A stretch of DNA of 64,000 nt, taken from Planctomycetota bacterium (GTDB lineage Bacteria; Planctomycetota; SZUA-567; H5-PLA8). The translations under genes were made by a program, and so were the position numbers. Shown here one piece after another: positions 1 to 64,000 of the stretch (the stretch's first letter is position 1; the number at the start of each line of letters is the position of its first letter). Location: contig JBBRPR010000039.1 in assembly GCA_038227875.1 (NCBI GenBank), positions 17,349 to 81,348 on the forward strand. The letters are read 5' to 3'. The notes under the pieces were generated by a model. The model saw only the letters and a program-made list of their open reading frames with translations, did no database searches and was not told where the DNA came from.

Positions 1-227
1 GCAACCAACGCCTTTAAAGCGTGCTCTTGCGTCAGTTGCTCGATCGGAACATGCCACGAATCTTCAAGCGGTGAAATTCCATGAATGCCGGAGTCCGCAA
101 GACATTCCATCCAGAATTTTCGGCGCTCGTCTGGGCCGGCGCTCATACCTGGCGATGTACGTTCGCTCTTGTCGAATGCATACGGCGAGAATTCAACGAC
201 TGGAATCAGTGCCAGTTTTACAGACAT
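1..227 (-). CDS. Hypothetical protein, 5' part only (runs off window start)
   Basis: Manual translation from ATG at 227: MSVKLALIPVVEFSPYAFDKSERTSPG...HALKALV, open to position 1; no recognisable motif. Confidence 0.5.
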   Translation of the reverse strand, partial: MSVKLALIPVVEFSPYAFDKSERTSPGMSAGPDERRKFWMECLADSGIHGISPLEDSWHVPIEQLTQEHALKALV

Positions 228-338
228 GGTCAAAATTCCGCTCATTGACTATGGTCAACAAGCCAACCGCTCGCGTCAATATAAAAGGGTCCCGCCACCC
301 GACAGGACCCCCAAGAGCCAAGAGCTAACACCCAAGAG

Positions 339-728
339 CTACTTAATCTTCAGCACTTTCTTCGCCTTCTTAATGTCGCTCACGCGCATGATGAAGACGC
401 CGGCTTCCGCGCCGGTGGTGCCATAGGAGTATTCGATGTTGATCTTTGCGCGCGCCAGTTTCTGAGCGAGGGTCGCGAGCTGGCCGGGCTTGTCGGGGAT
501 CGAGAGCGCCAGCACGTCGGTGTCCACGACCAGCACGCCGGCGTCTTCGAGCAGCGCACGCGCCTTGCCGGGATTGCTGGTCACCAGGCGCACGACGGCA
601 TGGTCGATCGTGTCGGAGACGCTGATCGCCTTGATGTTGATGTCGTGTTCGGCGAACGTGCGGCACAGCCGGCCCAGCACGCCAGGTTTGTTGGCCAGAA
701 AAATCGATAGTTGTCGGACGACCGGCAT
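339..728 (-). CDS. ACT domain-containing protein (tandem ACT)
   Basis: QLSIFLANKPGVLG and LSIPDKPGQLA...INIEYSY are two ACT repeats; GAGGGG RBS upstream. Confidence 0.9.
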   Translation of the reverse strand: MPVVRQLSIFLANKPGVLGRLCRTFAEHDINIKAISVSDTIDHAVVRLVTSNPGKARALLEDAGVLVVDTDVLALSIPDKPGQLATLAQKLARAKINIEYSYGTTGAEAGVFIMRVSDIKKAKKVLKIK

Positions 729-814
729 TGAATTCCCCTCTCAAGTACCGCAGGCTTCCAGCCTGCGAGTGGCTTTTCGGTACATCAACACGCCGGCAGG
801 ATGCCGGCGGTACT

Positions 815-1576
815 TTACTTCACGCGCGCCGAGCCCGACTTCTTCACCGGGGAGCGCACGACGATCAGGTTTTCCACGGCGCGCACGCCGCCCTGCATGC
901 GGGCCAGTTCCTCGGCCAGCGTGCGGTCCATCATCGTCGGCACTTCGCCGCGCAGACAGGCCTTGCCGTCGGCGCAGGAGACCGTCACGCCGTCGGTCTC
1001 GAAGTCTTCGCAATACTGCAGCGCGCAGCGGATCGCGCGGGCGGAGGCTTCGTCGCTGATCTCTTCCAGCGGATCGACGGTCAGTTCGTTAATCACGCCC
1101 TTCACGCCGCGGCAGTGGCTGCAGACGTTTTCGGCGATGAACAATTCCTCGGCGGTGCGGACGTGGCCGTTGATGGTCACAACGCCATCGGTGACGTGAA
1201 CCACGGCGGTGCCCGGCGGCAATTCGGCATTGGCGTCGAGCGCCTGGCGGACGTGGACCGCAATTTGTCCGTCAGCAACCGTTTCTGACGGCTGCACGCG
1301 GATCAGGTCCTTCAGCGCGCGCACCCCGGCCAAGCCCATGACGAAGCGGTGCAGGCGTTCTTTCTGGCGGAAGGTGCGGACCAGGCCACGCATCATCACG
1401 AAGCCATCGCGCACTTCCAGCTCGACTTTCGTTTCGCCCAGATGCTTGAGATGAATGACAATGCGGTCTTGCAACTGCTTGTCATGTTCCACCACCGACG
1501 CTGACGCCGGCGTGTGAGCGTGCTGGGCGTGAGCAACGTGGGGCGCGTGCGTTTCTTTTCCATTCGGTCCGCTCAT
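815..1576 (-). CDS. BON domain protein (three BON domains)
   Basis: Three repeats of V.V.dG.V.l.G.V....e...ae......GV..V.n.l.V; ATG 1576 has a GGAGGA RBS (track ORF starts at 1639). Confidence 0.85.
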   Translation of the reverse strand: MSGPNGKETHAPHVAHAQHAHTPASASVVEHDKQLQDRIVIHLKHLGETKVELEVRDGFVMMRGLVRTFRQKERLHRFVMGLAGVRALKDLIRVQPSETVADGQIAVHVRQALDANAELPPGTAVVHVTDGVVTINGHVRTAEELFIAENVCSHCRGVKGVINELTVDPLEEISDEASARAIRCALQYCEDFETDGVTVSCADGKACLRGEVPTMMDRTLAEELARMQGGVRAVENLIVVRSPVKKSGSARVK

Positions 1577-1765
1577 GACGGTTCCTCCTGCAGCACTTCC
1601 GTTCGGTATTCGGTGTACAAGTGATAGCTCACAGTACACTTTTGCTCAAGCTTCTTCAAAGCTTAAGTTGAAGTCCCTGCGCACGAGTGAAGTCGATTAC
1701 ACCTTTTATCTCTCGCAAAGACGCAAAGACGCAAAGAACGGCGAGGGGACTGAAGCAGAGGATGC

Positions 1766-4700
1766 TCAAGGCATTTGTTTGATGCCCAGAAAGTCCAGCG
1801 CTTTCGTGATCGGCTCGACGGCCAGTGGTTCGCTGAAGGTCAGCTCGTTGGGCCTGGCGGTCATGTGGATCTTCGGGTTGTCCAGATGGACGGCGCCAGA
1901 TTCCAGCAGCGTGGCGTTCAGTGTGCCGGTCAGCTCCATTTTCTTCTCATCCTTCCACGTTCCGCGCTGCAGGATCAGCGGGATGTCGCCGCTGGCACCG
2001 CGCAGGGTCAGCGTCGGTTTGACTATCACGACGTCGGCCTTGCGCAGGTTCAGGGTGCTCACCAAGCGCGAGCGGCCGTCGACATTCCATGTGTAATCGC
2101 CGAAGAGCGACGCGCCGCCGGCGAGCGTCGGCATTTCGTTCGCCGGAGTACCATTGAGATTCGCGGCCAGGAAGGCGCGGCCGGTTTCGTTCAAGTCGGC
2201 GACGCTGACGCGGAAATGATCGAGGTGAATTTCGCTTACGGGGACGACGTTGTCGCTGACGACGCGGCCGTCGGCAGATGCGGTGATCTGGCTGGCGAGA
2301 TTGAGGTCGGCATTCTCGATCTGGAACTGTGTGCCTGCCGCGTCGGGAAGTGAACTCAGTTTCCCCGCGAGCTTCAAACTGCCGGCCTTGCCGAAGAGGG
2401 GCGGAGGCAGCGGCGGCATTTTGAAGCCACAACATTCCCCGGCGTACTGTTCAAGCGTCAGCAGCGTGTTGATACCCAGCGTGCCGTTGGTGTAATTTAA
2501 AATGCAGACCAGCGGTCCGCTGAGTTCCACGCGGTCTGTCGCGCTGAACCGGGCGCCAAACTTTGCGAACTTGCCGGTGAGCTTCGCGTTGATCGTTTTG
2601 CTCAGCGGCGAACCGCGCAGCGAGAGCGGCTGCATTTCCAGCTTCAGGTTCTGGATTTCCCCCGACGCTGGATTCGGTATGCCGCCATGATTCGGCGCCA
2701 TCATCGCTGCGATCGCATTCAGCGCCGTCGCGTCGAGCGCGTCGACACTGATGCTCACCGGACCGGCCTGCGCCTTCAGCGGTTCGAAGACGCCGTCGAA
2801 GGCGACGGACTTCCCGCCAGTCACGGCGCCCTGAAAATTACCCTGCAGTTTCCACGTCTCGTCGTTGCCGCGGAAGACGCCGACGTTGAGCGCATTGGTT
2901 TTGAGCCAGCCGAGTTTCAACGCATAGTTCGAGCCGGTTTCGCCGGGCTCCAGCGACTGCAGGTAGGTGAAGTCCAGATCCGGCAGCGTGAAAAGCGCGA
3001 CTTCCGGCAGGTACGCCAGCGGCGGCTTGACGTTGAGCGTGCCGCCGTGCGTCACGCCAGTGACGGTCAGCTGCCCGCCGACCATCTTGACGTCCAGCGC
3101 CGCGCTCGCTTTGGTGAATTTCGCCGACGGAATTGTGACGGTTTCGAGCACCGCCGCCGAGGTGTTGTAATGCGCGGCACGCAGCGCGTTGACGATCATC
3201 GGTTGGAGCTGTTCGGGCAGCGGGAAGATCAGCGCCGGCGCATCGATCTCCACATGCGCGGAAGCGTCGCCGGAAATCGGATCGTAGACCGCACGCGTAA
3301 CCATGATCGTGCCGTCGACGGTGACGCCGAAAAGGTCAGACACATTCACGATGCGGTTCAGCGCCGCCCACGGCAGGGCGAGTTTCGTGATCTGCACCGG
3401 TTTGGCGCGCCAGAGCCCCTTCTCGTCGGGCCCGAACGCGAGCGAGAATTCTCCGGAGAGGCCCGAGTTCGTCGGCTGCCCCTTCGCCAGTGTTTCCGTC
3501 AGCGTGCCGCTCAAGGCGACCGGATTGTAATTGTTGTCGCTGCCGAGTTGCGCCGTGACATCGCCACCGAGCACCAGCGCCGGCACGCGCATCGGCAGCG
3601 GCCAGCGGTGGAGCGCGAAGTCGCGGAGCTTCAAGCCGGAGATCGTGACGCCGCTGTGGCCGTCGGCGCCATGCGCCAAAGTTGGGCGCACGTTTTTCAC
3701 GCTCAGTTGTCCGTCGAACGCGAAGGGCAGTTCGGGAGAGATCCCGCCTTTGGTTTTGGATCCCGCATAGAACAATTTTCGGCCGGCGTCGGACTGCATG
3801 AATTGTCCGATGTCGACGTCCAATTCCTGCACTGTCGTGTCCGCGGAGAGGCTCGCCCACGGCGCTTCGTTCTGGCCCCACGGATCGGGGCGCAGATCGT
3901 GAATCTGAAAGAGCGCGCTCAACACGCTGCCGACGTTCACCTTGGCTTTGGTCAGCGCCGGCCAGTCGAGCCGCGCCTGAATTCCAACCGGCGGAAGTTC
4001 GCCAATGCCTGGCACGCTGACGCGCACGTCGCTGGTCGCGAGATCGCCGCCCGCATGAATCTCACCGGTCCTGGGCAGCGTGGCGGAAACGTTGCTCGCC
4101 CGAAGCGTTCCCAGCACGTCAAAACCGTCGACGGACGCCGGCAATTTCACCAGCGCTTTCAGACCCGCGAGATCGAGATTCGCCGAGGCGTTTTCGATCG
4201 TGGTGACGCTGGGCGATGTGCTGATTTTCTCCGCCGCGATGCTGCCGACCTGGTCGAGCGTCACTTTGCTCTCGGTCAGCACGGTCGTCGCGCCAACGGC
4301 CGACATGCTCAGCAGGGTCTGCAGTTGCAGGTTGCGATTGGCGAGCGTCATGTCGAGGCCGGGCGCGAGAGTGCTCTGGATTTTTTCGAGCTCGAAGCGT
4401 CCGGAGAGCTTCAGCGGCAGCGGCGTTTTCGCATCGGCGACCGCGTCGCGCCGGATCGAAAGCTCATAGTTGAGCTTGCCCGTCACGCCCGTGAGCGCCG
4501 GGAAATCTTTTTCGAGCAGCGCGCCGCCGTTTACATTCGCGGCAAGATTTTCGCCCGGGCCCAGCGATCCGGTGGCGGCGAGCGGTTCGCCGGAATCGAG
4601 CGTGCCGCGCAGCGTGAAACTCCGCGGCGCCGGGCGGCCGGTGTTCGTGAAACTGGCGTAGGCGTCTTTCAGGTGGATAAATTGCTGCGTGTCGCTGCCG

Positions 4701-5206
4701 ATCGCGAAGTCGCCGTTCTGGAGCACGATCTGTTCGATCTGCGTCGACGGCTCATTCGATTCCGACGTCTTGACCGTAAAATTCCATCGCCCGTCGCTGG
4801 CGCGCTTCAAATCGAGCGCCGGCTTATCGATGCGCAGCGCGCGGATGCGCCCGGAATAAAGCAGCGGCCCGAAATCCCAATCGACGTGAACGCCATCGAC
4901 GGTCAGCGGCTTGCCGGAGTTGGCCGCGTCGACCTGGATTTTTTCGATATTCAGATTTTCCAGCCAGTTCGTCGAGACGCTCCCGACCTGCGCGTGAATA
5001 CCGAAGAGCGACGACAATTCGTTCGCCACCGTGGCGTTCAACATCCCCATGCGGACGTAGAACACCAGCGCGACGAACACGACCAGCGGCAGGATGAGCA
5101 GGACGAGCGCCGAAACAATCAGCCAGAATTTCGCGCCGCGACGCCGCCGGACGGCGGGAGGCGGAATGGGCGGCATGAGGGGAGGCGTGTTGGCGTCGGC
5201 GGTCAA
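1766..5206 (-). CDS. Large membrane-anchored AsmA/TamB-like beta-rich protein
   Basis: Single N-terminal TM (FWLIVSALVLLILPLVVFVALVFY), AsmA-like LRIDKPALDLKRASDGRWNF, long beta-strand-rich body; start uncertain (TTG 5206 or ATG 5176). Confidence 0.65.
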   Translation of the reverse strand: MTADANTPPLMPPIPPPAVRRRRGAKFWLIVSALVLLILPLVVFVALVFYVRMGMLNATVANELSSLFGIHAQVGSVSTNWLENLNIEKIQVDAANSGKPLTVDGVHVDWDFGPLLYSGRIRALRIDKPALDLKRASDGRWNFTVKTSESNEPSTQIEQIVLQNGDFAIGSDTQQFIHLKDAYASFTNTGRPAPRSFTLRGTLDSGEPLAATGSLGPGENLAANVNGGALLEKDFPALTGVTGKLNYELSIRRDAVADAKTPLPLKLSGRFELEKIQSTLAPGLDMTLANRNLQLQTLLSMSAVGATTVLTESKVTLDQVGSIAAEKISTSPSVTTIENASANLDLAGLKALVKLPASVDGFDVLGTLRASNVSATLPRTGEIHAGGDLATSDVRVSVPGIGELPPVGIQARLDWPALTKAKVNVGSVLSALFQIHDLRPDPWGQNEAPWASLSADTTVQELDVDIGQFMQSDAGRKLFYAGSKTKGGISPELPFAFDGQLSVKNVRPTLAHGADGHSGVTISGLKLRDFALHRWPLPMRVPALVLGGDVTAQLGSDNNYNPVALSGTLTETLAKGQPTNSGLSGEFSLAFGPDEKGLWRAKPVQITKLALPWAALNRIVNVSDLFGVTVDGTIMVTRAVYDPISGDASAHVEIDAPALIFPLPEQLQPMIVNALRAAHYNTSAAVLETVTIPSAKFTKASAALDVKMVGGQLTVTGVTHGGTLNVKPPLAYLPEVALFTLPDLDFTYLQSLEPGETGSNYALKLGWLKTNALNVGVFRGNDETWKLQGNFQGAVTGGKSVAFDGVFEPLKAQAGPVSISVDALDATALNAIAAMMAPNHGGIPNPASGEIQNLKLEMQPLSLRGSPLSKTINAKLTGKFAKFGARFSATDRVELSGPLVCILNYTNGTLGINTLLTLEQYAGECCGFKMPPLPPPLFGKAGSLKLAGKLSSLPDAAGTQFQIENADLNLASQITASADGRVVSDNVVPVSEIHLDHFRVSVADLNETGRAFLAANLNGTPANEMPTLAGGASLFGDYTWNVDGRSRLVSTLNLRKADVVIVKPTLTLRGASGDIPLILQRGTWKDEKKMELTGTLNATLLESGAVHLDNPKIHMTARPNELTFSEPLAVEPITKALDFLGIKQMP

Positions 5207-5237
5207 ATGATCACCCGCTTCCCAAGAGGCAACGCTC

Positions 5238-5428
5238 TCGAAGGGTGGCCCGGCCCCTCGGGCCGGGTCGCTTGCGACAAGAAGCACCAGGACACTCGTT
5301 AAATTTTTGGAGAGGAAACGATTGTCCGATGTGCTTCGAAGTCGTGTGAGTTCTTGGCAGGGGAGATTCTGTCCTGGAGCTTCTTGTTGCTAACGCAACC
5401 CGGCCCGTTGGGCCGGGCCACCCTTCGA
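5238..5428. repeat. REP doublet / REPIN-like inverted repeat
   Basis: Arms 5238-5294 and 5370-5428 are imperfect reverse complements; each contains hairpin CCCGGCCC-nnn-GGGCCGGG. Confidence 0.8.
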
Positions 5429-5500
5429 ATGGAACGCACTCGGGACGACGTATGCGTCCAGCGCGCTTCGACATTCGACATTCGTCATTCGACATTCGCT

Positions 5501-6598
5501 TCACGCCCGCCATCCCAGCGGCTCCACATAAAGTCGGTACTGCGGCCCGTGCGATTCCTGCAGCGTGTACCAGAGCGACGTGGGGCTGCCGCAAACTTTC
5601 AGGCGCGCGCCAAGCTGCGCGTGTTCGCGCAGGCGTTCAGCCAGGTCTTCACCTTCGTCGTGCTGGTAAAAATTCGGCGAATAGAGCACCACTTTCTGGT
5701 ATCGGCTCAACGCGTCTGCAACTGTGCCCGCGGGGTCGAACAATTCCGGCGCGGATTCCGGACTGGGCAGAGCGCCGTCATCGGCGAGCACCGCGTTGGC
5801 TTCCGCGATCAGGTTCCAAAGATCGTTGGCGAAGCGCGCAGAGCCGAGGCCTTCCGACCCATCGAACGCGAGCACCACTGTTTTCGCGCGGGCCGGCACG
5901 TGAAGGCTGAACAGCGCTTCTTCCAGCGTCGACTCCCACTCTCCCCCGCCTCCGCCGGCCAAGTAAACATCGGCCGTGGGAATTTCGGGATGCGCGGAAT
6001 TCTGCGGCGCCGACGCGGCTGGCTGCGCGGCGACGACGCCCATCGCCAGCGTGCGGCCAAGCGTCAATTCGAGTGAAAAGTCGAGCGGCTCCGGCAGCGC
6101 GACCGGAAGCGCCTGCGACAACTTCGGGCGGATGGCAACGCGCAAATCCGCGGCGGCGTGCGCGGCATCCTCAGGAGCGGGCCAGCCCTCGTGCCACATC
6201 CACGGACGCAGATCGTGATCGCCCACGATCTCTTCGCCGTAGCGGTGAATCGCACCGCGGCCGAGAATCGGCGCGCCCGTTCCGGGATAAACCACGAAGC
6301 CAATGCGCGAGGGCCGGATCTCGGCTTCGAGCAGCGCTTTGACGACCTCCGGCAAGACCAGGTCGTACGGCGCCGGCAGCGACAGGTCGCCGACGAGCAC
6401 CGAAACGCGGCGGCGGCCGCGCGCCAATTCTTTGAGTGGCCCCAGCGCCGCGCGGACGAGTTCCTGCTGCGCGGTGGCGCTCAGCGGCGCACCCGATTCC
6501 GACGGACGGGCCGTCGGCAGGAGTTCGACGCCCTCGGGAACTTCGAGCGTCAGGCCCGCGGCGCCCGCTGAAACGGATACGGAGCGTGGACTCATCAA
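5501..6598 (-). CDS. Degenerate lactate racemase (LarA/DUF2088) N-terminal domain protein
   Basis: LKELARGRRRVSVLVGDLSLPAPYDLVLPEVVKALLEAEI...GFVVYPGTG...YGEEIV resembles the LarA N-terminus; start overlaps the dapB stop. Confidence 0.6.
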   Translation of the reverse strand: MMSPRSVSVSAGAAGLTLEVPEGVELLPTARPSESGAPLSATAQQELVRAALGPLKELARGRRRVSVLVGDLSLPAPYDLVLPEVVKALLEAEIRPSRIGFVVYPGTGAPILGRGAIHRYGEEIVGDHDLRPWMWHEGWPAPEDAAHAAADLRVAIRPKLSQALPVALPEPLDFSLELTLGRTLAMGVVAAQPAASAPQNSAHPEIPTADVYLAGGGGGEWESTLEEALFSLHVPARAKTVVLAFDGSEGLGSARFANDLWNLIAEANAVLADDGALPSPESAPELFDPAGTVADALSRYQKVVLYSPNFYQHDEGEDLAERLREHAQLGARLKVCGSPTSLWYTLQESHGPQYRLYVEPLGWRA

Positions 6599-7416
6599 GC
6601 TTTCGAATCCAGTCCCAGCACTTCGGGCATGGTGTACATGCCCGGGCCTTTCTTATTTTGAATGAGCCACTTCGCCGCTCGCAACGCGCCGCGCGCGAAC
6701 GTGTCGCGGCTGGAAGCTTTGTGCGTCAGCTCGAGGCGCTCGCCACCGATCGAAAAATACGCGGTGTGTTCGCCGACCACGTCGCCCATGCGGATGGCGT
6801 GGATGCCGATTTCCTTCGGCGTGCGCTTGCCGGGCATGCCGTGGCGACCGTAGACGCCAACTTGTTTCAGATCGCGGTCGAGTCCCTTGCAGATCGCTTC
6901 CGCCAATCCCAGGGCGGTGCCGCTGGGCGAATCAATCTTCTGGTTGTGATGCGCTTCCGTGATCTCGACGTCGTAGCCGTCTCCGAGCGTCCGCGCGACC
7001 AACTCCGCGGCTTTGAAGAGCACGTTGACGCCGACGGAATAGTTCGGCGCATGAATGATCGGAATGCGTTGCGCCGCCTTGGCGATGCGCGCCTTCTCAT
7101 CGTCGGTCATTCCCGTCGTGCCGATGACAATCGGGATGCCCAGTTCCGCGGCCTGTTCGCAGTTGTCGGTGGCGGCGGAGTGAATCGTAAAATCGATCAC
7201 CACCTGCACGCCGCAATTGGGGCAGATCGACCGCGCGACCGGCGCGCCGAGCTCCTTGCCGAGATTACTGGCCGTGCCCACATCCTTGCCGATCCACGGA
7301 TGGCCGGAGTGTTCCAGCGCGTAGACGACTTTCAGATCCGCGTCTTCCAGCGCCAGCGCGACGAGACGTTGACCCATGCGGCCGGCGGCGCCGGCGATAC
7401 AAACGTTGACGGGCAT
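6595..7416 (-). CDS. dapB: 4-hydroxy-tetrahydrodipicolinate reductase
   Basis: GAAGRMG, VIDFT, IVIGTTG, EAHHNQKIDSPSGTA, RMGDVVGEH, FARGAL motifs. Confidence 0.97.
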   Translation of the reverse strand: MPVNVCIAGAAGRMGQRLVALALEDADLKVVYALEHSGHPWIGKDVGTASNLGKELGAPVARSICPNCGVQVVIDFTIHSAATDNCEQAAELGIPIVIGTTGMTDDEKARIAKAAQRIPIIHAPNYSVGVNVLFKAAELVARTLGDGYDVEITEAHHNQKIDSPSGTALGLAEAICKGLDRDLKQVGVYGRHGMPGKRTPKEIGIHAIRMGDVVGEHTAYFSIGGERLELTHKASSRDTFARGALRAAKWLIQNKKGPGMYTMPEVLGLDSKA

Positions 7417-7530
7417 TGCAGTGTCCTCAAGCAGTCAGGAAACGATCCAACGAGGGATCGCATACTATCCGAGAGGATGGGCATTGGCAGGGAGAATTTG
7501 GAGGGGGCTCGTGCCGTCAGGCAGAGAGAC

Positions 7531-7664
7531 CATTTTCCATTTTCGATTGAACGGCCTTCGCGCTGCGCGCGTGCCTGTGTGTCTGTGTGACAAGGAGCAA
7601 GCGGCTGTACGCTTGCTCCTTGTCACACACCTTGCGGAAGTCGTTCAATGGAAAATGGAAAATG
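7531..7664. repeat. Nested stem-loop with REP-like core
   Basis: Outer arms CATTTTCCATTTTCGATTGAACG / CGTTCAATGGAAAATGGAAAATG enclose hairpin GTGTGACAAGGAGCAAGCG...CGCTTGCTCCTTGTCACAC (7585-7628). Confidence 0.75.
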
Positions 7665-7665
7665 C

Positions 7666-8580
7666 TCAGCTTCTCTTCCGCAGCCACTTGTCCCACTTCT
7701 CCACGTCTTCTCCGAAATTCTGACCGGAGAGTTCTTCCATCGCGTTGACGCAAGGGGCTTTGACAGTGGTGCGGATGCGCGTGATTTTCAGTTCGGGGAA
7801 CTGGATCGGGAAACTCAGGCGCAGGATCAGATTCACCTGAGCGCCACTGTTGACGGTGTAGCTGTCGATCTGCCGCGTCTTGAAATTCGCCAGTTCCGTG
7901 TTGGTGACGCGAGTTTCGATCGTGGCGTAGTAGGACTTCTCCAGCAGCGACTGGAAGATGCGGTTGTCGCCGTCCACCAGCGCGCGGCCGCCTTCGACGG
8001 CATTGTCGTGTTCGGCCTGCAATTTCACGTTGCCGGCTTCATCGTACGTCGCGAGGAGACAGTCGAGGAAGCGCTTGGTGGCGACGTCGTCTTTGCGCAT
8101 CTTAATGGACGCCACGGCGGCTTTGCGCACGGCGTCGGAAGGATCGGTGATCGCGACAGCAACCAGCGCGTTGCTGATTTCGGTGCTCGTCAGCTTCGCC
8201 TGGTTCAGCGCGTTGAGCGCACCGCGCCGCAGTTCGGGCTGCGGGTTATTCTTCGGATCCAGGCAGGAGATCAGCAGCAGCTTGTTGGACGAATCCTTCG
8301 CCAGCGCCTGCGCCTCGCTCTCCAGACTTTTGCCGTCGACGAACGATTCGGTGTCGTAGGCGAACTTCTTGCAGATCGTCAGGCCCTTGGCACTGTCGGT
8401 CGCTTTCTTTTCTTCGCGGCGATTGAGCCCAATGGCGAGGTCGTCGTCTGTGGCATCGGTGGAGGCGGTCGACGTCGCCGGCACTTCCGGCTCCGCGCAG
8501 AACGCCGGCAGCGCCGAAAACGCGACGCACGCAGCGGCCATGCTGCTCAACAGAATCTGTTTGGGAAGAACCATGGGCAT
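7666..8580 (-). CDS. Secreted hypothetical protein with HEAT-like repeats
   Basis: Signal peptide-like N-terminus; ELRRGALNAL and DPSDAVRKAAVASI HEAT-like motifs; C-terminal LSGQNFGEDVEKWDKW. Confidence 0.65.
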   Translation of the reverse strand: MPMVLPKQILLSSMAAACVAFSALPAFCAEPEVPATSTASTDATDDDLAIGLNRREEKKATDSAKGLTICKKFAYDTESFVDGKSLESEAQALAKDSSNKLLLISCLDPKNNPQPELRRGALNALNQAKLTSTEISNALVAVAITDPSDAVRKAAVASIKMRKDDVATKRFLDCLLATYDEAGNVKLQAEHDNAVEGGRALVDGDNRIFQSLLEKSYYATIETRVTNTELANFKTRQIDSYTVNSGAQVNLILRLSFPIQFPELKITRIRTTVKAPCVNAMEELSGQNFGEDVEKWDKWLRKRS

Positions 8581-8729
8581 GCTCCTCGCACTGCACTCTA
8601 TCTCGCTGAACCGACGCTACTCTGTCGGAGATAAGCGGATTTTGCTGCATGAAAGTGTAATGAATCGCACTACTAAAAGTATCCAAAAATCCGCTCGCGG
8701 GATTTGAAATGCGGAGATAACTTGGGCGT

Positions 8730-9269
8730 ATGCAGACCTCCAAACGCAAGAGCGCCAGCACCGCCAACGCACCCGCAGTTTCCGCTTCGACCGAACCGAA
8801 GCGCAAGCGAGTCTATATGGCCGGACCGCTGTTCACGCTCAATGAACGCATCATCAACCGCCAGCTGGCCGCGGCCATCGAGCAGCAGCTCAGCGACGTG
8901 CGCGTGCTGCTCCCGCAGGATTTCAAATACGACGACCGCTTCAACGATCAACGCGCGTTCGGCGTTATTTTTAAAGGGTGCATCGACGGCATCGACTCCA
9001 GCGACTGCCTGGTCGCGTGGCTCGACGGCCCGGATTCCGACAGCGGAACATGCTTTGAAGTCGGTTACGCCTACGCCAAAGGCATTCCCGTCATCGGCGT
9101 GCGCACCGATTTCCGGCTCAATCAGGAGCGCGGCGTCAACGTGATGCTCTCGCGCGCGTGCAAGGCGTTTGTGTACCGGCCGTCCTTCGACGAGGATCTC
9201 AACGCGCTGGCGCGGGACATCGCCCGCGCGCTCAAAAAACACGTGGTGAAGCAGGAACCCCGCTCATGA
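8730..9269 (+). CDS. Nucleoside 2-deoxyribosyltransferase family protein
   Basis: VYMAGPLF, LPQD, DGPDSDSGTCFEVGYAYAKGIPV...RTDFR, NVML. Confidence 0.88.
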   Translation: MQTSKRKSASTANAPAVSASTEPKRKRVYMAGPLFTLNERIINRQLAAAIEQQLSDVRVLLPQDFKYDDRFNDQRAFGVIFKGCIDGIDSSDCLVAWLDGPDSDSGTCFEVGYAYAKGIPVIGVRTDFRLNQERGVNVMLSRACKAFVYRPSFDEDLNALARDIARALKKHVVKQEPRS

Positions 9270-9676
9270 CGCCCAGCACACCCAAGCGCATCTACCTCTG
9301 CGGCCCGATCATGGACTGCAAGCTGCACGAGACCAAAGACTGGCGCACGCGCTCCAAGGAACGCCTGGCTGGCCGCTTCATTCTGCTCGACCCGATGCGC
9401 CGGAGTTTCCGCGATAACGAAATCGACAGCGCCAACGAGATCGTGGAATTCGATCTCCAGGACATCCGCGACGCCGATTTGATTCTGGTTAACTATTCCA
9501 AGCCCAGCGTCGGCACGTCGATGGAAGTGTTTTACGCCAGCCACGATTTGAACAAGTTCGTGATCGCGTTTTCGCCCGTGGAATTCAAAGACTGCTCGCC
9601 GTGGATGGTCCGCTTCTGCACCAAAATCACGCGCGACCTGGATTCCGCGATCACGTACATCGAACGCCATTTTTAG
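9266..9676 (+). CDS. Second NDT/Rcl(DNPH1)-like nucleotide N-glycosidase family protein
   Basis: IYLCGPI...DWR...LDPMRR...DLQDIRDADLILV...PSVGTSMEVFYA...SPW; ATGA overlap with the upstream gene. Confidence 0.8.
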   Translation: MTPSTPKRIYLCGPIMDCKLHETKDWRTRSKERLAGRFILLDPMRRSFRDNEIDSANEIVEFDLQDIRDADLILVNYSKPSVGTSMEVFYASHDLNKFVIAFSPVEFKDCSPWMVRFCTKITRDLDSAITYIERHF

Positions 9677-9953
9677 ACGGCAGGGGTCAGGGGTCTGGGG
9701 TCGCGCAATTGGTGCCACGGATGCGCAGACACTTGAGCACAGCGAAAGTGGCTGTTCATCCGTGCGTTCAACTTCACGAATCTGGGGGAGCGCAAGCACA
9801 GATGAGCGGATGCTTTCGCTACGCTCAAGTATCCGCGCATCCCTGTCACCATTACACAGCGGTGCTATTGCAACTCTGCTGTTTATCTTTGGCAACGACC
9901 GCGCAAAGCGCACGCGCGCGCATCGTCCCAGCCCTGACCCCAAGCCCTGCCGT
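9677..9953. repeat. Nested inverted-repeat spacer between convergent genes
   Basis: Outer arms ACGGCAGGGGTCAGGGG / CCCTGACCCCAAGCCCTGCCGT; inner ~56-bp imperfect arms 9710-9765 and 9796-9851. Confidence 0.75.
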
Positions 9954-11221
9954 TACTGCGGATTAGTCGCGCAGTACACGCGCAGGGCGAAGTCGTAGCG
10001 GCTCGTGCCGTAGGGATTGCGCAGACTGTATTCGACGTCGAAGCAGCGCGGCACCATGAAGCCGTTGGCGGCGGAGCGCGAGGCGTCGACGGTCGCGCCG
10101 TTCTGTTGCGTGCTGTTGAGCTGCGAGTCGGTCATCTCTTCGAGCGAATTGGAGCCGGGATTGATGTAATACGGGGTGATCTTGATCGCGCGGATCATGC
10201 TGCCGGTGGTCTCGTCGGAACGCAGCAATCCGGCGTTGGCCAGATCGAACCCGCCAATGGAATGGCGCAGCATCGACAGCTGCGTACTTTCCGGCGTCAT
10301 GGGCGTCACCTTGCCTGCCTTGCTGACGGACCCGGCAACCGCCTTAACCTGCGAAAACTTGAAGCTCACCAGCACGATGTTGGGATTGTCCAGCGCCAGC
10401 GTGTACGGGCTGTTGTAGACCCGGTTCTCGGCGTAGAACCAGCAGGCGATGGTCGGATTACTGGCGGTGCTGTTCGCGAGCGGCTTGGCGTTGATCATGC
10501 TCGGGCGGTCGATGTCCACGTCCATGCGGTAGTCCGGGCGAGGCCAGCCCCATGAACCGGCGCGGATGTCGTTGGATTCCAGCACCGTGGTCTTTTTGCC
10601 GGACATTGCCAGACCCGTACCAGCAAAATCGCGGCGTCCGAAGAAGGCCGGCATCCAGTACGAGCGCAGACCGTAATTGCCGTTAGTCGCTCCAGACTTG
10701 AAATTGTAGTAAGCGTAGCCCCACTGAGCCATGTTGTCGTACGACGGCCACCCCTTATAGAGGCCACTGCGGTTGGAACCGTCCGGCTGTTTCATGGTGC
10801 TGCGGAACTGCGGACCGGAGAAGAGCACGTCGTAGTTCTGGTCGTTGGTCATCCAGGTCGTCTTGTTGGCCGGCTCGCCGGACATCGTGTCCAGGTACCA
10901 CGGATCGATCTGCGCCTTCGTGGCGTCCGCATTGCCGGGGAATTTCAACGTCTGCGGCACGATCCAGTTGGCGCGCACCGGCACGCAATAACCCAGCGTG
11001 TTGCGCATATCGCGGTTGATCAGTTTGGCCGTTTCGTAGACCAGCGACAGGCCTTGGGATTCCTGGTAAACCCGCAGCGAGCTGGTGTAGATGAACGCGA
11101 TCACGGTCATCAGCAGCAGGCTGATGGCAGAGACGACAAGAATTTCAATCAGGGTGTATCCACGGCGCGAGCGGAAATTCCGAGAATTGGGAAGGCACGT
11201 CGTCATCGATGCGTTTTTCAT
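9953..11221 (-). CDS. Prepilin-type N-terminal cleavage/methylation domain protein (large pseudopilin-like)
   Basis: RRG^YTLIEILVVSAISLLLMTVIAFIY class III signal; ATG 11221 with GAGGAG RBS. Confidence 0.85.
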   Translation of the reverse strand: MKNASMTTCLPNSRNFRSRRGYTLIEILVVSAISLLLMTVIAFIYTSSLRVYQESQGLSLVYETAKLINRDMRNTLGYCVPVRANWIVPQTLKFPGNADATKAQIDPWYLDTMSGEPANKTTWMTNDQNYDVLFSGPQFRSTMKQPDGSNRSGLYKGWPSYDNMAQWGYAYYNFKSGATNGNYGLRSYWMPAFFGRRDFAGTGLAMSGKKTTVLESNDIRAGSWGWPRPDYRMDVDIDRPSMINAKPLANSTASNPTIACWFYAENRVYNSPYTLALDNPNIVLVSFKFSQVKAVAGSVSKAGKVTPMTPESTQLSMLRHSIGGFDLANAGLLRSDETTGSMIRAIKITPYYINPGSNSLEEMTDSQLNSTQQNGATVDASRSAANGFMVPRCFDVEYSLRNPYGTSRYDFALRVYCATNPQ

Positions 11222-11700
11222 CACGGTGGCTCCTCGGATAACCTGTGGTACACTTCGCATTCCAACCAAGGCAAAAATCCGTGTCACCGTTTGTGAAAAT
11301 TGACCAGAAAATGAACGCGGGTCATTTTGAGTTACAACTCTTTATATTTTATTGAATTACGACTGAAATAATTTGACCAAGGTGAACAAAGTCGAACCCC
11401 ACACGTGCGCGCCCTGTTGTACCTCAGGTGTGCTGCACCCGTGGCGTGACGCGCTTTGCGCGAGTTCGATGGGATGTGTTTGCGTCACTCTTACTGCGGG
11501 TTGATCGCGCAGTAATGCGCAGCGCGAAGTCCATGCGCGAATAACAATCGGCTTTCCCATTTAAAATTTGCAGACTCTGTGAAGCGATAACGAGTTTTAA
11601 CGGAGGCCGGAATTTCGATTTATCTAGCCCTGCTTGAGCGGTAGAACTCCACGCTCAATTCCTCGACAGGACACGTGGACACCAGAGAAAGGGCGCAACC

Positions 11701-13716
11701 GTGAGTTTGAAGGCTGAAGGCTACACCATTCCCGCCGCGGACCTCGGCGCGGAGAATCCGCTGCCGGTCTTCCGCGAACCCCACGACGATTTCGTCATGC
11801 CGATGGACCCGGGTGCGACCGATGAAGAGCGCCGCTTCGTCGGCTGGCGCTCCAGCCGCCGCATCCTTCCCTACCGCATGCAGGACGGTTACACCCGCAA
11901 CCGCAAGCCACGGACGTTTCAGAGCTTCGTGCTCGAGAACGAACACCTCAAGGCGACGATCCTGCCGGAACTCGGCGGGCGCATGGTCTCGCTGTTCAAC
12001 AAGGACCGCGGCGTCGAGCTGCTCGAAAAAAATCCCGTCTTCCAGCCCGCGAATCTCTCCCTGCGCAACGCCTGGTTCAGCGGCGGCGTCGAATGGAACA
12101 CCACGATTCTCGGCCACTACTACATGACCTGCTCTCCGGTCTTCGCGGCGAAGATCACCGGCCTGCACGGAGAGCCGGCGCTGCGGATTTACGAATGGGA
12201 CCGCGTGAAGTGCTTCCCGTGGCAGATCGATTTCCATTTGCCCCCGGGTTCGAAATTTTTGTTCGTGCGCCCGCGCTTGATCAACCCGCACGCTCAGGAA
12301 TTGCCGATGTACTGGTGGTCGAACATCGCCGTCGAAGAGACGCCGGAGACACGTGTCCTGATTCCCGCCGAGACCGCTTTTCAGCACAACGGCAGCGCGC
12401 CGCTGGACATCATGCCGATGCCCATGCTCGAAGGCCGCGACATCATGTATCCGAAGAACGTCGACGCCGCGCGCGAGATCTATTTCCGCATGAAGGACGG
12501 CCAGCGCCCGTGGGTCGCCGCCGTCAACGGCGAAGGCCGCGGTCTGATCCAGGCCTCGACGGCGCGCTTGCAGGGGCGCAAGCTCTTCTATTGGGGCATG
12601 AACGCCGGCGGCCGCAACTGGCAGCGCTATCTGTCGGAAGCCGGCCACAATTACCTCGAGATCCAAGCTGGCATCGGCAAAATTCAACCCACCTGCATTC
12701 CCATGCCCGCCGATACCGAATGGACGTGGACGGAAGCCTACGGCGAACTCGCCGCCGACCCGAAAAAAGTTCATTCCAAAAACTGGAGTGAAGCCTGGCA
12801 GGCTGCGCAGGCCGTGCTCGACGCCGCGCTGCCGCAGGCCAAACTCACCGCGCTGAACGAAGACCTCAACACCTGCGCGCGCCAGGCGCCGCAGGAAGTG
12901 CTCTTCAAAGGCGCCGGTTGGGGCGCGTTGGAACGCAAGCGCGTCGCCGCCGCGGGACTTCCCGACAAGGTTCCCGCCGAACTGGTCTTCGATGTTTCAA
13001 CGCTCGGCCCCGATCAGGCTCCGTGGCTGGCGCTGCTGGAAAAAGGCGCGCTGCCGGAAGCGAGCGCGACGGCCGGCGATCCCGGGCAGTTCATGGTTCA
13101 ACCCGAATGGCTGTGGGCGCTGGAGCGCGCGCTGCAGGCCAAGCGCGGCGACAATTGGCTGGCGCGGTATCAGCAGGCCGTGGCGATGCTCGAAAACCAC
13201 GACGCCCTCGGCGCGCGCAAAGCCTGCGAAGCCTCGATCCGGCACACCCCCACCGCGTGGGCTTACCGTATGCTCGCCGTGATCGAACGCCGCAATGGAA
13301 AACTCGCGAAAGGCCTGGAGCTGCTCCAGAAAGCCTGGGAGGCCGGCCCACGCATCACCGCGCTGGCCATCGAGTACGCTCAGGCATTGATCGAAGCTGA
13401 ACGATTCCAGGAGGCGCGCGACTTCTGCACGAAACTGCCGGCCGAAATCAAGGCGCACGAACGCATTCTCATCGCGCAAGCACATGCCGCGCTGAAGACC
13501 GGGCACTACGATGAAGTCGAACCGATCTTCGCGTATCCGTACGCCACGATTCGCGAAGGCGAAGCGACGCTGGCCGAGCTCTGGTTCGCCTGGAACGAAG
13601 CCCGCATCGCCAAAACCGAAAACATTCCCCTCGACGCCCAACTGAAAGCCCGGGTAAGAAAGGAATGCCCCGTGCCGCCCAATATCGATTTCCGAATCAT
13701 CCTGGAAATCAACTGA
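11701..13716 (+). CDS. DUF5107-like domain protein with C-terminal TPR region
   Basis: LENEHLKATILPELGGR, NPVFQPANLSLRNAWFSGGVEWN, MYWWSNIAV, YLEIQAG; helical TPR-like C-terminus. Confidence 0.8.
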   Translation: MSLKAEGYTIPAADLGAENPLPVFREPHDDFVMPMDPGATDEERRFVGWRSSRRILPYRMQDGYTRNRKPRTFQSFVLENEHLKATILPELGGRMVSLFNKDRGVELLEKNPVFQPANLSLRNAWFSGGVEWNTTILGHYYMTCSPVFAAKITGLHGEPALRIYEWDRVKCFPWQIDFHLPPGSKFLFVRPRLINPHAQELPMYWWSNIAVEETPETRVLIPAETAFQHNGSAPLDIMPMPMLEGRDIMYPKNVDAAREIYFRMKDGQRPWVAAVNGEGRGLIQASTARLQGRKLFYWGMNAGGRNWQRYLSEAGHNYLEIQAGIGKIQPTCIPMPADTEWTWTEAYGELAADPKKVHSKNWSEAWQAAQAVLDAALPQAKLTALNEDLNTCARQAPQEVLFKGAGWGALERKRVAAAGLPDKVPAELVFDVSTLGPDQAPWLALLEKGALPEASATAGDPGQFMVQPEWLWALERALQAKRGDNWLARYQQAVAMLENHDALGARKACEASIRHTPTAWAYRMLAVIERRNGKLAKGLELLQKAWEAGPRITALAIEYAQALIEAERFQEARDFCTKLPAEIKAHERILIAQAHAALKTGHYDEVEPIFAYPYATIREGEATLAELWFAWNEARIAKTENIPLDAQLKARVRKECPVPPNIDFRIILEIN

Positions 13717-13774
13717 CCTCAGCGCGCTTCAATCCGCGCTTTCACATCGGCGGCGCTGACTTTACACTCCGCGC

Positions 13775-16006
13775 ATGGAATTCTGGCACCTCGCCATGGT
13801 GGCCGGCACGGCCACCTTCTCCATCCCCGTGCTCATCCACCTGATGTTCCGGATGCGGAAGAAACGCATCGTGTTCTCGTCGCTGCGTTTTCTGCAAAAG
13901 ACCGTGCTCGAAAAAACGCAGCGCATGCGCTTGCGCGAATGGCTGCTGCTGTTGCTGCGCTGCCTGGCCTGCATTCTCGTCGCGCTGGCGTTTGCGCGGC
14001 CGTTCCGGCCGGGGAGCGTGCTGGCCGGGTCCAACGGCAAGCCGCAGGAAGACGTCGTGCTCGTCATCGACGATTCACCGAGCTTGATGGCGCAGGAAAA
14101 TACCTCGATCCGCTGGAACGCACTGCTCGATCGCGCGCGGAAAGAAGTCGCGGGACATCCCACCGGCGACCGCGTCGGCCTGGTCTTCGCCAGCGATCCG
14201 TCGCGGGCGGAGGTGGAACTCTCCAACAATTTCGGCGCGTTCACCGTGCCGCTGCAGCGTGAACGGCCGTCGGCCAAGCGCGGCGATCTGGCGCAGGCCT
14301 TGAACACCGGCATCGAACTGCTCGTGACCTCGCAGCAGCCCTCGCGGCGGATCATCGTCTACACCGATCTTCAATCCAACCAGATCGACAAGGGCGCGTG
14401 GGCGGAAGCGGCGCAGAAAGCAGCCGCGGCCGGGCGCGGCATCGCGGTGCAGGTCGAAACGCCCTCTGGCGAACAACCGCAGCGATTGATGAATCTGGCG
14501 GTCACGGACGTGCGCGCGAAAAGTGATGTCTGGATCGACGGCCGGCCGATTCCGTTTGCGGTGCGCGTCGCCAACCACGGCGACGGCGACGTTGCGACAC
14601 TGGTCGTGAAGCTGATGTCCGACGGCAAGCAGCTCGCTTCGAAGAGCGTGGGTTTGAGTCCCCGCTCGACCCAGGAGATTGAACTCGCGGCGCCGTTTCC
14701 GCATCCGGGGGAAGTCTCCGGCTACGTCGAAATCGAAGCGCACGACGCCCTCCCCGACGACGACAGGCGCTACTTCGCGCTCCATCTGCGCGACAGCGTG
14801 AAGGCGCTGGTGATCGAAGAGTCGCTGCGCGAGAAGGAGACATTTCTCGACGAGAGTTACTACCTGCGCATGGCGCTGGATCCCCGCGCGCGCAACGGCG
14901 ATTCCATCAAGCCGGACACCAGTTCCGGCGCTCAGAGTTACGTGCAGGTGCAGTCGGTGGCGCTGCCCAAAGTCTCGGCGGAAATGTACGCCAACACCGA
15001 TCTCATTTTTATGACCGGCATCACGGTGATGACCGACGCGCAGCTCAAGCAGTTGGAGCAGGCCGTGCGCGATGGCAAAAATCTAGTGCTCTTCGCGGGG
15101 CGCAGCGACGGGCGGATCTCCGACGCGTTTTACAACGGACCGTTCTGGGACAACGGCAAGGGACTGCTCCCGGCGCGGCCGGGGAAGCTCTACGAAGGCA
15201 GCCGCATTGAGAAGCGCTACCATCAGCTCGGCGAATTCAAAGCCGATCACACCTTATTTAAGCCGTTTGTGGGCGAAGGTGAACCGTTCCTGCGACTGCC
15301 GATTTTCGTGCGCCACTTCCAAGCCAACCCCGCCGATCTGAAAGTCGGCTCGCCTGAACAGCCGATCGCTGGTGAAAAGGAAACACGTCCGGCCGGCCAG
15401 GTTCTGGCCACCTTCGGCGACGGCACCCCGCTGGCGATGGAACGCCCGTATGGCAAGGGCGCGGTGCTGATGTTCAACTTCGCCCCCCGCCCGGAAGCCA
15501 CGGACCTGGTCCAGCGCAAGGCTTTCGTACCGCTGTTACATCAAGCCGTGAGATACTTTGCAGGATCCAACGCGATCTCGCACCGGGTGGTGCTGGCCGG
15601 TGACAGCATTGACTTCGCCGACGGCGGCGTCACCGCCGACGTGGATGTCAAACTGACCACGCCGGAGAAAGCCAAGGGCATCTTGGCGCTGAAAGGCACC
15701 GATCATCCATCTGCCGATGCAGTCGGAGTTTACAGCGCTGAATTCGCCCGAGGGAACATTCTCGACCGGGCGCTCTGGGCCGCGAATCTGGACCCGCGCG
15801 AGAGCGACGTCTCGTCGGAAGACTTGGTCTCCATCCGCAACACCTTTGCCTCGACCACGTTGGATAAGAACCACGTGGCGCACAACCCCCTCGACAACCC
15901 CTGGGACGACGAACGGAAGTCCCAAGCCCCCGATTGGCGCTACTTTTTAGTGGCCGCTTTGGCCTGCCTGCTGTTAGAAGTTATAGTCCGCGATTTTTTA
16001 CGCTAA
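13775..16006 (+). CDS. BatA (N-terminal double-TM) + vWA domain membrane protein
   Basis: IPVLIHL...FSSLRFL...LLLLLRCLA...AFARP; vWA MIDAS DDSPS, YTDLQ; NLDPRESD; C-terminal TM WRYFLVAALACLLLE. Confidence 0.85.
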   Translation: MEFWHLAMVAGTATFSIPVLIHLMFRMRKKRIVFSSLRFLQKTVLEKTQRMRLREWLLLLLRCLACILVALAFARPFRPGSVLAGSNGKPQEDVVLVIDDSPSLMAQENTSIRWNALLDRARKEVAGHPTGDRVGLVFASDPSRAEVELSNNFGAFTVPLQRERPSAKRGDLAQALNTGIELLVTSQQPSRRIIVYTDLQSNQIDKGAWAEAAQKAAAAGRGIAVQVETPSGEQPQRLMNLAVTDVRAKSDVWIDGRPIPFAVRVANHGDGDVATLVVKLMSDGKQLASKSVGLSPRSTQEIELAAPFPHPGEVSGYVEIEAHDALPDDDRRYFALHLRDSVKALVIEESLREKETFLDESYYLRMALDPRARNGDSIKPDTSSGAQSYVQVQSVALPKVSAEMYANTDLIFMTGITVMTDAQLKQLEQAVRDGKNLVLFAGRSDGRISDAFYNGPFWDNGKGLLPARPGKLYEGSRIEKRYHQLGEFKADHTLFKPFVGEGEPFLRLPIFVRHFQANPADLKVGSPEQPIAGEKETRPAGQVLATFGDGTPLAMERPYGKGAVLMFNFAPRPEATDLVQRKAFVPLLHQAVRYFAGSNAISHRVVLAGDSIDFADGGVTADVDVKLTTPEKAKGILALKGTDHPSADAVGVYSAEFARGNILDRALWAANLDPRESDVSSEDLVSIRNTFASTTLDKNHVAHNPLDNPWDDERKSQAPDWRYFLVAALACLLLEVIVRDFLR

Positions 16007-16076
16007 CTCTGAAACAAAACAGTAGTTACGGGCTCTTAACTAATGCAGAATGTTGCGTGATGAACGATGAAATCTG

Positions 16077-16113
16077 GAATGTCGAATGTCGAATGTCGAA
16101 TGTCGAATGTCGA
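16077..16113. repeat. Short tandem heptamer repeat (GAATGTC)n
   Basis: GAATGTC tandem copies; related intergenic heptamer arrays at ~5468-5498 (reverse orientation) and ~46037-46066 (AATCCGC/AATCCGA). Confidence 0.8.
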
Positions 16114-16195
16114 AGATTGAATGCGTTTTGAGTGGGCTTGCTGCAATGTAACTCAAAACTGAAAACTCTCAAAACTGTCCGCAGGAGACCGCCCC

Positions 16196-19100
16196 ATGTC
16201 CACGGCCACCGATCCCACCCCTGTCGCGCCGCCACACTTGCGGCCGGAGGCGACGTCGGCGTTGTCGCAACTGGAGTCGCGTGTCGAAGGCGTGCGGCGG
16301 CGCAACCGCGGGAAGTTTCTGATCACAGGGTTGATGCTCAGTCTGTCGGTGGTCGTCTTCACGTTCCTGGGATTCAGCGCGGCGGACATCCTTTTCAAAC
16401 TGAGCGTCGGAACGCGGGTGCTGGCGCTGCTGGCTTCGTTTGCGGGCGTCGTGGCGGTGATGGCGTGGTTCCTGGTTCGGCCGTGGCGGAGCATGGGCGG
16501 CTCGGTGGAAGTTGCACGCTCGGTGGAAGACGCGTACCCGGAACTGGAAGAGCAGCTCTCGACGGCGTTGGAATTCGGCAAGGAACCGCAGCTGGTCGGA
16601 AAAGTCTCCAGCCCCGAACTGGTCGGCGCGCTGATGCAGCAGACGGCGCAGCGCGCGGAGCCACTGAACTTTTCGCGCACGATCCGCTGGAAGCCGGCGG
16701 TGCTCGCCGGGCTTGTCGCCTTCATGCTCGGCGCCTGCGTCGCGGCGTATTACCAGATCAGCCCACGTTTGTTTAAGCGCACCTTCGCGCGGTTCGTCAA
16801 TCCGGGCGCGAATGTCTCCGCGCCGACGCTGACGGAAATCACGCGCGTCACCCCCGGCGATTCCGAACAGCCGGTTGAATCGTCGGTGCCGGTGGAAGTG
16901 ACGCTCGATGGCCGCATGCCCGACCGCGTGCTGCTCTCGGTCTTCGTCGGCGATGAAAAGAACGAACGCTGGGAAGACCGCCCGATGGACCGCGGCGACG
17001 ACGGCGTCTACCGCGCCTCGCTCCACCGCCTGCTGGAAACGACGAAGTACAAGATTCTCGCCGGCGATGCGGAATCCGGTGAGTACAAGGTCGACGTCTA
17101 CAAGGTCCCGGAACTGAGCGAATTCGCGCTGCGTCTGGAATACCCGCAATACACCGGCAAGGCCCCCGAAACGCTGGCCCCTGGCATGGGCGATGTTCGC
17201 GCGCTGAAGGGCACGACCATCAATCTGGAACTCAAAGCCAACACTGATCTCTCCTCGGCGCTGGTGAAATTCAAGTCGGGCCGCCCGGACGCCATCGGGA
17301 TGCTCAACTCCACCGAACCGCGCAAGGCCACGATTCAATTCCGGCTCGAGAAAGACGACGAATACCAGGTCCAGCTGGCCAACACGCGCGGCAAGACCGG
17401 CGCGAGCACCTCGTACATGCTCAAGGCGCTGAAAGACCGCGCGCCGCGCGTCACGATCAAGGCGCCGGAACGCGACCTGATGGTCCACCGCGAACAGACC
17501 GTGACGGTTGAGATCTCCGCCGACGACGACATCGGCGTCGCGGAAATCGGCATCTTCCACAATCTCGGCGTCGACGAAGAGAAGCAGGTGATGGTGCGGA
17601 AACTCGATCCCGCCACGCCGCGCGCCGACGGCAAGCTGGTCTGGGAGCTGGGCAACCTCGGATTGAAGGGCGGCGAAGTCATTGCCTACTACGCCTACGC
17701 CTACGACAACGACACCGAAGACGGCAAGCATCTCTCCAAGAGCGAGATTCACTTCCTGACCGTCTACGACGAACAGGATTACAACGATCCGAAGACGCCC
17801 AAGCCCAAGAGCGGCGGAACGCCTCCGGCGGTCAAGCAGATCGACAAGCTGATCGAAGCCGAGAAGAAACTGGTGAAGGACACCTTCGCCCAGGCCAACG
17901 CAAACAAGGAAGCCAGCGTCACCAACCGTGAAGCTGAGAAGGCCTCCGCGCTGAAGACCGCCGACGCGCAGAAGGCGCTGAAGGTGAAGCTGCAGGACCT
18001 GATGGAGAAGGTCAAGACCGACATGGCGCAGGCCGAAGAGCAGCCCAAGGCGGAGAAGGAAGAAGACGGACCCAAGCCGCCCCAGCCTCCGCATCCCCAG
18101 CCGGCGGCGTTCGGCGAAAAAGAATTGAAGCACATGGAACAGGCCGTCGACAAGATGACCAATGCCGAGGATCGCCTGAAGGAACCCAACGCCACGGAAG
18201 CCGTGAAGCCGGAGACCGAAGCGCTGCGCCACCTGAGCGAAACGCGGCGGCTGCTGCTCTCGGATAAGGACGGTGACCCGCGCTTCAAGATGGCGATGGA
18301 CAAGCAGTCGAAGAAAAAGAAGCAGCAGGAGCAGGACCAGCAGCAGAAAGACCAGCAGGACATGAAGGAAGAGCTGGCCGAAATGCCGAAGATGCTGGAG
18401 CGCGAAAAGCAGACCGAGCGCGAACTGGAAGAACTCGAACAGCGCAAGAAGAAGTCGCCGCCGCCCCAGAACCAGGCTCAGACGCCGGAGCAGAAGGCCG
18501 AGCAGGAAAATCAGCGCCGCCTGCAGAAGCAGGTCAAGGATGAGCTTGAACAGCTCGCCAAGGAAGCCGAAGACCGCGCGCGCAAACTGGAACAGTTGTC
18601 GGGCCGCAATCCGGAAGTGCAGAACGCCGCCGACAAGATGCAGCAGGCCGCCGACAAGATGTCGCAGGCCGCCAAGGAAGCGCAGCAACCCAACGACAAG
18701 AACATGAAGTCGGCTCAGGAAAAAGCGCAGCAGGCCGGCAACGACATGAAGGAAGCGCAGAAGAACCTGCGCCAGGCTAGCGAAAAGCAGGTGCGTCAGG
18801 AACTGGCCAGTCTGCAGAAGGACGCGCAGGACCTCGCGCAACGCCAGCAGAACCTCGCGCAGCAGGCCCGCGACCTCAGCCAACCCAAACCGCAAGATTC
18901 CGGCAAGCCACAGGATTCAGGCAAGCCGCAGGACTCGGGCAAGCCGCAGGACTCGGGCAAGCCGCAGGACTCGGGCAAGCCGCAGGACTCGGGCAAGCCG
19001 CAGGATTCGGGCAAGCCGCAGGACTCGGGTAAGCCGCAGGACTCGGGCAAGCCGCAGGACTCGGGTAAGCCGCAAGATTCGGGCAAGCCGCAGGAATCGG

Positions 19101-21409
19101 GCAAGCCGTCGGAATCAGGCAAGCCGCAGGATTCGGGCAAGCCGTCGGAATCAGGCAAGCCGTCGGAATCAGGCAAGCCGTCGGAATCGGGTAAGCCGCA
19201 GGAAGGATCGAAGAGCGCGTCGGGTCAGCCGCAGGAAGGGCAGACGAAGGAACAGCAACTCCGCTCGATGACCAACCAGCAGCGCGACATTCAAGGCGAC
19301 CTGAAGGATCTTTCCGATCGCCTCGATCTGCTCGCTCCGCGCGCGCAGGAGAAGAACATCGGCGGCAGCAAGGATCTCGACAAGGCCAAGCAGCAGGCCG
19401 ATGAACGGGCCGCAGCAGCCACCGCAGCGCAGAAGGCGCAGGAGGCGATGAGCCAGGGCAAGGCCGAGGACGCGCAGCGCGAAGCGGCGCAGGCGGCCAA
19501 GGCGCTCGACCAGCTCGCGGCCTCCGTCCAGAACGCCGCGCAGAACACCGCTGCGTCCGACATGAAGGACCTGGCCAACGCGATGAAGAAACTCCAGTCG
19601 CTGGCCAAGGACCAGGGCGACATCAACAAGGATCTGGCGGCGAAGAAAGACCCCGCCGACGCCGGCAAGCGTGAAGACGCGATCGCCGCGGGCGCTCAGG
19701 ACCTGGCGCGCGCGACGGAAAATCTCGAAGCGCTCCGCCACGCCGCGCGCGATGGCAGCGCCAAGGACAAGCTGGAAGAAGCGGCGAACAAAGCTCACGA
19801 CGCTTCGGAGCTACTCAAGAGCCACGACACGATGGGCGCAAAGTCGCCGGCGGAAGCGACCGAGAAGGCATTGAAGGAAGCGCAGAACGACTTCGACCGC
19901 AGCATCGGCAAGATGCTCGAAGAGAAGGCGCGCGATGCCAAGAACATCGCCAAGTCGGCGCGTGAAAATCAGGAGAAGGTCGACGCCGCCGCGCGCGAAA
20001 TGAAGCCCGCGGCTCCGGGCGAAAAGATGGACCCGGAGAGCAACGCCAAGCGCGCCGACGCCACGAAGAAGGAAGAAGACGCCGCGCGCGAAGCGAAGAA
20101 GCTCGACCGCGCCCTGGAAGGCCTGCAGGATCTGGCTAAGGACGCCAACCCCGCGGCCGCCGACGCCGCACGCGAAGCGCGTGACCAGACGCAGAACGCC
20201 GACCTGCCCAACGCGATGGACGACGTCGCCAAGGGTCTGGACAAGATGGGCGAACCGAAAGCCGACGACACGGCCAATCCCTCGCAGCCCAAGACACCCG
20301 CGCAGGCCGCCGAAAAAGGCGAGAAGCTCGCGCAGGTGCTCCGCGACGTCGACAAGAATCTCGACTCCTACATCGCCGAAGCCAGCGGCTCGGATCTCGA
20401 CCGCTTGAAAGCGATGGAAGAGCAGGCCCACGACGCGGCGAAGCAACTCGAAGCCATCGCCCGCGACGCCGGCATCAAGCCCGACCCGAAGAAGGCCGGC
20501 GACCCTTCCAAGCCCGGCGAAAAGGGAGACAAGACGGACAAGGCCGAGAAGCCCGGGGACAAAGGCGACAAGCCGGGCGATAAGGGTGAGAAGCCCGGCG
20601 ACAAAGGTGACAAGCCCGGAGACCGCGGCGAGAAGCCTGGCGACAAGGGCGACAAGCCCGGCGCGAAGGGCGACAAACCTGGCGACAAGGGTGAGAAGCC
20701 CGGCGATAAAGGCGAGAAGCCTGGCGAAAGCGGCAAGCCCGGCGATGCGACCGGCAAGGGCGACAAGCCGGGTCAGGAAGCCAAAGATCCTTCCGAGAAC
20801 CCTGGCGAAAAGCCCGGTCAAGGCAAGGGCGACGCGTCGTCGGATCAGAAATCCCCGCCGAGCAGCAGCAAGACCACGTCAAAGACCGGCAAGAGCAGCG
20901 GCGACAAAGGCGAGGGCGGGAATCCGAACAGCGATCCGAGCTCCTCGCCGGATGCGAAGGACGTCACCAAGCACGCCGATGCCGACGAGAACGCCACCAC
21001 GCCCGAGAAGCGCGAGGCGGCCATCGAGAAACTCGAGAAGGGACTCAAGCGCCTGAAGTTGAAAGTCGACCGCCTCGAACCCAACTCGCCGGAAATGGCG
21101 AACATGCGCGACGCCGTCTCGGCCGTGCAGCAGTTGAAGGAGCAGATCCGCAATCAGAAAGCGAACCCGAATGGCGCCGCCAGCGCCGGCGGCTCGGCCA
21201 ACGGCGGCCCCGCGATGCAGCGCATGACCCAGTCGCTGGACGAAGTCACCAACGGCCTGGTCAACCGCATCGAACGCCTGCTCCGCGCCCGCGACGTCCG
21301 CCCGTCTGCCGACGAAGACGCGCCGAAGGAATACCGCTCGCTGGTCGACAAGTATTACCAGGCGCTCTCCGAAGACACGGAAGAAGACGCGAGCAAGCCG
21401 GGGAAGTAG
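16196..21409 (+). CDS. DUF4175-like large membrane-anchored coiled-coil protein with peptide repeats
   Basis: Three N-terminal TMs, YPELEEQLSTALE, YPQYTG, DRAPRVTI, ADDDIGV, long Q/E/K/A coiled coil, C-terminal PKEYRSLVDKYYQALS; AGGAG RBS. Confidence 0.85.
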   Translation: MSTATDPTPVAPPHLRPEATSALSQLESRVEGVRRRNRGKFLITGLMLSLSVVVFTFLGFSAADILFKLSVGTRVLALLASFAGVVAVMAWFLVRPWRSMGGSVEVARSVEDAYPELEEQLSTALEFGKEPQLVGKVSSPELVGALMQQTAQRAEPLNFSRTIRWKPAVLAGLVAFMLGACVAAYYQISPRLFKRTFARFVNPGANVSAPTLTEITRVTPGDSEQPVESSVPVEVTLDGRMPDRVLLSVFVGDEKNERWEDRPMDRGDDGVYRASLHRLLETTKYKILAGDAESGEYKVDVYKVPELSEFALRLEYPQYTGKAPETLAPGMGDVRALKGTTINLELKANTDLSSALVKFKSGRPDAIGMLNSTEPRKATIQFRLEKDDEYQVQLANTRGKTGASTSYMLKALKDRAPRVTIKAPERDLMVHREQTVTVEISADDDIGVAEIGIFHNLGVDEEKQVMVRKLDPATPRADGKLVWELGNLGLKGGEVIAYYAYAYDNDTEDGKHLSKSEIHFLTVYDEQDYNDPKTPKPKSGGTPPAVKQIDKLIEAEKKLVKDTFAQANANKEASVTNREAEKASALKTADAQKALKVKLQDLMEKVKTDMAQAEEQPKAEKEEDGPKPPQPPHPQPAAFGEKELKHMEQAVDKMTNAEDRLKEPNATEAVKPETEALRHLSETRRLLLSDKDGDPRFKMAMDKQSKKKKQQEQDQQQKDQQDMKEELAEMPKMLEREKQTERELEELEQRKKKSPPPQNQAQTPEQKAEQENQRRLQKQVKDELEQLAKEAEDRARKLEQLSGRNPEVQNAADKMQQAADKMSQAAKEAQQPNDKNMKSAQEKAQQAGNDMKEAQKNLRQASEKQVRQELASLQKDAQDLAQRQQNLAQQARDLSQPKPQDSGKPQDSGKPQDSGKPQDSGKPQDSGKPQDSGKPQDSGKPQDSGKPQDSGKPQDSGKPQDSGKPQESGKPSESGKPQDSGKPSESGKPSESGKPSESGKPQEGSKSASGQPQEGQTKEQQLRSMTNQQRDIQGDLKDLSDRLDLLAPRAQEKNIGGSKDLDKAKQQADERAAAATAAQKAQEAMSQGKAEDAQREAAQAAKALDQLAASVQNAAQNTAASDMKDLANAMKKLQSLAKDQGDINKDLAAKKDPADAGKREDAIAAGAQDLARATENLEALRHAARDGSAKDKLEEAANKAHDASELLKSHDTMGAKSPAEATEKALKEAQNDFDRSIGKMLEEKARDAKNIAKSARENQEKVDAAAREMKPAAPGEKMDPESNAKRADATKKEEDAAREAKKLDRALEGLQDLAKDANPAAADAAREARDQTQNADLPNAMDDVAKGLDKMGEPKADDTANPSQPKTPAQAAEKGEKLAQVLRDVDKNLDSYIAEASGSDLDRLKAMEEQAHDAAKQLEAIARDAGIKPDPKKAGDPSKPGEKGDKTDKAEKPGDKGDKPGDKGEKPGDKGDKPGDRGEKPGDKGDKPGAKGDKPGDKGEKPGDKGEKPGESGKPGDATGKGDKPGQEAKDPSENPGEKPGQGKGDASSDQKSPPSSSKTTSKTGKSSGDKGEGGNPNSDPSSSPDAKDVTKHADADENATTPEKREAAIEKLEKGLKRLKLKVDRLEPNSPEMANMRDAVSAVQQLKEQIRNQKANPNGAASAGGSANGGPAMQRMTQSLDEVTNGLVNRIERLLRARDVRPSADEDAPKEYRSLVDKYYQALSEDTEEDASKPGK
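18887..19192 (+). repeat. In-frame 18-bp tandem repeat, 17 units (KP[QS][DE]SG)
   Basis: AAGCCGCAGGACTCGGGC-type units counted directly. Confidence 0.95.
20549..20716 (+). repeat. In-frame 21-bp tandem repeat, 8 units (KPGDKG[DE])
   Basis: AAGCCCGGCGACAAAGGTGAC-type units with synonymous divergence. Confidence 0.9.
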
Positions 21410-21551
21410 GGCGCCATTTCTCCCCCCTTGAATAGGGGGCTGGGGGGATCCAGATTCGCCGGACGGACGCGTCTGACATCTCACTTCCTCCGGAAATGCT
21501 GAGGAGCTTTCCAACGAGTTCGCGGGACCTACCTCGGCATAAATTTATCCG

Positions 21552-21968
21552 ATGTTCAGAATCCACCACTCCGCCAGTTCTAGATCGCGCTTTCGCCTCT
21601 TCCTCGAACTGCGGCATCAACCGCGCGGCGATCATTGCGCGTTGATTTTACTTGAGGTGCCGTCGTCGCAGATTCGCGGAGACGACGATTCCGTGAGCGA
21701 GCCGTTCCCGTCCCATTCGCGTGTCTTGGTGGTGAACATCAAGCCGCAGCTCTCGCGCGAGCAGCGCCGCTGGCTGCGGGCGGTCAAGCATCACCTCAAA
21801 ACCGGCAAGCCTGCGACGCTAAGCGAGCAGCAGCTGAAAGGTTGGCAGTCGTACCAACGGAGCATCGAAAAAGTCGCGAACTCTGTGGAGAAACGCACGT
21901 ACCCGATCGAGAAAAACAAGACCCTCGTTGCGCGGCGCAAGAAACGGCAGACGCGGCGGCGGGGATGA
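21552..21968 (+). CDS. Small basic hypothetical protein (true start may be GTG ~21693)
   Basis: Host-like codon usage in the 3' part; Arg/Lys-rich C-terminus. Confidence 0.5.
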   Translation: MFRIHHSASSRSRFRLFLELRHQPRGDHCALILLEVPSSQIRGDDDSVSEPFPSHSRVLVVNIKPQLSREQRRWLRAVKHHLKTGKPATLSEQQLKGWQSYQRSIEKVANSVEKRTYPIEKNKTLVARRKKRQTRRRG

Positions 21969-22108
21969 GGCTTTTCTGTTGCCGTGAGGTCCGCCGCAGC
22001 GCGCCCACCTTGTGTTACGAAATCAAATGGTGACTCAATACTTTTCTTTTCTCCTATTCCCGGTGTCACAAAGCGGATATCGTACTACGGAATTATAGGA
22101 GAACGACC

Positions 22109-23107
22109 GTGGATCAGCGCGAGGTGCTCGCATCGATTGAAGGCGATGTGGAGCGTAAATTTTCGCTTTTGACGCCAGTTAACAAAAGCTGGCAGCCGAG
22201 CGATTTCGTGCCCGATCTGACCAAAGAGTCGTGGCCGCAGGACGTCTCGGAATTCCGCAAGGCGGCTCAGGAACTGCCCGACGAACTGCTCGTGGTCCTC
22301 GTCGGTTCGATGGTTACCGAAGAAGCACTGCCCTCCTACCAGACCAGCTTCAACCGACTCGGCAGCATCCGCGACGAAACCGGCGACAGCGTCAACCCGT
22401 GGGCGAAGTGGTCGCGCGCGTGGACGTCGGAAGAGAATCGCCACGGCGATCTGCTCAACCGGTACCTCTACGTCACCGGCCGCGTCAACATGCGCGCGGT
22501 GGAAACCAGCATCCAGCATCTGATCCGCAATGGCTTCAATCCGCAGCACACCAACGATCCGTACAACGGGCTGGTCTACACGTCGTTTCAGGAACGGGCC
22601 ACGCGGCTGTCGCACGGGCAGGTGGCGCGCTTGACCCGCGCGGCGGGCGAGCCGGCACTGGGGAAGATCTGCAATACCATCGCGGCCGACGAAGCGCGGC
22701 ACGAAGACGCGTACAAGAGTTTCATGTCGCGCGTCTTCGAGATCGATCCGGCGGGCGCGGTGCTCTCGTTTGAAACGATGCTGACGCGCACGATCACGAT
22801 GCCGGCGCACCTGATGTCCGATCCGGAAGACGAAGGGCTGTTCGCCTGCTTCTCGAGCGTGGCGCAGCGGCTGGGCGTGTACACGTTTGCCGATTACATC
22901 GGGATCATGGAGCACCTGATCGAACACTGGGACGTCGCGCATTTGAAGGGGCTCAGCGGACTGGCGGCGGAAGCGCAGAACCGCGTCTGCCGGCTGCCGG
23001 CGTACTACCGCAAACGCATGGGCTCGATGGAAAAGAAATTGCCGCCGCTGAACCAGCGGCCGTACCCGTGGGTGATCCGGCGCGAATCGACCGTGAGCCG
23101 CGCTTAG
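22109..23107 (+). CDS. Soluble acyl-ACP desaturase (plant/mycobacterial DesA type, di-iron)
   Basis: WQPSDF, TEEALPSY, WTSEENRHGDLL, YTSFQERAT, IAADEARHE, ITMPAHLM; AGGAG RBS. Confidence 0.93.
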   Translation: MDQREVLASIEGDVERKFSLLTPVNKSWQPSDFVPDLTKESWPQDVSEFRKAAQELPDELLVVLVGSMVTEEALPSYQTSFNRLGSIRDETGDSVNPWAKWSRAWTSEENRHGDLLNRYLYVTGRVNMRAVETSIQHLIRNGFNPQHTNDPYNGLVYTSFQERATRLSHGQVARLTRAAGEPALGKICNTIAADEARHEDAYKSFMSRVFEIDPAGAVLSFETMLTRTITMPAHLMSDPEDEGLFACFSSVAQRLGVYTFADYIGIMEHLIEHWDVAHLKGLSGLAAEAQNRVCRLPAYYRKRMGSMEKKLPPLNQRPYPWVIRRESTVSRA

Positions 23108-23381
23108 CGCGGAGGGGTCAGGGGTCAGGGGCCAGGGATGGGCGGATGCCTGCGCGGAAGCATGACTTCGGCGCGGTGGTGCTGACTATTCGGTGTGTAT
23201 TGTGCGAAGGTAGTGGTGGACGCTTCGACGTTTTAAGTCTCCCAGAAAAACTCACCGTTCGGCCGATTCGGGTGTATATCACCGCACAAGTGGACAGATG
23301 GACGACGCTCGGCGTTTGGCGTCCATCGGACAATTCAACATTCGACATTCTTTTTTCGACAGGTGACGACGGAGGTGAAAC

Positions 23382-25100
23382 GTGCGACTACACCGGGCTC
23401 TGCTGCTTTCATCGGTTCTGGTTTCAGCGCTGATGGTTTCGGCGCACGCGGCGGATGCGCCGTTGATCAAGCCGCCGGTCTACTGGTTTCATCTCATGAC
23501 CAACATCAACAACGATGAGGCCATGGTGAAAGTGTACGCGCTGATGGAACGCGCGGCGAAGGCGGGGTACACGGGCATCTCCATTTTCGACAGCCGCTTT
23601 TTCATGAAGGAATTTCAGACGCCGGAGTACATCGCGAAGGTGAAGAAATTCCGGCAGAAAGCGACGGAACTGCATCTGCAGATCGCGTCGAGCCTGGCGG
23701 CAGTCGGGTATGGCGAAGAGATGCTGCACTATGACATCAACCTGATCGAAGGGATGCCGGTGCGCAACGCGAGCTTCGTGGTCAAAGACGGGAAGCTGGT
23801 GCCGTCGGAGCCGGAGGTTCACTTCAACAACGGCACGTTCGAGACGTGGAAGGGCGACGCGCCGGCCGGCTGGGACGTCGACGACGCGGGGAAGATCGCG
23901 TTTAAAGACGAGACGGTAAAATACAACGAGAAGCCCAGCCTGCGCATCCAGGACGCGGGGAATTCGCCGGCCAAACATTCGCGTCTGATTCAGCGCGTGA
24001 AAGTGCTGCCACAGCACAATTATCACGTCTCGGTGATGATGAAGACCGACCAGAACAAGAGCCGCGACATCCGCATCATGGCGATCGGCAAGAACCCGCT
24101 CAACTGGGCGCCGCTGCCGATCAAGGAAACGATGGACTGGACGCGCATCGACATCACTTTCAACAGCCAGGAATTTTCCGAAGTCGGGCTCTACATGGGC
24201 ACGTGGGACGCGCGCGGCGGGAAGATGTGGTGGTCGGACCTCAAGATCGAGCCGGCGGGATTCATGAACATCATCCGCCGCGAGAATCTGCCGCTCTCGA
24301 TCACCAGCGAAGACGGCAAGACCGTGTACGAGGAAGGCAAGGACTTCGCGAAAGTCGTCGACCCGGGTTTGGCGCCGAGCGTTTCCGGCTGGCACACGCC
24401 GCCGGTGGTCGCGATTCCGGCGGGAAGCAAACTAAAAGAAGGGCAGAAGGTGCTGGCGAATTTTAATCACGCGATCACCAACTTCACGTCCAACAACGCG
24501 GCGATCTGCATGAGCGAGCCGAAAACGTACGAGGCGATCAAGGAGCAGGTGCGCTTCCTGAAGGAGAATCTGCAGCCGGATTTTTACTTCATGCAGCACG
24601 ATGAAATCCGCCAGTGCGGTTACGACGACGCGTGCGCCAAGCGCAACCTGACGCCGGGGCAGATTCTCGCCGACCACATCGCCAAATGCTGCAAGATCAT
24701 CGAGGACGGCGACCCGGGCAAGCCGATGGTGGTCTGGAACGACATGTTCGATCCATTCCACAACGCGAAGAAGACCGAAGACGATGGCTCGCCGTTTGTC
24801 ATGTTTATCGCCAAGGGTGACGGGCCGTGGTTTGAATCGTGGAAGGGCATGCCGAAAAATCTGGGCGTGGTGAACTGGAACAACGGCAACGTGAAGAGCG
24901 TGAAGTTTTTCGAAGGTGAACACCACCAGCAGATACTCTCGCACAACGACCCGGCAAAGCTCGCGGCGTGGCTCAATGAGACCGCTGACTGCAAAGGCGT
25001 GGTGGGGATCATGTACACGACGTGGGAAGACGACTGGTCGCCGCTGGAGAAATACGTGACGACGGCCAAGGAGTGGATGGCGAAGCACTCGCCGCGCTAG
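23382..25100 (+). CDS. Secreted glycoside hydrolase-like protein with inserted CBM4/9-like domain
   Basis: Signal peptide; FNNGTFE...PAGW CBM start; FMQHDEIR acid pair, VWNDMFDPFHNA, GIMYTTW resemble a GH20-like barrel; GGAGG RBS. Confidence 0.65.
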   Translation: MRLHRALLLSSVLVSALMVSAHAADAPLIKPPVYWFHLMTNINNDEAMVKVYALMERAAKAGYTGISIFDSRFFMKEFQTPEYIAKVKKFRQKATELHLQIASSLAAVGYGEEMLHYDINLIEGMPVRNASFVVKDGKLVPSEPEVHFNNGTFETWKGDAPAGWDVDDAGKIAFKDETVKYNEKPSLRIQDAGNSPAKHSRLIQRVKVLPQHNYHVSVMMKTDQNKSRDIRIMAIGKNPLNWAPLPIKETMDWTRIDITFNSQEFSEVGLYMGTWDARGGKMWWSDLKIEPAGFMNIIRRENLPLSITSEDGKTVYEEGKDFAKVVDPGLAPSVSGWHTPPVVAIPAGSKLKEGQKVLANFNHAITNFTSNNAAICMSEPKTYEAIKEQVRFLKENLQPDFYFMQHDEIRQCGYDDACAKRNLTPGQILADHIAKCCKIIEDGDPGKPMVVWNDMFDPFHNAKKTEDDGSPFVMFIAKGDGPWFESWKGMPKNLGVVNWNNGNVKSVKFFEGEHHQQILSHNDPAKLAAWLNETADCKGVVGIMYTTWEDDWSPLEKYVTTAKEWMAKHSPR

Positions 25101-25202
25101 CGCGGAGGGGTCAGGGGTGGGGGTGCGCAAGGGAACTTACGCGCAAGCGGGTTGATTTTTTACACGCAAGAAACCTGCGCCATCTGCATGCGATGCGCTG
25201 AG

Positions 25203-25234
25203 CAAGGAGCAAGCATACGGCCGCTTGCTCCTTG
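25203..25234. repeat. REP-like palindrome, same family as 7591-7622
   Basis: CAAGGAGCAAGCATACGGCCGCTTGCTCCTTG; 2 mismatches to the reverse complement of 7591-7622; lies between convergent genes. Confidence 0.8.
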
Positions 25235-25248
25235 ACACACAGGCGCTG

Positions 25249-27525
25249 CTATTCCGCGTCGGTGTAGACGTCCACCTGCAGCACAACTTTGTCCGTCGGC
25301 GAGACGTCGCAGCGGACGGTGTAGCCGTCGTCGACGCTGGCGTTGGGGACCATGCGTAACGCCACGCCGTTGAACTTGATTTCTCCGGCAGCGATCGAGC
25401 GGACGGTCTTGGTTACGTCGATCGGGAACACTTTCGCGGGCGAGTAGTCGTTGGTGTCGGGATGCTTGGGGATGATGGCGATGCCGGAGACGTCGGGCAG
25501 CGCTTTGAAGTCGACGGCAGCGCCCTTTTCGACCGGCGCTTTCAGGAAGGCGGCGCCGAGCTGGCCGGGCGCGGAATTATGGCCGCGCGTGATCGGCACG
25601 AGCAGGCGCGCGGCGGCGATGTTCTTCGCGGGCAGATCTTTCAGGTCGCCGTTGATCAGCACCACGCCGGCGACCACTTTGGCGGCTTCGCCGGGACTCT
25701 TGGGCCAGCGCAGCGAACCCTTCTCGGCAACGGCGCCGCTGATGTCGTTGAACTGAACGTAGGTCAGCGGGATTTCAACCGTCTTGGTCGCGCGCGGCTT
25801 GATCACCGGCGGATCTTCGGCGCCGACAGTGAACGGGTTGGGCAGCGTCGCCAGTTCATCGGTCTCCGCGGTTTTTGCTTCGGTGGAACCTTCGGGCAGA
25901 GCCAGCGCGGACGCGCCGGGGGCCAGGACTTCGCGGCGCAGGAAGACCATGCGCGGGTAGACGGGGTACTGGCCCTTGGGAGTCGGGCAGTCGATGTCGA
26001 ACGTGGCCGGCAGATCCTTGGCGTTGAACGTTTTCTGCACGCAGGTGATGGTGTCAGCCCACTTGGCGTTGTGCTGCTTGGCGACTTCCTTGCCCTGTTC
26101 GCAGAGCTGTTCGAAGGACTTCGTGCGCGAACCGAGTTTGTAAGCGTAGGTCACGACGAGCTTGTTGTTGCCCAGCGCGGCGGCGTCGCCGACGGAAACG
26201 GTGATCGTGTTCTTGCCGGGCGAAAGATAGGGCAGCGAGCCGGGATTGTTCTGCACGGTCGTTTCGAACTTCAGCTCTTTGAGCGGTTCCTTGAATGAGA
26301 CTTTGACCAGCGCGGAGAGCTTGCCCTTCAGCGGTGCGCTGAAATCTTTCGCGTCGGCGGGGACGAACGATTTGCCGTCGTCGGTCGAGACTTCGATTTT
26401 CTCCACGCCGGTGGCCGAGCCGCTGGCCTTGGTGACGAGGTAGGGCGACGCGAGGCGGAAGACCACCACGCCGGGTTTGTCGCCGGAGGCGGGAACCAGC
26501 GTCTTGTCGGCGTACTTGACGTTGTCGGTGGAGACGAAGGACTTCAACAGCGCGTCGCTGGAGAAATCCGGCGTAAACGAGAGCGTACCGTTGGCGAAAT
26601 TGCGGCTGGGCTTGGCGGTGATGTACGGTTCGAGCACCAGGCCGATGCCGGGATCGTTGCGGGTGTCCTTGTGGCCGCCGCAGGTGTGCGCGGGAGCGAT
26701 CTTGCTGCCGCCCCAGAACCAGGCGTCGGGTTCACCGTCCCAGCGGTTGGTCAACGCGAATCCGGGCGCGAGATTGACGTCTGTGTTGTAGGTGCCATCG
26801 GCGTGGTTGATTCCCGCCCAGCCTTCGGGGCTGCCGGCGACGTGATGCGTCTTCAGGCCACCGATCGTGCCGGCCAGGTCGTCGCCGCAGCACAGAAACG
26901 ACGGCGCGCGCCAGTTGGCTTTGCTCGCACCAACCATCGCGAATGGATTGTTGTTCATGTAGACGACGTTGCGCGATTTATCGAGCGTGAAGGCGTCGGT
27001 GATCAGCTCCTTGCTGCGCGAGGTCAGGTCGTCTTCTCCGGCGATGGTGCGGCCGCCCTTCCCGTCTGGCATCCACGCGTAGAACTTCAGGAAAATGTCC
27101 AAGTAGTGCCACTTGCCATCGTACTGCGCTTCAACCGTGGTGTGGCCGTCCCAGCCGACAAAGCGCCAGCCCCAGCCGAGCTGCCGCCAGAGCGCCGACT
27201 GTTCCGAATGCAGTCCGCCGCAGAGACTCCAGCCGTAGTTGTTGATTTCCTTGAGCACCGGCACGCCGCCTTCTTCCTGCGGATAGTTGCGGTGGTAGTG
27301 ACTCAATTGCATGAAGTTGTAGATGGCGATCGCTTTGGCGTCGTTGGTCTTGCTGTCTTTGGTGACCGTTTCGACGATGGTTTTAAGCGAGGTACAGTCT
27401 GGCGCTTTGTCGGGCTGGACTTTGATCTTGAGGACCTGATCGGGTGGCGTCGTTTCTCCGGCGCTCAGAATTGAAGCCGGGACGCAGACCAGAACCGAAA
27501 GCATCAGCGCAGTCAGAAATCGCAT
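25249..27525 (-). CDS. Secreted transglutaminase-like (Cys-His-Asp) protein
   Basis: Signal peptide; YGWSLCGG, GHTTVEAQYDGKWHYLD. Confidence 0.7.
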   Translation of the reverse strand: MRFLTALMLSVLVCVPASILSAGETTPPDQVLKIKVQPDKAPDCTSLKTIVETVTKDSKTNDAKAIAIYNFMQLSHYHRNYPQEEGGVPVLKEINNYGWSLCGGLHSEQSALWRQLGWGWRFVGWDGHTTVEAQYDGKWHYLDIFLKFYAWMPDGKGGRTIAGEDDLTSRSKELITDAFTLDKSRNVVYMNNNPFAMVGASKANWRAPSFLCCGDDLAGTIGGLKTHHVAGSPEGWAGINHADGTYNTDVNLAPGFALTNRWDGEPDAWFWGGSKIAPAHTCGGHKDTRNDPGIGLVLEPYITAKPSRNFANGTLSFTPDFSSDALLKSFVSTDNVKYADKTLVPASGDKPGVVVFRLASPYLVTKASGSATGVEKIEVSTDDGKSFVPADAKDFSAPLKGKLSALVKVSFKEPLKELKFETTVQNNPGSLPYLSPGKNTITVSVGDAAALGNNKLVVTYAYKLGSRTKSFEQLCEQGKEVAKQHNAKWADTITCVQKTFNAKDLPATFDIDCPTPKGQYPVYPRMVFLRREVLAPGASALALPEGSTEAKTAETDELATLPNPFTVGAEDPPVIKPRATKTVEIPLTYVQFNDISGAVAEKGSLRWPKSPGEAAKVVAGVVLINGDLKDLPAKNIAAARLLVPITRGHNSAPGQLGAAFLKAPVEKGAAVDFKALPDVSGIAIIPKHPDTNDYSPAKVFPIDVTKTVRSIAAGEIKFNGVALRMVPNASVDDGYTVRCDVSPTDKVVLQVDVYTDAE

Positions 27526-27774
27526 GGTACAGCCCCCATTAAGTGTACGAACTGAACCGGCCCGCGGAGCCGTAGTCAGTTGTAGTTAGTACTACATACA
27601 CTCGAGTGTCCAAAAGTGCGCAGGAGATGCTCAATAAAGTGAAAAATATTGATCCATTCACCTTTCAGCAACCAATGTGACACCAACACGTTGTGCAATT
27701 GTGCGGTTTATTGTTTTTCATGTATGCGCGCAAGGGTTTTCAGGCACTAGAGCCATGTATACTCAGGAAAGGTC

Positions 27775-28311
27775 ATGCCTATGCAGTCTGCCACCGACAA
27801 GCAGCTCTCAAAAATGAGCGAATTGGGGTTGTCCGTGCCGCCGAAATGCTCCTTCGAGCAGGCGGCCGAAGCGATCGGATTGGCACAGATCGTCCTGCGC
27901 TACGTCGCGCAGATTGCCAACCGCGATTGGCGCATTCACGTGGAAGACGCCGAATTGCGCGCCGTCGTGCAGGCGGTGATGGAGCAGCCGGAGTTGACGC
28001 GTCAGATTTGCGAGAACATGGACGCCAGCGCGCAGGCGGCATGGATGGCGGTACGCGATTTCGAAGACGATCCGACCGGCAGCGGCTTTCGACGGAAGAT
28101 TGAACGCCGGGATGTGACGCCGGATGTGAAAGAAGACGCGTGCTATTTTTTCGCCAAGCTGCAGATTGAGAAACACGTCCCGAGACTGGCCGGCCGCATC
28201 AGCGCGCCGCCGGCTCCGCCCAAGCCGGAATCTGCGCGCATTTTTCTCGCTCAGGAAACGCGCTGGGACCGCTTGAAGCGCAACTGGGCACGCATGACGC
28301 GCGGCGGGTAG
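27775..28311 (+). CDS. Hypothetical protein
   Basis: Clean ORF, AGGAAAGG RBS, host-like codon usage. Confidence 0.65.
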   Translation: MPMQSATDKQLSKMSELGLSVPPKCSFEQAAEAIGLAQIVLRYVAQIANRDWRIHVEDAELRAVVQAVMEQPELTRQICENMDASAQAAWMAVRDFEDDPTGSGFRRKIERRDVTPDVKEDACYFFAKLQIEKHVPRLAGRISAPPAPPKPESARIFLAQETRWDRLKRNWARMTRGG

Positions 28312-28475
28312 TTGTTGGGCGGGCCCGAAATCTGTTCTGCTTGAAGAGATAATTTTGAATTCTTAATTTTGAATTGCTGTTGCTGCGACGTTATCGAATC
28401 GGACCTCCTCCTCGTGATTCTCTGCAAAATGCGGCCTCACGGTGTAGCATTATGTAGGACATGAGGAGCGGATGA

Positions 28476-30557
28476 ATGCCCATCTTGCAGGACTACTTCA
28501 AAACCGTCGCCAACCAACGCTTGGATGAACGGGTCGCGCGTTTCAAGACCATCGACACGCCTGAAAAAGTGCGCGCGCTTCAGCTGGAGTTGCGCGGCAT
28601 CGCGCGCGATTCACTTGGGCCGGCCACGCTGGCGCTGAGTGCTTCCGAAGCGCCGCCGAAAGTGTTGAATTCGCGCCGCTACGCCGCACCGGGTGTGGTG
28701 ATCGAATCGTTTCTGTACGAAGTCTTTCCAAATTTCTGGGCCAGCGCGCTGCTCTACCGTCCCGAAAAACCAAGCGGTCGCAATCCCGCTCTGGTGATGC
28801 CCGTCGGCCACTGGTGGGAAGGCAAAGCGAACGCGATGTATCAGCGTCAGATGCGGCTGCTGGCGCGTCACGGCATCATCTGTGCGTCGTTCGACGGCTG
28901 CGGTCAGGGCGAGCGCGTGGAATGGTTCTCGCGTCCGGTTCGCGATGAGATGCAGCGCCTGCGCGACGAACATCCGCCCGGCGCAACGGTGCCCTACGCG
29001 CTGCAGGACGCGGCATGTCATGGCTTCACGCTTGGACAGAACGTCACCACCATGCATTGCCTGATCGGCGATCCGGGATACCTGTGCGGCATCCACCAGC
29101 ACGCTCTCACGGCGCTGGCCGGCAAACGCCTGGTCGACGCGCTGCGCGCGCGGCGCGACGTGGATCCCGAGCGGATCGGCGCGTGCGGCGCCAGCGGCGG
29201 CGGCACCGATACGCGTTTTCTTCAGGCGCTCGACGACCGGCTTGCGCTGGCGATTCCCGCGTCGATCCTGGGCAGCGACCGCTCGATTTCTGGCGGCGAT
29301 GCGGACCAATCGTTGTTCTTCACCATCAACCACGGCATTTCGCAGGTCGATCTGCTCATCTGCATGGCGCCCAAGCCGGTGCTGATCGTCTCCGCCAGCG
29401 AAGACCGTCACAACAGCGCGGCGGTGGCGGAATTTTACCGGCCGTTCTGGAACGCTTTTGGCAAGGGCGATGCTCTGGCTTACGGTACCGGCGAAGGCGC
29501 GCACGGCTTTCCGCTCGGTTCTCGCAAACTGGTTGCGGAATTTGCAATCAAGCACCTGCTGGGCCGCGACGACATCATCACCGACAACGAACACAGCGAC
29601 GACTTGCCCGTTTACGGCAACGGCAAACTGCTCGCGTCGTTCAGCGGCAATCTGCTTCTGGACGGATTGGGCCGGGGTCCGCGCGAACTGATCGCCGAAC
29701 GCGTGGCCGCGCTGGCCAAGTCGCGTCCGGAAATTCCCGAGCCCGCCGCGCTACGCGCCGGCGTGCTGGCGACGCTCTGCGAAAGTGAAGCGTCGCTGCT
29801 GGCGGAGGCTCCCGCCGCAACCGTGGCCGACGGCACGATTTCATGGGAGAGCGAAGGTGGCGTGCCACTGCACATCAAGTATGAGCCCGGGGCGAATCCG
29901 GATATTTTGTACGCGCACGATCAGGGCATCGCCGGCGCGGAGCGTTCACGCCTGCTCGACGGCGTGCGGGAGATCAAGCGGCCGCTGAGTCTGATCGATC
30001 TGCGCGGCTCGGGCGTCAGCGCCGATCCGAAGGACACCAGCAACATCTCCATGATCGGGCCACTACTGTTCAATCATCAATCCAGCCTGGCGCGCACCGC
30101 GCTGACGCAGGGACGGACGATGACTGGCCTGCGCGTGGTCGATTTGCTCCAGGCCGCCGCGGTGCTGCAACGCCAATCCGGAAGCGCGCCGGATCTGGTC
30201 GCGGAAGGCGCGCTGGGCCTGACGGCGCTGATCGCCGCGTACCTGAAGCCCGAGGCGTATCGGCGCGTGGTGCTGCTGGGTACGCCGCTGAGCTACGCCG
30301 AACTGGCGACGGCAAATGACCGCGACTACGACTTCTCGCATTTCCTGTACGGCGTGCTCGAACACTTCGACACGCGCGATTTAACGCGCGCACTTCCGGC
30401 GGGAAAGCTGACGTGGATTAATCCCGCCAATGGCAGCGGGCGGGTCGTGCCGCTGGCGGTGGCCAAGCGCGCGCATCGTGGAGCGGCGGTGGAATTCAAA
30501 GTCGCGCGGGTGGAGGCGGAGTTGACGCGAGTGTTGAAGGGGGCGTTGCAGGCGTGA
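28476..30557 (+). CDS. Alpha/beta hydrolase (acetylxylan esterase-like), two-domain
   Basis: LYRP...PALVMPVGHW, GQGER, DVDPERIGACGASGGG nucleophile elbow, APKP; degenerate second half (DLRGSG, GRTMTGLRVVD). Confidence 0.8.
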   Translation: MPILQDYFKTVANQRLDERVARFKTIDTPEKVRALQLELRGIARDSLGPATLALSASEAPPKVLNSRRYAAPGVVIESFLYEVFPNFWASALLYRPEKPSGRNPALVMPVGHWWEGKANAMYQRQMRLLARHGIICASFDGCGQGERVEWFSRPVRDEMQRLRDEHPPGATVPYALQDAACHGFTLGQNVTTMHCLIGDPGYLCGIHQHALTALAGKRLVDALRARRDVDPERIGACGASGGGTDTRFLQALDDRLALAIPASILGSDRSISGGDADQSLFFTINHGISQVDLLICMAPKPVLIVSASEDRHNSAAVAEFYRPFWNAFGKGDALAYGTGEGAHGFPLGSRKLVAEFAIKHLLGRDDIITDNEHSDDLPVYGNGKLLASFSGNLLLDGLGRGPRELIAERVAALAKSRPEIPEPAALRAGVLATLCESEASLLAEAPAATVADGTISWESEGGVPLHIKYEPGANPDILYAHDQGIAGAERSRLLDGVREIKRPLSLIDLRGSGVSADPKDTSNISMIGPLLFNHQSSLARTALTQGRTMTGLRVVDLLQAAAVLQRQSGSAPDLVAEGALGLTALIAAYLKPEAYRRVVLLGTPLSYAELATANDRDYDFSHFLYGVLEHFDTRDLTRALPAGKLTWINPANGSGRVVPLAVAKRAHRGAAVEFKVARVEAELTRVLKGALQA

Positions 30558-30566
30558 GGGGCGTGC

Positions 30567-31100
30567 CTACCCGTAGACATACTCGATTGTGTTGTCCGTA
30601 TTCGGACCAGTGACGCGCCAGTTCAGTAGAAGTCGTGGAGCGTCCACGCGCAACGTTGCGGCATACAGATCCTCGCTGCAGACGTGCGGTTCGACTGATT
30701 TGAAATCGTTCGCGCCAGTCGGCTCGATTTCGAACAGATGTATGGGACGTTCGCCGCCGAACCGCAAATGCTCGAGTCGAATGCGCTGAGATTCGCGCAG
30801 CAGCGTCCATCGGTACACATTGGTAAAATTCAATTTTACGCCGGCGGCGGTGAGCCACTGTCCCGACTCGGAATACACTACGCGTCCGTCGTTCAGCGCA
30901 GTCACTCCGACGGTACCATCACCACTACCGTTCCAGCCGGAAGCCAACGGAGACCGCGCGCGGAAGCTGAGCCGTTGCACGGCGGACAAGGCCATCCACA
31001 GACAATCAATCGGTTCCGTTTGCTGAGCCACGCTAATCGAGACGAATGGCGCGCGGCGCACTTCGCGAAAAGTATTCATGCCATTGTTTTCAACCCTCAC
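30567..31100 (-). CDS. DUF6314-like protein
   Basis: GWNGSGDGTV, YSESGQW, FTNVYRW, LEHLRFG, HVCSEDLY, WRVTGP; start overlaps the AraC stop. Confidence 0.65.
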   Translation of the reverse strand: MRVENNGMNTFREVRRAPFVSISVAQQTEPIDCLWMALSAVQRLSFRARSPLASGWNGSGDGTVGVTALNDGRVVYSESGQWLTAAGVKLNFTNVYRWTLLRESQRIRLEHLRFGGERPIHLFEIEPTGANDFKSVEPHVCSEDLYAATLRVDAPRLLLNWRVTGPNTDNTIEYVYG

Positions 31101-32002
31101 GCCCGCACCTGCCGCCTGAAATTTCCCGGGCTGACGTGGTAATGCCTGCGGAAAACCTTACAGAAATGATTCGCGTCGGCGAAGCCGCATTCGCGGGCGA
31201 TGGCGCCGAGCTTCGCCTTGGTCTGGATCAGTCGCTGCTCGGCTTCGCGCAGGCGGACTTCTGTCACGAACTGCGCGGGAGCGAGGCCGGTTTCCGCTTT
31301 GAAATAATGCGCGAAATGGCTGCGGCTCATCTCGCGGCGCTGAGCGAGCTGCTCGATGGTCACGGGGGAGCTCAAGCGTTTTAAGATGTACGCGCGCGTT
31401 TCGTTCAGCAAGGATTCGCGCGTCGGCTGCGCGTACTGCAACTGATGGCCGAAACGTTCGTACTCCATCAGGAAATCCAACTGCGCCTGCTCCAGCGCGT
31501 ACTGATCGCGAAACGTGCCGTGACTCGCGCCTTCAAAGAGCGAGACCATGCGCGCAACCAGCACGCTGTCGGCGGGAATCTTCAGCACGCGGCCGGATTG
31601 CAGCATCCGTTCGCGCATGCGCCGGACGACGTAGGGATGGCGCAGGCTCAGCCAAAAAAATGTCCACGCGGGCGATTCCGGCGGCAGGAAGTAATCGTGA
31701 TCGGACGGAATGAACGCGGAGAACGCGCTGCAGGCTTCGACGCGCTGCGCGGCCCGGCCTTCACGGTAGATCCCCCACCCGCTTAAGACGTACTGATAGA
31801 TGATGCTGGGATGATTGGGGTCGCCGCCGCGCTTGAGTCCGGACCAGTAGTAGTCTTTGGGATCAGTGCGCGTCTCGTAGCCGCCGTAGACATCGATATG
31901 CGGGCCGAAGAGTTGCGAATGCGGCACTTGGTCGCGGAAGATGCGCGCGACGGTGTCGTGCAGTTTCTCCAGAGCAGCGTGTGCGGCAGCCGGTTCATTC
32001 AC
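31097..32002 (-). CDS. AraC family transcriptional regulator
   Basis: MSRSHFAHYFKAETGLAP...IARECGFADANHFCKVFRRHYHVSPGNFR; divergent from melA. Confidence 0.93.
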   Translation of the reverse strand: MNEPAAAHAALEKLHDTVARIFRDQVPHSQLFGPHIDVYGGYETRTDPKDYYWSGLKRGGDPNHPSIIYQYVLSGWGIYREGRAAQRVEACSAFSAFIPSDHDYFLPPESPAWTFFWLSLRHPYVVRRMRERMLQSGRVLKIPADSVLVARMVSLFEGASHGTFRDQYALEQAQLDFLMEYERFGHQLQYAQPTRESLLNETRAYILKRLSSPVTIEQLAQRREMSRSHFAHYFKAETGLAPAQFVTEVRLREAEQRLIQTKAKLGAIARECGFADANHFCKVFRRHYHVSPGNFRRQVRA

Positions 32003-32139
32003 AAATAGACTATCTTTAGCCGGGACAGACCCTTTTCAAGCCCCGATTGCAGTGTATTTACTAAGGAGAGCACTGGTGACCCACAGGATTCACATTCCGA
32101 CTAATTCGGATCCATCCCACCCCGCGGAGGACGTACGTC

Positions 32140-33696
32140 GTGACCATTAAAATTGCAATGATTGGCGCCGGTTCCATCGGATTTACCACGCGTTTGATGC
32201 GCGACATTCTCTCGGTTCCGGAACTGGCCGACACCACGTTCGCGCTCACCGACATCAACGAACGCAACCTGGACATGGTCACGCAGATCTGCGAGCGCGA
32301 CATCAAGCACAACAACCTGCCCGCGAAAATCATCGCGACGACCAATCGCCGCAAAGCGATCACCGATGCCGACTACATTCTCTGCATGGTCCGCCAGGGC
32401 GGACTGGAAGCGTTCGCGACGGACGTCGACATTCCGCTGAAGTACGGCGTCGATCAGTGCGTCGGCGACACGATCTGCGCCGGCGGAATCATGTACGCTC
32501 AGCGCACCATCAACGCGCTGCTGGGATTCTGCAAAGACATCCGCGAAGTGGCCAAGCCCAACGCGCTGTTCCTGAATTATTCCAACCCGATGGCGATGAA
32601 CACGTGGGCCTGCAATGCCTACGGCGGCGTGCGCACCATCGGCCTGTGCCACGGCGTCCAGGGCGCGCACTGGCAGATTACATCCTGCATCGAAAACTGG
32701 GCGAAGAAGGAAGCGCTGATTCCGCAGGATTACAAGATGCACCGCCGCGAAGTCGACGTGATCGCCGCGGGGATCAACCACCAGACGTGGTTCACGAAAG
32801 TCTCGTGGCGCGGCCGCGACATGGTGGCGATGCTGCCGGAACTCTTCGCCGCTCACCCGACCTTCCCGACGACCGAAAAAGTGCGCATCGATGTGCTCAA
32901 CCGCTTCGGCTACTACAGCACCGAATCCAACGGACACTTGAGCGAATACCTTCCTTGGTACCGCAAGCGCACCGATGAAATCAATAAGTGGATCGATCTC
33001 TCCTGCTGGATCAACGGCGAAACCGGCGGCTACTTGCGCGTCTGCACCGAAGGCCGCAATTGGTTCGAGACCGATTTCCCGAACTGGCTGAAACAGGAAC
33101 CGCCCAAGTTCACGCAGGATTCGCGTAGCGAAGAACACGGCTCGTGGATCATCGAATCGCTGGAAACCGGACGCATCTACCGCGGGCATTTCAACATCCT
33201 CAACAAGGGGCACATCACCAATCTGCCCGACGGAGCGATCATCGAAATCCCCGGCTACGTCGACAAGAACGGATTGAACATGCCCGTCGTCGGCGACCTG
33301 CCGCTGGCCTGCGCCGCGACGTGTTCGGCGTCCGTCCGCGTCCAGGAAATGGGAACGAAGGCCGCCGTTACCGGCGATCTGCTGCTGCTGAAGCAGGCGA
33401 TGCTCCACGACCCCCTCGTCGGCGCCGTCTGCAATCCGGAAGAAGTCTGGCAGATGACCGACGAAATGGTCGTGGCTCAGGCCGAATGGCTGCCGCAGTA
33501 CGCCAAGGAAGTCCCCGCCGCGAAGAAGCGCCTGGCCGATCACGAGAAGAACGGCACGCGCGTGAAGCTGCTCGAAACATCCGGCGCGGCGCGCCTGAAG
33601 ACCAAGAGCGTCGACGAAATGAAACGCAACAAGGAAGAAGCCCGCGCCAACGCCGCCGCGTCGGACAAAGGCAAGATGACGGCGAAGAGTCATTAG
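32140..33696 (+). CDS. melA: Alpha-galactosidase, glycoside hydrolase family 4
   Basis: IAMIGAGS, DIPLKYGVDQCVGDT, LNYSNPM, GLCHGV, GINHQ, TESNGHLSEYLPWY. Confidence 0.9.
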   Translation: MTIKIAMIGAGSIGFTTRLMRDILSVPELADTTFALTDINERNLDMVTQICERDIKHNNLPAKIIATTNRRKAITDADYILCMVRQGGLEAFATDVDIPLKYGVDQCVGDTICAGGIMYAQRTINALLGFCKDIREVAKPNALFLNYSNPMAMNTWACNAYGGVRTIGLCHGVQGAHWQITSCIENWAKKEALIPQDYKMHRREVDVIAAGINHQTWFTKVSWRGRDMVAMLPELFAAHPTFPTTEKVRIDVLNRFGYYSTESNGHLSEYLPWYRKRTDEINKWIDLSCWINGETGGYLRVCTEGRNWFETDFPNWLKQEPPKFTQDSRSEEHGSWIIESLETGRIYRGHFNILNKGHITNLPDGAIIEIPGYVDKNGLNMPVVGDLPLACAATCSASVRVQEMGTKAAVTGDLLLLKQAMLHDPLVGAVCNPEEVWQMTDEMVVAQAEWLPQYAKEVPAAKKRLADHEKNGTRVKLLETSGAARLKTKSVDEMKRNKEEARANAAASDKGKMTAKSH

Positions 33697-33721
33697 TTTT
33701 CCGAGGGTTTGAGCGCACGGT

Positions 33722-33883
33722 TAGTTTTGAGTGTTGAGTTTTTAGTTTTGAGTTACGGCATTGAAAACGCGCTCTCTTCCGTAAAGGGGGAGAGCGCGAG
33801 TTCATTGCGAGCCACTCAATCTCCTGCTAACGTGACGATCTGTGCAACCCAACTCAAAACTAGAAACTCACAACTCAAAACTA
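33722..33883. repeat. Inverted heptamer-repeat arms enclosing a hairpin
   Basis: TAGTTTTGAGTGTTGAGTTTTTAGTTTTGAGTT (33722-33754) vs AACTCAAAACTAGAAACTCACAACTCAAAACTA (33851-33883); inner CGCGCTCTC...GAGAGCGCG at 33768-33798. Confidence 0.75.
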
Positions 33884-33920
33884 TCTGCAATACTCGTTCA
33901 CTAGGGAGAGCAACGCTTTC

Positions 33921-34943
33921 ATGTGGGAAGAACGCTGGCATCCGTTGCGCGAAGAATGGGTCATCATTGCGGCGCACCGCAACAACCGGCCGTGGAGCGG
34001 TGGGTCGGTCGCGCGCAAGGATGCGGAGATCCCGGCGTACCTGCCCGACTGCTATCTCTGTCCCGGCAACCCGCGCGTCAGCGGCGCGAAAAACGAGCCG
34101 TACACGGGCGTCTTCGTCTTCGACAACGATCACCCCTGCGTCAGCTTCACGGCTCCGTCGGAATTGAAGAAGCCGGCGGGCATTTACAAAAACCGCCCGG
34201 CACAAGGCATCGCGCGCGTCGTCTGCTACAGCCCGAAACACAACGTGGCGCTGGCGGAACTGGCGCTGCCGGAGATCCAGAATCTGCTGCGCTGCTGGCA
34301 GGAACAGTACCGCGACCTCGGCGACCGGCCGGAGATCAAGCACGTTCTGATTTTCGAAAACAAGGGCGAAGTCGTCGGCGTCTCCAATCCGCACCCGCAC
34401 TGCCAGATCTACGCCAACAACTTCGTCTTCAAAACCATCGAGACCGAAGCGGGCGCGTCGCAGCAGCACAAGAAAGAAACCGGCCGCGTCCTCTTTCAGG
34501 ACATTCTCGCTGCGGAAAAAGAAGACGGCCGCCGCATCATCTGCGAGAACGATTCCGCAATCGCGTTCATTCCGTACTTTGCGCGCTACGCATACGAAGT
34601 GTTCGTCGCGCCGAAGGAGACGCACCCGAGCCTCGCTGCGCTGTCGCCCAAGGAGCTCGCCGATTTTTCAGACGTACTCAAACGCGTGCTGGTGAAGATG
34701 GACAACATGTGGCAGATGCCGTTTCCGTACGTGATGCCGTTGCATCAGGCGCCGACGGACGGGGCGGACCACAGCGCGTTCCATTTCCACATCGAATTCC
34801 ATCCGCCGCTGCGCAAGCCGAATCTGTTGAAGTACCTCGCCGGCCCGGAAATCGGCGGCGGAAATTTCTTGAGCGACACGTGCCCGGAAGACAAGGCCGC
34901 GGAGCTGCGCGGGGCGGCGGAGATTCATTGCAAACAGGCGTGA
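33921..34943 (+). CDS. galT: Galactose-1-phosphate uridylyltransferase
   Basis: HRNNRPW, CYLCPGN, VFDND, IFENKG...[22 protein letters not shown]. Confidence 0.95.
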
Positions 34944-34951
34944 CGCATCCG

Positions 34952-36139
34952 CTACTTTCCGATCGCCTGCGGGGCTTCGATCACCGCAGTGCCTTCGATC
35001 GAGATCATGAACGGCGCTTTTTTCGTCGCGCGGTAGTTGGTCTTGCCGCTGGCGGCGCCCTTGATCGATAATTCCAAGGCATCGCTAAGAATTTTCACCA
35101 TCACCGTGTCCTTGCCCTCTCCCTTGAAATCGTGCGTGTACCAACGCACCGGGCGACCGCTCCCGCTGATGTCTACAACGAAAGCCGTGTAGGCATTGTC
35201 CTTAATTTCGAAGCCGTATCCTGTGGCAGGCAACGGTCGATTGGGTTCGTCCTCGTCCTTGCTGTGACAATTACGCACGAAGGCCCGGATGACCGCGTCG
35301 CTGCCCTTGGGAAGGACAAACTGGATCGCGCCATCGATTTTGTCCGCTTCCAGTTTTCCGTTGGTCACTTCGTAAACGTTCTCGGACTTCTTCTTCCAGA
35401 TTCCCGTCACCGAGCTCCACCCCGCGGCCTTTAGTGCGCGTTCCACATCGGGAGGAACCTGATTGACCGGCGGCACAAACGTCACGCCCTTCGGCGTACG
35501 GGCAGGCGCTGGTCCGGACGCATCGGTCTTCGGCGGCTTGGCGGGATTTACCGCGTTGACCGTGCCGGCACCGGCTGCCGAGGCAGTGGATCGCGGCAAC
35601 TTCAACGCAGCGATGGTTTCCGCACCGACTAACTCCTGCTCGCGTAACGCGCCCGTCCGGTCGGCAATCGCGTTGAGTGTAAGTGTGTCGGGAGAACGAA
35701 TGGCGATCTTCCCCAGTTCCTGGCAGTAGTCGGCAAGCAATCGGCGCAATTCCGTCGCGCTTGGATTGAGCTTCTGCAGCCGCCGCGCCGCCTCATCCCG
35801 CTTGATGGTATTGGCAGGACTGGCCTCGCGGCCGAATTCCTGAATTGCTCGATCAAAAAATCGCGCCGCGGATGCCGCATCGCCCTCCGCGTCGTAGATC
35901 TTTCCCAGTTCATAAAGCGCATCGCTGCAATGGTCGTCGTAGATCAGCGCGCGCAGCAGAAAGTCCTTGGCGCGATCGGCCGCACCTTTTGCGGCAAAGG
36001 ATATGCCTGTATCCACCAGCGCCCGCGCTTCTGCGGCCGGCTTGTTGATTTCCGCACCGTGCAAACCGGCCGCGAGAATCGCACCCAGCGCGACACTCCA
36101 CCCGATCCACAATTGTACATTCAAGATTGATGGAATCAT
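34952..36139 (-). CDS. Secreted TPR-containing hypothetical protein
   Basis: Hydrophobic N-terminus, TPR-like DALYELGKIYD...AARFFDRAI, beta-rich C-terminal domain. Confidence 0.6.
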   Translation of the reverse strand: MIPSILNVQLWIGWSVALGAILAAGLHGAEINKPAAEARALVDTGISFAAKGAADRAKDFLLRALIYDDHCSDALYELGKIYDAEGDAASAARFFDRAIQEFGREASPANTIKRDEAARRLQKLNPSATELRRLLADYCQELGKIAIRSPDTLTLNAIADRTGALREQELVGAETIAALKLPRSTASAAGAGTVNAVNPAKPPKTDASGPAPARTPKGVTFVPPVNQVPPDVERALKAAGWSSVTGIWKKKSENVYEVTNGKLEADKIDGAIQFVLPKGSDAVIRAFVRNCHSKDEDEPNRPLPATGYGFEIKDNAYTAFVVDISGSGRPVRWYTHDFKGEGKDTVMVKILSDALELSIKGAASGKTNYRATKKAPFMISIEGTAVIEAPQAIGK

Positions 36140-36178
36140 CGCCGTGCACCGCTCCTTTGGAATTCATGCGGGAAGACG

Positions 36179-36658
36179 TTAGCGGCGCTGGGGGCCCATC
36201 TGGTTGGCCATATCGTCGGCCAGGCCTTGGATCTGAGCCTTCACGCGATCGTGCTCTTCTTTCGACACGTCGCGGCCGTTTACCATGTAGCTGTGCCTGT
36301 CCTTGAAATCGGCCTTCATTGCATCGGTGACCTCCACGCCTTTCAGCAGCGGCGTGGACTCCAACGCTTTTTTCGCGGCATCGTTGACGGATTTGACCCA
36401 GGTTTCGTGCAGGGAAGGCTGACGCAATTGCGCTTTCAGCTCCGCGCTGATTTCCGGATGATGCGCGATCGACGCTTCGACCGCATCGTGAATCGCCTGC
36501 AGCGCCGCAGCGTGAGCCTCGTGTTCTTTTTGAGCCGGCGTCTTTTCAATCTTGACGGGACTGGCGGGGTCGGCCGTCGCCGCGCATCCGGGTCCCGCAA
36601 TGACGGCCAACACGACGACAATCATCGCGATGTGAAATCTGCCACTATGTGCTGACAT
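36179..36658 (-). CDS. Small secreted (possibly lipo-) protein
   Basis: Signal peptide IVVVLAVIAGPGC; GAGGAG RBS. Confidence 0.65.
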   Translation of the reverse strand: MSAHSGRFHIAMIVVVLAVIAGPGCAATADPASPVKIEKTPAQKEHEAHAAALQAIHDAVEASIAHHPEISAELKAQLRQPSLHETWVKSVNDAAKKALESTPLLKGVEVTDAMKADFKDRHSYMVNGRDVSKEEHDRVKAQIQGLADDMANQMGPQRR

Positions 36659-36716
36659 GAGCGCTCCTCGTCCGCCGACTGGAATTGCCCGCGCCAGTGT
36701 TCAGCGGGTCATCCAG

Positions 36717-37997
36717 TTACGGACGGTGGAGCGTGATCGGATTCACTTTTTTCTGAAAGGTAGTCTGAGTGCCGATCTTAAACGAGGCAGATGTGAAACC
36801 ATTTTTGAAGTTCGAATCGATCTGGACGATCAGCGTTTCACTTTCCAACATCATGGTTTTTTTGAGTGCCTTGTTTGGTATGTCGTCATCGACCGAGGCC
36901 TGTTTCGATCCCTGCGATTCGTGAATCGCCAGAAGCTGCTCCAGCGGAATCGCCAACGCAGGGGACGGCTTCGCGACCTGAGCCGCTTTAAGTTGCAACG
37001 AGGGCCGCAAAACGATTTCGAAATCGTCGGGTTCTTCAACCGGGGTGGGCGCCACAACAGCAACCGGAAGCTCCTGGACTGAAATCGTGGGCAGAGGGGC
37101 AGGCGCAGCGACGATGGAGTTGATGAGTGGTTTTTGTGGAGGCGTGATCGCCATCTGTGCCCGCTTTGGCGAGTGGAACACGAGCGCTCCCCAGAGGCTC
37201 AGCACGGCGACTGCAAACCCGCAAGCCACGCGCAGCTTTATCGCGTCCCACATCACGCGGCGCACAACGGCCTGTGCCATCTGCCTCACGGCGCTCGAAA
37301 CCAGATTGTGATAGCACGCATTTCGGATTGATAGTGCCAGCGCCGCATGGCCCTGCTGCCGCGCCGCCACGCATGCTGTTTTCCATGCGACCAAGGCCAC
37401 TGTCGGCGCGATCTGCTGGCGTTCCAGGATCGCACGCAGTCGCAGTCGGCCGCGGTTGATGCGCGACTGCACCGTCGCTTCGCTGCAGGCCAATTCCTGT
37501 GCTACTTCCGAACGCGATTTTCCTGCCAGAAACCGCAGGACGAGCGCTTCGCGCTGCGCATCCGGCAACACCGCGAGCGCCGCGTCGATCGCGCCGCGCA
37601 GATCCCGGCGCGATTCGTCGACGTCATCCAATGAAACGGTCGAATTGCGGTACGCCGCCGTTTGGGGTTTAAGCTGCCCTGCACGACGTTCGTGAACGGC
37701 GCGCCGACGCTGCACTTTTCGAAGATCCCGAGCCGCCAGGCCGGCCGCGCGCTGCAGCCATCCGGCGACGGACGTCCCCGGCGGCAACTGCCTGGCCTTT
37801 CGCATCAGCGCCAGAAACGCCGCCTGGGCCGCGTCTTCGGCGCTCGCCTGATCGCCCAGCAGGCGCAGCGCCGAGCCATAGGTCATGGCGCTGTAGCGGT
37901 CGATCAGAATATTGAACGGAGCCTCTGCGCCAGTCAGCGCATACTCGCGGAGCAACTCCGCATCGCCTCGGCTTGCAAAGTCATCATGCACAGACAT
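36717..37997 (-). CDS. ECF RNA polymerase sigma factor with C-terminal TM-containing extension
   Basis: DAELLREY, AEDAAQAAFLAL, AGWL, LAVLPDAQREALVLRFLAGKSRSEVAQELACSEATVQSRINRGR; TM at VACGFAVAVLSLWGALVF. Confidence 0.85.
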   Translation of the reverse strand: MSVHDDFASRGDAELLREYALTGAEAPFNILIDRYSAMTYGSALRLLGDQASAEDAAQAAFLALMRKARQLPPGTSVAGWLQRAAGLAARDLRKVQRRRAVHERRAGQLKPQTAAYRNSTVSLDDVDESRRDLRGAIDAALAVLPDAQREALVLRFLAGKSRSEVAQELACSEATVQSRINRGRLRLRAILERQQIAPTVALVAWKTACVAARQQGHAALALSIRNACYHNLVSSAVRQMAQAVVRRVMWDAIKLRVACGFAVAVLSLWGALVFHSPKRAQMAITPPQKPLINSIVAAPAPLPTISVQELPVAVVAPTPVEEPDDFEIVLRPSLQLKAAQVAKPSPALAIPLEQLLAIHESQGSKQASVDDDIPNKALKKTMMLESETLIVQIDSNFKNGFTSASFKIGTQTTFQKKVNPITLHRP

Positions 37998-38090
37998 TTC
38001 AGCGCTCCAGACCCGTCTTCCGTCTCGAACAAGACGGAGGTAGGTGTAGATTGCGGCAGAAATGCATGGAATTTTGGCGTCGACACCGCC

Positions 38091-39296
38091 CTACTGACCC
38101 AGTGCCCTCAACAGCACCGTCGCATAACAACCGCGCGGAAGGCTGAACGACAGCGTGCGCTTCTTGCGCTTCGGGTCGTCGGCGGAGTCGTCGGTCTGCG
38201 GTGCCGTCGCTTCGAAATTGTCGGCGGTGAAGAACAGCCGGCGCGGCTCTTCGCCGAAAAATGGGCGGCGTACGCCGGGGATTTCCAGGTCGGTGACCTT
38301 GATGCCCTCTTCGGCGAGCACGGCTTCGGCGGCGGCTTTCCATACGCCGGTCAATTCAGTCTTGCGCGCCAGCAGCGGGATTTCCAGGTCGGCCAGCTCG
38401 GGTGAGATCGCTTCGTGGGTCGGGAAGAGCATCTCGCCATAGGTGTCGTCGGCAGCGATCACCGGCCCGCGCTCGACGCACGATTCGGCGACGACGCGGC
38501 GCGCGATGGAATTCCACAACCACGATTGGTACGCGTAGACGCACATCTGCTGAAACATGTACGGCAGCGCGCAGAACGCGGCGCGGAAATCGCTCCCGGA
38601 ATTGGCGAGTCGCTCGATCGCTTTGCGATCCGGACGCGGGCGCAGAGTCTTCAGCATCTCGCCCCACTTGCCCCACTTCTCGCGGATCGTGCGTTTGAAT
38701 ATTTTGTCGTCCATGCGGTCTTTGCGCGCTTCGGTGGCGATGGCCAGCTTCAGCGCGTCTTCGAATTCACCCTTGATCAGATGCTTCGCGACCCAGCCGC
38801 GGCCGTGGCGCGCGGAGCCGAAGCGCTGGTCGCCAAAGTAATTGACGATGCGCACGCCCGCGCCGTCGGTTTCGGAGACGCTGAGCAGGCGGCGCGCACG
38901 GTCCATGTCGAAGCATTCCTGCGCGGTCAGATTTCGCACGGTGATGTGAAAGCGATTGCGTTCGATGTCCGACGCCACGATCGCGCGAGGCGCGAAACCG
39001 AGACGCTTGAGCGTCCAGTCCGGGCCTTCCGATTTCTCCGGCGCGTCCGGCGCTTTGGCCGTGTCGAGCGTGATGTGCTGCAGCGTGCTGGCGTGCTTGT
39101 CTTTCAGACCCGCATAGGCAAACACAGCGGCAGGCACTTTCAGCGCGCGCGCAACGCGGCCAACGGCTTCGGGCGTGGCCAGCGTTTCCTTCGTGAGTCG
39201 GTAGAGAGCGAACGGGCCGCTCTTTTCAGCCAGCAGCGGAAACTGCTTGCTCAGGATTTCCTCAACCTGGAAATCGTCGGGCGTGCGTTTAATCAT
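38091..39296 (-). CDS. truD: tRNA pseudouridine(13) synthase
   Basis: IKRTPDDFQVEE, YAGLKDKHASTLQ, NRFHIT, NYFGDQRFG, AYQSWLWN, FSLPRGCYATVLLR. Confidence 0.95.
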   Translation of the reverse strand: MIKRTPDDFQVEEILSKQFPLLAEKSGPFALYRLTKETLATPEAVGRVARALKVPAAVFAYAGLKDKHASTLQHITLDTAKAPDAPEKSEGPDWTLKRLGFAPRAIVASDIERNRFHITVRNLTAQECFDMDRARRLLSVSETDGAGVRIVNYFGDQRFGSARHGRGWVAKHLIKGEFEDALKLAIATEARKDRMDDKIFKRTIREKWGKWGEMLKTLRPRPDRKAIERLANSGSDFRAAFCALPYMFQQMCVYAYQSWLWNSIARRVVAESCVERGPVIAADDTYGEMLFPTHEAISPELADLEIPLLARKTELTGVWKAAAEAVLAEEGIKVTDLEIPGVRRPFFGEEPRRLFFTADNFEATAPQTDDSADDPKRKKRTLSFSLPRGCYATVLLRALGQ

Positions 39297-39444
39297 GGGA
39301 GGTGGTGTGGCTTTAGTCCGGGAAACGGTTCGCGAGCACAGCGACTCTTATAGCATACTTTGTGCGTAAAGCGAAACGCGTCCGCGCGAGGAGGGACCTT
39401 CAGGCCAATTGGCCTGAGGTTAAAACTCCAACATCCGCATTTCG

Positions 39445-40845
39445 TTATTGCGGCGGATGGGCACTGAGCAGCGTTAGTTCGCTCTTCAACAGCGCGCGCG
39501 TGTAGATGCGGTAGTCACCGATCATGCCGTTGATTCCGCCATACCAAGGATCCTTGCCGATGTAGACCGGACCGGTGTTGTGGACCGTGCCAGCTGAAAG
39601 TTCAGCCTCGGTGTCTTTGCGGCCATCGATATACAGTTCCAGCACGTGGCCGCGTTTGATGTAGGCGATGTGCGTCCATTTGCCTTGTGGCACTTCGGTG
39701 GGATTGTCGCCGCCTTCGTTGCCGTTGATCATCGTGCCGATGCGGTAATGCATGCGGTTGTCGTCGGGATGAAGCCAGATCGCGAAGGTGCGTTCTTCGT
39801 CGGAATTTCCCTTATGCGTGATGTTGCGCCATCCATTCTTCGGTCCCACGTTCAACCAGAGCCAGAACGTGACAGAAAAATCGGCGTTGAAGCGACCGAT
39901 CTCCAACGCTTTGTCGTCGAGCGTTACGATCTCCGAGCCAGTGAACGCGAGAGCGCCGGCCTTGCCCTCCTCCCACTTCGCACCCTGTATGGTGGCGGCC
40001 GGCCGTTTTTCGCCGACGGAGTTCGCCGCCTGTGTGCCGGTCTTTTCGAGGAACTTCAAGTGTACTGTGAGCGCATCGGTGGGATCTTCGGCGAGCACCC
40101 CGCGTTGCTTGAGCAGATCGTACGCCGCGCCATCGTGCGTCAATCGCGCGAAGGCTTCGGGACCGTCGTCGCCGGTGCGGCGGACAGCCGCGACCAGATA
40201 GCGCGCCAATTCGGGGTCGGCGACTTGATTGTAAATCGCCGGGAACGCACGCGGGTCGACTTTCGCGATCGACGCCCACATCACCTTGATCCATTTCGCA
40301 CGCTGCGGGTCCTGCGGATTGGCGGCAAGGCGTTCGGCGCAGAGCCACGCGAGTTGGCGGTCTTTGAGATCCAATAATATGGCGCAGGCTTTCAGTGAGA
40401 GCGCTTCGGGACCCTCACGGAACGCTTTGCGCAGGAGAATGCGGCCGACTTCGCCGAATTCCCGATAGCGCTGCTCGGCCACCGCCGCACTCTCGGGATC
40501 GATGAGACTCGAGGACGCAAAGCCAAGATCTTCCGCGGCGCGGCGTTCCTCACGCAAGCGCGTCGAGACGATTTGCAATCGCTCCAACAGCGCCGGTTGA
40601 TCATGAAACGCTTTCTCCGTTTCGGCACAAAGCGCGATCGCGTCTGGAAACTGAGCGCGCTCCTCCAACTCCACAACTTTATTCAGCCGCGCATCGAAGT
40701 CCGCGTTCACGGGAGCGTCGCCGCCCTTCGCAACGCCGGCCGCGAGGGCGAACGCGATGAACAGCGAAGCGATGACTCGGTGAATGCGCACACTATTTCT
40801 ATACCGCGCGTGAGAAGGTAAGTCCATAAGGGAGAACGACTCCAC
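39445..40845 (-). CDS. Secreted LamG/concanavalin-like domain protein
   Basis: Signal peptide (likely GTG start at 40791); FSVTFW, GKWTHIAY...LYIDG, IGKD...GMIGDYRIYTRAL. Confidence 0.8.
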   Translation of the reverse strand: MESFSLMDLPSHARYRNSVRIHRVIASLFIAFALAAGVAKGGDAPVNADFDARLNKVVELEERAQFPDAIALCAETEKAFHDQPALLERLQIVSTRLREERRAAEDLGFASSSLIDPESAAVAEQRYREFGEVGRILLRKAFREGPEALSLKACAILLDLKDRQLAWLCAERLAANPQDPQRAKWIKVMWASIAKVDPRAFPAIYNQVADPELARYLVAAVRRTGDDGPEAFARLTHDGAAYDLLKQRGVLAEDPTDALTVHLKFLEKTGTQAANSVGEKRPAATIQGAKWEEGKAGALAFTGSEIVTLDDKALEIGRFNADFSVTFWLWLNVGPKNGWRNITHKGNSDEERTFAIWLHPDDNRMHYRIGTMINGNEGGDNPTEVPQGKWTHIAYIKRGHVLELYIDGRKDTEAELSAGTVHNTGPVYIGKDPWYGGINGMIGDYRIYTRALLKSELTLLSAHPPQ

Positions 40846-41071
40846 GCGTGCAATGGGGTGTTCTTCGAAATTTTTCGCAAGGCGCGGCGCGTCTCGTCGT
40901 TAAGTCAGTGCACGAACACAGCGCGAGCAACCTTCCATAGAGGGTCTCGGCGCGCTGTCCTGTAACCGGTGTCGAACCGGTATCTGGTGTGTCTGGTCAA
41001 TTTTCGAACGCGCGGGAGCTCTGTTGGCCCTGCTGCGGGTCGAATTTTACCGCGTCCAGGAGGACAGCGTC

Positions 41072-44000
41072 ATGAGAAGCTCTGTACCGTCGTCGCCACA
41101 CAATCGTCCGTCCACTCCCCACATTATATTGGCCCTCGCGTGCGCCGGTCTCGTTTCCTTCGCGGCTCACGGCGCCACCGTTGCGCTGGCCAACCCGGCG
41201 CGGCCGCGGCCGAGCATGGAAGTCGCCGACAAATCGCTGCCGCCGCTTTATCTGAAAAACCACATCGTCAACGCGGAAATCCATGGCCGCGTCGCTCGCG
41301 TCGTTACCGAATCCGTTTATCACAACGATACATCACAGCAGCTCGAAGCGATCTACGTGTTCCCGCTGCCTCAAGGCGCGACGGTCGAGAAGTTCATAAT
41401 GTGGATGGACGGCAAGCCCGTCGAAGCCCAGGTCGGCGAGAAGAATGCCGCGCGGCAGACGTACGAAGAAATCGTGCGCCGCAAAAAGGATCCGGGATTG
41501 ATTGAACAGGTCGCCGATGGCGTTTTCAAGATGCGCATTTTCCCCGTGCTGCCCGGCGCCGATCAGAAGGTCCGGCTCGAATACTCGCACGTCCTCCCGC
41601 TAACCTCCAACGGCACGGTGCTCAATTTCGATTACCCGCTTGCAGCGAATGCGCCCTCAGAAGGCGGCAAGCAGGAACTGATCGCGAGCAACTTTGTCGT
41701 CTCCGTCAGCATGGATATGGAGGCGCCGATCGCCTCGATCGAATCCAGCTCGCACGCGATCAGCCAGCACATCCGCGATGGTGAACCCAACCGGGCACGC
41801 GCGTCGATTGAGCAGGTCCACACGGCGCTCGACCGCGATTTCACGATGAAAATCGCGCTGAAAACCAAGGCGCTGCCGATCAGCGCGCTCACCTACCGTC
41901 CTGCTCCTGCGGACGGAAAAGTGGAAGAGGGCACGGTAATGCTGTTGATCACGCCAGAGTTAATCGCCAGCGAGGAAATTCCCGGCAAGGACGTAGTGAT
42001 GGTGATGGACGTCAGCGGCTCGATGCAGGGCTCGAAAATTGAACAGGCGCGCGCGGCACTGCGCGCGTGTTTAAAGCGATTGAGGCCCGGCGACCGTTTC
42101 GCCATCGAGTCGTTCTCCGATGACGTCACGGTCTTCCGCAACGATTGGAGCGAAGCGAACAGCCAGAACATCGACAACGCGCTGACCTTCGTCAACGGCT
42201 TGCACGAAGGCGGATCGACGAACATCGAAGAGGCGATTCACCGCGCGCTGGCGTACAAGGGCGAACCCGGCCGACTGCGACAGATTCTTTTTGCCACCGA
42301 CGGTTGCCCGACCGTTGGCCAGACCGACGTGAAAGAACTTTCCGAATCGGCCGCGCGCAAAGGACAGAACGATCCTGAAAACGTCGACACGCGCTTCTTC
42401 ACCTTCGGCATCGGTTACGACGTCAACACCGTGCTGCTCGACAAGATGGCCGCGCTGACGCACGGCGATCGCGCGTACGTCCGGCCGGAAGAGGACATCG
42501 CGCGCAAGGTCGGCGATCTCTGCGACAAAATCGCCGCGCCGGTGCTGACCAATGTGACGGTGACCTTCAGCGACAATCTGAACATTCAGCACACCTACCC
42601 GCCGCAGACCGGCGATCTGTACATGGGCCGGCAGACCGTGCTCACCGCGCGCTATGCAACACCGGGCGTGGGCCAGGTCACCATCCGCGGCAAACGCGCG
42701 GGGAAGGACGTCGTGATCCAGGCGCCGCTGACACTGCCGGAATCGACACCCGAAGCCACCAGCTATCTGGCCAAGCAGTGGGCCATCCGCAAGGTTGGCT
42801 TCCTGCTCGACCAGATCCATCTCAACGGCGAACAGGCCGAACTGCGCGACGAAGTGATTCGCCTCGGCACGAAGTTCAGCATCGTCACGCCCTACACGAG
42901 CTACCTCGCGCTGGAGCCGGAACACAAGACCGCGCAGGTGCGTCCGATGGGAAGCGCTGTCCGATCCCCCTCGGCGGCGCCGGCGTCTGGCGAAGCGCAT
43001 GAAACAGTCATTCCGCCCGACATTTTAGCAAATGCGAAAATGGGCGATCATTTCGAAACGATCAACCCAGATCGCGCTGACACTCACTCCGCATTGGGGA
43101 ATCCAGATGCCCAAATTTTTCATAGTGTTGCCGGCAGCTCCGACGGCGCCGTAGGCGGCGGAGGAATCAGTGGGGGTCAGTCGATCGACGACTTCATCGG
43201 CATGGGCGGAACCCCGAGCACCGGCACAGGCGCCGGTTGGGGCGGCGGCAACGGCACGGGCACGGGCGTGGACGCAGGCACGGGCCACGGATCCTTCGGC
43301 AATCGCAATGGCGGCGGACGAACGTTAATGGTGAAACGCTTCGGCGGTTCGAAAGCGACTGAGAGTTCTGTTGACGCTGCGCTGCGCTGGCTGGCAACTC
43401 ACCAGGAAGCCGACGGCCACTTCGATTCGGCGAAATTCGGCGCGAAGTCGAATCTCGACGCGGCGTCGACTGGCCTTGCGCTCCTGTCGTTCCTGGGCGC
43501 AGGACACACGGAAAAAATGGGGCAATTCAAGGACAACGTGAGACGCGCCGTCGCGTGGCTGAGCGCGCGGAAAATGGAAGGCGCTGCGCTGAGCGACGAG
43601 GACATCATCGCGACGCTGGCGCTGGCCGAAGCCGCGGGCATGAGCAATATTGCGGAGACGCGCGCCGTGGCGCAGCACGCGCTCGATTACATCACCAAAG
43701 TCGACCCGACTCTGCAAAACGCGCGGCTCGGCAACGCGAACTGGACCTCTCAGAAGACTTACTCTGTCGAATGGTTCGTGCTGGCCCTGAAGAGCAGCAA
43801 GGTCGCCGGCTTGTCCGTGCCGGTGAAAGCCTTCGAGTCTGCGCTCGACTTCATCAACGGCTGCGAAAAGAAAACCGGCGAAGTCAGCCGCTTCTCGCCG
43901 ACCAAGTCGACACCACAGACTGATCCCAGCGCCGCGGCAGCTGCGCTGGTCTGCCGCCAGATGTTGGGCAGCCACGCAGACGAACTGGCCTCCAGTGTTG

Positions 44001-44428
44001 ACGCGCTGCTTGTGGACGGCGGCGTGCCGGTGTGGGATACGTTGAATCCCAGCTACGTCTACTTCGGAACGCTCTGCGCCTTCCAGCAGGGCGGTGATAT
44101 CTGGAAGCGCTGGAACGAAGCCGAGAAAAAAGCGCTGACGGACAATCAGAGCAAGACCGGTGAGGACGACGGCAGTTGGACGATGAAAAGCGCCGCCGCC
44201 GAACCGCTCGGACGCGTCGCGCAGACGGCCATCAGCAGCCTGTGTCTGGAGACGTACTACCGCTACAAGCAAATCAGCCCGGCGTCGGCGATGCCCTCGC
44301 CGTCCGTTCCGGCGCAAACGCAGCAGCCCGTCCCGCTGAACTCCAAAGCCGATTCCGGCCAGGCCGGCGTCGACTACTCGGAGTACATCCGGCAGATGAA
44401 AGAAGGAATCGAACCGTCAGGGAAGTGA
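41072..44428 (+). CDS. VIT + vWA + prenyltransferase/squalene-cyclase-repeat fusion protein
   Basis: VIT (EAIYVFPLP, ARQTYEEIVRRKKDPGLIE), vWA (DVSGSM, GGSTNI, ATDG), IVTPYTSYL, then ALRWLATHQEADGHF, TGLALLSFLGAG, DDGSW, LCLETYYRY; AGGAGG RBS. Confidence 0.88.
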   Translation: MRSSVPSSPHNRPSTPHIILALACAGLVSFAAHGATVALANPARPRPSMEVADKSLPPLYLKNHIVNAEIHGRVARVVTESVYHNDTSQQLEAIYVFPLPQGATVEKFIMWMDGKPVEAQVGEKNAARQTYEEIVRRKKDPGLIEQVADGVFKMRIFPVLPGADQKVRLEYSHVLPLTSNGTVLNFDYPLAANAPSEGGKQELIASNFVVSVSMDMEAPIASIESSSHAISQHIRDGEPNRARASIEQVHTALDRDFTMKIALKTKALPISALTYRPAPADGKVEEGTVMLLITPELIASEEIPGKDVVMVMDVSGSMQGSKIEQARAALRACLKRLRPGDRFAIESFSDDVTVFRNDWSEANSQNIDNALTFVNGLHEGGSTNIEEAIHRALAYKGEPGRLRQILFATDGCPTVGQTDVKELSESAARKGQNDPENVDTRFFTFGIGYDVNTVLLDKMAALTHGDRAYVRPEEDIARKVGDLCDKIAAPVLTNVTVTFSDNLNIQHTYPPQTGDLYMGRQTVLTARYATPGVGQVTIRGKRAGKDVVIQAPLTLPESTPEATSYLAKQWAIRKVGFLLDQIHLNGEQAELRDEVIRLGTKFSIVTPYTSYLALEPEHKTAQVRPMGSAVRSPSAAPASGEAHETVIPPDILANAKMGDHFETINPDRADTHSALGNPDAQIFHSVAGSSDGAVGGGGISGGQSIDDFIGMGGTPSTGTGAGWGGGNGTGTGVDAGTGHGSFGNRNGGGRTLMVKRFGGSKATESSVDAALRWLATHQEADGHFDSAKFGAKSNLDAASTGLALLSFLGAGHTEKMGQFKDNVRRAVAWLSARKMEGAALSDEDIIATLALAEAAGMSNIAETRAVAQHALDYITKVDPTLQNARLGNANWTSQKTYSVEWFVLALKSSKVAGLSVPVKAFESALDFINGCEKKTGEVSRFSPTKSTPQTDPSAAAAALVCRQMLGSHADELASSVDALLVDGGVPVWDTLNPSYVYFGTLCAFQQGGDIWKRWNEAEKKALTDNQSKTGEDDGSWTMKSAAAEPLGRVAQTAISSLCLETYYRYKQISPASAMPSPSVPAQTQQPVPLNSKADSGQAGVDYSEYIRQMKEGIEPSGK

Positions 44429-44446
44429 TGAAGGTATCCAGCGAAC

Positions 44447-44472
44447 GCGGAGGGCGGGAAACCGCCCTCCGC
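44447..44472. terminator. Strong GC hairpin between convergent genes
   Basis: GCGGAGGGCGG-GAAA-CCGCCCTCCGC perfect stem; second hairpin at ~44489-44520; no clear U-tract. Confidence 0.55.
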
Positions 44473-44530
44473 AACGAACGGAGGCATTGGTCATCGGACA
44501 TTGGGCATTTTCCGATGACCACTGACTCTT

Positions 44531-45958
44531 TTAAACCGTATGCAATCCCATCCCCATCGCGGCGAGCGCGGCTTCGCCAATTGCTTCAGGGAAAGTGGGG
44601 TGCGCGTGGATCGCGTTGGCGAGGTCTTCGACGCCGGCTTCCATCGCCCACGCCAGCGACGCTTCGCCGAGCAGATTGGTGGCTTCGCTGCTGACGCAGT
44701 GGAAGCCGAGAAGACGGCCGGTTTTCGCATCGGCAATGACTTTGACAAAACCTTCGTATTCTCCGGTCGCCAGCGCTTTACCCAATGCGCGGAACGGGAA
44801 CTTGCCGATCTTGACTTCGCGGCCGTCGGCTTTCGCGGCGGCTTCGCTCAGGCCAATCGCGGCGACTTCCGGTTCGGTGAAGACGGCCCACGGCGCGTGG
44901 GATTTATCGAACGTGATATCCCGCCCGCCGCGCGCGGAACCGGCGATCTGTTCGGCGGCGACCAGTGCCATGTGGCTGGCGGTGTGCGCCAGCGGCGCGA
45001 CGCCCGTCACGTCGCCGATCGCGTAGATGCCGGGAACGGAGGTGCGGCAGCGCTCGTCGACTTCCAGCGCGCCTTTGGAATTCACAATCAGTCCGGCTTT
45101 CTTTGCGTCGAGATGTTCGACCGTCGGCTTGCGGCCCACGGCGACGATACACTTTTCCGCGGAGACTTTTTCGGCCGTCTCCCCTTCTCCCAACGTCAGT
45201 TCAGCGACGTTCGCGCCGCCTTCTCCGGGAACAACGGCGGCGGCCTTGATGTTCGCGTCGAGCCGCAGATCGACGCCCTGTTTTTTCAGCGCACGGCCGA
45301 TTTCGCGTGCGACGTCCTCGTCGAAACCGGGCAGCGCCTGCGCGAGCTTCTCGACGACGGTGACCTTCGATCCCAGCCGCGCGAAGAGGCTGGCAAATTC
45401 GCAACCGATCACACCGGCGCCGACGATCAGCACCGATTTGGGCAGCGTCGTCCAGCGCAGCACTTCGTTGGAGGTAACAAACGTTTCGCCGTCGGTCGGA
45501 ATATTCTTGAGCGGCGTGGGCACGCCGCCGGTCGCGACGATGCAGTACGAGAACGACAATACGTCGTCTTTGCCGTCGGACGTATCGATGCGCAACTGGC
45601 GCTGGTCGAGAAACTTGGCGTTGCCTTTCACCAGTTTAACGCCGCGCTTCTGGAGCAGAAATTCCACGCCCTTCTCCAGCATGCCAACGGTCTTGTCCTT
45701 GCGGGCCGCGAGCGTCGCATAATCAAAGGTCGCTGCGCCGCCGGTGTTCACACCAAACTCCGCGGCCTTGCGCACGGTATCAAACACGCGCGCACCGTGG
45801 ATCAACGCCTTAGACGGAATGCAGCCGCGGTGCAGACACGTGCCGCCGGCCTTCTCGCGTTCAATCAGCGTGACCTTCAGCCCCAACTGCGCCGCACGCA
45901 GCGCCGCCACGTATCCGCCCGGACCAGCACCAATGACCGCAAGATCGCAAGGTTCCAT
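44531..45958 (-). CDS. lpdA: Dihydrolipoyl dehydrogenase
   Basis: GAGPGGYVAA, GGTCLHRGCIPSKAL, GAGVIGCE, YAIGD, IHAHPTFPE. Confidence 0.96.
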   Translation of the reverse strand: MEPCDLAVIGAGPGGYVAALRAAQLGLKVTLIEREKAGGTCLHRGCIPSKALIHGARVFDTVRKAAEFGVNTGGAATFDYATLAARKDKTVGMLEKGVEFLLQKRGVKLVKGNAKFLDQRQLRIDTSDGKDDVLSFSYCIVATGGVPTPLKNIPTDGETFVTSNEVLRWTTLPKSVLIVGAGVIGCEFASLFARLGSKVTVVEKLAQALPGFDEDVAREIGRALKKQGVDLRLDANIKAAAVVPGEGGANVAELTLGEGETAEKVSAEKCIVAVGRKPTVEHLDAKKAGLIVNSKGALEVDERCRTSVPGIYAIGDVTGVAPLAHTASHMALVAAEQIAGSARGGRDITFDKSHAPWAVFTEPEVAAIGLSEAAAKADGREVKIGKFPFRALGKALATGEYEGFVKVIADAKTGRLLGFHCVSSEATNLLGEASLAWAMEAGVEDLANAIHAHPTFPEAIGEAALAAMGMGLHTV

Positions 45959-46073
45959 TTACAGATGTTCTCCCGATGCTTATGAAATGTAATGCCTGCG
46001 CGGAATCGCGTTTTCAGCCTGCACGCGCACCACTCTAATCCGCAATCCGAAATCCGAAATCCGCAATGCCGTG

Positions 46074-49000
46074 TTACTTTTCTTCCCCAAAGCTCGCGTA
46101 CTCCACTGAGCTGACCGCTACCGGCGCGCCCGGCAGATCCTTGTCCAGAGCCGCGTAGGCGATGCGCTGTTGCTGGCTGGCGTTCACCTGCGTCAGGAAT
46201 TCCAGCAGCTTCGGGTACTTTTCCGGCGTCACGCGCTGGGCGGGCATCAGGTACGAACGCGAGCAGGTCAGCGTGCGGCCATTGACGGCGAAGCTGGCGA
46301 CGTAAAATCCGAAATCGGTGCACAGGAAAATGTTCTGCGGCACTTCGACCCACGCACTGCCTTCCGGCGCGACGTATGAAAATGTCTGATCGAGATCGGA
46401 GATCTCCTGCTTGACCAGCAGGTCGCTCTGCCGCTCCCCCGGCCCGCGCAGATCGAGAATGCGCGGCCGCCCCACGAACGGCGGGAGGAAGTACGACGCC
46501 CCGGCGCTGGACGCAAAATTCTTCACCGTGCCCGTGTACGAAAATCCCAGCGGCTGATCGGCGCGGCCTTCGAAGAACACCTGCACCTTCCCCACCTGCA
46601 GATTGCGCCACGCCTGGCGTACCACGCTTTCCTTGATCTGCGGCCCGCGGCGCGGATCGGAGAGCGCCTCGCGCACGTTGCCCGCGAGCGCGCCGAAGAA
46701 CTGGATCAGCCCGTTGATCGTGCCGTTACCTTGAGCGTCCAGCGTGACGTCGACGCGCTGGTTGGCGCTGACTACACCGGCCACGTCGCCGCGCACGCGT
46801 TTCACGCGCACGACGCCGCGTTCCAGCACCAGCGCGTGCGCGCCGAGTTGATTGATATTGGTTTCGAAGTAGTCGTAGTACTTGGTCGCGCGGCCGATGT
46901 ACTGCGCCCAGACATCGGCGCCGCAACGCGGTTCCAGCACCAGCATCTGGCCGGAGCTGCCGAAGTTCGCCAGTTCCGCCGGATCCCATTGCTTGCGCGC
47001 GTTTTTCGAGCGCCAGACGCGGCCGGGCGCGTACGAGCCGTTGACAAACGCGCTGCTCACATTCAAGCCCACGCTGCGCGCCATCTCGCGCACCAGCACC
47101 ATCATCTGTGTCGAACTGCCGCCCTTGGAGAACCAGACGTCGTCGAGCGTCCGGGATTCGGAACTGGATTGAATGTTGTCGCGCACCCAGTCGAGCAGTT
47201 TCACAAACATCGCCTTCTGACCCGTCGGCGTTTCGCCGTTGGCCAGCAGCGGCTGGACGAGTTCCTTGGCTTTCGCCGCGGCTTCCGGCGGCAGGAATTC
47301 CGGCTGGCGGCGCATCAGCCAGCGGTTGGCGTGGAACGGCCGGTCGGCCGTGTCGATCGAGACCAGCGGAATCACTTCCTGATCGTTGGCCGTCGGCATG
47401 AATGGCTCAGCCTTGATGCCTTCGACCTGCTTGTTGGTCCACTGGTAAACGGTATAGCCCTTCGGCCCGGGAAGAATCTGCTCGTCGATCAGCTCCGGCC
47501 GGATCTTGCGGATGGTCAGCTTGTCCTTCACTTCATCGGGGATCATCACCACCCAGCGCGAGACAGCTCGCGGTGAATCGATGGCGTTGAAATTAAAGCC
47601 CATCGTCAGCGACGGGTCGTCCTTGTCGGCTGCGTTGCGGTCGACGTACGCGTGCTCCAGAATCGAGCCTGGGCCCACCTTATATAGGCTGGCCGTCTGC
47701 GCGAGGTTGAAGTTGTGAACGTTCTGCGGCTGAAACGCGCTGCCGTCGGGGTTGAGCGTCCGGATGAAGACAATGTCCTGACGCTGCGCCCGCACGAGCA
47801 GTTCCGACAGTTCGTTGATGCCTTCGGTGTTCAGCACTTTCTGAGCGATATGCGTGTACGATTCGCGCGAGAAATCCGGCAGCACTTTCGTCACCATGAA
47901 GTCGACGATCCAGGCGTGGCTGGCCGTCGGATAATTGGCAGCTGTGAACTTCGACGTGTCGATCTGCGGCACTTTCACGTCGTACGCTTCCCACCAGCGC
48001 GCCTGCGTGTCGCCTTCCAGATCGCGCAGGCGGCGGTTGAGGTCGAAGTCGCCGGGATTCTCTTTCAAATACGCTTTCAGCAGTGCTTTCGCATCGTCGT
48101 CCTTGGACATGCGCAGCGCCAGGTCGACCAGCGCGTCGATCGTGGTGTGACGGTTGGGATCGTATTCCTTCTGGCCATCGTAGATTTTTTTCTGCAGTGC
48201 AAAGGCGTCTTCGAGCTTGCCCTGTTCGAGCAGCAGGCGCAGCGTGTACTGCTGAAATTCATCCGCGCGTTCGGGATAGTTTTTCTGCAATTCGGCCAGC
48301 AGCTTGGCTGCCACGTCCAGATCGCCGCGCCGCATCGCGGATTCAAATTGCTGATCGTTGTCGATCTGTGCCAGTTCCACCTGCTTGGCAAAGATCTCCC
48401 GCGCGCGCACGCGGTTGCCACCGTATTCGTGGAACCATTCCAGCCGGCCCAGGTACGCCGCGTCCAGCGCCGCCGCTTTTTCATAGCACTGCTCGGCTTC
48501 GACCATGAACTGCTTGCCTTCGTACGCCTGCGCCAGCGCCGCGAGCGCCACCGGCGACTGCGGATGCGCCTGCACGCAGGCCTTGATGCTCGTGTACGCC
48601 TGGTCCTTCAGTTCGTGGTCGGCATAGAAATAGTACATCTGCAACAGGTTCTGATGGCTGGTCGGGACGATCGAGAGCGCATGCAGGCGCAGCACTTTCG
48701 CTTCCTCAATTTCGCGCGTCTCCGTGTCGCCGGCCGTGCGTCCAGCCCCACTGAGGATTCCCGCCGCGACATCCAGCGCGCCGGCGGAATCCGGGTAGGA
48801 CGTGGCCAGCGCGCGCCCCAACGCCAGGCGCGCAGGCACGTCGTTTTCGCGCTGCATCGAGACGTCCAGCCAGTACGCCTCGGCCACATTCAGCTCGCCG
48901 CTTTCAGCCAGCGCCTTCAGCGACTTGCCATTCTTGAATTCGTCGGGCTTCTGCCGCTTCAGGAAGAGCTCCGCCGTCGCGCCCATCATCTTTTCCGACA

Positions 49001-50177
49001 TGCGGAAGCCCCGCGCCGGCGACGCCTGATGTTCCGCCAGCGCCTTCTTGTCCAGCGGCGTGACGCGAACGCCCTTCGGCAAGCCGAACTCGCTGTCGAA
49101 GACCCACAGGATCAGCGCGCGCGTGTTGGAGAGTTTCACCAGGACCGGGTTGTTGCCTTTGATCAACTTTACTTTCACCAATTCACCCGACGAACGGTGG
49201 TACTGCTCGTCGCTGGGCTCGATCACGATGGGCTGTCCGCGCAGGTAAACGCGGTACGGCGCTGCCGCGCCGATGCCGATCAGAATTTCCTGATCGGCGT
49301 CGCTCTCGAGATTGGTGAACGCGTAGAAGATTCCATTGGCGCCGTGGAAGAGCGCGTCGAGATTCAATTCGCGCATCCGCGATGGTACGTCGGTGTGAAC
49401 TTCGACCTTCTCGCCGGTTTCGTCGGTGAACTCGAGGTTCTTGAGTTCCCGTTCCGGAGCAAAGCGTTTTTCGATCGCGTTGCGCGCGCGGATGTCGGCG
49501 TCGTTCTTATCCTTGCGGCCGAAGGGTCCGGCTACAAATTGCCAGCGGTCGACATAGCCCAGGCCTTCGATGGTCTTCTTCGCCTCTTCCGGCTTCTCCG
49601 CGCGCATCTGCAGCGTGGCGATGTGGTCCTTCAAACCCGACAGCACCGCGGAGCTCGCGGTCTTCGACGCTTCGTTGAAGGCCGCGAGAATCGCCGCGCG
49701 GCTTTCCACGTACTGCAGCGTGTCCATGGCACGCATCGCAAACAGCGCGGACAAAATATTGTCCGGCGCGGCCTTGAGCATCGTCAGGTTGACATCCTGG
49801 ACCTGCTGGTACTTGCCCTGAGCCACCAGCGTGGCGCGCAAACCTTCCAGCGCGGTCAGATCCTTGCCGTCCTTTTCCAAAACAGTGCGAAAGCTTTTCT
49901 CGGCCCCTTCAAAGTCGTTCTGCAAGTACGCTTCCCAGGCGTCGTGCGACGGACCGTCGGGAATGCGGATCGGATGCGCGGCCTTCTCGGACGGAATTTT
50001 GGCTTTGTCGCCCGTCGCCGGCGCAGGGGTGGGAGCAGGACTTGGAGCGACAGCAGGTACGGGCGCGGCCACAGCAGGCGCGTCGGACGCTTCCGCCGCG
50101 GGAAGCATGTTCGGGGTGAAGAAGACCAGCGCGGAGGCGAGCAGGAAGCTCAACCGAATACGGCAGTCTGAAGACAT
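46074..50177 (-). CDS. Large secreted TPR + DUF3857/transglutaminase-like fold protein
   Basis: Signal peptide, long TPR array, RTLNPDG...VGPGSILEH (DUF3857-like), LDWVRDNI, C-terminal RVTPEKYPKLLEFL; ATG 50177 with GGAGG RBS. Confidence 0.75.
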   Translation of the reverse strand: MSSDCRIRLSFLLASALVFFTPNMLPAAEASDAPAVAAPVPAVAPSPAPTPAPATGDKAKIPSEKAAHPIRIPDGPSHDAWEAYLQNDFEGAEKSFRTVLEKDGKDLTALEGLRATLVAQGKYQQVQDVNLTMLKAAPDNILSALFAMRAMDTLQYVESRAAILAAFNEASKTASSAVLSGLKDHIATLQMRAEKPEEAKKTIEGLGYVDRWQFVAGPFGRKDKNDADIRARNAIEKRFAPERELKNLEFTDETGEKVEVHTDVPSRMRELNLDALFHGANGIFYAFTNLESDADQEILIGIGAAAPYRVYLRGQPIVIEPSDEQYHRSSGELVKVKLIKGNNPVLVKLSNTRALILWVFDSEFGLPKGVRVTPLDKKALAEHQASPARGFRMSEKMMGATAELFLKRQKPDEFKNGKSLKALAESGELNVAEAYWLDVSMQRENDVPARLALGRALATSYPDSAGALDVAAGILSGAGRTAGDTETREIEEAKVLRLHALSIVPTSHQNLLQMYYFYADHELKDQAYTSIKACVQAHPQSPVALAALAQAYEGKQFMVEAEQCYEKAAALDAAYLGRLEWFHEYGGNRVRAREIFAKQVELAQIDNDQQFESAMRRGDLDVAAKLLAELQKNYPERADEFQQYTLRLLLEQGKLEDAFALQKKIYDGQKEYDPNRHTTIDALVDLALRMSKDDDAKALLKAYLKENPGDFDLNRRLRDLEGDTQARWWEAYDVKVPQIDTSKFTAANYPTASHAWIVDFMVTKVLPDFSRESYTHIAQKVLNTEGINELSELLVRAQRQDIVFIRTLNPDGSAFQPQNVHNFNLAQTASLYKVGPGSILEHAYVDRNAADKDDPSLTMGFNFNAIDSPRAVSRWVVMIPDEVKDKLTIRKIRPELIDEQILPGPKGYTVYQWTNKQVEGIKAEPFMPTANDQEVIPLVSIDTADRPFHANRWLMRRQPEFLPPEAAAKAKELVQPLLANGETPTGQKAMFVKLLDWVRDNIQSSSESRTLDDVWFSKGGSSTQMMVLVREMARSVGLNVSSAFVNGSYAPGRVWRSKNARKQWDPAELANFGSSGQMLVLEPRCGADVWAQYIGRATKYYDYFETNINQLGAHALVLERGVVRVKRVRGDVAGVVSANQRVDVTLDAQGNGTINGLIQFFGALAGNVREALSDPRRGPQIKESVVRQAWRNLQVGKVQVFFEGRADQPLGFSYTGTVKNFASSAGASYFLPPFVGRPRILDLRGPGERQSDLLVKQEISDLDQTFSYVAPEGSAWVEVPQNIFLCTDFGFYVASFAVNGRTLTCSRSYLMPAQRVTPEKYPKLLEFLTQVNASQQQRIAYAALDKDLPGAPVAVSSVEYASFGEEK

Positions 50178-50233
50178 CGCGAATAAGCCTCCGTGTTCAC
50201 GGCAATTCAACCAGCTGAAGGCCCTACATTATT

Positions 50234-51253
50234 TCAGGCGAGTGCCGGTTTAAAGTTCGTTCCGCGGTTGCGCCAATAAAACATCAGGCCAAATCCCGTC
50301 ACGATCAACCCCAGCGCCACCCACTGGGCGATCGTCATCCAGCCGTTGATCGTCGGAAAGACCGCGCCTTCGTCGTCGCGGAGCAGTTCTTCGAAAAAGC
50401 GCGTCGCCCCGACCATGATCATCGAGAGCGCGAGAATCTGCCCGTCGTACTTGCGCCGCGGCCAGTAGGCGTAGAGGAACGCGGCGGTCAGCGCCGCCGC
50501 GATGGAGGCGTAGATCTGCGTGGGATGAACTTTCAGCGAGAGCGGCGCAGAGTTCTCGATCCAGCCGTTCATCACGTGCCAGGCATGAGCCCCCGAATCG
50601 GCGTCCGGTTTGTACCGCGCAGGAAATTGCACCGCCCACGGCAGGTTGCAGGTCTTCCCGAAGCAACAGCCGTTGAGGAAACAGCCGATCCGCCCAAAAG
50701 CCAGTCCGGTGACAACGCTGATGATCATCAAGTCGATGAAGGGCAAGCCGGGGAGCTTGTTGCGGCGGCAGTACCAGAAGCCGTACGGAATCACGGCGAT
50801 GAATGCACCGTAAAAGACCAGACCGCCTTTCCACAGCTTGAACATGTCGGCGACGCGGTCGGTGTCAAAACCGCCGGCATGGAACGGATTGAAGTCGGTC
50901 CAGTTCATTGCAATGTCAAAGACACGCGACCCGGCCAGACCCACGAAGACGCCGTACACGCCGATGTCCAGGCAATGATGCCAGTCGATGCCCAGCTGCG
51001 CCGAGCGTCGCGCGGAAATCCAGACCGCGACGAGGAAGCCGATCAGGATCATCGTCCCGTAGCTCTGCACCGGAATGGAACCGTGGCCCCATTCCTGCGT
51101 GAAGGAAATGCCCATCCCGGCCGACGCGCCGAGCGCTCCGGCGCAGAGCATGATCATGGGGTGCTTGAACATTGCTGCCAGCGACGACGCGATTAGCGCG
51201 CCGGCCAGAGCGGCGATGATGAACACTGGGATGCTGAACAGATGTGGATGCAT
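50234..51253 (-). CDS. lgt: Prolipoprotein diacylglyceryl transferase
   Basis: SYGTMI, LWKGGLVFYG, GRIGCFLNGCCFG, LPWAV.FP, HPTQIY, RFFEELLR. Confidence 0.93.
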   Translation of the reverse strand: MHPHLFSIPVFIIAALAGALIASSLAAMFKHPMIMLCAGALGASAGMGISFTQEWGHGSIPVQSYGTMILIGFLVAVWISARRSAQLGIDWHHCLDIGVYGVFVGLAGSRVFDIAMNWTDFNPFHAGGFDTDRVADMFKLWKGGLVFYGAFIAVIPYGFWYCRRNKLPGLPFIDLMIISVVTGLAFGRIGCFLNGCCFGKTCNLPWAVQFPARYKPDADSGAHAWHVMNGWIENSAPLSLKVHPTQIYASIAAALTAAFLYAYWPRRKYDGQILALSMIMVGATRFFEELLRDDEGAVFPTINGWMTIAQWVALGLIVTGFGLMFYWRNRGTNFKPALA

Positions 51254-51350
51254 GGAAAGCCGTACACGCGTTAAAGGATTGCTGAAAGTCCAACCCGAAC
51301 TGTCATGCTAGCGCGTGTGAATTGAAGTTTACACCTGCGTTTATGTGTGA

Positions 51351-51677
51351 TTATTTACGGAAGAGCTTCGCCAGATTTTCGCGCGCCTTGCCTTCGCGAT
51401 CCTTCTGTTCGCCGCGGGGCGAGAGCTTCTTCTGGTGCTTCTCTGGTTCGGCGATGTTCACCTTGACGCGGAAGAACGAGCAGACGTTCTTGCCCAGCCG
51501 GTCGAAGACGAATTCCGCCTTGGCTTCGCGGCACTTGGTGTAGCTGTACTCGTCGTAGAACGCGCAGTTGGCGCAGGAATGCAGCCAGCTTGAACACTGT
51601 TCGCAAACCGCGTCTGGCGGCATGGGGCCATCAACGCCCTGGGTAATGGTCTTGCCGCACTTGTAACAGGATGCCAT
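51351..51677 (-). CDS. Small Cys-rich, probably Zn-binding, conserved hypothetical protein
   Basis: CYKCG...CEQC..LHSCANCAFYD...CRE...NVCSFF; AGGAG RBS. Confidence 0.8.
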   Translation of the reverse strand: MASCYKCGKTITQGVDGPMPPDAVCEQCSSWLHSCANCAFYDEYSYTKCREAKAEFVFDRLGKNVCSFFRVKVNIAEPEKHQKKLSPRGEQKDREGKARENLAKLFRK

Positions 51678-52134
51678 AACTTTCTCCTACATGACTTGCA
51701 ACGGCCGTATCAGTATCGGCGCGCGACGGGGGAAACTGTGATGTTGTTGCCAGGATCGTTGATGTTGCGGGCCAGCCTGCAAACGCTTCATTTTCCAACG
51801 GCATTCAGAGCCATACTGGCTCCACGGGAACAACACAGCGACTGCCTTGCCAATTGGAATTGTTTTCCCGCGATTTAAGCTCAACGATTTTGCCGACTTC
51901 CGCCGCGAACCGTGAAATACAAATGAAACAACGGTTGTCAACGGGCGGTGAAGCCTCGGACGGCGCGCATCGAATCAGCTTAATTGTCAGGGGGCAACGC
52001 TTTTCAGACCGACCTATTCTTAATTATCCCTTTACAAACATTTTGTCAAGCCGAATCGATTGAATTTTCGGTTTTCAGTCACTTTGTCGGGCAAAGATGG
52101 CAGTCCTCGGTTGAATCCTGCTCTCGACTGTCCG

Positions 52135-53241
52135 TTATTCAGATACCCAATCCTCGGAAAGCGCACGCAGGTCCGCATGGCTGCCGATCTCCCGCTGCGA
52201 CTCGGTTTCAATGGCCGCCTCGACTTCCGGATTGCGTCCGCTGGCCAGCGTTGAGACGGCGATAAACCACAGCGCCAGCGCCACCGCTGGCAGGAAGAAC
52301 GCCACCATCGCCGCCGGGAGCCCGATGTAGCGCGCCACCCCGTAGGTGCCGCCGAGCCAGACCGCCAGTGCCAGAATGCCGGCGCACCCAAATGCCAGCC
52401 ACGGCGATCCGCCCGCCGCGTTCGCGTCTGCCGCGAGCGGCTCCGATTTGGGCGGCGCGGCCCCTTCGAAAATCGAGGCGGTCAGCGTCAGGTCATGCAG
52501 AATCAGCAGCAATTCCCGCGGAGAAAAAGTCGACCGGGTGAACACCGGTGCCGGAGCTTGCGACAGCACCAGTTCTCCGCGCTCCACCTGAATGCCGCAG
52601 TTTGCGTCAGTCGCTTTCGCGCCAATTGTTCCGTGGAGCGAAAACAAGCTCGCCAGTCGTTTCACCGCGCCGCGCAGTTCCGGTTGGCGCAGCAGTTTCA
52701 CGACTTCCGCCGGGCGATCCGATTGCCACTGGTAGCGCTCTTCAAACTCCGCGTCGCCGGTGGAAAGTTCCGCATCGGCCGCCGGACTTGCGGACGGTTT
52801 TGCCGCCGCTTCTTCCGTTCGCACGACTCGGAAAGTTCCTTTGAAGCCCGTCTTCGCGCTCCAGCGCCACGTCTCCATGCCCAAGCCGCGTCCACGCCGC
52901 TCCGCATTGCGGCGCAGCGTTACGGTGCGCCCGCGAAACGAACCGTGAAGCGCGTCCCAGTCGGCCGATGGAGCTTGCGCGTTGCCGAGCACGTCGCACG
53001 CCAGCCAGCGTTCGATCGCCAGCGCTCGCGCGCGGCCGCGCGGTTTCCACACGCGCCAATCGAGCACCACCAGCAACAGCGCCGCGCCCTCTGTCGCGCC
53101 GAGCAGCAGCAAAAAGCTGAACGGTCCGGAGAGCAGTCCCTTGGCGTTGAACAGCGTAAACGACCCGGTCACGCCGATGTAGACGGTGACAACGATGCCA
53201 ACGAGGAGCACGATAATGATCGGAGGATGCGCGGACTTCAT
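52135..53241 (-). CDS. Hypothetical membrane protein (2 N-terminal + 2 C-terminal TMs)
   Basis: Hydrophobic segments at both ends around a soluble domain. Confidence 0.65.
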   Translation of the reverse strand: MKSAHPPIIIVLLVGIVVTVYIGVTGSFTLFNAKGLLSGPFSFLLLLGATEGAALLLVVLDWRVWKPRGRARALAIERWLACDVLGNAQAPSADWDALHGSFRGRTVTLRRNAERRGRGLGMETWRWSAKTGFKGTFRVVRTEEAAAKPSASPAADAELSTGDAEFEERYQWQSDRPAEVVKLLRQPELRGAVKRLASLFSLHGTIGAKATDANCGIQVERGELVLSQAPAPVFTRSTFSPRELLLILHDLTLTASIFEGAAPPKSEPLAADANAAGGSPWLAFGCAGILALAVWLGGTYGVARYIGLPAAMVAFFLPAVALALWFIAVSTLASGRNPEVEAAIETESQREIGSHADLRALSEDWVSE

Positions 53242-53248
53242 AAGGCTG

Positions 53249-53435
53249 TTTGTAGTCCGGGCGTCTCGCCCGGTCTAACTCACTCCATCCGCAAAAAACG
53301 AAGTGCTTCAGCGCGCCATATCTACCGCGCGGCAGCAAACTCACACTGAGCTTCGCAATCGATACTGCCGATCGAACAAATAATCTTTGCAGCCCTGCGC
53401 AGAAGTCAGACCGGGCGAGCCGCCCGGACTACAAA
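53249..53435. repeat. GTAG-type REP doublet (REPIN)
   Basis: TTTGTAGTCCGGGCGTCTCGCCCGGTCTAACT and its reverse complement at 53404-53435 (2 mismatches in 32 bp). Confidence 0.88.
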
Positions 53436-53439
53436 AATC

Positions 53440-54594
53440 CTATCCCGCGATCTCCAGCAATGCTTTCACCACCGCGTCCGTCTCTTCCACCGTCGTAAAA
53501 TACCCCGGCGACAAGCGCAGCGTGCCGGTCGGGAACGTGCCGAGATGTTTGTGGGCGTACGGGGCGCAATGCAGGCCCGGGCGCACCGCGACTTCAAAGG
53601 CCTGGTCGAGAATGCTGGCCGTCTCCGCGTTGTCACGATCCTTGATCGTGATCGAGAGCACGCCGGCTTTCCGCGCGACGTCCTTCGTGCCGTAAAGCGT
53701 AAAGCGCTTGTCGCTGCCAAGAGTGTCGATGATGCGCTTGAGGATCATGCGTTCGTGTTCGAGCACCTTGCCGGGGCCCTGCTTGTTGAGGAAACGGACT
53801 CCGGCGAGCATTCCCGCGATGCCCATGGTGTTGGGTGTGCCGCCTTCGAGCTTGTGCGGGAGTTCATCGGGCTGATGCGGCGTGGTACTGTCGCCACCGG
53901 TGCCGCCTTCGCGCCAGTTGAGCAATTCTTCAGCATGAAAGCGCGGCCCGATCAGGAGCGCGCCGGTGCCCGTGGGCGCCAGCAATCCCTTGTGACCGGG
54001 GAACGCGAGCAGGTCGATGTTCGCCGCTTCGATGTCGATCGGCACGACGCCGGCCGTCTGCGCGGCGTCGACGAGGTAGACAATCTTGTCGCTGGCCGCA
54101 CGCAGCGCCTTGCCCAGCTCCGCGATGGGATTGATGATCCCTGTAGCATTCGCGCAGTGCGTGACGGCGACGAGCTTGGTCTTGGGCGTGATCGCTTTGA
54201 CGATCTCTTCAACGTTCCATGTACCGGCTTCCGCGGGGATCACGCGCGTCAGCGTGATGACGCCGTCGTCGGCGAGCTTCTGCAGCGGGCGGCTGACCGA
54301 GTTGTGTTCCAGCGCGGTGGTGATGACATGATCGCCGGGCTTGATCACGCCCTTGATCGCCATGTTCAGCGCGTCGGTGCAGTTGAGCGTAAAGACGCAG
54401 CGCGTCGTGTCCTTCAGGCCGAAGTACTTGCTCAGCGCATTGCGGCATTCGCCGATCATTGCTTCCGCGCCGGTGGCCATGCGGTGTCCTGAGCGTCCCG
54501 GATTGCCGCCGAATTCCTGCATGAATTTGTTCATGCTCTCGAACACTTCCGGCGGCTTGGGAAAACTGGTGGCTGCGTTGTCGAAGTAGATCAT
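53440..54594 (-). CDS. Cysteine desulfurase family protein (aminotransferase class V)
   Basis: MIYFDNAATSFPKP, NPGRSGH, EHNSV.RP, VDAAQTAG, PGHKGL (PLP Lys), EGGTPN, RPGLHCAP. Confidence 0.92.
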   Translation of the reverse strand: MIYFDNAATSFPKPPEVFESMNKFMQEFGGNPGRSGHRMATGAEAMIGECRNALSKYFGLKDTTRCVFTLNCTDALNMAIKGVIKPGDHVITTALEHNSVSRPLQKLADDGVITLTRVIPAEAGTWNVEEIVKAITPKTKLVAVTHCANATGIINPIAELGKALRAASDKIVYLVDAAQTAGVVPIDIEAANIDLLAFPGHKGLLAPTGTGALLIGPRFHAEELLNWREGGTGGDSTTPHQPDELPHKLEGGTPNTMGIAGMLAGVRFLNKQGPGKVLEHERMILKRIIDTLGSDKRFTLYGTKDVARKAGVLSITIKDRDNAETASILDQAFEVAVRPGLHCAPYAHKHLGTFPTGTLRLSPGYFTTVEETDAVVKALLEIAG

Positions 54595-54706
54595 GCGCGT
54601 ATCACCATCCAAAATGGCGTTTGTGAACAGGACGACCCGGCAGACGGGCCGTCGAATTTAAGCGAGAGTCATTCGAAAATCGCAACCGTGGCAGCGAAGA
54701 CCGGCT

Positions 54707-55201
54707 TCAGGCCGGCGGAGCAACGTGGGCCGCTTCGTTGGCGTTGCGGATGTACAGCTTGTTCAGGACGCCGGCCGCCAGCAGCTCTTTACATTCGGCG
54801 GCGTCGGTCATCTGAATCGCGTCGTGCGGGCAGATTTCCGCGCAGAGCGCACAGCCGATGCAGACCTTCTCGCGCACCAGACTGCTGACCTGGATGTTTC
54901 CGTCGCCGGTCATCTCCAGGCAGTTTTCGGGACAGTAGTCGACGCAGTAAGTACAGCCCGTGCAGTTGTCTTTGTTGATCACCGGACGCGGCCGGTCGAC
55001 GATCTTTTTCTTCGGGACGATGCGGTCGAACTGATCGGTGATGCAAGAGACCGGACAGACATTGCCGCAGACGCCGCAGTCGATGCATTTGTCGTCGATG
55101 ATGACATGCATGGTCTTCTTGTCGCCGACAATCGCTTCCGTCGGACACTTGGTTGCACACGCCGTGCAGCCGATGCATGTTTCATGAATGTAATGTGGCA
55201 T
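54707..55201 (-). CDS. Polyferredoxin with four 4Fe-4S motifs
   Basis: Four CxxCxxCxxxCP motifs. Confidence 0.92.
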   Translation of the reverse strand: MPHYIHETCIGCTACATKCPTEAIVGDKKTMHVIIDDKCIDCGVCGNVCPVSCITDQFDRIVPKKKIVDRPRPVINKDNCTGCTYCVDYCPENCLEMTGDGNIQVSSLVREKVCIGCALCAEICPHDAIQMTDAAECKELLAAGVLNKLYIRNANEAAHVAPPA

Positions 55202-55250
55202 TGAGCGAACCTTTCAGCGCGGCAACTCCCACTTCGTTACCATCCCCCTT

Positions 55251-55278
55251 AATGTAGTCTTGGCGCGGGAGGTGTCAA
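55251..55278 (-). promoter_or_regulatory. Candidate sigma70 promoter for polyferredoxin-desulfurase
   Basis: Minus strand TTGACA-16 nt-TACATT, ~50 nt upstream of the ATG. Confidence 0.45.
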
Positions 55279-55415
55279 ATACGAGAAGCGGGTGGAGCAG
55301 GATTCGGGAATGAGGAAACGGCTTCGAACGAAGCTCGTGGGAAAATTTTCCTTATGTTGGGTTTTAACCATGTTGCAAAATTACAACAGGGGTACATCGA
55401 TAGACGTACTCGTCT

Positions 55416-58307
55416 CTACTCGTGTCCAAGCCACTCGGCGGGGATGGGGACTTTCTTGCCGTCTTTTTGTTTCATCAGCAGGTTCATGCCGTAAGGTCCG
55501 CCGCCGTTAAACCATTCCAGCCAGATGCGGTGCGGGCCGGCTTTCAAGTCGATGGCGGCTTCCACTTCTTTCATGCCGTGCGGGCCGTCGTTGTCGATCA
55601 ATTTCTCGCCGTCGATGAAGAACCGTGAGCCATCGTCGGAGGTGAGGCTGAAGGCGTACTTGTCGTCGGCGGGAATATTGATCACGCCGCGGTAGACGGC
55701 GGAAAACGCGCCAGCCAGCGGCCAGCCGTGCAGGATTCGCTCGGCGGTGGGCGGCGGCGTGGCGCCGAAAGCGAGCGTCGGTTCCAGGCGCGCGATGGTC
55801 GGCGTGTCGTCGTCGGTGGCGTACATCGGCAGCTGATCGAAGTACTCGCCGATCACGCCGGGCTTCATCGCGGTCGTTGGCGGGCCCTTCGGCGGAATCT
55901 TGAAATGCAGGCCGTGTTCGGAATCCCAGAAGACGCCGGAGACCACGGCATTGGTGTTGCACGCGTTCTGCAGCTTGATCAGCAGGGAGCCGGCGACTTC
56001 GAATTCCAGCCACGAGCCATTGCCAAAATCGCCGACGTCCGTCTCATAGAGCATCTCGTCGCCGCTGAAGAACTGAATGTGATCCTTGCGGCCAAGCTTG
56101 TCGAAGTCGAGGAAGTACATCGACAGATGGTTGACGATGCTCTTTGACGCGCGGAGATCAATCAACACTTCACTGCCGGAATATTCGCAGGCGCCGAGAC
56201 GCGGGCCTTTGCCTTCCGGATCTTCAAGCTCGCGCGGCTCTTCACCCTGATTCCAGACGCAGTGGTCGGCGGCCGTCGTGAGCGAGGCGATGTACGGCGG
56301 CAATTTCTGAAGGTGCTGGCCGCCGCCCCCCTTGTTGAAGAGGACGTAGCCGTCCTTGCCCATCTCGCGCTTCCAGTTGCCGCCGCGCTTGTCGTTACGA
56401 CCGATGAATTTCACGTAGGGCTTGGCCGCTTCGCGGGGTGCATCGGCCGGACGGCGCGATTCGGGATCAACGCCGGTGACTTCCAGCGGATCGTAGCAGA
56501 GCCACTTGTCGCTGAGATACTCCTTGCTTTCACCCTTGGGCTTGATTGAGCAGGTCAGCCCCGTGGCGGCGCCGTAGGTGTAATATTCGACGTAAATGCG
56601 GTGCAACCCGGTGCTCAGATCGATCTGCTCCCAGAGTTCCTGAAGCTTGTGGTCGCCGTCGTTGTTGATCAGCAGTTCGCCGTCGAGATAGAGGCGCGCG
56701 CCGTTTTCCGATTCGACGAAGAACGTGTAGAGGCCCTGCTTTTCGATTTTGACGTAGCCGGTGAAGTTGGCGGCGCAGGCGTTGCCGAAGGGCCAGTCGT
56801 GGATTCCCTGCCCGGGCGGCGCGGGCGTTGATGCGCCGAAGGCAAGACTCGGCTGCGGGCGCGTCAGTTGCGGCGTGTCTTCGATGGCGGCGTAGGTGTC
56901 GACGGTGTCGAAGAATTCCGCCCAGACGCCCGGCTTCAAGCTCGAAGCGGCTGACTTCATCGGTCCCTTGAGCGGCGCGCGGCGCGTGAATTTGTCGGAT
57001 TCGGCGCCGTCGTCGTAGCCTTCGATCTCCACCGCGTGGAAGGAATCGTTGGCGGTACTGGCGATGCCCCTAAGCGCGACGACTTTGACTTTCTGGCGCG
57101 CGAAGCGGACTTCCTGCCAGCTCTGCGATTCCCGTTTGCTGTTGTCCTGAACTTTCTTGAAGTTCTTGCCGTCGGGCGAGACCGAGAGGATGTAGCGGAA
57201 CGACCGCGGGTCCTTATCCCAGAGCAGGAAACGGACGCGGGTGAGCTCGCGGGGTTCCTTCAACGTGATGAGAAACTGTTCCTTCGGCTCGTTGTTGTTG
57301 GTCGTGGCGTAGCCCAGGCCCGGATCGTAGTTGTCGGCGATGCCGTCGATCAGCACTTCCGGTTTCTGTCCGCCCGTGGCGACCGCGCCGTCGCTGGCCA
57401 GGAGCAGATTGTGGGTGCTGCGCGGGTGCTTCTTCTGAAATTCCGGAACCAATGGACCGGCCACGCGGGAACCCGGCGTGCCTGGCGTGTTCGGATTGGC
57501 AGGATCCCCGCCATCCACGCGAAGCTGCGCGACATCGCCGCCGCCGCTGCCGGATTTGTATTTCTTGATCAGCAGCCCCGCGATCAGGCACAGCAACACT
57601 GCGATCACGCCAATCAGGCCCATCACAATTTTCTTGTGCGGCAGGCCCGGCGCGGGAAGTTCTGCGCCGTCGAGTTCGTCTTCATCGTAGTCGTCGAGAT
57701 CGTCCCCGTCTGCATCGGCATCCGCTGTCGCGACGGGCTTTTGAACCGGAGCCGGAGCCGGCCTGGGTTCCGGAACTTTGACTGGGGCCGGCGCAGCGAC
57801 CGGCTCTGGAGCCGTGGTGACCAGCGCTGACGGTGAGGGCGTGGGTGTGACTTCGATGTCGTTTTCCAGCTCCGCGTCGTCGATCTCCGGCTTGAGCGGC
57901 AGCGGCGATTTTGAGATGCGCGCCGAGATGGGGCTCGGCCCGCGCGGTGAAGACTGCGGCGCGGAGCGCGTCGAGATGCGTTTGGGCTGCTGCTCCACCG
58001 TCGCCGTCGGCGCGCTCGATACATGCGAAGCCGTCCGACCGGAAATGCGCTTGGGACCGGCTGCGCTGGGAGGCGGATTGGGATTCGACGAGAGCGTCCG
58101 ATGAAGCGGTGGCGGATTGGAACGCGGTGGCGGGACGGAAGACGTCGGCCGTTTGGCGCCGACCGGCGCGTGAGCCCCCGGATGCGGTGCGTGTGCGGGA
58201 GGCGTGGCTTTCACCGGCGGCACGCCACGCTGAGGCACGCCAGGTCGAGCTGGCGGCACTCCGGGCTTCTTGGGCATGCGCGACTTCGGGTCCATTGCGT
58301 GACTCAC
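55416..58307 (-). CDS. Membrane-anchored protein: Pro-rich N-terminus, TM, discoidin (F5/8 C) and two PA14 domains
   Basis: TM IVMGLIGVIAVLLCLIAGLLI; LLWDKDPRSFRY..SVSPDG...HAVEIE; PA14 motifs YTFFVESENGARLYLDGELLINNDG and SLTSDDGSRFFIDGEKLIDNDGPH. Confidence 0.8.
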   Translation of the reverse strand: MSHAMDPKSRMPKKPGVPPARPGVPQRGVPPVKATPPAHAPHPGAHAPVGAKRPTSSVPPPRSNPPPLHRTLSSNPNPPPSAAGPKRISGRTASHVSSAPTATVEQQPKRISTRSAPQSSPRGPSPISARISKSPLPLKPEIDDAELENDIEVTPTPSPSALVTTAPEPVAAPAPVKVPEPRPAPAPVQKPVATADADADGDDLDDYDEDELDGAELPAPGLPHKKIVMGLIGVIAVLLCLIAGLLIKKYKSGSGGGDVAQLRVDGGDPANPNTPGTPGSRVAGPLVPEFQKKHPRSTHNLLLASDGAVATGGQKPEVLIDGIADNYDPGLGYATTNNNEPKEQFLITLKEPRELTRVRFLLWDKDPRSFRYILSVSPDGKNFKKVQDNSKRESQSWQEVRFARQKVKVVALRGIASTANDSFHAVEIEGYDDGAESDKFTRRAPLKGPMKSAASSLKPGVWAEFFDTVDTYAAIEDTPQLTRPQPSLAFGASTPAPPGQGIHDWPFGNACAANFTGYVKIEKQGLYTFFVESENGARLYLDGELLINNDGDHKLQELWEQIDLSTGLHRIYVEYYTYGAATGLTCSIKPKGESKEYLSDKWLCYDPLEVTGVDPESRRPADAPREAAKPYVKFIGRNDKRGGNWKREMGKDGYVLFNKGGGGQHLQKLPPYIASLTTAADHCVWNQGEEPRELEDPEGKGPRLGACEYSGSEVLIDLRASKSIVNHLSMYFLDFDKLGRKDHIQFFSGDEMLYETDVGDFGNGSWLEFEVAGSLLIKLQNACNTNAVVSGVFWDSEHGLHFKIPPKGPPTTAMKPGVIGEYFDQLPMYATDDDTPTIARLEPTLAFGATPPPTAERILHGWPLAGAFSAVYRGVINIPADDKYAFSLTSDDGSRFFIDGEKLIDNDGPHGMKEVEAAIDLKAGPHRIWLEWFNGGGPYGMNLLMKQKDGKKVPIPAEWLGHE

Positions 58308-58659
58308 AGGTCCGGAAAACCATCAGCAAAGCGGACCTTGGGCTGGCGTGAAAATCACGTAAACCCAAAGACCACACAGGAGTACATCGCCGACGTGGTA
58401 ATTCTCCCCCTTATTAATACACCGCAAATGCCTGAATGCTGAACGACTTCCGGGATTGTTGTACGCTCATGTGCGGCTATTTCTGTCGCGGTTCACTTAT
58501 GGTACAAGCTAAGACTGTATTTTCCTGACTTACTCCATTAAAACAAGAGTTGTTCTTTGTTCTACACGCGCTCACGAGTCTACTCCTGGGACCACTTGGC
58601 CTAGGTTAGGCGAGCGCTACATCCAGTGCCATCCACGTCGCTCATTTGGAGACTGTCGC

Positions 58660-60510
58660 ATGTCGGATCTTACGCATTCACCCCGGGTTGTAGGCACTCA
58701 ACGGGCCGATTTCTACGATCTGCAGGCGTTTCTGAAGTCTCCGCAATTCGCGGGCAAGAGCGGCGAAGGGCTGGCTCTGGCGATCTACGATTACTTCACC
58801 GACACCGTCGACGGCTCCTATCACTTCTGGCCGATGGACGAAAATCACGGCATCCCGCGCGTCCGCAACGTGGTCCACGATCCGTTGAAACTGTTGAACG
58901 CCTACGGGTTCATGGTCTGCGGCCAGCACGCGGCGATGCTGTATTCGGTCTATACAGCGGCCGGTTTTAAAACGCGCGGAATCGGCGTGCCGGGACACAC
59001 GCTGTGCGAAGTTTTCTACGACGACCGCTGGCACATTCTCGACGTGGACATGTGGACGTGGTTCCGCGCGCCGGAGGGCCACATCGCCAGCGCGTACGAA
59101 TTGGCGAAGAACGCTCACGCCTTGATCGTGGAGAGCGAGAACAAATCGCAGCCCTGCAATCTTCCCGACCGGACGTTGAAGGACTACGCGAGCATGTACG
59201 CCGAGACGGTCACGGTCGACGACCACGTCGAAAGCATGGCGCCGCCGTCGAAGATCGAAGGCCACACCATGGACTTTCAACTGCGCCCCGGGGAAACGCT
59301 GATCCGCTCGCAGACGCATCAGGGGCGCTTTCACTTTCCGCAGGAGTGGAGAAAAAACCGTGCGAAATTTCTCAACGAATGGCGCGGCCTGCCGCACGAG
59401 CGCTACGAGCCGTTCCGCACCTTCGGCAACGGCCGCTGGATCTACGAGCCGAATCTCGCTGCGCCGTCCCGCGACGTGGAACTCGGCACGTGGGAAAATT
59501 CCGGCGTCAAACAGGACGCTGCGGGCCTGACCGGCGAGGGCACGATTTCATTCCGCATCCGGTCGCCGTACCCGTTCTGCGGTACGCCCGACTGGAGCCG
59601 CGATCCAATCGCGTACTCCAACGGCGTGTGGCTGAACCTCACCGGCAGCGGTGACGTGCGGGTGGAGATCGTCAATGCCGAGGAGCAGTGGAAGACAGTC
59701 TTTGAACGCAATGGCACTTTTGACGAAAAGGTCGACATCACCGCACTCTTTGAAGGCCGCTATGACAGCGTGATCCGCATGACGCTCAAGAGCGGCGCGA
59801 CGTTGAAGCGATTCCGCTTCGACGGCTACATCATGACCGCGCCGATGTCACTGCCGCGGCTGGCGGAAGGCTGCAACGCGCTGGAAGTCCGCACCAACGA
59901 CCGCCATGGGCTGCGCACCGTGCCGTGGAATCAGCAGGTCGATTTCCGCGAGCCGGCGAACGTCGTCGCACAATTTGTCAGCGTCGAAAACGGCGACGTC
60001 AAGCCTTACGTCAAAGGCTGGCAACAGCTCTGCGCGAAATCCGGACAGACGCTGAAGGCCGTGCTGCGCATTGCAGCTCCGGCCGGGCGTTCGTTCGCGT
60101 GGGCGTACGTCAACGCGGGCATCCGGGAAGCGGCGCCGAACCTGAAGCAGCCGGTGGCGACGCTGGAATTCAGCCGCGACGGAAAATCCTGGACGCCGTT
60201 CGGAAAGACCGCGCTGACCTGCACTCCCTTGCAATGGGATTGCTCCCTGGACGGTGAGGCCATGACCGACGCCGCACGCGAGGTCTTCTTCCGCGTCTCG
60301 ACGCCCACCGGCATCAGTTCGCTGGAATTTTTCGGCCATCTCAACGGCGACCATCCCGCCGAGCAGCGCGATCTGATTATCACGCACACGTGGCGCGATA
60401 ACGACGGCGACCATAAATTCGAAGCGCCGCGCAACGCGACGCGGTATACCATCACCTGCGGAAAGAATCCGCGGGAGCATGGGATCGAGATGAAAGCGCA
60501 AGCGCGCTGA
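58660..60510 (+). CDS. Cytoplasmic transglutaminase-like (Cys-His-Asp) protein
   Basis: NAYGFMVCGQ, GHTLCEVFYDDRWHILD; no signal peptide; GGAG RBS. Confidence 0.7.
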   Translation: MSDLTHSPRVVGTQRADFYDLQAFLKSPQFAGKSGEGLALAIYDYFTDTVDGSYHFWPMDENHGIPRVRNVVHDPLKLLNAYGFMVCGQHAAMLYSVYTAAGFKTRGIGVPGHTLCEVFYDDRWHILDVDMWTWFRAPEGHIASAYELAKNAHALIVESENKSQPCNLPDRTLKDYASMYAETVTVDDHVESMAPPSKIEGHTMDFQLRPGETLIRSQTHQGRFHFPQEWRKNRAKFLNEWRGLPHERYEPFRTFGNGRWIYEPNLAAPSRDVELGTWENSGVKQDAAGLTGEGTISFRIRSPYPFCGTPDWSRDPIAYSNGVWLNLTGSGDVRVEIVNAEEQWKTVFERNGTFDEKVDITALFEGRYDSVIRMTLKSGATLKRFRFDGYIMTAPMSLPRLAEGCNALEVRTNDRHGLRTVPWNQQVDFREPANVVAQFVSVENGDVKPYVKGWQQLCAKSGQTLKAVLRIAAPAGRSFAWAYVNAGIREAAPNLKQPVATLEFSRDGKSWTPFGKTALTCTPLQWDCSLDGEAMTDAAREVFFRVSTPTGISSLEFFGHLNGDHPAEQRDLIITHTWRDNDGDHKFEAPRNATRYTITCGKNPREHGIEMKAQAR

Positions 60511-60522
60511 CGCGCGAGTGGC

Positions 60523-60703
60523 CAGGGGTCAGAGGTGGGCGCTGCGAGTGTAGATGTCGCAACGCGGTGGGGTTAGTACGCAATAGGCAGGAGCAGTCGG
60601 CAGTCTCGCGCGGCCACAAGCAAGAAGTGATTGTGCGAGACTATCTACTGACTTCTGGCTCCGCGTACACTCGGTCCGCCGCCTAGCCCACGTCTGACCC
60701 CTG
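60523..60703. repeat. Nested inverted-repeat spacer
   Basis: CAGGGGTCAGAGGTGGGC / GCCCACGTCTGACCCCTG outer arms; CGAGTGTA / TACACTCG and AGTCTCGC / GCGAGACT inner arms. Confidence 0.7.
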
Positions 60704-60739
60704 ACCCCTCGCGCTTTAGCGCGCCGAGTGAAGCGACAC

Positions 60740-61180
60740 ATGGCCATACCACTTACATATTCCTTCCGCAGCGTCGCCATCCGCAAGGGCTCTTCGGCGA
60801 TGGCCGTCGGCGGAATTGCCCTAGTGGTCGTGGTGCTGGTGGCGATGCTCTCGCTGGCCGCGGGAATCAAGCACGCGGTAGCGTCTTCGGGAAACCCCAA
60901 CAACATCATCGTGCTGCGCAAAGGGGCTGACGCGGAATTGCAGAGCCTCGTCTCGCGCGACGCCACGCGCGTGCTGCGCGAAATGCCGTTTATTGCCGCC
61001 GACTCCGAGAACCGCCCGCTGTTGATTCCTGAAAGCGTAATCATCCTGTCGCGGACCAAGCTGGGCGGCGGTGACACGAATGTCTCTGTTCGTGGCACGC
61101 CGGTTGATTCCCGCCGCGTCCGCCCCGACGTGGCGCTGACGAAAGGGCGCTGGTTCACGCCGGGAACCAACGAAGCATGA
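60740..61180 (+). pseudogene. ABC transporter permease (MacB/FtsX-like), truncated by insertion
   Basis: MAIPLTYSFRSV...GGIALVVVVLVAMLSL...GNPNNIIVLRKGA...NVSVRG...GRWFTPGTNEA* ends inside the periplasmic domain with no C-terminal TMs; composition turns AT-richer immediately after. Confidence 0.85.
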
Positions 61181-61361
61181 AGAATAACGGCGTAACTCGT
61201 TGAACGACGGCGTTATTGGTGGGAAGTGATTGGATCTCGCTGCCCTTCCGCTCGCGAAACCGAGGTCCGGGCCGGGTAAATGTGGGTGTTTTGATGGGGT
61301 TGTCGAAGATTTCTAGTTCAACCTCAGTGATATAATAAGGTATACCGATATAGATTATGGT

Positions 61362-61727
61362 TTAACCCGCGTCGATCTGTCGTGCTGGTAGTACACCGCC
61401 TCCTCTCCGACGAACCAAAAGGCGGTCAATAAGTATCTCCACAGCCTCTTTATCGGCATCTTGTAAGTCTTTCATTTTGTTGACGATACGTAGTGAATTT
61501 CTATCGATTGCAATAGGTCCTGAATTCTCTCCGGTCAATAGCCAATCGACGGTCACGCCCAATGAACGGGCAAGCGCCGTAAGGTTTTTATGGTTCGGAT
61601 CTTTCTTCCCGCTCTCCCACTCATTCACAGCCTTTGTCGACACACCGACTTGGGCCGCGAGAGCGGTCTGCGTTAGTCCCAGAGAGTTGCGAGATTTCCG
61701 CAACCTCTCCGGAAGAGAGTTACCCAT
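61362..61727 (-). CDS. XRE-family HTH repressor (CI-like)
   Basis: LPERLRKSRNSLGLTQTALAAQVGVSTKAVNEWESGKKDP...LARSLGVTVDWLLTG; ATG 61727 with GGAGGA RBS. Confidence 0.92.
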   Translation of the reverse strand: MGNSLPERLRKSRNSLGLTQTALAAQVGVSTKAVNEWESGKKDPNHKNLTALARSLGVTVDWLLTGENSGPIAIDRNSLRIVNKMKDLQDADKEAVEILIDRLLVRRRGGGVLPARQIDAG

Positions 61728-61797
61728 GATTCCTCCCCCAATCCAATCAAAGTAGCCTAATCCCAATGAAAAGCTACTGATTCCAATTTTTATTGGC

Positions 61798-61875
61798 TTG
61801 ACCAACATAACCAATGGGTTATAACCCATAGGACTAAAGGACTTTCTTAGGTTGTCCTAGGAACCTAGGACAACC
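61798..61875. promoter_or_regulatory. Divergent switch region: rightward promoter and operator palindromes
   Basis: TTGACC(61798)-16-TATAAC; perfect palindrome ATGGGTTATAACCCAT (61814-61829) over the -10; GGTTGTCCTAGG-AA-CCTAGGACAACC (61850-61875). Confidence 0.7.
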
Positions 61876-61893
61876 CCACCCAGCGAGGTGCAC

Positions 61894-64000
61894 ATGATTG
61901 ATCTAACGAAGCTCACCTTCATCTTAAACTCGCTTGACCTTCGGGTTACGGAAACAGCCAAAGCAATTGGTATTTCCCAATCGCACTTAAGCAACATACT
62001 GATTGGCCGAGACAAGCCGTCTTTAGACGTTGTGCAGCGGCTTGAAAATAATTTTAAGCATGCGTGGTTGGAGCGGCGCGGAGAAACAGTTCCACCAGAA
62101 GTTCAACGCATTGTCTACGAACTCCTCTACCCGCCCGCGCCATTCAACCCGTTCGATGGACCGCGTAAGCCCGGCCGCCCAAGCAAATCAAAAAACGACG
62201 CGGCCCCGGAAGCGCCGGGGCTTGAGCCCAACCGAAAACCCGAAGGCGCTGCGGCGCAGATGGAGAGCTATGGCAACGAAACTTCCGGCGAAGGTCAGGA
62301 AGCAACTGGCAGCGATCTTGAAACGGCATCCGGAAACCACACCGGCGATGGTCCGCGCGCATCTGAATCCTCGCGACGCGTTCGGACAGCCGCTTCGCAA
62401 AGTGAAAATGAGCGATTGGGAAATCGCGCGATCCGAATGGCGGCGCAAGATAGCAGCCAAGGCTTACAGGGAAGCTGTGGCCGCTGGACTTCTGAAGACA
62501 TCAATGACGTCTACCGTGCCGCGCAAATCCGCGCGCGGCTGACGGATGAAGTTCCTAACGTCACGCGACACCGCAATCAATTCTATGAATGTATCCGCGC
62601 GGAACTGCCGGGATGGCTGAAAGGCTCAACCACTAACAACGCGATCAATAAAATTCTCGGTCGCAAGCTCAACGTCAAGCTTCGCGCGCGCAGCGCCGAC
62701 GCAGTGAAGACGCAGGGCAAGGCGATGATCGCTGCGTACACCCTGCGCATCGCCGCGAAGATCGAAAGTGATGGCCACGCCAAAGGCGCATACTCCTACC
62801 GCGCGTGGATGGACCTGCGCGCGACGCTGCTTTCGATTTGGGATCAGCCCGAAGCGAAGGCGAAGATCTTCGAAATCTACGGGCAGGAAATTTCCTACCC
62901 GACCTTTGAGCGCATCTTCCGCGCCGAGTTCGGTGGCGTATCGCCGATGGAACGGGCGGCGAAGGTCTATGCGGCAGAGACCCTTGGCTACGAGCCGGAG
63001 TACGCGGGCCAAACGATCCAGATGGACGGCACGGAATTCCCGGTCGACGTCGCGACCGCATGGGGACGTTCGCGCGCCAACGGCAACGTTGCCCAGATCG
63101 CGGCGTTCATCATCGACACCGCGTCACTCAAAACATGGATGCATGTCGAAGGCAATACCTCGGAAGTTTACCTCTGGAATCCGATCATCCGAAAATTCTT
63201 GGAGAGCACGAATTACTCTCCCGAGTTTTTCGTCACGGACGAAGGCGGTCGCAGCATCAACTCACTGCGCCATCAAAAGCCCGGCCAGCCACTCACGATG
63301 GACAATGCTATCCGACTGCTCACGGCCATCGGAACGCGGCCACACACGCACACGCCTGGACTCCCGCGCGCGAAGGGCACCGTCGAGTGCGGCGCGGTGA
63401 AGGCGGGGAAGTCCACGCTGAAGCGAGTGCTCTCCGGACGCTTCGTCAAGGCCCTGCTTTCTGAAATCAAAAACCTTCCCCCGTCGTACCGCTGGGTGGA
63501 GACCGAGAGCGAATGGCGCGGCATCATCGCCGAGGTTGAAGCCTCACTGAACGCGCGCACCGTCAAGCGTATCGGCGATGGCACCTTCACCCGCAACAGC
63601 GCGTGGGACCTTCCAGAGTATCAGGCGCGCCGCGCTGAGCGCGCGCTCGTTGCCGACTGGCGCGACCGCTGGGAGACGATTGCAACGCGCGGCTTCGCGA
63701 TGCAAGTCATCGGCGAAAACAAACTCTACTGGAAAGGCGCGCGCGCCGAACTCCGCGCGCCGCTCGGTCACACGGTCAAGGAAGGATCGGTCGCGATCCT
63801 CTTTCCCGGTGGCCTGCGCGCCGGTGATGACCAACACGGCGACGATCTGCTGCGCGGCGTGATCATCGAACAGACCAACGGCCAGCCCCAGTATCACCAG
63901 ATCGAGGCGCTCAAGGTTTCTAAGAGCTTCCTCGGGTTTGAAAACGACCGGCCCAAGATCAGCGAGCACCCAGTCGCCAAACCGCAGACGGACAAACAGC
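61894..64000 (+). CDS. Cro-like HTH fused to MuA-like DDE transposase (partial; >702 codons, runs off window)
   Basis: Manual translation, no stop: MIDLTKL...VTETAKAIGISQSHLSNILIGRDKPSLDVVQRL (HTH); catalytic QTIQMD(378)GT, FFVTD(449)EG, PRAKGTVE(498); GAGGTG RBS. Confidence 0.85.
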   Translation, partial: MIDLTKLTFILNSLDLRVTETAKAIGISQSHLSNILIGRDKPSLDVVQRLENNFKHAWLERRGETVPPEVQRIVYELLYPPAPFNPFDGPRKPGRPSKSKNDAAPEAPGLEPNRKPEGAAAQMESYGNETSGEGQEATGSDLETASGNHTGDGPRASESSRRVRTAASQSENERLGNRAIRMAAQDSSQGLQGSCGRWTSEDINDVYRAAQIRARLTDEVPNVTRHRNQFYECIRAELPGWLKGSTTNNAINKILGRKLNVKLRARSADAVKTQGKAMIAAYTLRIAAKIESDGHAKGAYSYRAWMDLRATLLSIWDQPEAKAKIFEIYGQEISYPTFERIFRAEFGGVSPMERAAKVYAAETLGYEPEYAGQTIQMDGTEFPVDVATAWGRSRANGNVAQIAAFIIDTASLKTWMHVEGNTSEVYLWNPIIRKFLESTNYSPEFFVTDEGGRSINSLRHQKPGQPLTMDNAIRLLTAIGTRPHTHTPGLPRAKGTVECGAVKAGKSTLKRVLSGRFVKALLSEIKNLPPSYRWVETESEWRGIIAEVEASLNARTVKRIGDGTFTRNSAWDLPEYQARRAERALVADWRDRWETIATRGFAMQVIGENKLYWKGARAELRAPLGHTVKEGSVAILFPGGLRAGDDQHGDDLLRGVIIEQTNGQPQYHQIEALKVSKSFLGFENDRPKISEHPVAKPQTDKQ
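62190..62225 (+). promoter_or_regulatory. Candidate -1 programmed ribosomal frameshift signal
   Basis: In-phase A_AAA_AAC (62190-62196), 6-nt spacer, stem GCCCCGG-AAGCG-CCGGGGC (62203-62221), -1 frame TGA at 62223-62225. Confidence 0.6.
62270..62542 (+). CDS. Small basic protein (90 aa) overprinted in +1 frame within the transposase ORF
   Basis: GGAGAG RBS then ATG; MATKLPAKVRKQLAAILKRHPETTPAMVRAHL...WEIARSEWRRKIAAKAYREAVAAGLL; codons in this frame look more gene-like than the main frame here. Confidence 0.55.
   Translation: MATKLPAKVRKQLAAILKRHPETTPAMVRAHLNPRDAFGQPLRKVKMSDWEIARSEWRRKIAAKAYREAVAAGLLKTSMTSTVPRKSARG

Follow-up and report, generated by a model that had tools for sequence, protein, structure and literature searches.

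A helix-turn-helix-headed MuA/TnsB-fold transposase in a planctomycete Mu-like prophage, and a candidate -1 frameshift site within its gene

Does a Mu-like prophage in a Planctomycetota genome produce one long protein from its transposase gene, or does a programmed -1 frameshift also release the N-terminal part as a separate regulator? The question is raised by a stretch of 64,000 nucleotides (hereafter the window) near whose right end a helix-turn-helix (HTH) domain and a transposase share an open reading frame (ORF) that contains, just past the DNA-binding module, a slippery heptamer, a GC stem and a -1 stop. A preliminary description of this DNA had proposed that slippage at the heptamer yields a Cro/Ner-like protein and unshifted translation the transposase, so that the element would set its Ner:MuA ratio by recoding. 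Here we report the setting of the gene, the fold and relatives of its product, and a comparison of the cassette with related loci and with chance expectation.

Prophage setting and architecture of the fused gene

The DNA examined belongs to a Mu-like transposable prophage in a Planctomycetota MAG and covers its early region together with the beginning of its transposase gene. From left to right it comprises:

60728..61180, + strand: 5' portion of a MacB-like permease gene of the host, ending after 150 aa at the left junction of the prophage.
61181..61361, no strand: left end of the prophage with paired motifs, candidate transposase end-binding sites judging by position only.
61362..61727, - strand: cI-like repressor gene, encoding 121 aa from ATG 61727 and divergently oriented to the transposase gene.
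61811..61875, no strand: palindromes at 61811-61832 and 61850-61875, in the gap that separates the divergent genes; putative operators or enhancer.
61894..63999, + strand: single ORF for an HTH-linker-transposase protein of ~736 aa in all (from the ORF list; the frame is open from 61888).

As in phage Mu, the insertion lies inside a host gene, here the MacB-like permease gene; its remaining piece matches the Pfam profile MacB_PCD (E=2.3e-8) at positions 1-114 of 207 only and stops at TGA 61178-80. The left end contains a motif pair at 61182-61200 and 61202-61220 (direct repeat family D2) and inverted arms at 61183-93 and 61207-17 (inverted repeat family I6). The repressor was matched by HTH_3 (E=7e-15) and Phage_CI_repr (E=4.4e-5) in Pfam and by transcriptional repressor families in PHROG (E of 1e-16 to 1e-18), and a repeat search gave palindrome arms of 11 nt at 91% (I7) and of 12 nt at 100%, 2 nt apart (I3). 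A divergent repressor gene and operators adjoin the left end of Mu as well; unlike Mu, the window has no separate ner gene between repressor and transposase.

The transposase ORF runs past the end of the window and of its contig. Contig C92, whose overlap with the window end (C39/C92) is exact over 141 bp, encodes a further 34 aa on its - strand. C92 also carries genes for a terminase large subunit (E=3.3e-87) and a portal protein (E=2e-58), and via this exact overlap phage morphogenesis genes are present on the same element as the transposase. The truncated host gene at the left edge, the divergent repressor, the DDE transposase of MuA/TnsB fold and the downstream terminase and portal bear out the earlier designation of the element as Mu-like. 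Another difference from Mu is that no MuB-like AAA+ ATPase was recognised, the two ORFs after the transposase (223 and 219 aa) having no PHROG or Pfam family. The right end and a target duplication were not found by short-word blastn with the left end, which returned chance matches only; one of 16 nt on contig C28, considered as a right end, sits in an unrelated gene and was rejected as chance.

Within the fused ORF, four parts were distinguished:

61927..62055, + strand: XRE-type HTH, aa 12-54 (Pfam HTH_3).
62161..62196, + strand: basic patch PRKPGRPSKSKN, a G-R-P core flanked by K/R, conserved across the family in alignments.
62197..62478, + strand: disordered, poorly conserved linker, aa 102-195 (alignments).
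62479..63999, + strand: MuA/TnsB-fold DDE transposase body (AlphaFold2 model, Foldseek).

The HTH scored 30.5 bits against a Pfam gathering cut-off of 23 for HTH_3, and in a sequence profile search of the PDB it alone was matched, weakly, by 434 repressor/Cro and lambda-repressor-like chains. An XRE-type head is thus upheld, and the name Cro/Ner given to it in the preliminary description is an interpretation only, as its position would fit the enhancer/operator-binding head of MuA equally well. The basic patch takes such forms as KRGPGRPRK, PRGPGRPKGK and RGRGRPAKK in the aligned relatives, and we take the G-R-P core with its basic flanks (RKPGRPSKSK in the window, GPGRP or RGRGRP in relatives) to be AT-hook-like. 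The linker varies from ~44 to ~200 codons among relatives, and its GC3 is 0.52, compared with 0.73-0.77 in the body.

The linker also contains a +1-frame ORF (62270-62542, 90 aa, MATKLPAKV...), which might be an overprinted gene or supply an N-terminus to the transposase via a further shift. We consider this highly improbable. Its ATG is preceded closely by an SD-like GGAGAG, the peptide looks helical and not low-complexity, and the GC content of the linker by main-frame codon position (0.64, 0.61, 0.52) fits a +1 frame at least equally well; however, it had no Pfam match and a marginal PHROG match (E=0.006 over 12 residues), and a search of every frame at 13 homologous loci (best E=0.62) and of the rest of the genome gave no similar peptide. 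Furthermore, linker indels in relatives keep the main frame, and in DNA this rich in GC, alternative frames often stay open over long distances.

Fold of the transposase and conservation of the fusion

The AlphaFold2 model of the body has a mean pLDDT of 91.1, and its top Foldseek matches in the PDB, with a probability of 1.00, were TnsB (8rdu, 7svw, 8ea3) and MuA (4fcy, 1bco). The best structural match is TnsB of Tn7 and CRISPR-associated transposons (8rdu_R, E=2.4e-11; 7svw_B; 8ea3_X); unlike Tn7, the context is that of a phage, with terminase and portal, and no TnsA- or TnsC-like neighbours were recognised. The catalytic residues are D378 (63025-27), D449 (63238-40) and E498 (63385-87), which are the only invariant columns in an alignment of 60 sequences. 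As modelled, the body is a MuA-type DDE transposase by structure, and sequence profiles gave no match: no Pfam family covers it, rve (PF00665) did not match the window protein and reached E=1.6e-4 in one of the 60 alignment members, and a relationship to MuA at the sequence level was found neither by Pfam nor by the PDB profile search nor among phage records (tblastn of the body against 50,697 of them gave no match). A search of 1.84 billion representatives placed 62 clusters in the family at an E-value of 1e-30 or better, and one source names one of its members only a 'transcriptional regulator'. A limited literature search gave no report of a MuA-type transposase with an HTH head, and none of frameshifting in such a transposase.

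The fusion of HTH and transposase in one ORF, as first described, recurs at eight further loci for which DNA was available and in numerous database proteins. HTH, linker and body form one open frame in L005, L013, L006, L015, L009, L025, L029 and L035, and in all eight a divergent repressor adjoins the fused ORF; counts over nine loci given below refer to these and the window. The closest protein, P0001 (723 aa; 72% identity by BLASTP, 74% in the alignment), has the same architecture as the window protein, as do P0002 and P0003, the three being compared as proteins only. HTH_3 scored in 17 of the 60 alignment members, the first row of which is the window body piece without its head; in the wider family some 25 members besides P0001-P0003 carry an HTH. 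Two apparent 'body-only' proteins, P0005 and P0006, were rejected as such because they are internal-start gene calls within the fused ORFs of L005 and L006, and hence are not evidence of split genes. First searches of metagenome, genome and viral contigs gave no further DNA relatives, and a search of genome contigs with the family alignment gave three Planctomycetota MAG loci with the same contig positions as the known G402, G066 and G221 loci.

This conservation bears on whether the fusion could come from faulty assembly or sequencing, or from gene decay, in which case a true A7 or another indel would let a cro-like gene end at 62225 and a separate transposase gene start further on. The sequencing runs listed as containing this DNA were four DNA runs of one study and no RNA run; their Logan contigs listed no indel at 62190-62195. 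The listed pieces from the main holder break at 62186/62196, which is compatible with an error, as are the fragmentation of the MAG (176 contigs, 88% complete, with a contig end within this very gene) and the visible frameshift in a C-run of a relative, L007. Against an error, head and body share one frame free of stops at nine independent loci and in many database proteins, and relatives have no start codon with a conserved N-terminus from which a separate transposase could be made. Directly past the A-run, P0001 keeps 16 of 21 residues of the main-frame peptide (NDAAPEAPGLEPNRKPEGAAA in the window, NESAPELPGLEPERKTEGAAA in P0001), which supports A6 and a continuous frame. An error or a decaying gene is therefore very unlikely, and the specific alternative that an A7 error hides a separate cro gene, raised in the preliminary description itself, is refuted by the fusion in the eight loci and many proteins.

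The frameshift cassette in the window and in related loci

The cassette lies across the end of the basic patch and the start of the linker:

62190..62196, + strand: slippery heptamer A_AAA_AAC, in phase X_XXY_YYZ.
62200..62225, + strand: hairpin and -1 frame stop TGA 62223-62225.

Its anatomy is complete and as originally described, which speaks for a dnaX-type programmed -1 frameshift aided by the hairpin. The heptamer is in phase with the long ORF (codons TCA 62188-90, AAA 62191-93, AAC 62194-96), and A6C is the shift site of IS1. A 6-nt spacer (GACGCG) separates it from the GC stem GCCCCGG 62203-09 / CCGGGGC 62215-21 with loop AAGCG, which RNAfold lengthens to 8+2 pairs at -17.5 kcal/mol. 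From 62190 the -1 frame reads KKRRGPGSAGA up to the TGA, giving a predicted shifted product of 110 aa that consists of the HTH and the basic arm. Such a product would be a Ner/Cro-like or IS1 InsA-like regulator acting on the same operators, the unshifted product being the transposase, and relatives would reach the same outcome via other heptamers at nearby, non-homologous places. We regard this as a possible but rather doubtful reading, for which the evidence is divided as follows.

The first question is how often such a cassette arises by chance. In 4721 long ORFs of the source genome, 5246 in-phase heptamers were counted, including 347 of type A6N, 80 of them A6C. Among the 347 A6N sites, a perfect stem of at least 7 bp at a distance of 4-9 nt was found in 5, a 40-nt MFE of -17 or lower in 12, and a -1 stop within 12 codons in 73; only one combined a stem of at least 7 bp with a -1 stop within 15 codons, so chance alone should yield about one of these per genome, which weakens the case for a programmed shift, although it is uncommon per 64-kb window. 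Compared with the sequences that follow all in-phase heptamers, the window hairpin ranks at 0.029, and compared with synonymous resamplings that encode its own peptide, at 0.017-0.032, but it is ordinary for its composition (60-nt dinucleotide shuffles: z = -1.13, with 27 of 200 shuffles folding as well). In ordinary genes of the source genome, such heptamers are depleted (observed/expected 0.46), a point against incidental signals.

The second is whether the cassette is conserved. A_AAA_AAC occurs at the homologous position in none of the eight other loci, and the expectation of a conserved heptamer was not borne out. Four of the nine loci (L005, L006, L009, L025) lack any heptamer with a short -1 ORF; K-K-K is encoded as AAG AAG AAG in L006, and the heptamers of L025 open -1 frames of 179-184 codons. 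For counting, a cassette was an in-phase heptamer no more than 40 codons past the HTH that is followed within 20 codons by a -1 stop; these thresholds were set after inspection of the data and are to that extent post hoc. By this definition five of the nine loci had a cassette, at differing places in the patch: A_AAA_AAC in the window, C_CCA_AAA in L013 and L035, G_GGA_AAG in L029 and A_AAG_GGG in L015. The predicted short products of these loci are 95-114 aa long.

The recurrence of such sites just past the DNA-binding module favours a programmed shift, since synonymous nulls predicted only 1.05-1.65 cassettes (P of 0.001-0.017; for example, P=0.001 for 1.05 expected and P=0.005 for 1.42 expected), and P was 0.026 for four of eight loci when the window was left out. 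The excess is specific to phase (9 in-phase heptamers, 4.1 expected; 6 in the two other phases, 5.9 expected) and to place, the 9 heptamers in 360 post-HTH codons representing a density ~12x that of the rest of the genes (10 in 4783), with none in phase in the 676 codons of the HTH itself. Under the strictest local null, however, in which codons were permuted within the 40-codon patch, 9 heptamers compared with 5.76 expected and 5 of those with a -1 stop within 20 codons compared with 2.87 expected, which is not significant. No match to the cassette pattern was found in viral contigs.

In the distant relative L013 the cassette has a textbook appearance: GGAGG lies 10 nt upstream of C_CCA_AAA, and 6 nt after the heptamer comes an 11-bp stem (-22.9 kcal/mol), which ranks at 0.0023 among sequences after heptamers. 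Its GGAGG and strong stem count in favour of programmed shifting; against it, structures downstream of the heptamers in L015, L029 and L035 are unremarkable (-10.2, -7.2 and -12.1 kcal/mol). In both the window and L013, no 40-nt fold anywhere in the linker is more stable than the one 6 nt past the heptamer, a further point against incidental signals. The window heptamer has no SD-like element upstream.

Further points on either side concern variant contigs, short proteins and slipperiness. In one Logan contig from a diverged relative, 62190-62225 is identical (36 nt) although 9 of the 30 letters upstream differ, mostly at third codon positions; this island over the cassette is in favour of a function, but it could alternatively reflect a recombination joint at the A-run and a deletion beside a palindrome. 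A joint from 62184 to 62407, an in-frame skip of 222 nt that would remove the cassette, appeared in one contig with 28 letters on one side and was discarded as too weak. Short HTH-only forms exist (L016/P0070, 108 aa; P0078, 97 aa), as a free regulator would suggest, and a word-indexed search for close stand-alone homologs of the head, 55-177 aa long, returned none at E of 0.001 or better. In E. coli, G_GGA_AAG and C_CCA_AAG are highly shift-prone and A_AAA_AAC is a weak shifter (PMC5009743). A few-per-cent product would hardly be able to 'set a Ner:MuA ratio', as the preliminary description proposed. The tRNA-Lys complement of the source genome, CUU (4) and UUU (2), also argues against efficient shifting, as AAG-type sites would be less slippery here to judge from the remarks in PMC5009743 on species that have a single tRNA-Lys.

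One product or two

Taken together, we consider it probable that the gene yields a single product and that the signals are incidental. It would then encode one polypeptide of ~736 aa in which a long floppy linker joins an XRE-type HTH and its basic G-R-P arm to a DDE transposase of MuA/TnsB type. Going by its position, the head would be an integral part of the transposase in the role of the separate enhancer/operator-binding head of MuA. It may bind the palindromes between the repressor and transposase genes and so tether the transposase near the left end, and it would probably also auto-regulate the divergent promoters, so that a separate ner gene would be unneeded. The heptamer would be a by-product of Lys/Asn codons after the basic arm and the stem a by-product of GC-rich Ala/Pro/Gly linker codons; heptamer, stem and -1 stop would cause background slippage at most, with no programmed shifting.

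Comparison with MuA is consistent with a single product of this kind. Helical DNA-binding domains, an RNase H-like core and a beta barrel follow one another in that order in both proteins. MuA has a winged-helix head, in contrast to the XRE-type HTH and G-R-P basic arm of the window protein, whose linker of ~95 aa, unlike that of MuA, is hypervariable. Both proteins carry their N-terminal DNA-binding head as a separate unit on a flexible tether; the head of MuA binds the enhancer, its domain I contacting ends and enhancer via separate regions, and the Mu enhancer overlaps the repressor operators O1-O3 (PMC3145075).

A programmed shift would have its precedents elsewhere. In IS1 (InsA/InsAB') and IS3 (OrfA/OrfAB), as here, DNA-binding and catalytic modules are joined through a slippery site, and in transposases of this type the isolated DNA-binding part can serve as a regulator (PMC5009743). 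The logic is the opposite, however: without a shift IS1 and IS3 make the short regulator and with it the transposase, whereas the window would make the transposase without a shift and the short form with it. It is the logic of dnaX, in which the shift truncates the protein after its N-terminal functional part (PMC5009743). The dnaX layout of SD-like element, heptamer and stem is seen in L013, but dnaX shifts efficiently at A_AAA_AAG in an organism with one tRNA-Lys, whereas the window has A_AAA_AAC, two kinds of tRNA-Lys and no SD-like element. Only tentatively, therefore, can it be suggested that planctomycete Mu-like prophages merged ner/cro into the transposase gene and regained a free regulator by a dnaX-style -1 shift, the site being reinvented at various points of a fast-evolving linker, as A_AAA_AAC, C_CCA_AAA or G_GGA_AAG. 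All explanations other than a single product and a programmed shift have, even jointly, a small chance of being correct.

If the frameshift were real, this would be the first MuA-type transposase known under recoding control; recoding would be extended to transposable phages, with the shift making a short inhibitor and not the enzyme, and the case would bear on how transposons set their inhibitor-to-enzyme ratio. Regardless of any shift, the locus marks out a branch of the MuA/TnsB-type transposases that has gone unannotated, and in which one XRE-type HTH with its basic arm takes the place of a separate ner gene as well as of the head usual in transposases. It offers a simple, testable model in which binding to the immunity region is coupled to transposition in the phages of a poorly studied phylum.

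Organization of the fused gene and its surroundings

The element is continued on contig C92 of the same genome, which in reverse orientation shares an exact 141-bp overlap with the window end, itself a contig end.

Features of the element in the window and on contig C92
60728-61180, truncated host ORF, whose MacB_PCD match covers no more than the first 114 of 207 positions before a stop
Between the truncated host ORF and the repressor gene, left-end region with paired motifs
61727-61362, divergent, cI-like repressor of 121 aa (HTH_3, E = 7e-15; Phage_CI_repr)
61811-61832 and 61850-61875, two palindromes
61888/61894-63999, plus strand, long ORF (HTH, linker, transposase), open through the window end
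Residues 12-54 of its product, XRE-type HTH (30.5 bits, cut-off 23)
After the HTH, basic patch PRKPGRPSKSKN with a G-R-P core
Residues 102-195, linker, poorly conserved and of highly variable length across relatives
62190-62196, plus strand, A_AAA_AAC, an X_XXY_YYZ heptamer in phase by frame reading
62203-62209 and 62215-62221, stem GCCCCGG/CCGGGGC with loop AAGCG, starting 6 nt after the heptamer
62223-62225, plus strand, TGA stop of the -1 frame read from 62190
62270-62542, plus strand, +1-frame ORF of 90 aa (MATKLPAKV...), helical-looking, with GGAGAG just upstream
C92, downstream of the transposase, terminase large subunit (E = 3.3e-87)
C92, downstream of the transposase, portal (E = 2e-58)
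C92 17614-18126, minus strand, second HTH_3 protein of 170 aa, three ORFs beyond the transposase in the early operon

On C92 the long ORF goes on for its final 34 codons, which bring the whole protein to about 736 aa, in agreement with the preliminary description, which had put the unshifted product at more than 700 aa. Because the host ORF is broken off within its MacB_PCD match, the element is placed inside a permease gene. The 170-aa HTH_3 protein could have a Cro/Ner-like or an activator function. A 150-aa prophage ORF (C92 13513-13965, minus strand) matches phrog_4786, 'cysteine dioxygenase' (E = 7.5e-51), and is possibly an auxiliary gene.

Pfam gave no match for the remaining 507 window residues (the transposase body), and the PHROG transposase match was weak (E = 3e-4). 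A model of the body, built with an alignment of 60 relatives, had a mean pLDDT of 91.1, and its best structural matches were TnsB (CRISPR-associated, Tn7 transposons) and the Mu transpososome/MuA core (8rdu, 7svw, 4fcy, 1bco; probability 1.00). Only D378, D449 and E498 are invariant columns across the 60 sequences, and their spacing fits a DDE triad. The G-R-P core of the basic patch is repeated in relatives (e.g. KRGPGRPRK, RGRGRPAKK). The HTH and linker (61894-62478) have a GC3 of 0.52-0.53, the body (62479-63999) one of 0.73-0.77; from codon composition, head and linker may not share the history of the body.

Continuity of the reading frame

The description of HTH and transposase as truly one ORF is borne out by eight other loci and by database proteins. 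Head, linker and body form one open frame, adjoined by a divergent repressor, in the homologous loci L005, L013, L006, L015, L009, L025, L029 and L035, and a word-indexed search found the same architecture in the proteins P0001 (72% identity), P0002 and P0003. An exhaustive profile search yielded 91 proteins (62 at E <= 1e-30); alignment A3, row 1 of which is the window's own body piece, has 60 members, 17 of them scoring HTH_3. 'Body-only' proteins such as P0005 and P0006 are internal-start calls of the fused ORFs and no evidence for split genes.

The main-frame peptide right after the A-run is kept in P0001; A6 and the continuous frame are therefore correct, and an assembly error in which A7 hides a separate cro gene is very unlikely. 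Logan contigs (four DNA runs, one study) list no indel in the A-run, although their listed pieces are interrupted at 62186/62196. The 90-aa +1-frame ORF is a highly improbable gene: by codon position, linker GC suits the +1 and the main frame about equally, but the ORF matches no family, and none of 13 homologous loci has an equivalent.

Several related elements that differ in their linkers seem to be present in the sample. In a contig from a diverged relative, 9 of the 30 letters ahead of 62190 are not those of the window (five at third codon positions); 62190-62225 is matched without a difference, after which the match picks up again at 62836; the identity may reflect a nucleotide-conservation island over the cassette or, alternatively, a recombination joint at the A-run with a deletion beside the palindrome. 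One variant contig (28 letters on one side) has an in-frame 222-nt skip (62184-62407) that would remove heptamer and stem, and in another, likeness to the window begins after unrelated sequence exactly at 62480, with the opening codon of the transposase body. In one contig of the main holder run, 61312 is joined to 61705, a 392-bp deletion (61313-61704) of nearly the whole repressor gene; as depth is 18.8 in the branch keeping this gene and 34.4 in the shared piece after it, about half of the sample copies may be without the repressor.

Among other homologous loci, L007 has a homolog interrupted by a frame change at a C-run: a conserved PPEV...LWPPPP stretch runs on in the -1 frame past it and the C-terminal part lies in another frame, a 1148-codon frame nonetheless being open through GC-rich DNA. 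This reflects either decay or homopolymer errors. L016 (locus positions 643-1827) is a remnant immunity region with repressor and head only, without transposase; its repressor is LexA-like (260 aa), and its divergent ORF (108 aa) carries HTH and basic patch and ends there, next to host-like genes. The linkers of L005 and L007 contain the peptide motif F-S-x-S-V/M-R-E-N ... D-R/Q-P/T two or three times, which implies DNA repeats in the linker-coding region.

The candidate frameshift cassette

The heptamer, GC stem, 6-nt spacing, -1 TGA and 110-aa product of the preliminary description are all present in the window. The codons TCA AAA AAC occupy 62188-62196 in the long-ORF frame; the -1 frame from 62190 reads KKRRGPGSAGA up to the TGA, so that a shifted ribosome would make a 110-aa protein. 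With flanking pairs added, the stem has an energy of -17.5 kcal/mol (RNAfold). It is the linker's most stable 40-nt fold; its rank is 0.029 when compared with all heptamer contexts and 0.017-0.032 when compared with synonymous resamples, and it does not stand out from dinucleotide shuffles (z = -1.13; 27 of 200 fold equally well). The 4721 long ORFs of the genome contain 5246 in-phase heptamers, A6N accounting for 347, and ordinary genes avoid such heptamers (0.46 of expectation). A perfect stem of at least 7 bp follows 5 of the 347 A6N sites at 4-9 nt, and a -1 stop follows 73 within 12 codons; at one site, a stem of at least 7 bp is combined with a -1 stop no more than 15 codons on, and thus one comparable cassette per genome is expected by chance.

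Conservation of the heptamer in homologs, which the preliminary description had proposed as a check, was not found: no relative keeps one at the homologous position. In-phase heptamers occur within 40 codons after the HTH in 6/9 loci, followed by a -1 stop within 20 codons in 5/9.

Heptamers with a short -1 frame, window and homologous loci
Window, A_AAA_AAC, -1 frame of 11 codons
L013, C_CCA_AAA, -1 frame of 18 codons
L015, A_AAG_GGG, -1 frame of 7 codons
L029, G_GGA_AAG, -1 frame of 4 codons
L035, C_CCA_AAA, -1 frame of 6 codons

L005, L006, L009 and L025 contain no cassette; K-K-K in L006 is encoded by AAG AAG AAG, and the L025 heptamers lead into -1 frames of 179-184 codons. No notable fold lies downstream of the heptamer in L015, L029 and L035. 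L013 has GGAGG 10 nt upstream of the heptamer, a 6-nt spacer, an 11-bp stem (-22.9 kcal/mol, rank 0.0023) and a -1 stop just beyond it.

The number of cassette loci expected by chance depends on the null chosen, and all thresholds were picked after the data had been seen: 1.05 against 5 observed with genome codon usage (P 0.001), 1.20-1.65 against 4-5 with synonymous permutation of the first 170 codons (P 0.005-0.017), and 1.35 against 4 of 8 in the latter without the discovery locus (P 0.026). Permutation inside the 40-codon patch only gave no significant excess, either for all heptamers (9 versus 5.76) or for those with a -1 stop within 20 codons (5 versus 2.87); this null is conservative and shows that most of the signal is carried by local codon choice. 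The excess is phase-specific (9 versus 4.1 in phase, 6 versus 5.9 in other phases), and heptamers are avoided in the HTH region (0 versus 2.4) and in the rest of the transposase genes (10 versus 17.9).

Because heptamers with short -1 frames recur phase-specifically and L013 carries its cassette, a dnaX-like programmed shift, freeing a DNA-binding regulator of 95-114 aa, is a serious rival, though the less likely reading. Passages of a review (PMC5009743) describe A_AAA_AAC as a weak shifter and G_GGA_AAG and C_CCA_AAG as highly shift-prone in E. coli, and tie AAG-type slipperiness to species with a single tRNA-Lys. Since this genome has four tRNA-Lys genes with CUU and two with UUU, the window site would, on those passages, be expected to be weak, which fits poorly with the idea of setting a Ner-to-transposase ratio.

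Role of the fused head

The best-supported reading is a single fused protein in which HTH and basic arm probably serve the transposase itself as its operator/enhancer-binding head; slippery site and stem would then be incidental. According to PMC3145075, the Mu enhancer overlaps the operators of the Mu repressor and is contacted by MuA domain I; the XRE-type HTH and basic arm of the window protein would be the positional counterpart of this domain I enhancer contact. Literature searches, within the collection covered, found no paper on an XRE-headed MuA/TnsB-fold transposase without ner.

With the source genome excluded, whole-genome searches found relatives in 5/8 and 7/16 genomes of the window's family (profile A1), in 9/16 of this family and 1/2 of the sister family (profile A3), and in none of 392 further genomes that were sampled across the phylum; three named relatives from a genome-contig search are Planctomycetota MAGs. 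Among the genomes searched, this architecture, in which a MuA/TnsB-fold transposase carries an XRE-type head and a separate ner gene is missing, is confined to one planctomycete family and a sister family.

Follow-up and report, generated by a model that had tools for sequence, protein, structure and literature searches.

The transposase of phage Mu is the classic example of one that has to contact a third DNA site, the enhancer/operator, before the ends can be paired. MuA binds this site through an N-terminal domain, I-alpha (PMC3362531, PMC3145075; see also PMC3820752). In the words of a 2021 survey, this enhancer-binding domain "so far appears specific to Mu"; it is absent from the TnpA transposases of Leptospira WETA1/INNN139 and of the B3 type; the same source describes the target duplications made by such enzymes as short and of variable length, with 6 bp in Leptospira (PMC8705779).

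The gene described here lies at the end of a 64,000-nt stretch of a Planctomycetota contig (hereafter, the window) and encodes a transposase that resembles MuA in several respects. Both are transposases of tailed transposable phages encoded beside a divergent repressor; both elements end in TG...CA, carry repeated sites in both end regions and are flanked by a short target duplication; in both proteins a site-specific DNA-binding head at the N-terminus (here, putative), a flexible link, a conserved block and a DDE core (here, predicted) follow one another in that order; and both reach the protein family phrog_310. However, the head in the window is an XRE/Cro-type helix-turn-helix (HTH) with a GRP patch, whereas that of MuA is the winged-helix HTH_Tnp_Mu_1, and the tether behind it measures 85-344 residues at the six related loci compared, as against ~10-25 in MuA. 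Furthermore, the window family matches no Mu Pfam model; its head is no clear paralogue of the element's own repressor, whereas in Mu the two are clear homologues; and the element has neither a separate ner gene nor a recognisable MuB. With the Leptospira and B3-type TnpA, the family shares the character of a divergent MuA-like DDE transposase with many insertion sites, but it carries an additional N-terminal DNA-binding module of another fold class. Like Mu Ner and lambdoid Cro, an HTH of ~60-100 aa is encoded right after the early promoter/operator and opposite the repressor, but here it belongs to Pfam HTH_3 and is covalently joined to the transposase. Finally, OrfA-OrfAB of IS3/IS911 also join an N-terminal HTH to a DDE core, and the junction in the window likewise contains a heptamer and a hairpin. 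Yet the IS3 fusion requires a frameshift, whereas in the window the zero frame is the fusion and a shift would yield the short product; moreover, the element is a phage rather than an insertion sequence. The features of the locus are listed in Table 1.

Table 1. Features of the transposase gene and of the left part of the element, with positions in the window
Feature	Position	Strand	Details
Host MacB/FtsX-type permease, 5' part (150 aa), cut by the insertion	60728..61180	+	MacB_PCD, E 2.3e-8
Left copy of the target-site duplication	61173..61177	.	AGCA (61174-61177) or AAGCA
Left end of the element	61178..61220	+	terminal TG, imperfect inverted repeat, two end motifs
Second, degenerate copy of P2	61298..61323	.	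GGTTGTC-N12-TTCAACC; 2 mismatches to GGTTGTC-N12-GACAACC
XRE-type repressor gene, divergent from the transposase gene	61362..61829	-	HTH_3, E 1.2e-14; Phage_CI_repr, E 7e-5
Palindrome P1	61811..61832	.	arms CCAATGGGTTA and TAACCCATAGG, 11 nt each, 91% complementary
Palindrome P2	61850..61875	.	GGTTGTCCTAGG-AA-CCTAGGACAACC; perfect 12-bp arms
N-terminal DNA-binding module, residues 1-100	61894..62193	+	Pfam HTH_3 and PDB profile matches
Candidate -1 frameshift signal	62190..62225	+	A_AAA_AAC, hairpin and -1 stop; weak support
Low-complexity linker, residues 101-197	62194..62484	+	unconserved; length variable across the family
Conserved transposase body, residues 198-702	62485..63999	+	33 further residues on C92
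D378	63025-63027	+	invariant column; putative DDE residue
D408	63115-63117	+	invariant column
D449	63238-63240	+	invariant column; putative DDE residue
E498	63385-63387	+	invariant column; putative DDE residue

An earlier, sequence-only reading had recognised a continuous frame running from ATG 61894 to the end of the window, with an XRE/Cro-type HTH at its N-terminus, a GRP (AT-hook-like) motif, a low-complexity linker of ~100 aa and three DDE residues (D378, D449 and E498), all of which were recovered in our analysis. The frame comprises 702 codons with 0 stops (ORF listing with open ends); its absence from the ORF track is probably explained by default lists dropping frames that are open at the end of the source. 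The end of the window is also the end of the contig, and its last 141 nt overlap contig G000:C92 with 100% identity. The latter supplies 33 further codons followed by a stop, for a whole protein of ~735 aa, the C-terminus of which agrees with that of the homologue P0003. GTG 61888, in the same frame and stop-free to 63999, is an alternative start, but the sequences favour ATG 61894, because homologues begin MID..., MIP... or MIS.... The open frame exceeds what chance would give: when the 154 codons that separate HTH and core were shuffled, 20 of 5000 shuffles were stop-free, and each of the remaining five frames of this stretch contains 1-10 stops. Third-position G+C is 0.43-0.63 in the HTH and linker versus 0.7-0.9 in the core, and at 62299-62434 the codon-position G+C pattern suits an alternative frame slightly better. 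A 90-aa ORF in an alternative frame (62270-62542) has a protein-like appearance. No counterpart of it was found at the loci of seven relatives, among the fetched proteins or in the rest of the genome, and it was rejected, without any relative, as a true coding frame or overlapping gene.

The HTH occupies residues 12-54 of the protein and matches Pfam HTH_3 (PF01381) with an E-value of 3.8e-7 and 30.5 bits, above the curated cut-off of 23. In a PDB profile search, the N-terminal module matched CylR2, C.BclI, HipB and 434 repressor/Cro (E 0.009-0.2). The module also includes a conserved PPEV...YELLYPP helix and ends in a basic, AT-hook-like patch, PRKPGRPSKSK (residues 90-100), with GRP at residues 94-96. 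AT-hooks bind the minor groove with an R-G-R-P core flanked by basic residues. GRP is present within residues 61-140 in 12 of the 31 long family members, one member has KRGRGRPAKK, and a basic patch (at least 5 K/R per 12 residues) was found in 20 of the 31. The linker that follows consists of 89% disorder-promoting residues. In comparison with P0003, a homologue of 72% identity with a different recognition helix, identity is 43% over residues 1-60, 85% over residues 61-100 and 77-89% in the body, the HTH being the fastest-diverging part. This HTH resembles its counterpart in the repressor that the element encodes (31% over 32 aa, pairwise E 0.006) only in the generic manner of XRE domains. 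BLAST of the N-terminus against MuA residues 1-101 gave no alignment, and there was no sequence similarity between the HTH and Mu Ner (BLAST E 0.46).

The body starts with a conserved block (residues 198-370), followed by the putative DDE catalytic region (~370-540) and a C-terminal region. In the 55-sequence family alignment, the three proposed DDE residues are invariant, as is D408. The description of the protein as a divergent MuA-like transposase, also made in the earlier reading, holds weakly at the level of sequence. In its favour, the window protein (P0001) matched phrog_310 over residues 319-498 (E 3.1e-4), and 11 of 50 members reached this family at E <= 0.01 (best 2e-9), all of them on profile positions ~198-497, the catalytic part; MuA itself matches at 8.6e-199. 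On the other side, none of the 55 members matched the Mu Pfam models DDE_2 (PF02914) and Mu-transpos_C (PF09299) at E <= 0.01, and P0001 had no match to them at E <= 0.1. Pfam rve was matched by 1 of the 55. Comparisons by hhalign with MuA alone or with a 22-sequence MuA alignment were not significant (probability 0.2-0.4%, E 0.16-0.38); a local hhalign alignment of 172 columns, likewise non-significant (E 0.16), puts the four invariant acidic residues D378/D408/D449/E498 in register with D269/D294/D336/E392 of MuA. A narrow MuA HMM gave nothing below E 0.03 in the family. When the family profile was searched against the PDB, the core retrieved only retroviral integrase cores (E 0.07-0.1), and no MuA chain appeared at E <= 10. 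ESM-Atlas neighbours at 0.91 carry Mu-transpos_C/DDE_2.

Both ends of the element could be located. The insertion cuts the permease gene, and the stop codon of the truncated fragment, TGA, is furnished by the first bases of the element; the permease frame resumes as ...AVIGSSLSRRL... on the minus strand of contig G000:C66. With a slash at the junction, the left side reads AACGAAGCA/TGAAG... and the right side, on C66, ...TTTACA/AGCAGTGATT. The duplication is AGCA if the element ends in ...CA and AAGCA if it ends in ...AC, that is, 4 or 5 bp from a single insertion; a search for right ends in the G066 and G221 elements, intended to fix this length, was unsuccessful. The terminal TG at 61178 begins an imperfect inverted repeat of 17 nt (61178-61194), the counterpart of which at the right end (reverse complement, TGTAAAGCAACGGCGTA) is identical at 13 of 17 positions in the same register; the terminal CA lies at C66:45075-45074. 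Two motif copies, AACGGCGTA and GACGGCGTT, stand ~20 bp apart at the left end and a second copy is present at the right end as well, so that AACGGCGTA-type repeats occur twice per end. On the two strands of the 9.3 Mb together, the exact 9-mer of the end motif is found 64 times. Thus, the traits of a MuA-type element, namely TG...CA termini, repeated end motifs and a short target duplication, are all present.

Beyond the window end, the genes downstream encode a terminase, a portal, Mu-F, an S78 protease, an HK97-type capsid protein and a connector. These virion genes identify the element as a prophage rather than a Tn7-like transposon, which settles the alternative posed in the sequence-only reading. 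The two genes immediately following the transposase encode proteins of 223 and 219 aa that had no match in Pfam, PHROGs or NCBIfam. A MuB-like AAA+ ATPase, which the same reading had suggested looking for, was not recognised among the downstream genes, where a remote or degenerate homologue is possible: the 223- and 219-aa proteins aligned with MuB by BLAST at E 0.082 and 9.9, respectively, and an Atlas search with them returned weak leads only.

The region between the left end and the transposase gene is organised as a control region. The repressor matches PHROG repressor families with E-values down to 1e-17 and has no S24 peptidase domain; judging from the sequence, its true start is probably ATG 61727 (121 aa), just 5' of which lies GGAGGA. 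No Ner-like gene was found between repressor and transposase in the ORF listing or with Pfam. Palindrome P2 ends 18 nt 5' of the start codon at 61894, and its 12-mer half is unique in the 9.3-Mb genome. The degenerate copy of P2 lies 120 bp from the left terminus, just past the 3' end of the repressor gene, and belongs to a 33-nt unit that is 79% complementary to 61846-61878. A promoter-like TTGACC-N16-TATAAC (61798-61825), read by eye, overlaps P1; a sigma-70 consensus scan of the intergenic region listed no promoter, this one included. Palindromes are located immediately 5' of the transposase start in the window and in the related loci L006 and L015, and the P2 type, GGTTGTC-N12-GACAACC, recurs in L015. 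Covariation among six loci, used in an attempt to identify the protein that binds the palindromes, gave no pattern: the palindrome type tracked neither the HTH class of the transposase, nor the recognition helix of the repressor, nor the end motif.

The fusion is conserved among relatives. At all six DNA loci available (the window, L005, L006, L007, L015 and L012, with core identity down to 26%), which come from one bacterial family and hence are not independent, HTH, linker and core are in one frame with 0 stops, including the position after the HTH, where a stop in homologues had been named in the earlier reading as evidence against the fusion. The linkers, 85-344 codons long, cannot be aligned with each other, and every alternative frame of the HTH-core stretch contains at least 1 stop at each of the six loci. 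Stop-free shuffles numbered 20, 11, 15, 2, 122 and 438 of 5000, in the order of the loci above. Judging from these sequences, we consider the HTH-transposase fusion to be genuine. At the protein level, the N-terminal module is present in 31 of the 55 family representatives, which have 100 aa or more ahead of the core; every one of them could be aligned to the HTH region, but by a circular profile, whereas Pfam HTH_3, which is independent of the family profile, was matched by 22 of the 55. All three close homologues (45-72% identity) have the HTH in frame. The remaining 24 representatives begin at or near the core, and several of these short forms are truncated gene calls: P0013 and P0009 result from starts called inside the L006 and L005 frames, respectively, and the clusters of P0008 and P0016 also contain members of 733 and 699 aa. 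P0044, the one stand-alone HTH on a long contig, was considered as a natural split form. This was rejected: it is what a deletion has left, and no transposase follows it.

Altogether, the family comprises 64 representatives among 1.84 billion protein clusters and was found in only one bacterial family among the genomes searched; its core has no Pfam model. Gene callers often truncate its members or label them only as an XRE-family regulator. Searches of public viral, genome and metagenome contigs with the family alignment retrieved no related DNA, a tblastn search with the protein found no match among 50,697 phage records, and the open-access literature searched contained no description of an XRE-fused Mu-like transposase or of Mu-like prophages in Planctomycetes.

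The reading that we consider best, and somewhat probable when taken as a whole, is that the frame at 61894 encodes a single polypeptide of ~735 aa, the transposase of a Mu-like transposable prophage, and that the rightward early operon begins with this gene. By analogy with MuA, we infer that the XRE head and the AT-hook-like patch would be an independent counterpart of the enhancer/operator-binding domain, with the HTH filling the role of I-alpha. The conserved region 198-370 would read the AACGGCG end repeats, like I-beta/gamma of MuA, and the fast-diverging HTH with its AT-hook-like arm would bind the element-specific palindromes of the control region, the candidate targets being P1 and/or P2 (61811-61875) together with the P2 copy at 61298-61323. 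Thanks to the long tether, a single molecule would be able to grip a control-region site while the body occupies an end. The HTH may also damp the transposase's own promoter, because there is no separate ner gene between the repressor and the transposase. That the transposase may bind the adjacent operator had been suggested before, by contrast with Mu, where ner and A are separate genes. The anatomy behind this suggestion and the separation of ner and A both proved correct, but the contrast was incomplete: because MuA already possesses I-alpha, operator binding by a transposase would be known Mu logic carried out by a different domain.

A plainer role for the N-terminal HTH, which we regard as unlikely, is that of an ordinary end-binding domain for the terminal AACGGCG repeats, with no operator or enhancer function. 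In DDE transposases, for instance those of the IS30 and IS3 types, the terminal repeats are as a rule read by an N-terminal HTH, and neither Pfam, PHROGs nor the PDB profile search identified a DNA-binding fold in residues 198-370; yet this conserved block of ~170 aa sits where MuA has its end-binding domains, and the head is carried on a disordered tether. Moreover, the HTH is far less similar to that of P0003 than the rest of the protein. The G221 element has an HTH of an unrelated class and, nevertheless, the same putative left-end register, with TG, 6 nt, AACGGCG and a second copy 21 bp in (left ends of relatives were read by eye only).

Slightly less likely still, the linker could be a regulatory device that sets the ratio of HTH-only product to transposase by frameshifting, stalling or cleavage, or the linker DNA could itself be an enhancer bound by the head; 1-4 copies of strong palindromes are present in the linker-coding DNA of four related elements. 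If true, such a device would represent an "inverse IS3" arrangement in a phage. The specific version, in which a -1 frameshift yields a Ner/Cro-like HTH protein of ~110 aa besides the full-length HTH-transposase, is improbable in our judgement. In the window, a slippery heptamer is in frame at 62190-62196, 5 nt before a hairpin (62202-62222) with an 8-bp GC-rich stem (-17.5 kcal/mol), and a -1-frame stop, TGA 62223-62225, follows 9 codons past the heptamer. In stability this hairpin ranks within the top 1%, both among random 34-mers from the genome and among sequences downstream of such heptamers, but it is unremarkable against dinucleotide shuffles of its GC-rich surroundings, 20 of 200 of which fold at least as well (z-score -1.30). 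Similarly, four of the six loci have an in-frame heptamer within codons 88-99, but the number of in-frame heptamers per linker is close to that expected by chance, and Lys codons in the basic patch make them more likely; a heptamer at this position is lacking in L005/L019 and L006/L020, and no Rfam match was obtained. Relatives have stronger hairpins in the linker RNA (-37 to -51 kcal/mol, +288 to +430 nt, z -6 to -8), at which stalling or cleavage might take the place of a frameshift. Least credible of all is that the open frame is incidental, spanning a Cro/Ner-like gene and a transposase with a downstream start (for example, ATG 62437), or belongs to a decaying prophage: homologues with called internal starts, the atypical codon-position G+C of the linker and the protein-like 90-aa ORF would fit, but all six loci keep this exact frame open through unalignable linkers while the other frames close, at least two internal-start calls cut conserved core sequence or sit within a longer open frame, the 90-aa ORF lacks relatives, no Shine-Dalgarno-like sequence lies 5' of ATG 62437, and the element is undamaged in its ends, its duplication and all of its early and head genes.

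In this family, a different, repressor-type head and an AT-hook-like arm are joined to a Mu-like core by a long disordered tether. The transposable prophages concerned are easy to overlook, because the core has no Pfam model and the gene calls are truncated or named "XRE-family regulator". If the head binds the palindromes of the control region, the coupling of immunity to transposition would have at least two separate origins, based on unrelated folds, and the family would then offer a second, simpler system for testing why such coupling is needed.

A single stop-free frame runs from a GTG at 61888 or an ATG at 61894 to 63999 when the ORF listing allows open ends. The sequence-only reading had proposed such a frame from ATG 61894 to the end of the window; its translation gives 702 residues. 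The frame probably seemed unannotated because the default ORF listing drops frames running off the end of the source. The window ends where its contig, G000:C39, ends. Contig C92 of the same genome overlaps the last 141 nt of the window (100% identity) and extends the frame by 33 codons before a stop, so that the full-length protein would comprise ~735 aa, provided that the join is correct; the C-terminus encoded on C92 (…RRLRAWHESGVHAPAALKQGTTNEPVSAALGNFA) agrees with that of the closest homologue. The ATG at 61894, with GAGG 5 nt upstream, is supported as the start because the homologues begin with MID…, MIP… or MIS…. The genome contains one copy of the transposase.

A word-indexed search returned three homologues with 72% (~72-74%, P0003), 64% and 45% identity, all three of which carry the N-terminal HTH in frame, followed by linkers of unequal length that cannot be aligned with one another. 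HMMER, run exhaustively over 1.84 billion cluster representatives, yielded 64 proteins at E <= 1e-3, including 24 at E <= 1e-30. The family alignment comprised 55 sequences, namely 53 of these 64 proteins, the query and P0004, with 11 fragments or HTH-only proteins left out (P0027, P0044, P0046, P0048, P0050, P0060, P0062 and P0064-P0067). A stretch of 138-371 residues precedes the core in 31 of the 55, and every one of these aligns to the HTH region, a circular count, since these 31 sequences themselves made up the HTH-region profile; Pfam HTH_3, which is independent of the family profile, matches 22 of the 55. The remaining 24 start at the core or close to it. Where checked, the short forms are, judging from the corresponding frames and clusters, gene-calling artefacts: P0013 and P0009 are internal-start calls within the 789-codon frame of locus L006 and the frame of L005, respectively, and the clusters (90% identity) of P0008 and P0016 include 733- and 699-aa members.

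Six-frame searches gave matches in 7 of 401 genomes of the phylum, all from one family, and at E <= 1e-20 in 6 of the 17 genomes of that family, the window's genome being counted in both figures. The decisive evidence for the fusion is the DNA of these relatives, in which the frame is open. The 5' region is present at five further loci, and the stretch between HTH and core contains no stop over 154 codons in the window (20 of 5000 shuffles stop-free), 239 in L005 (11 of 5000), 208 in L006 (15 of 5000), 344 in L007 (2 of 5000), 118 in L015 (122 of 5000) and 85 in L012 (438 of 5000; core identity 26%), with stops interrupting all five other frames at every one of the six loci. Since the linkers cannot be aligned even though the six loci come from kindred genomes, the open frame has been maintained despite sequence turnover. 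The sequence-only reading had named a pattern that would speak against a fusion, namely an HTH closed by a stop and homologues that always start further downstream; this test favours the fusion, the joined frame being open at 6 of 6 loci. Against the fusion count the G+C content at third positions, which is 0.43-0.63 in the HTH and linker versus 0.7-0.9 in the core, and the codon-position pattern of 62299-62434, which is slightly better for an alternative frame. A protein-like 90-aa ORF in that alternative frame, over the linker (MATKLPAKVRKQLAAILKRH...), was taken as a chance ORF, being without counterpart in seven loci (L005-L010 and L012), the fetched proteins or the rest of the genome. Furthermore, P0044, an HTH protein of 108 aa encoded by itself on a long contig and labelled in databases as an XRE-family regulator, was rejected as a split form: in L022, from another Planctomycetota record, an S24-type repressor lies opposite this head stub, and the unrelated genes behind it mark it as the stub of a deleted element.

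The three catalytic residues singled out from the sequence, D378, D449 and E498, are invariant in the 55-sequence alignment, as is D408. The description of the core as divergent MuA-like holds weakly, with matches to a broad profile and none to narrower Mu models. P0001, the query, matches phrog_310, on which MuA itself scores 8.6e-199, at E 3.1e-4, its residues 319-498 covering profile positions 216-387. Scanned singly, 10 of 49 other members match at E <= 0.01 (best 2e-9; five members outside the scan), always at profile positions ~198-497, the catalytic domain. At E <= 1e-3, 7 of 55 match. None of the 55 matches the Mu Pfam models (DDE_2, Mu-transpos_C, HTH_Tnp_Mu), a narrow MuA HMM recognised no family member, and whole-length hhalign against MuA or a 22-sequence MuA alignment was not significant; Pfam rve matches one member (E 1.6e-4). 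Among PDB sequences, the family profile matches XRE domains through its head (E 0.009-0.2) and retroviral integrase cores (E 0.07-0.1), with no MuA chain at E <= 10. A non-significant hhalign of the catalytic slice against MuA (172 columns, E 0.16) places D378/D408/D449/E498 over MuA D269/D294/D336/E392, all four invariant in the 22-sequence alignment, and LNAR over FNAR. Language-model neighbours include several clusters with Mu-transpos_C/DDE_2 (score 0.91), which we treat as a lead only. Judging from the profile matches, the core probably belongs, as a very divergent member, to the MuA branch of DDE transposases.

The XRE-type HTH anticipated at the N-terminus lies at residues 12-54 and is followed by a conserved extension (residues 61-100; PPEV…YELLYPPAPFNPFDG) ending in PRKPGRPSKSK. 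At this position, 20 of the 31 long members have at least 5 K/R within 12 residues and 12 have GRP, one reading KRGRGRPAKK; the proposed AT-hook-like character holds at the level of the motif, as judged against what we take to be the AT-hook consensus. Identity with P0003 is 43% over residues 1-60, 85% over 61-100, 51% with 17 gaps over 101-197, 77% over 198-370, 89% over 371-520 and 76% over 521-702. Thus, the recognition part of the head is the fastest-evolving folded segment. Disorder-promoting residues average 83% in the low-complexity tether versus 68% in the body. The head showed no similarity to Mu Ner (E 0.46), no alignment with MuA I-alpha, and only a generic resemblance to the HTH of its own repressor.

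Whether the element is a prophage or a transposon had been left to the adjoining DNA, where C92 carries virion genes; by its gene content, the element is a Mu-like transposable prophage and not a Tn7-like transposon. A control region of 166 bp separates the transposase from the repressor, which most likely starts at ATG 61727, with GGAGGA just upstream. The genes after the transposase on C92 all run in its orientation. The 223- and 219-aa proteins encoded first had no match among Pfam, PHROG or NCBIfam models; the latter may be a degenerate MuB counterpart, and the 170-aa XRE protein may likewise bind the control-region palindromes. About ten more unassigned genes follow; one of them, the phrog_4786-matching gene, may be auxiliary. 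Next come genes for the large terminase, portal (26-30% identity at most to any deposited phage), Mu-F-like protein, S78 prohead protease, HK97-type capsid, cement protein and head-tail connector. The transposase had no match among deposited phages. The assembled prophage spans at least 27 kb, its tail end missing from the assembly. When the window's repressor was compared with those of L017, L018, L019, L020, L021 and L022, a short, HTH-only form (121-132 aa) was seen in the window and G066:C1, and a form of 249-284 aa with a C-terminal extension in G402, G328, G066:C2, G221 and the L022 remnant. The extension, judged by eye, is a putative LexA/S24-type peptidase; the short form would not be self-cleaving.

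The prophage splits a MacB/FtsX-type permease gene, the halves of which lie on two contigs and which is presumably inactive in this genome; the 5' ORF ends at a TGA, the TG of which opens the foreign element. The left junction reads AACGAAGCA / TGAAGAATAACGGCGTA… and the right …TACGCCGTTGCTTTACA / AGCAGTGATT, both giving TG…CA termini. Over the 17-nt terminal inverted repeat the two ends agree at 13 of 17 positions, and each end has two AACGGCGTA-type repeats, a 9-mer present 64 times in 9.3 Mb. This one insertion gives a target duplication of 4 bp (AGCA) or, with the last A assigned to the host, 5 bp (AAGCA). Between 61150 and 62200 the G+C content is 0.44-0.51, down from about 0.63.

Coordinates of features of the prophage, its surroundings and related loci
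Feature	Position	Strand	Remarks
XRE repressor, leftward	61362-61829	-	HTH_3 E 1.2e-14; Phage_CI_repr E 7e-5
Permease, first 150 aa	60728-61180	+	Pfam MacB_PCD, E 2.3e-8
Permease, remaining half	G000:C66:44359-45073	-	in-frame continuation …AVIGSSLSRRL…
963-aa ORF	55416-58307	-	just outside element; from ORF list: long Pro-rich N-terminus, membrane-like segment, two similar C-terminal domains
223-aa gene	L003:18928-19599	-	directly after transposase; synteny kept in L005, L006, L007
219-aa gene	L003:18272-18931	-	next after 223-aa gene; synteny kept in L005, L006, L007; Walker-B-like ...CIAFDHAG... without P-loop lysine; weak alignment with MuB around its Walker B (E 0.082)
170-aa XRE-type HTH protein	L003:17614-18126	-	early operon, 3' of transposase
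phrog_4786 match ('cysteine dioxygenase' label)	L003:13513-13965	-	early region; E 7.5e-51
P1	61811-61832		CCAATGGGTTA / TAACCCATAGG; overlaps hand-read TTGACC-N16-TATAAC
P2	61850-61875		GGTTGTCCTAGG-AA-CCTAGGACAACC; control region
Degenerate P2 copy	61298-61323		120 bp from left terminus
Linker palindromes of relatives	L005:1122-1659; L007:369-429; L015:1286-1369 and 45-80; L006:3442-3485
A_AAA_AAC heptamer	62190-62196		in frame, at linker start
90-aa alternative ORF	62270-62542	+	over linker
Repressor and head stub	L022:5143-6327
G328 transposase (L007)	G328:C1:2013756-2015046		broken near C-terminus; match shifts to another frame after residue 624, main frame running into Arg-rich tail

P1 and P2 are the two palindromes of the control region, and the 12-mer half of P2 has no other occurrence in the genome. 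L006 and L015 have their own palindromes immediately upstream of the start, and in four relatives strong palindromes with 14-20 bp arms, in one to four copies, lie within the linker-coding DNA, +288 to about +835 nt from the start: GGTTGTCGAATGTTTCTTCGACAACC twice in G402, of the same type as P2 and with a third copy past the repressor 3' end, GTTTTCCGCCAGCGTGGCGGAAAAC twice in G328, GGAGTTTTCCCCCAGCGTGCGGGAAAACTCC four times in G066, and GGGGTTTTCTTCA…TGAAGAAAACCCC once in G221. A recurring linker peptide, FSxSVxEN, is the translation of these palindromes, which as RNA have predicted energies of -37 to -51 kcal/mol (z -6 to -8) in 3 of the 4 elements.

The analysis shows that the frame is single and open, that the fused architecture is conserved, that the prophage is transposable and its ends defined, and that a DDE signature is present. 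We propose that the body would cut and join at the TG…CA ends, that the 198-370 block would read the AACGGCG repeats, and that the head, aided by the basic arm, would bind the element-specific control-region palindromes, so that the transposase would be recruited or restrained there. The head may autoregulate as well, because no ner gene lies between repressor and transposase. In Mu, the similarity between repressor and transposase reportedly resides in their N-termini, going by the titles of Harshey 1985 and Mizuuchi 1986. Passages of the Mu literature describe sequence homology between the two proteins (PMC3820752) and the action of MuA I-alpha at an enhancer overlapping the O1-O3 operator region (PMC3362531, PMC3145075), the task proposed here for the XRE head. 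We regard the structural part alone as highly probable, the whole reading, a fused transposase of a Mu-like prophage with its head at the control-region palindromes, as moderately probable, and the enhancer/operator role of the head as evenly balanced.

Palindrome type showed no correlation with transposase HTH class, repressor recognition helix or end motif among the relatives compared. That the head binds the ends of the element, where the 198-370 block is our candidate reader, is unlikely. Still less probable is one gene with two products. At the linker start of the window, a position equivalent to that of the palindromes in the relatives' linkers, 5 nt separate the heptamer from a GC-rich stem of 8 bp, and the -1 frame stops 9 codons on, predicting an HTH-only product of ~110 aa. 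The hairpin is within the top 1% genome-wide but ordinary against its own GC-rich surroundings (z -1.30), and such heptamers are about as frequent as expected by chance, leaving a -1 frameshift here as a minority hypothesis. An incidental frame or a dead element, as the composition of the linker might suggest, is highly improbable beside the open frames of the relatives.

An XRE-headed Mu-like transposase, the reading that we favour, turned up in no paper in a full-text search of an open-access library. According to a 2021 survey of transposable prophages (PMC8705779), the domain that binds the enhancer 'so far appears specific to Mu', and a lambda CI-like repressor at the position of Mu c was already known from hankyphage (PMC12135933). 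The regulatory logic is that of Mu, the part carrying it out differs, and the rapid evolution of the head is what would be expected of a specificity determinant tied to immunity.
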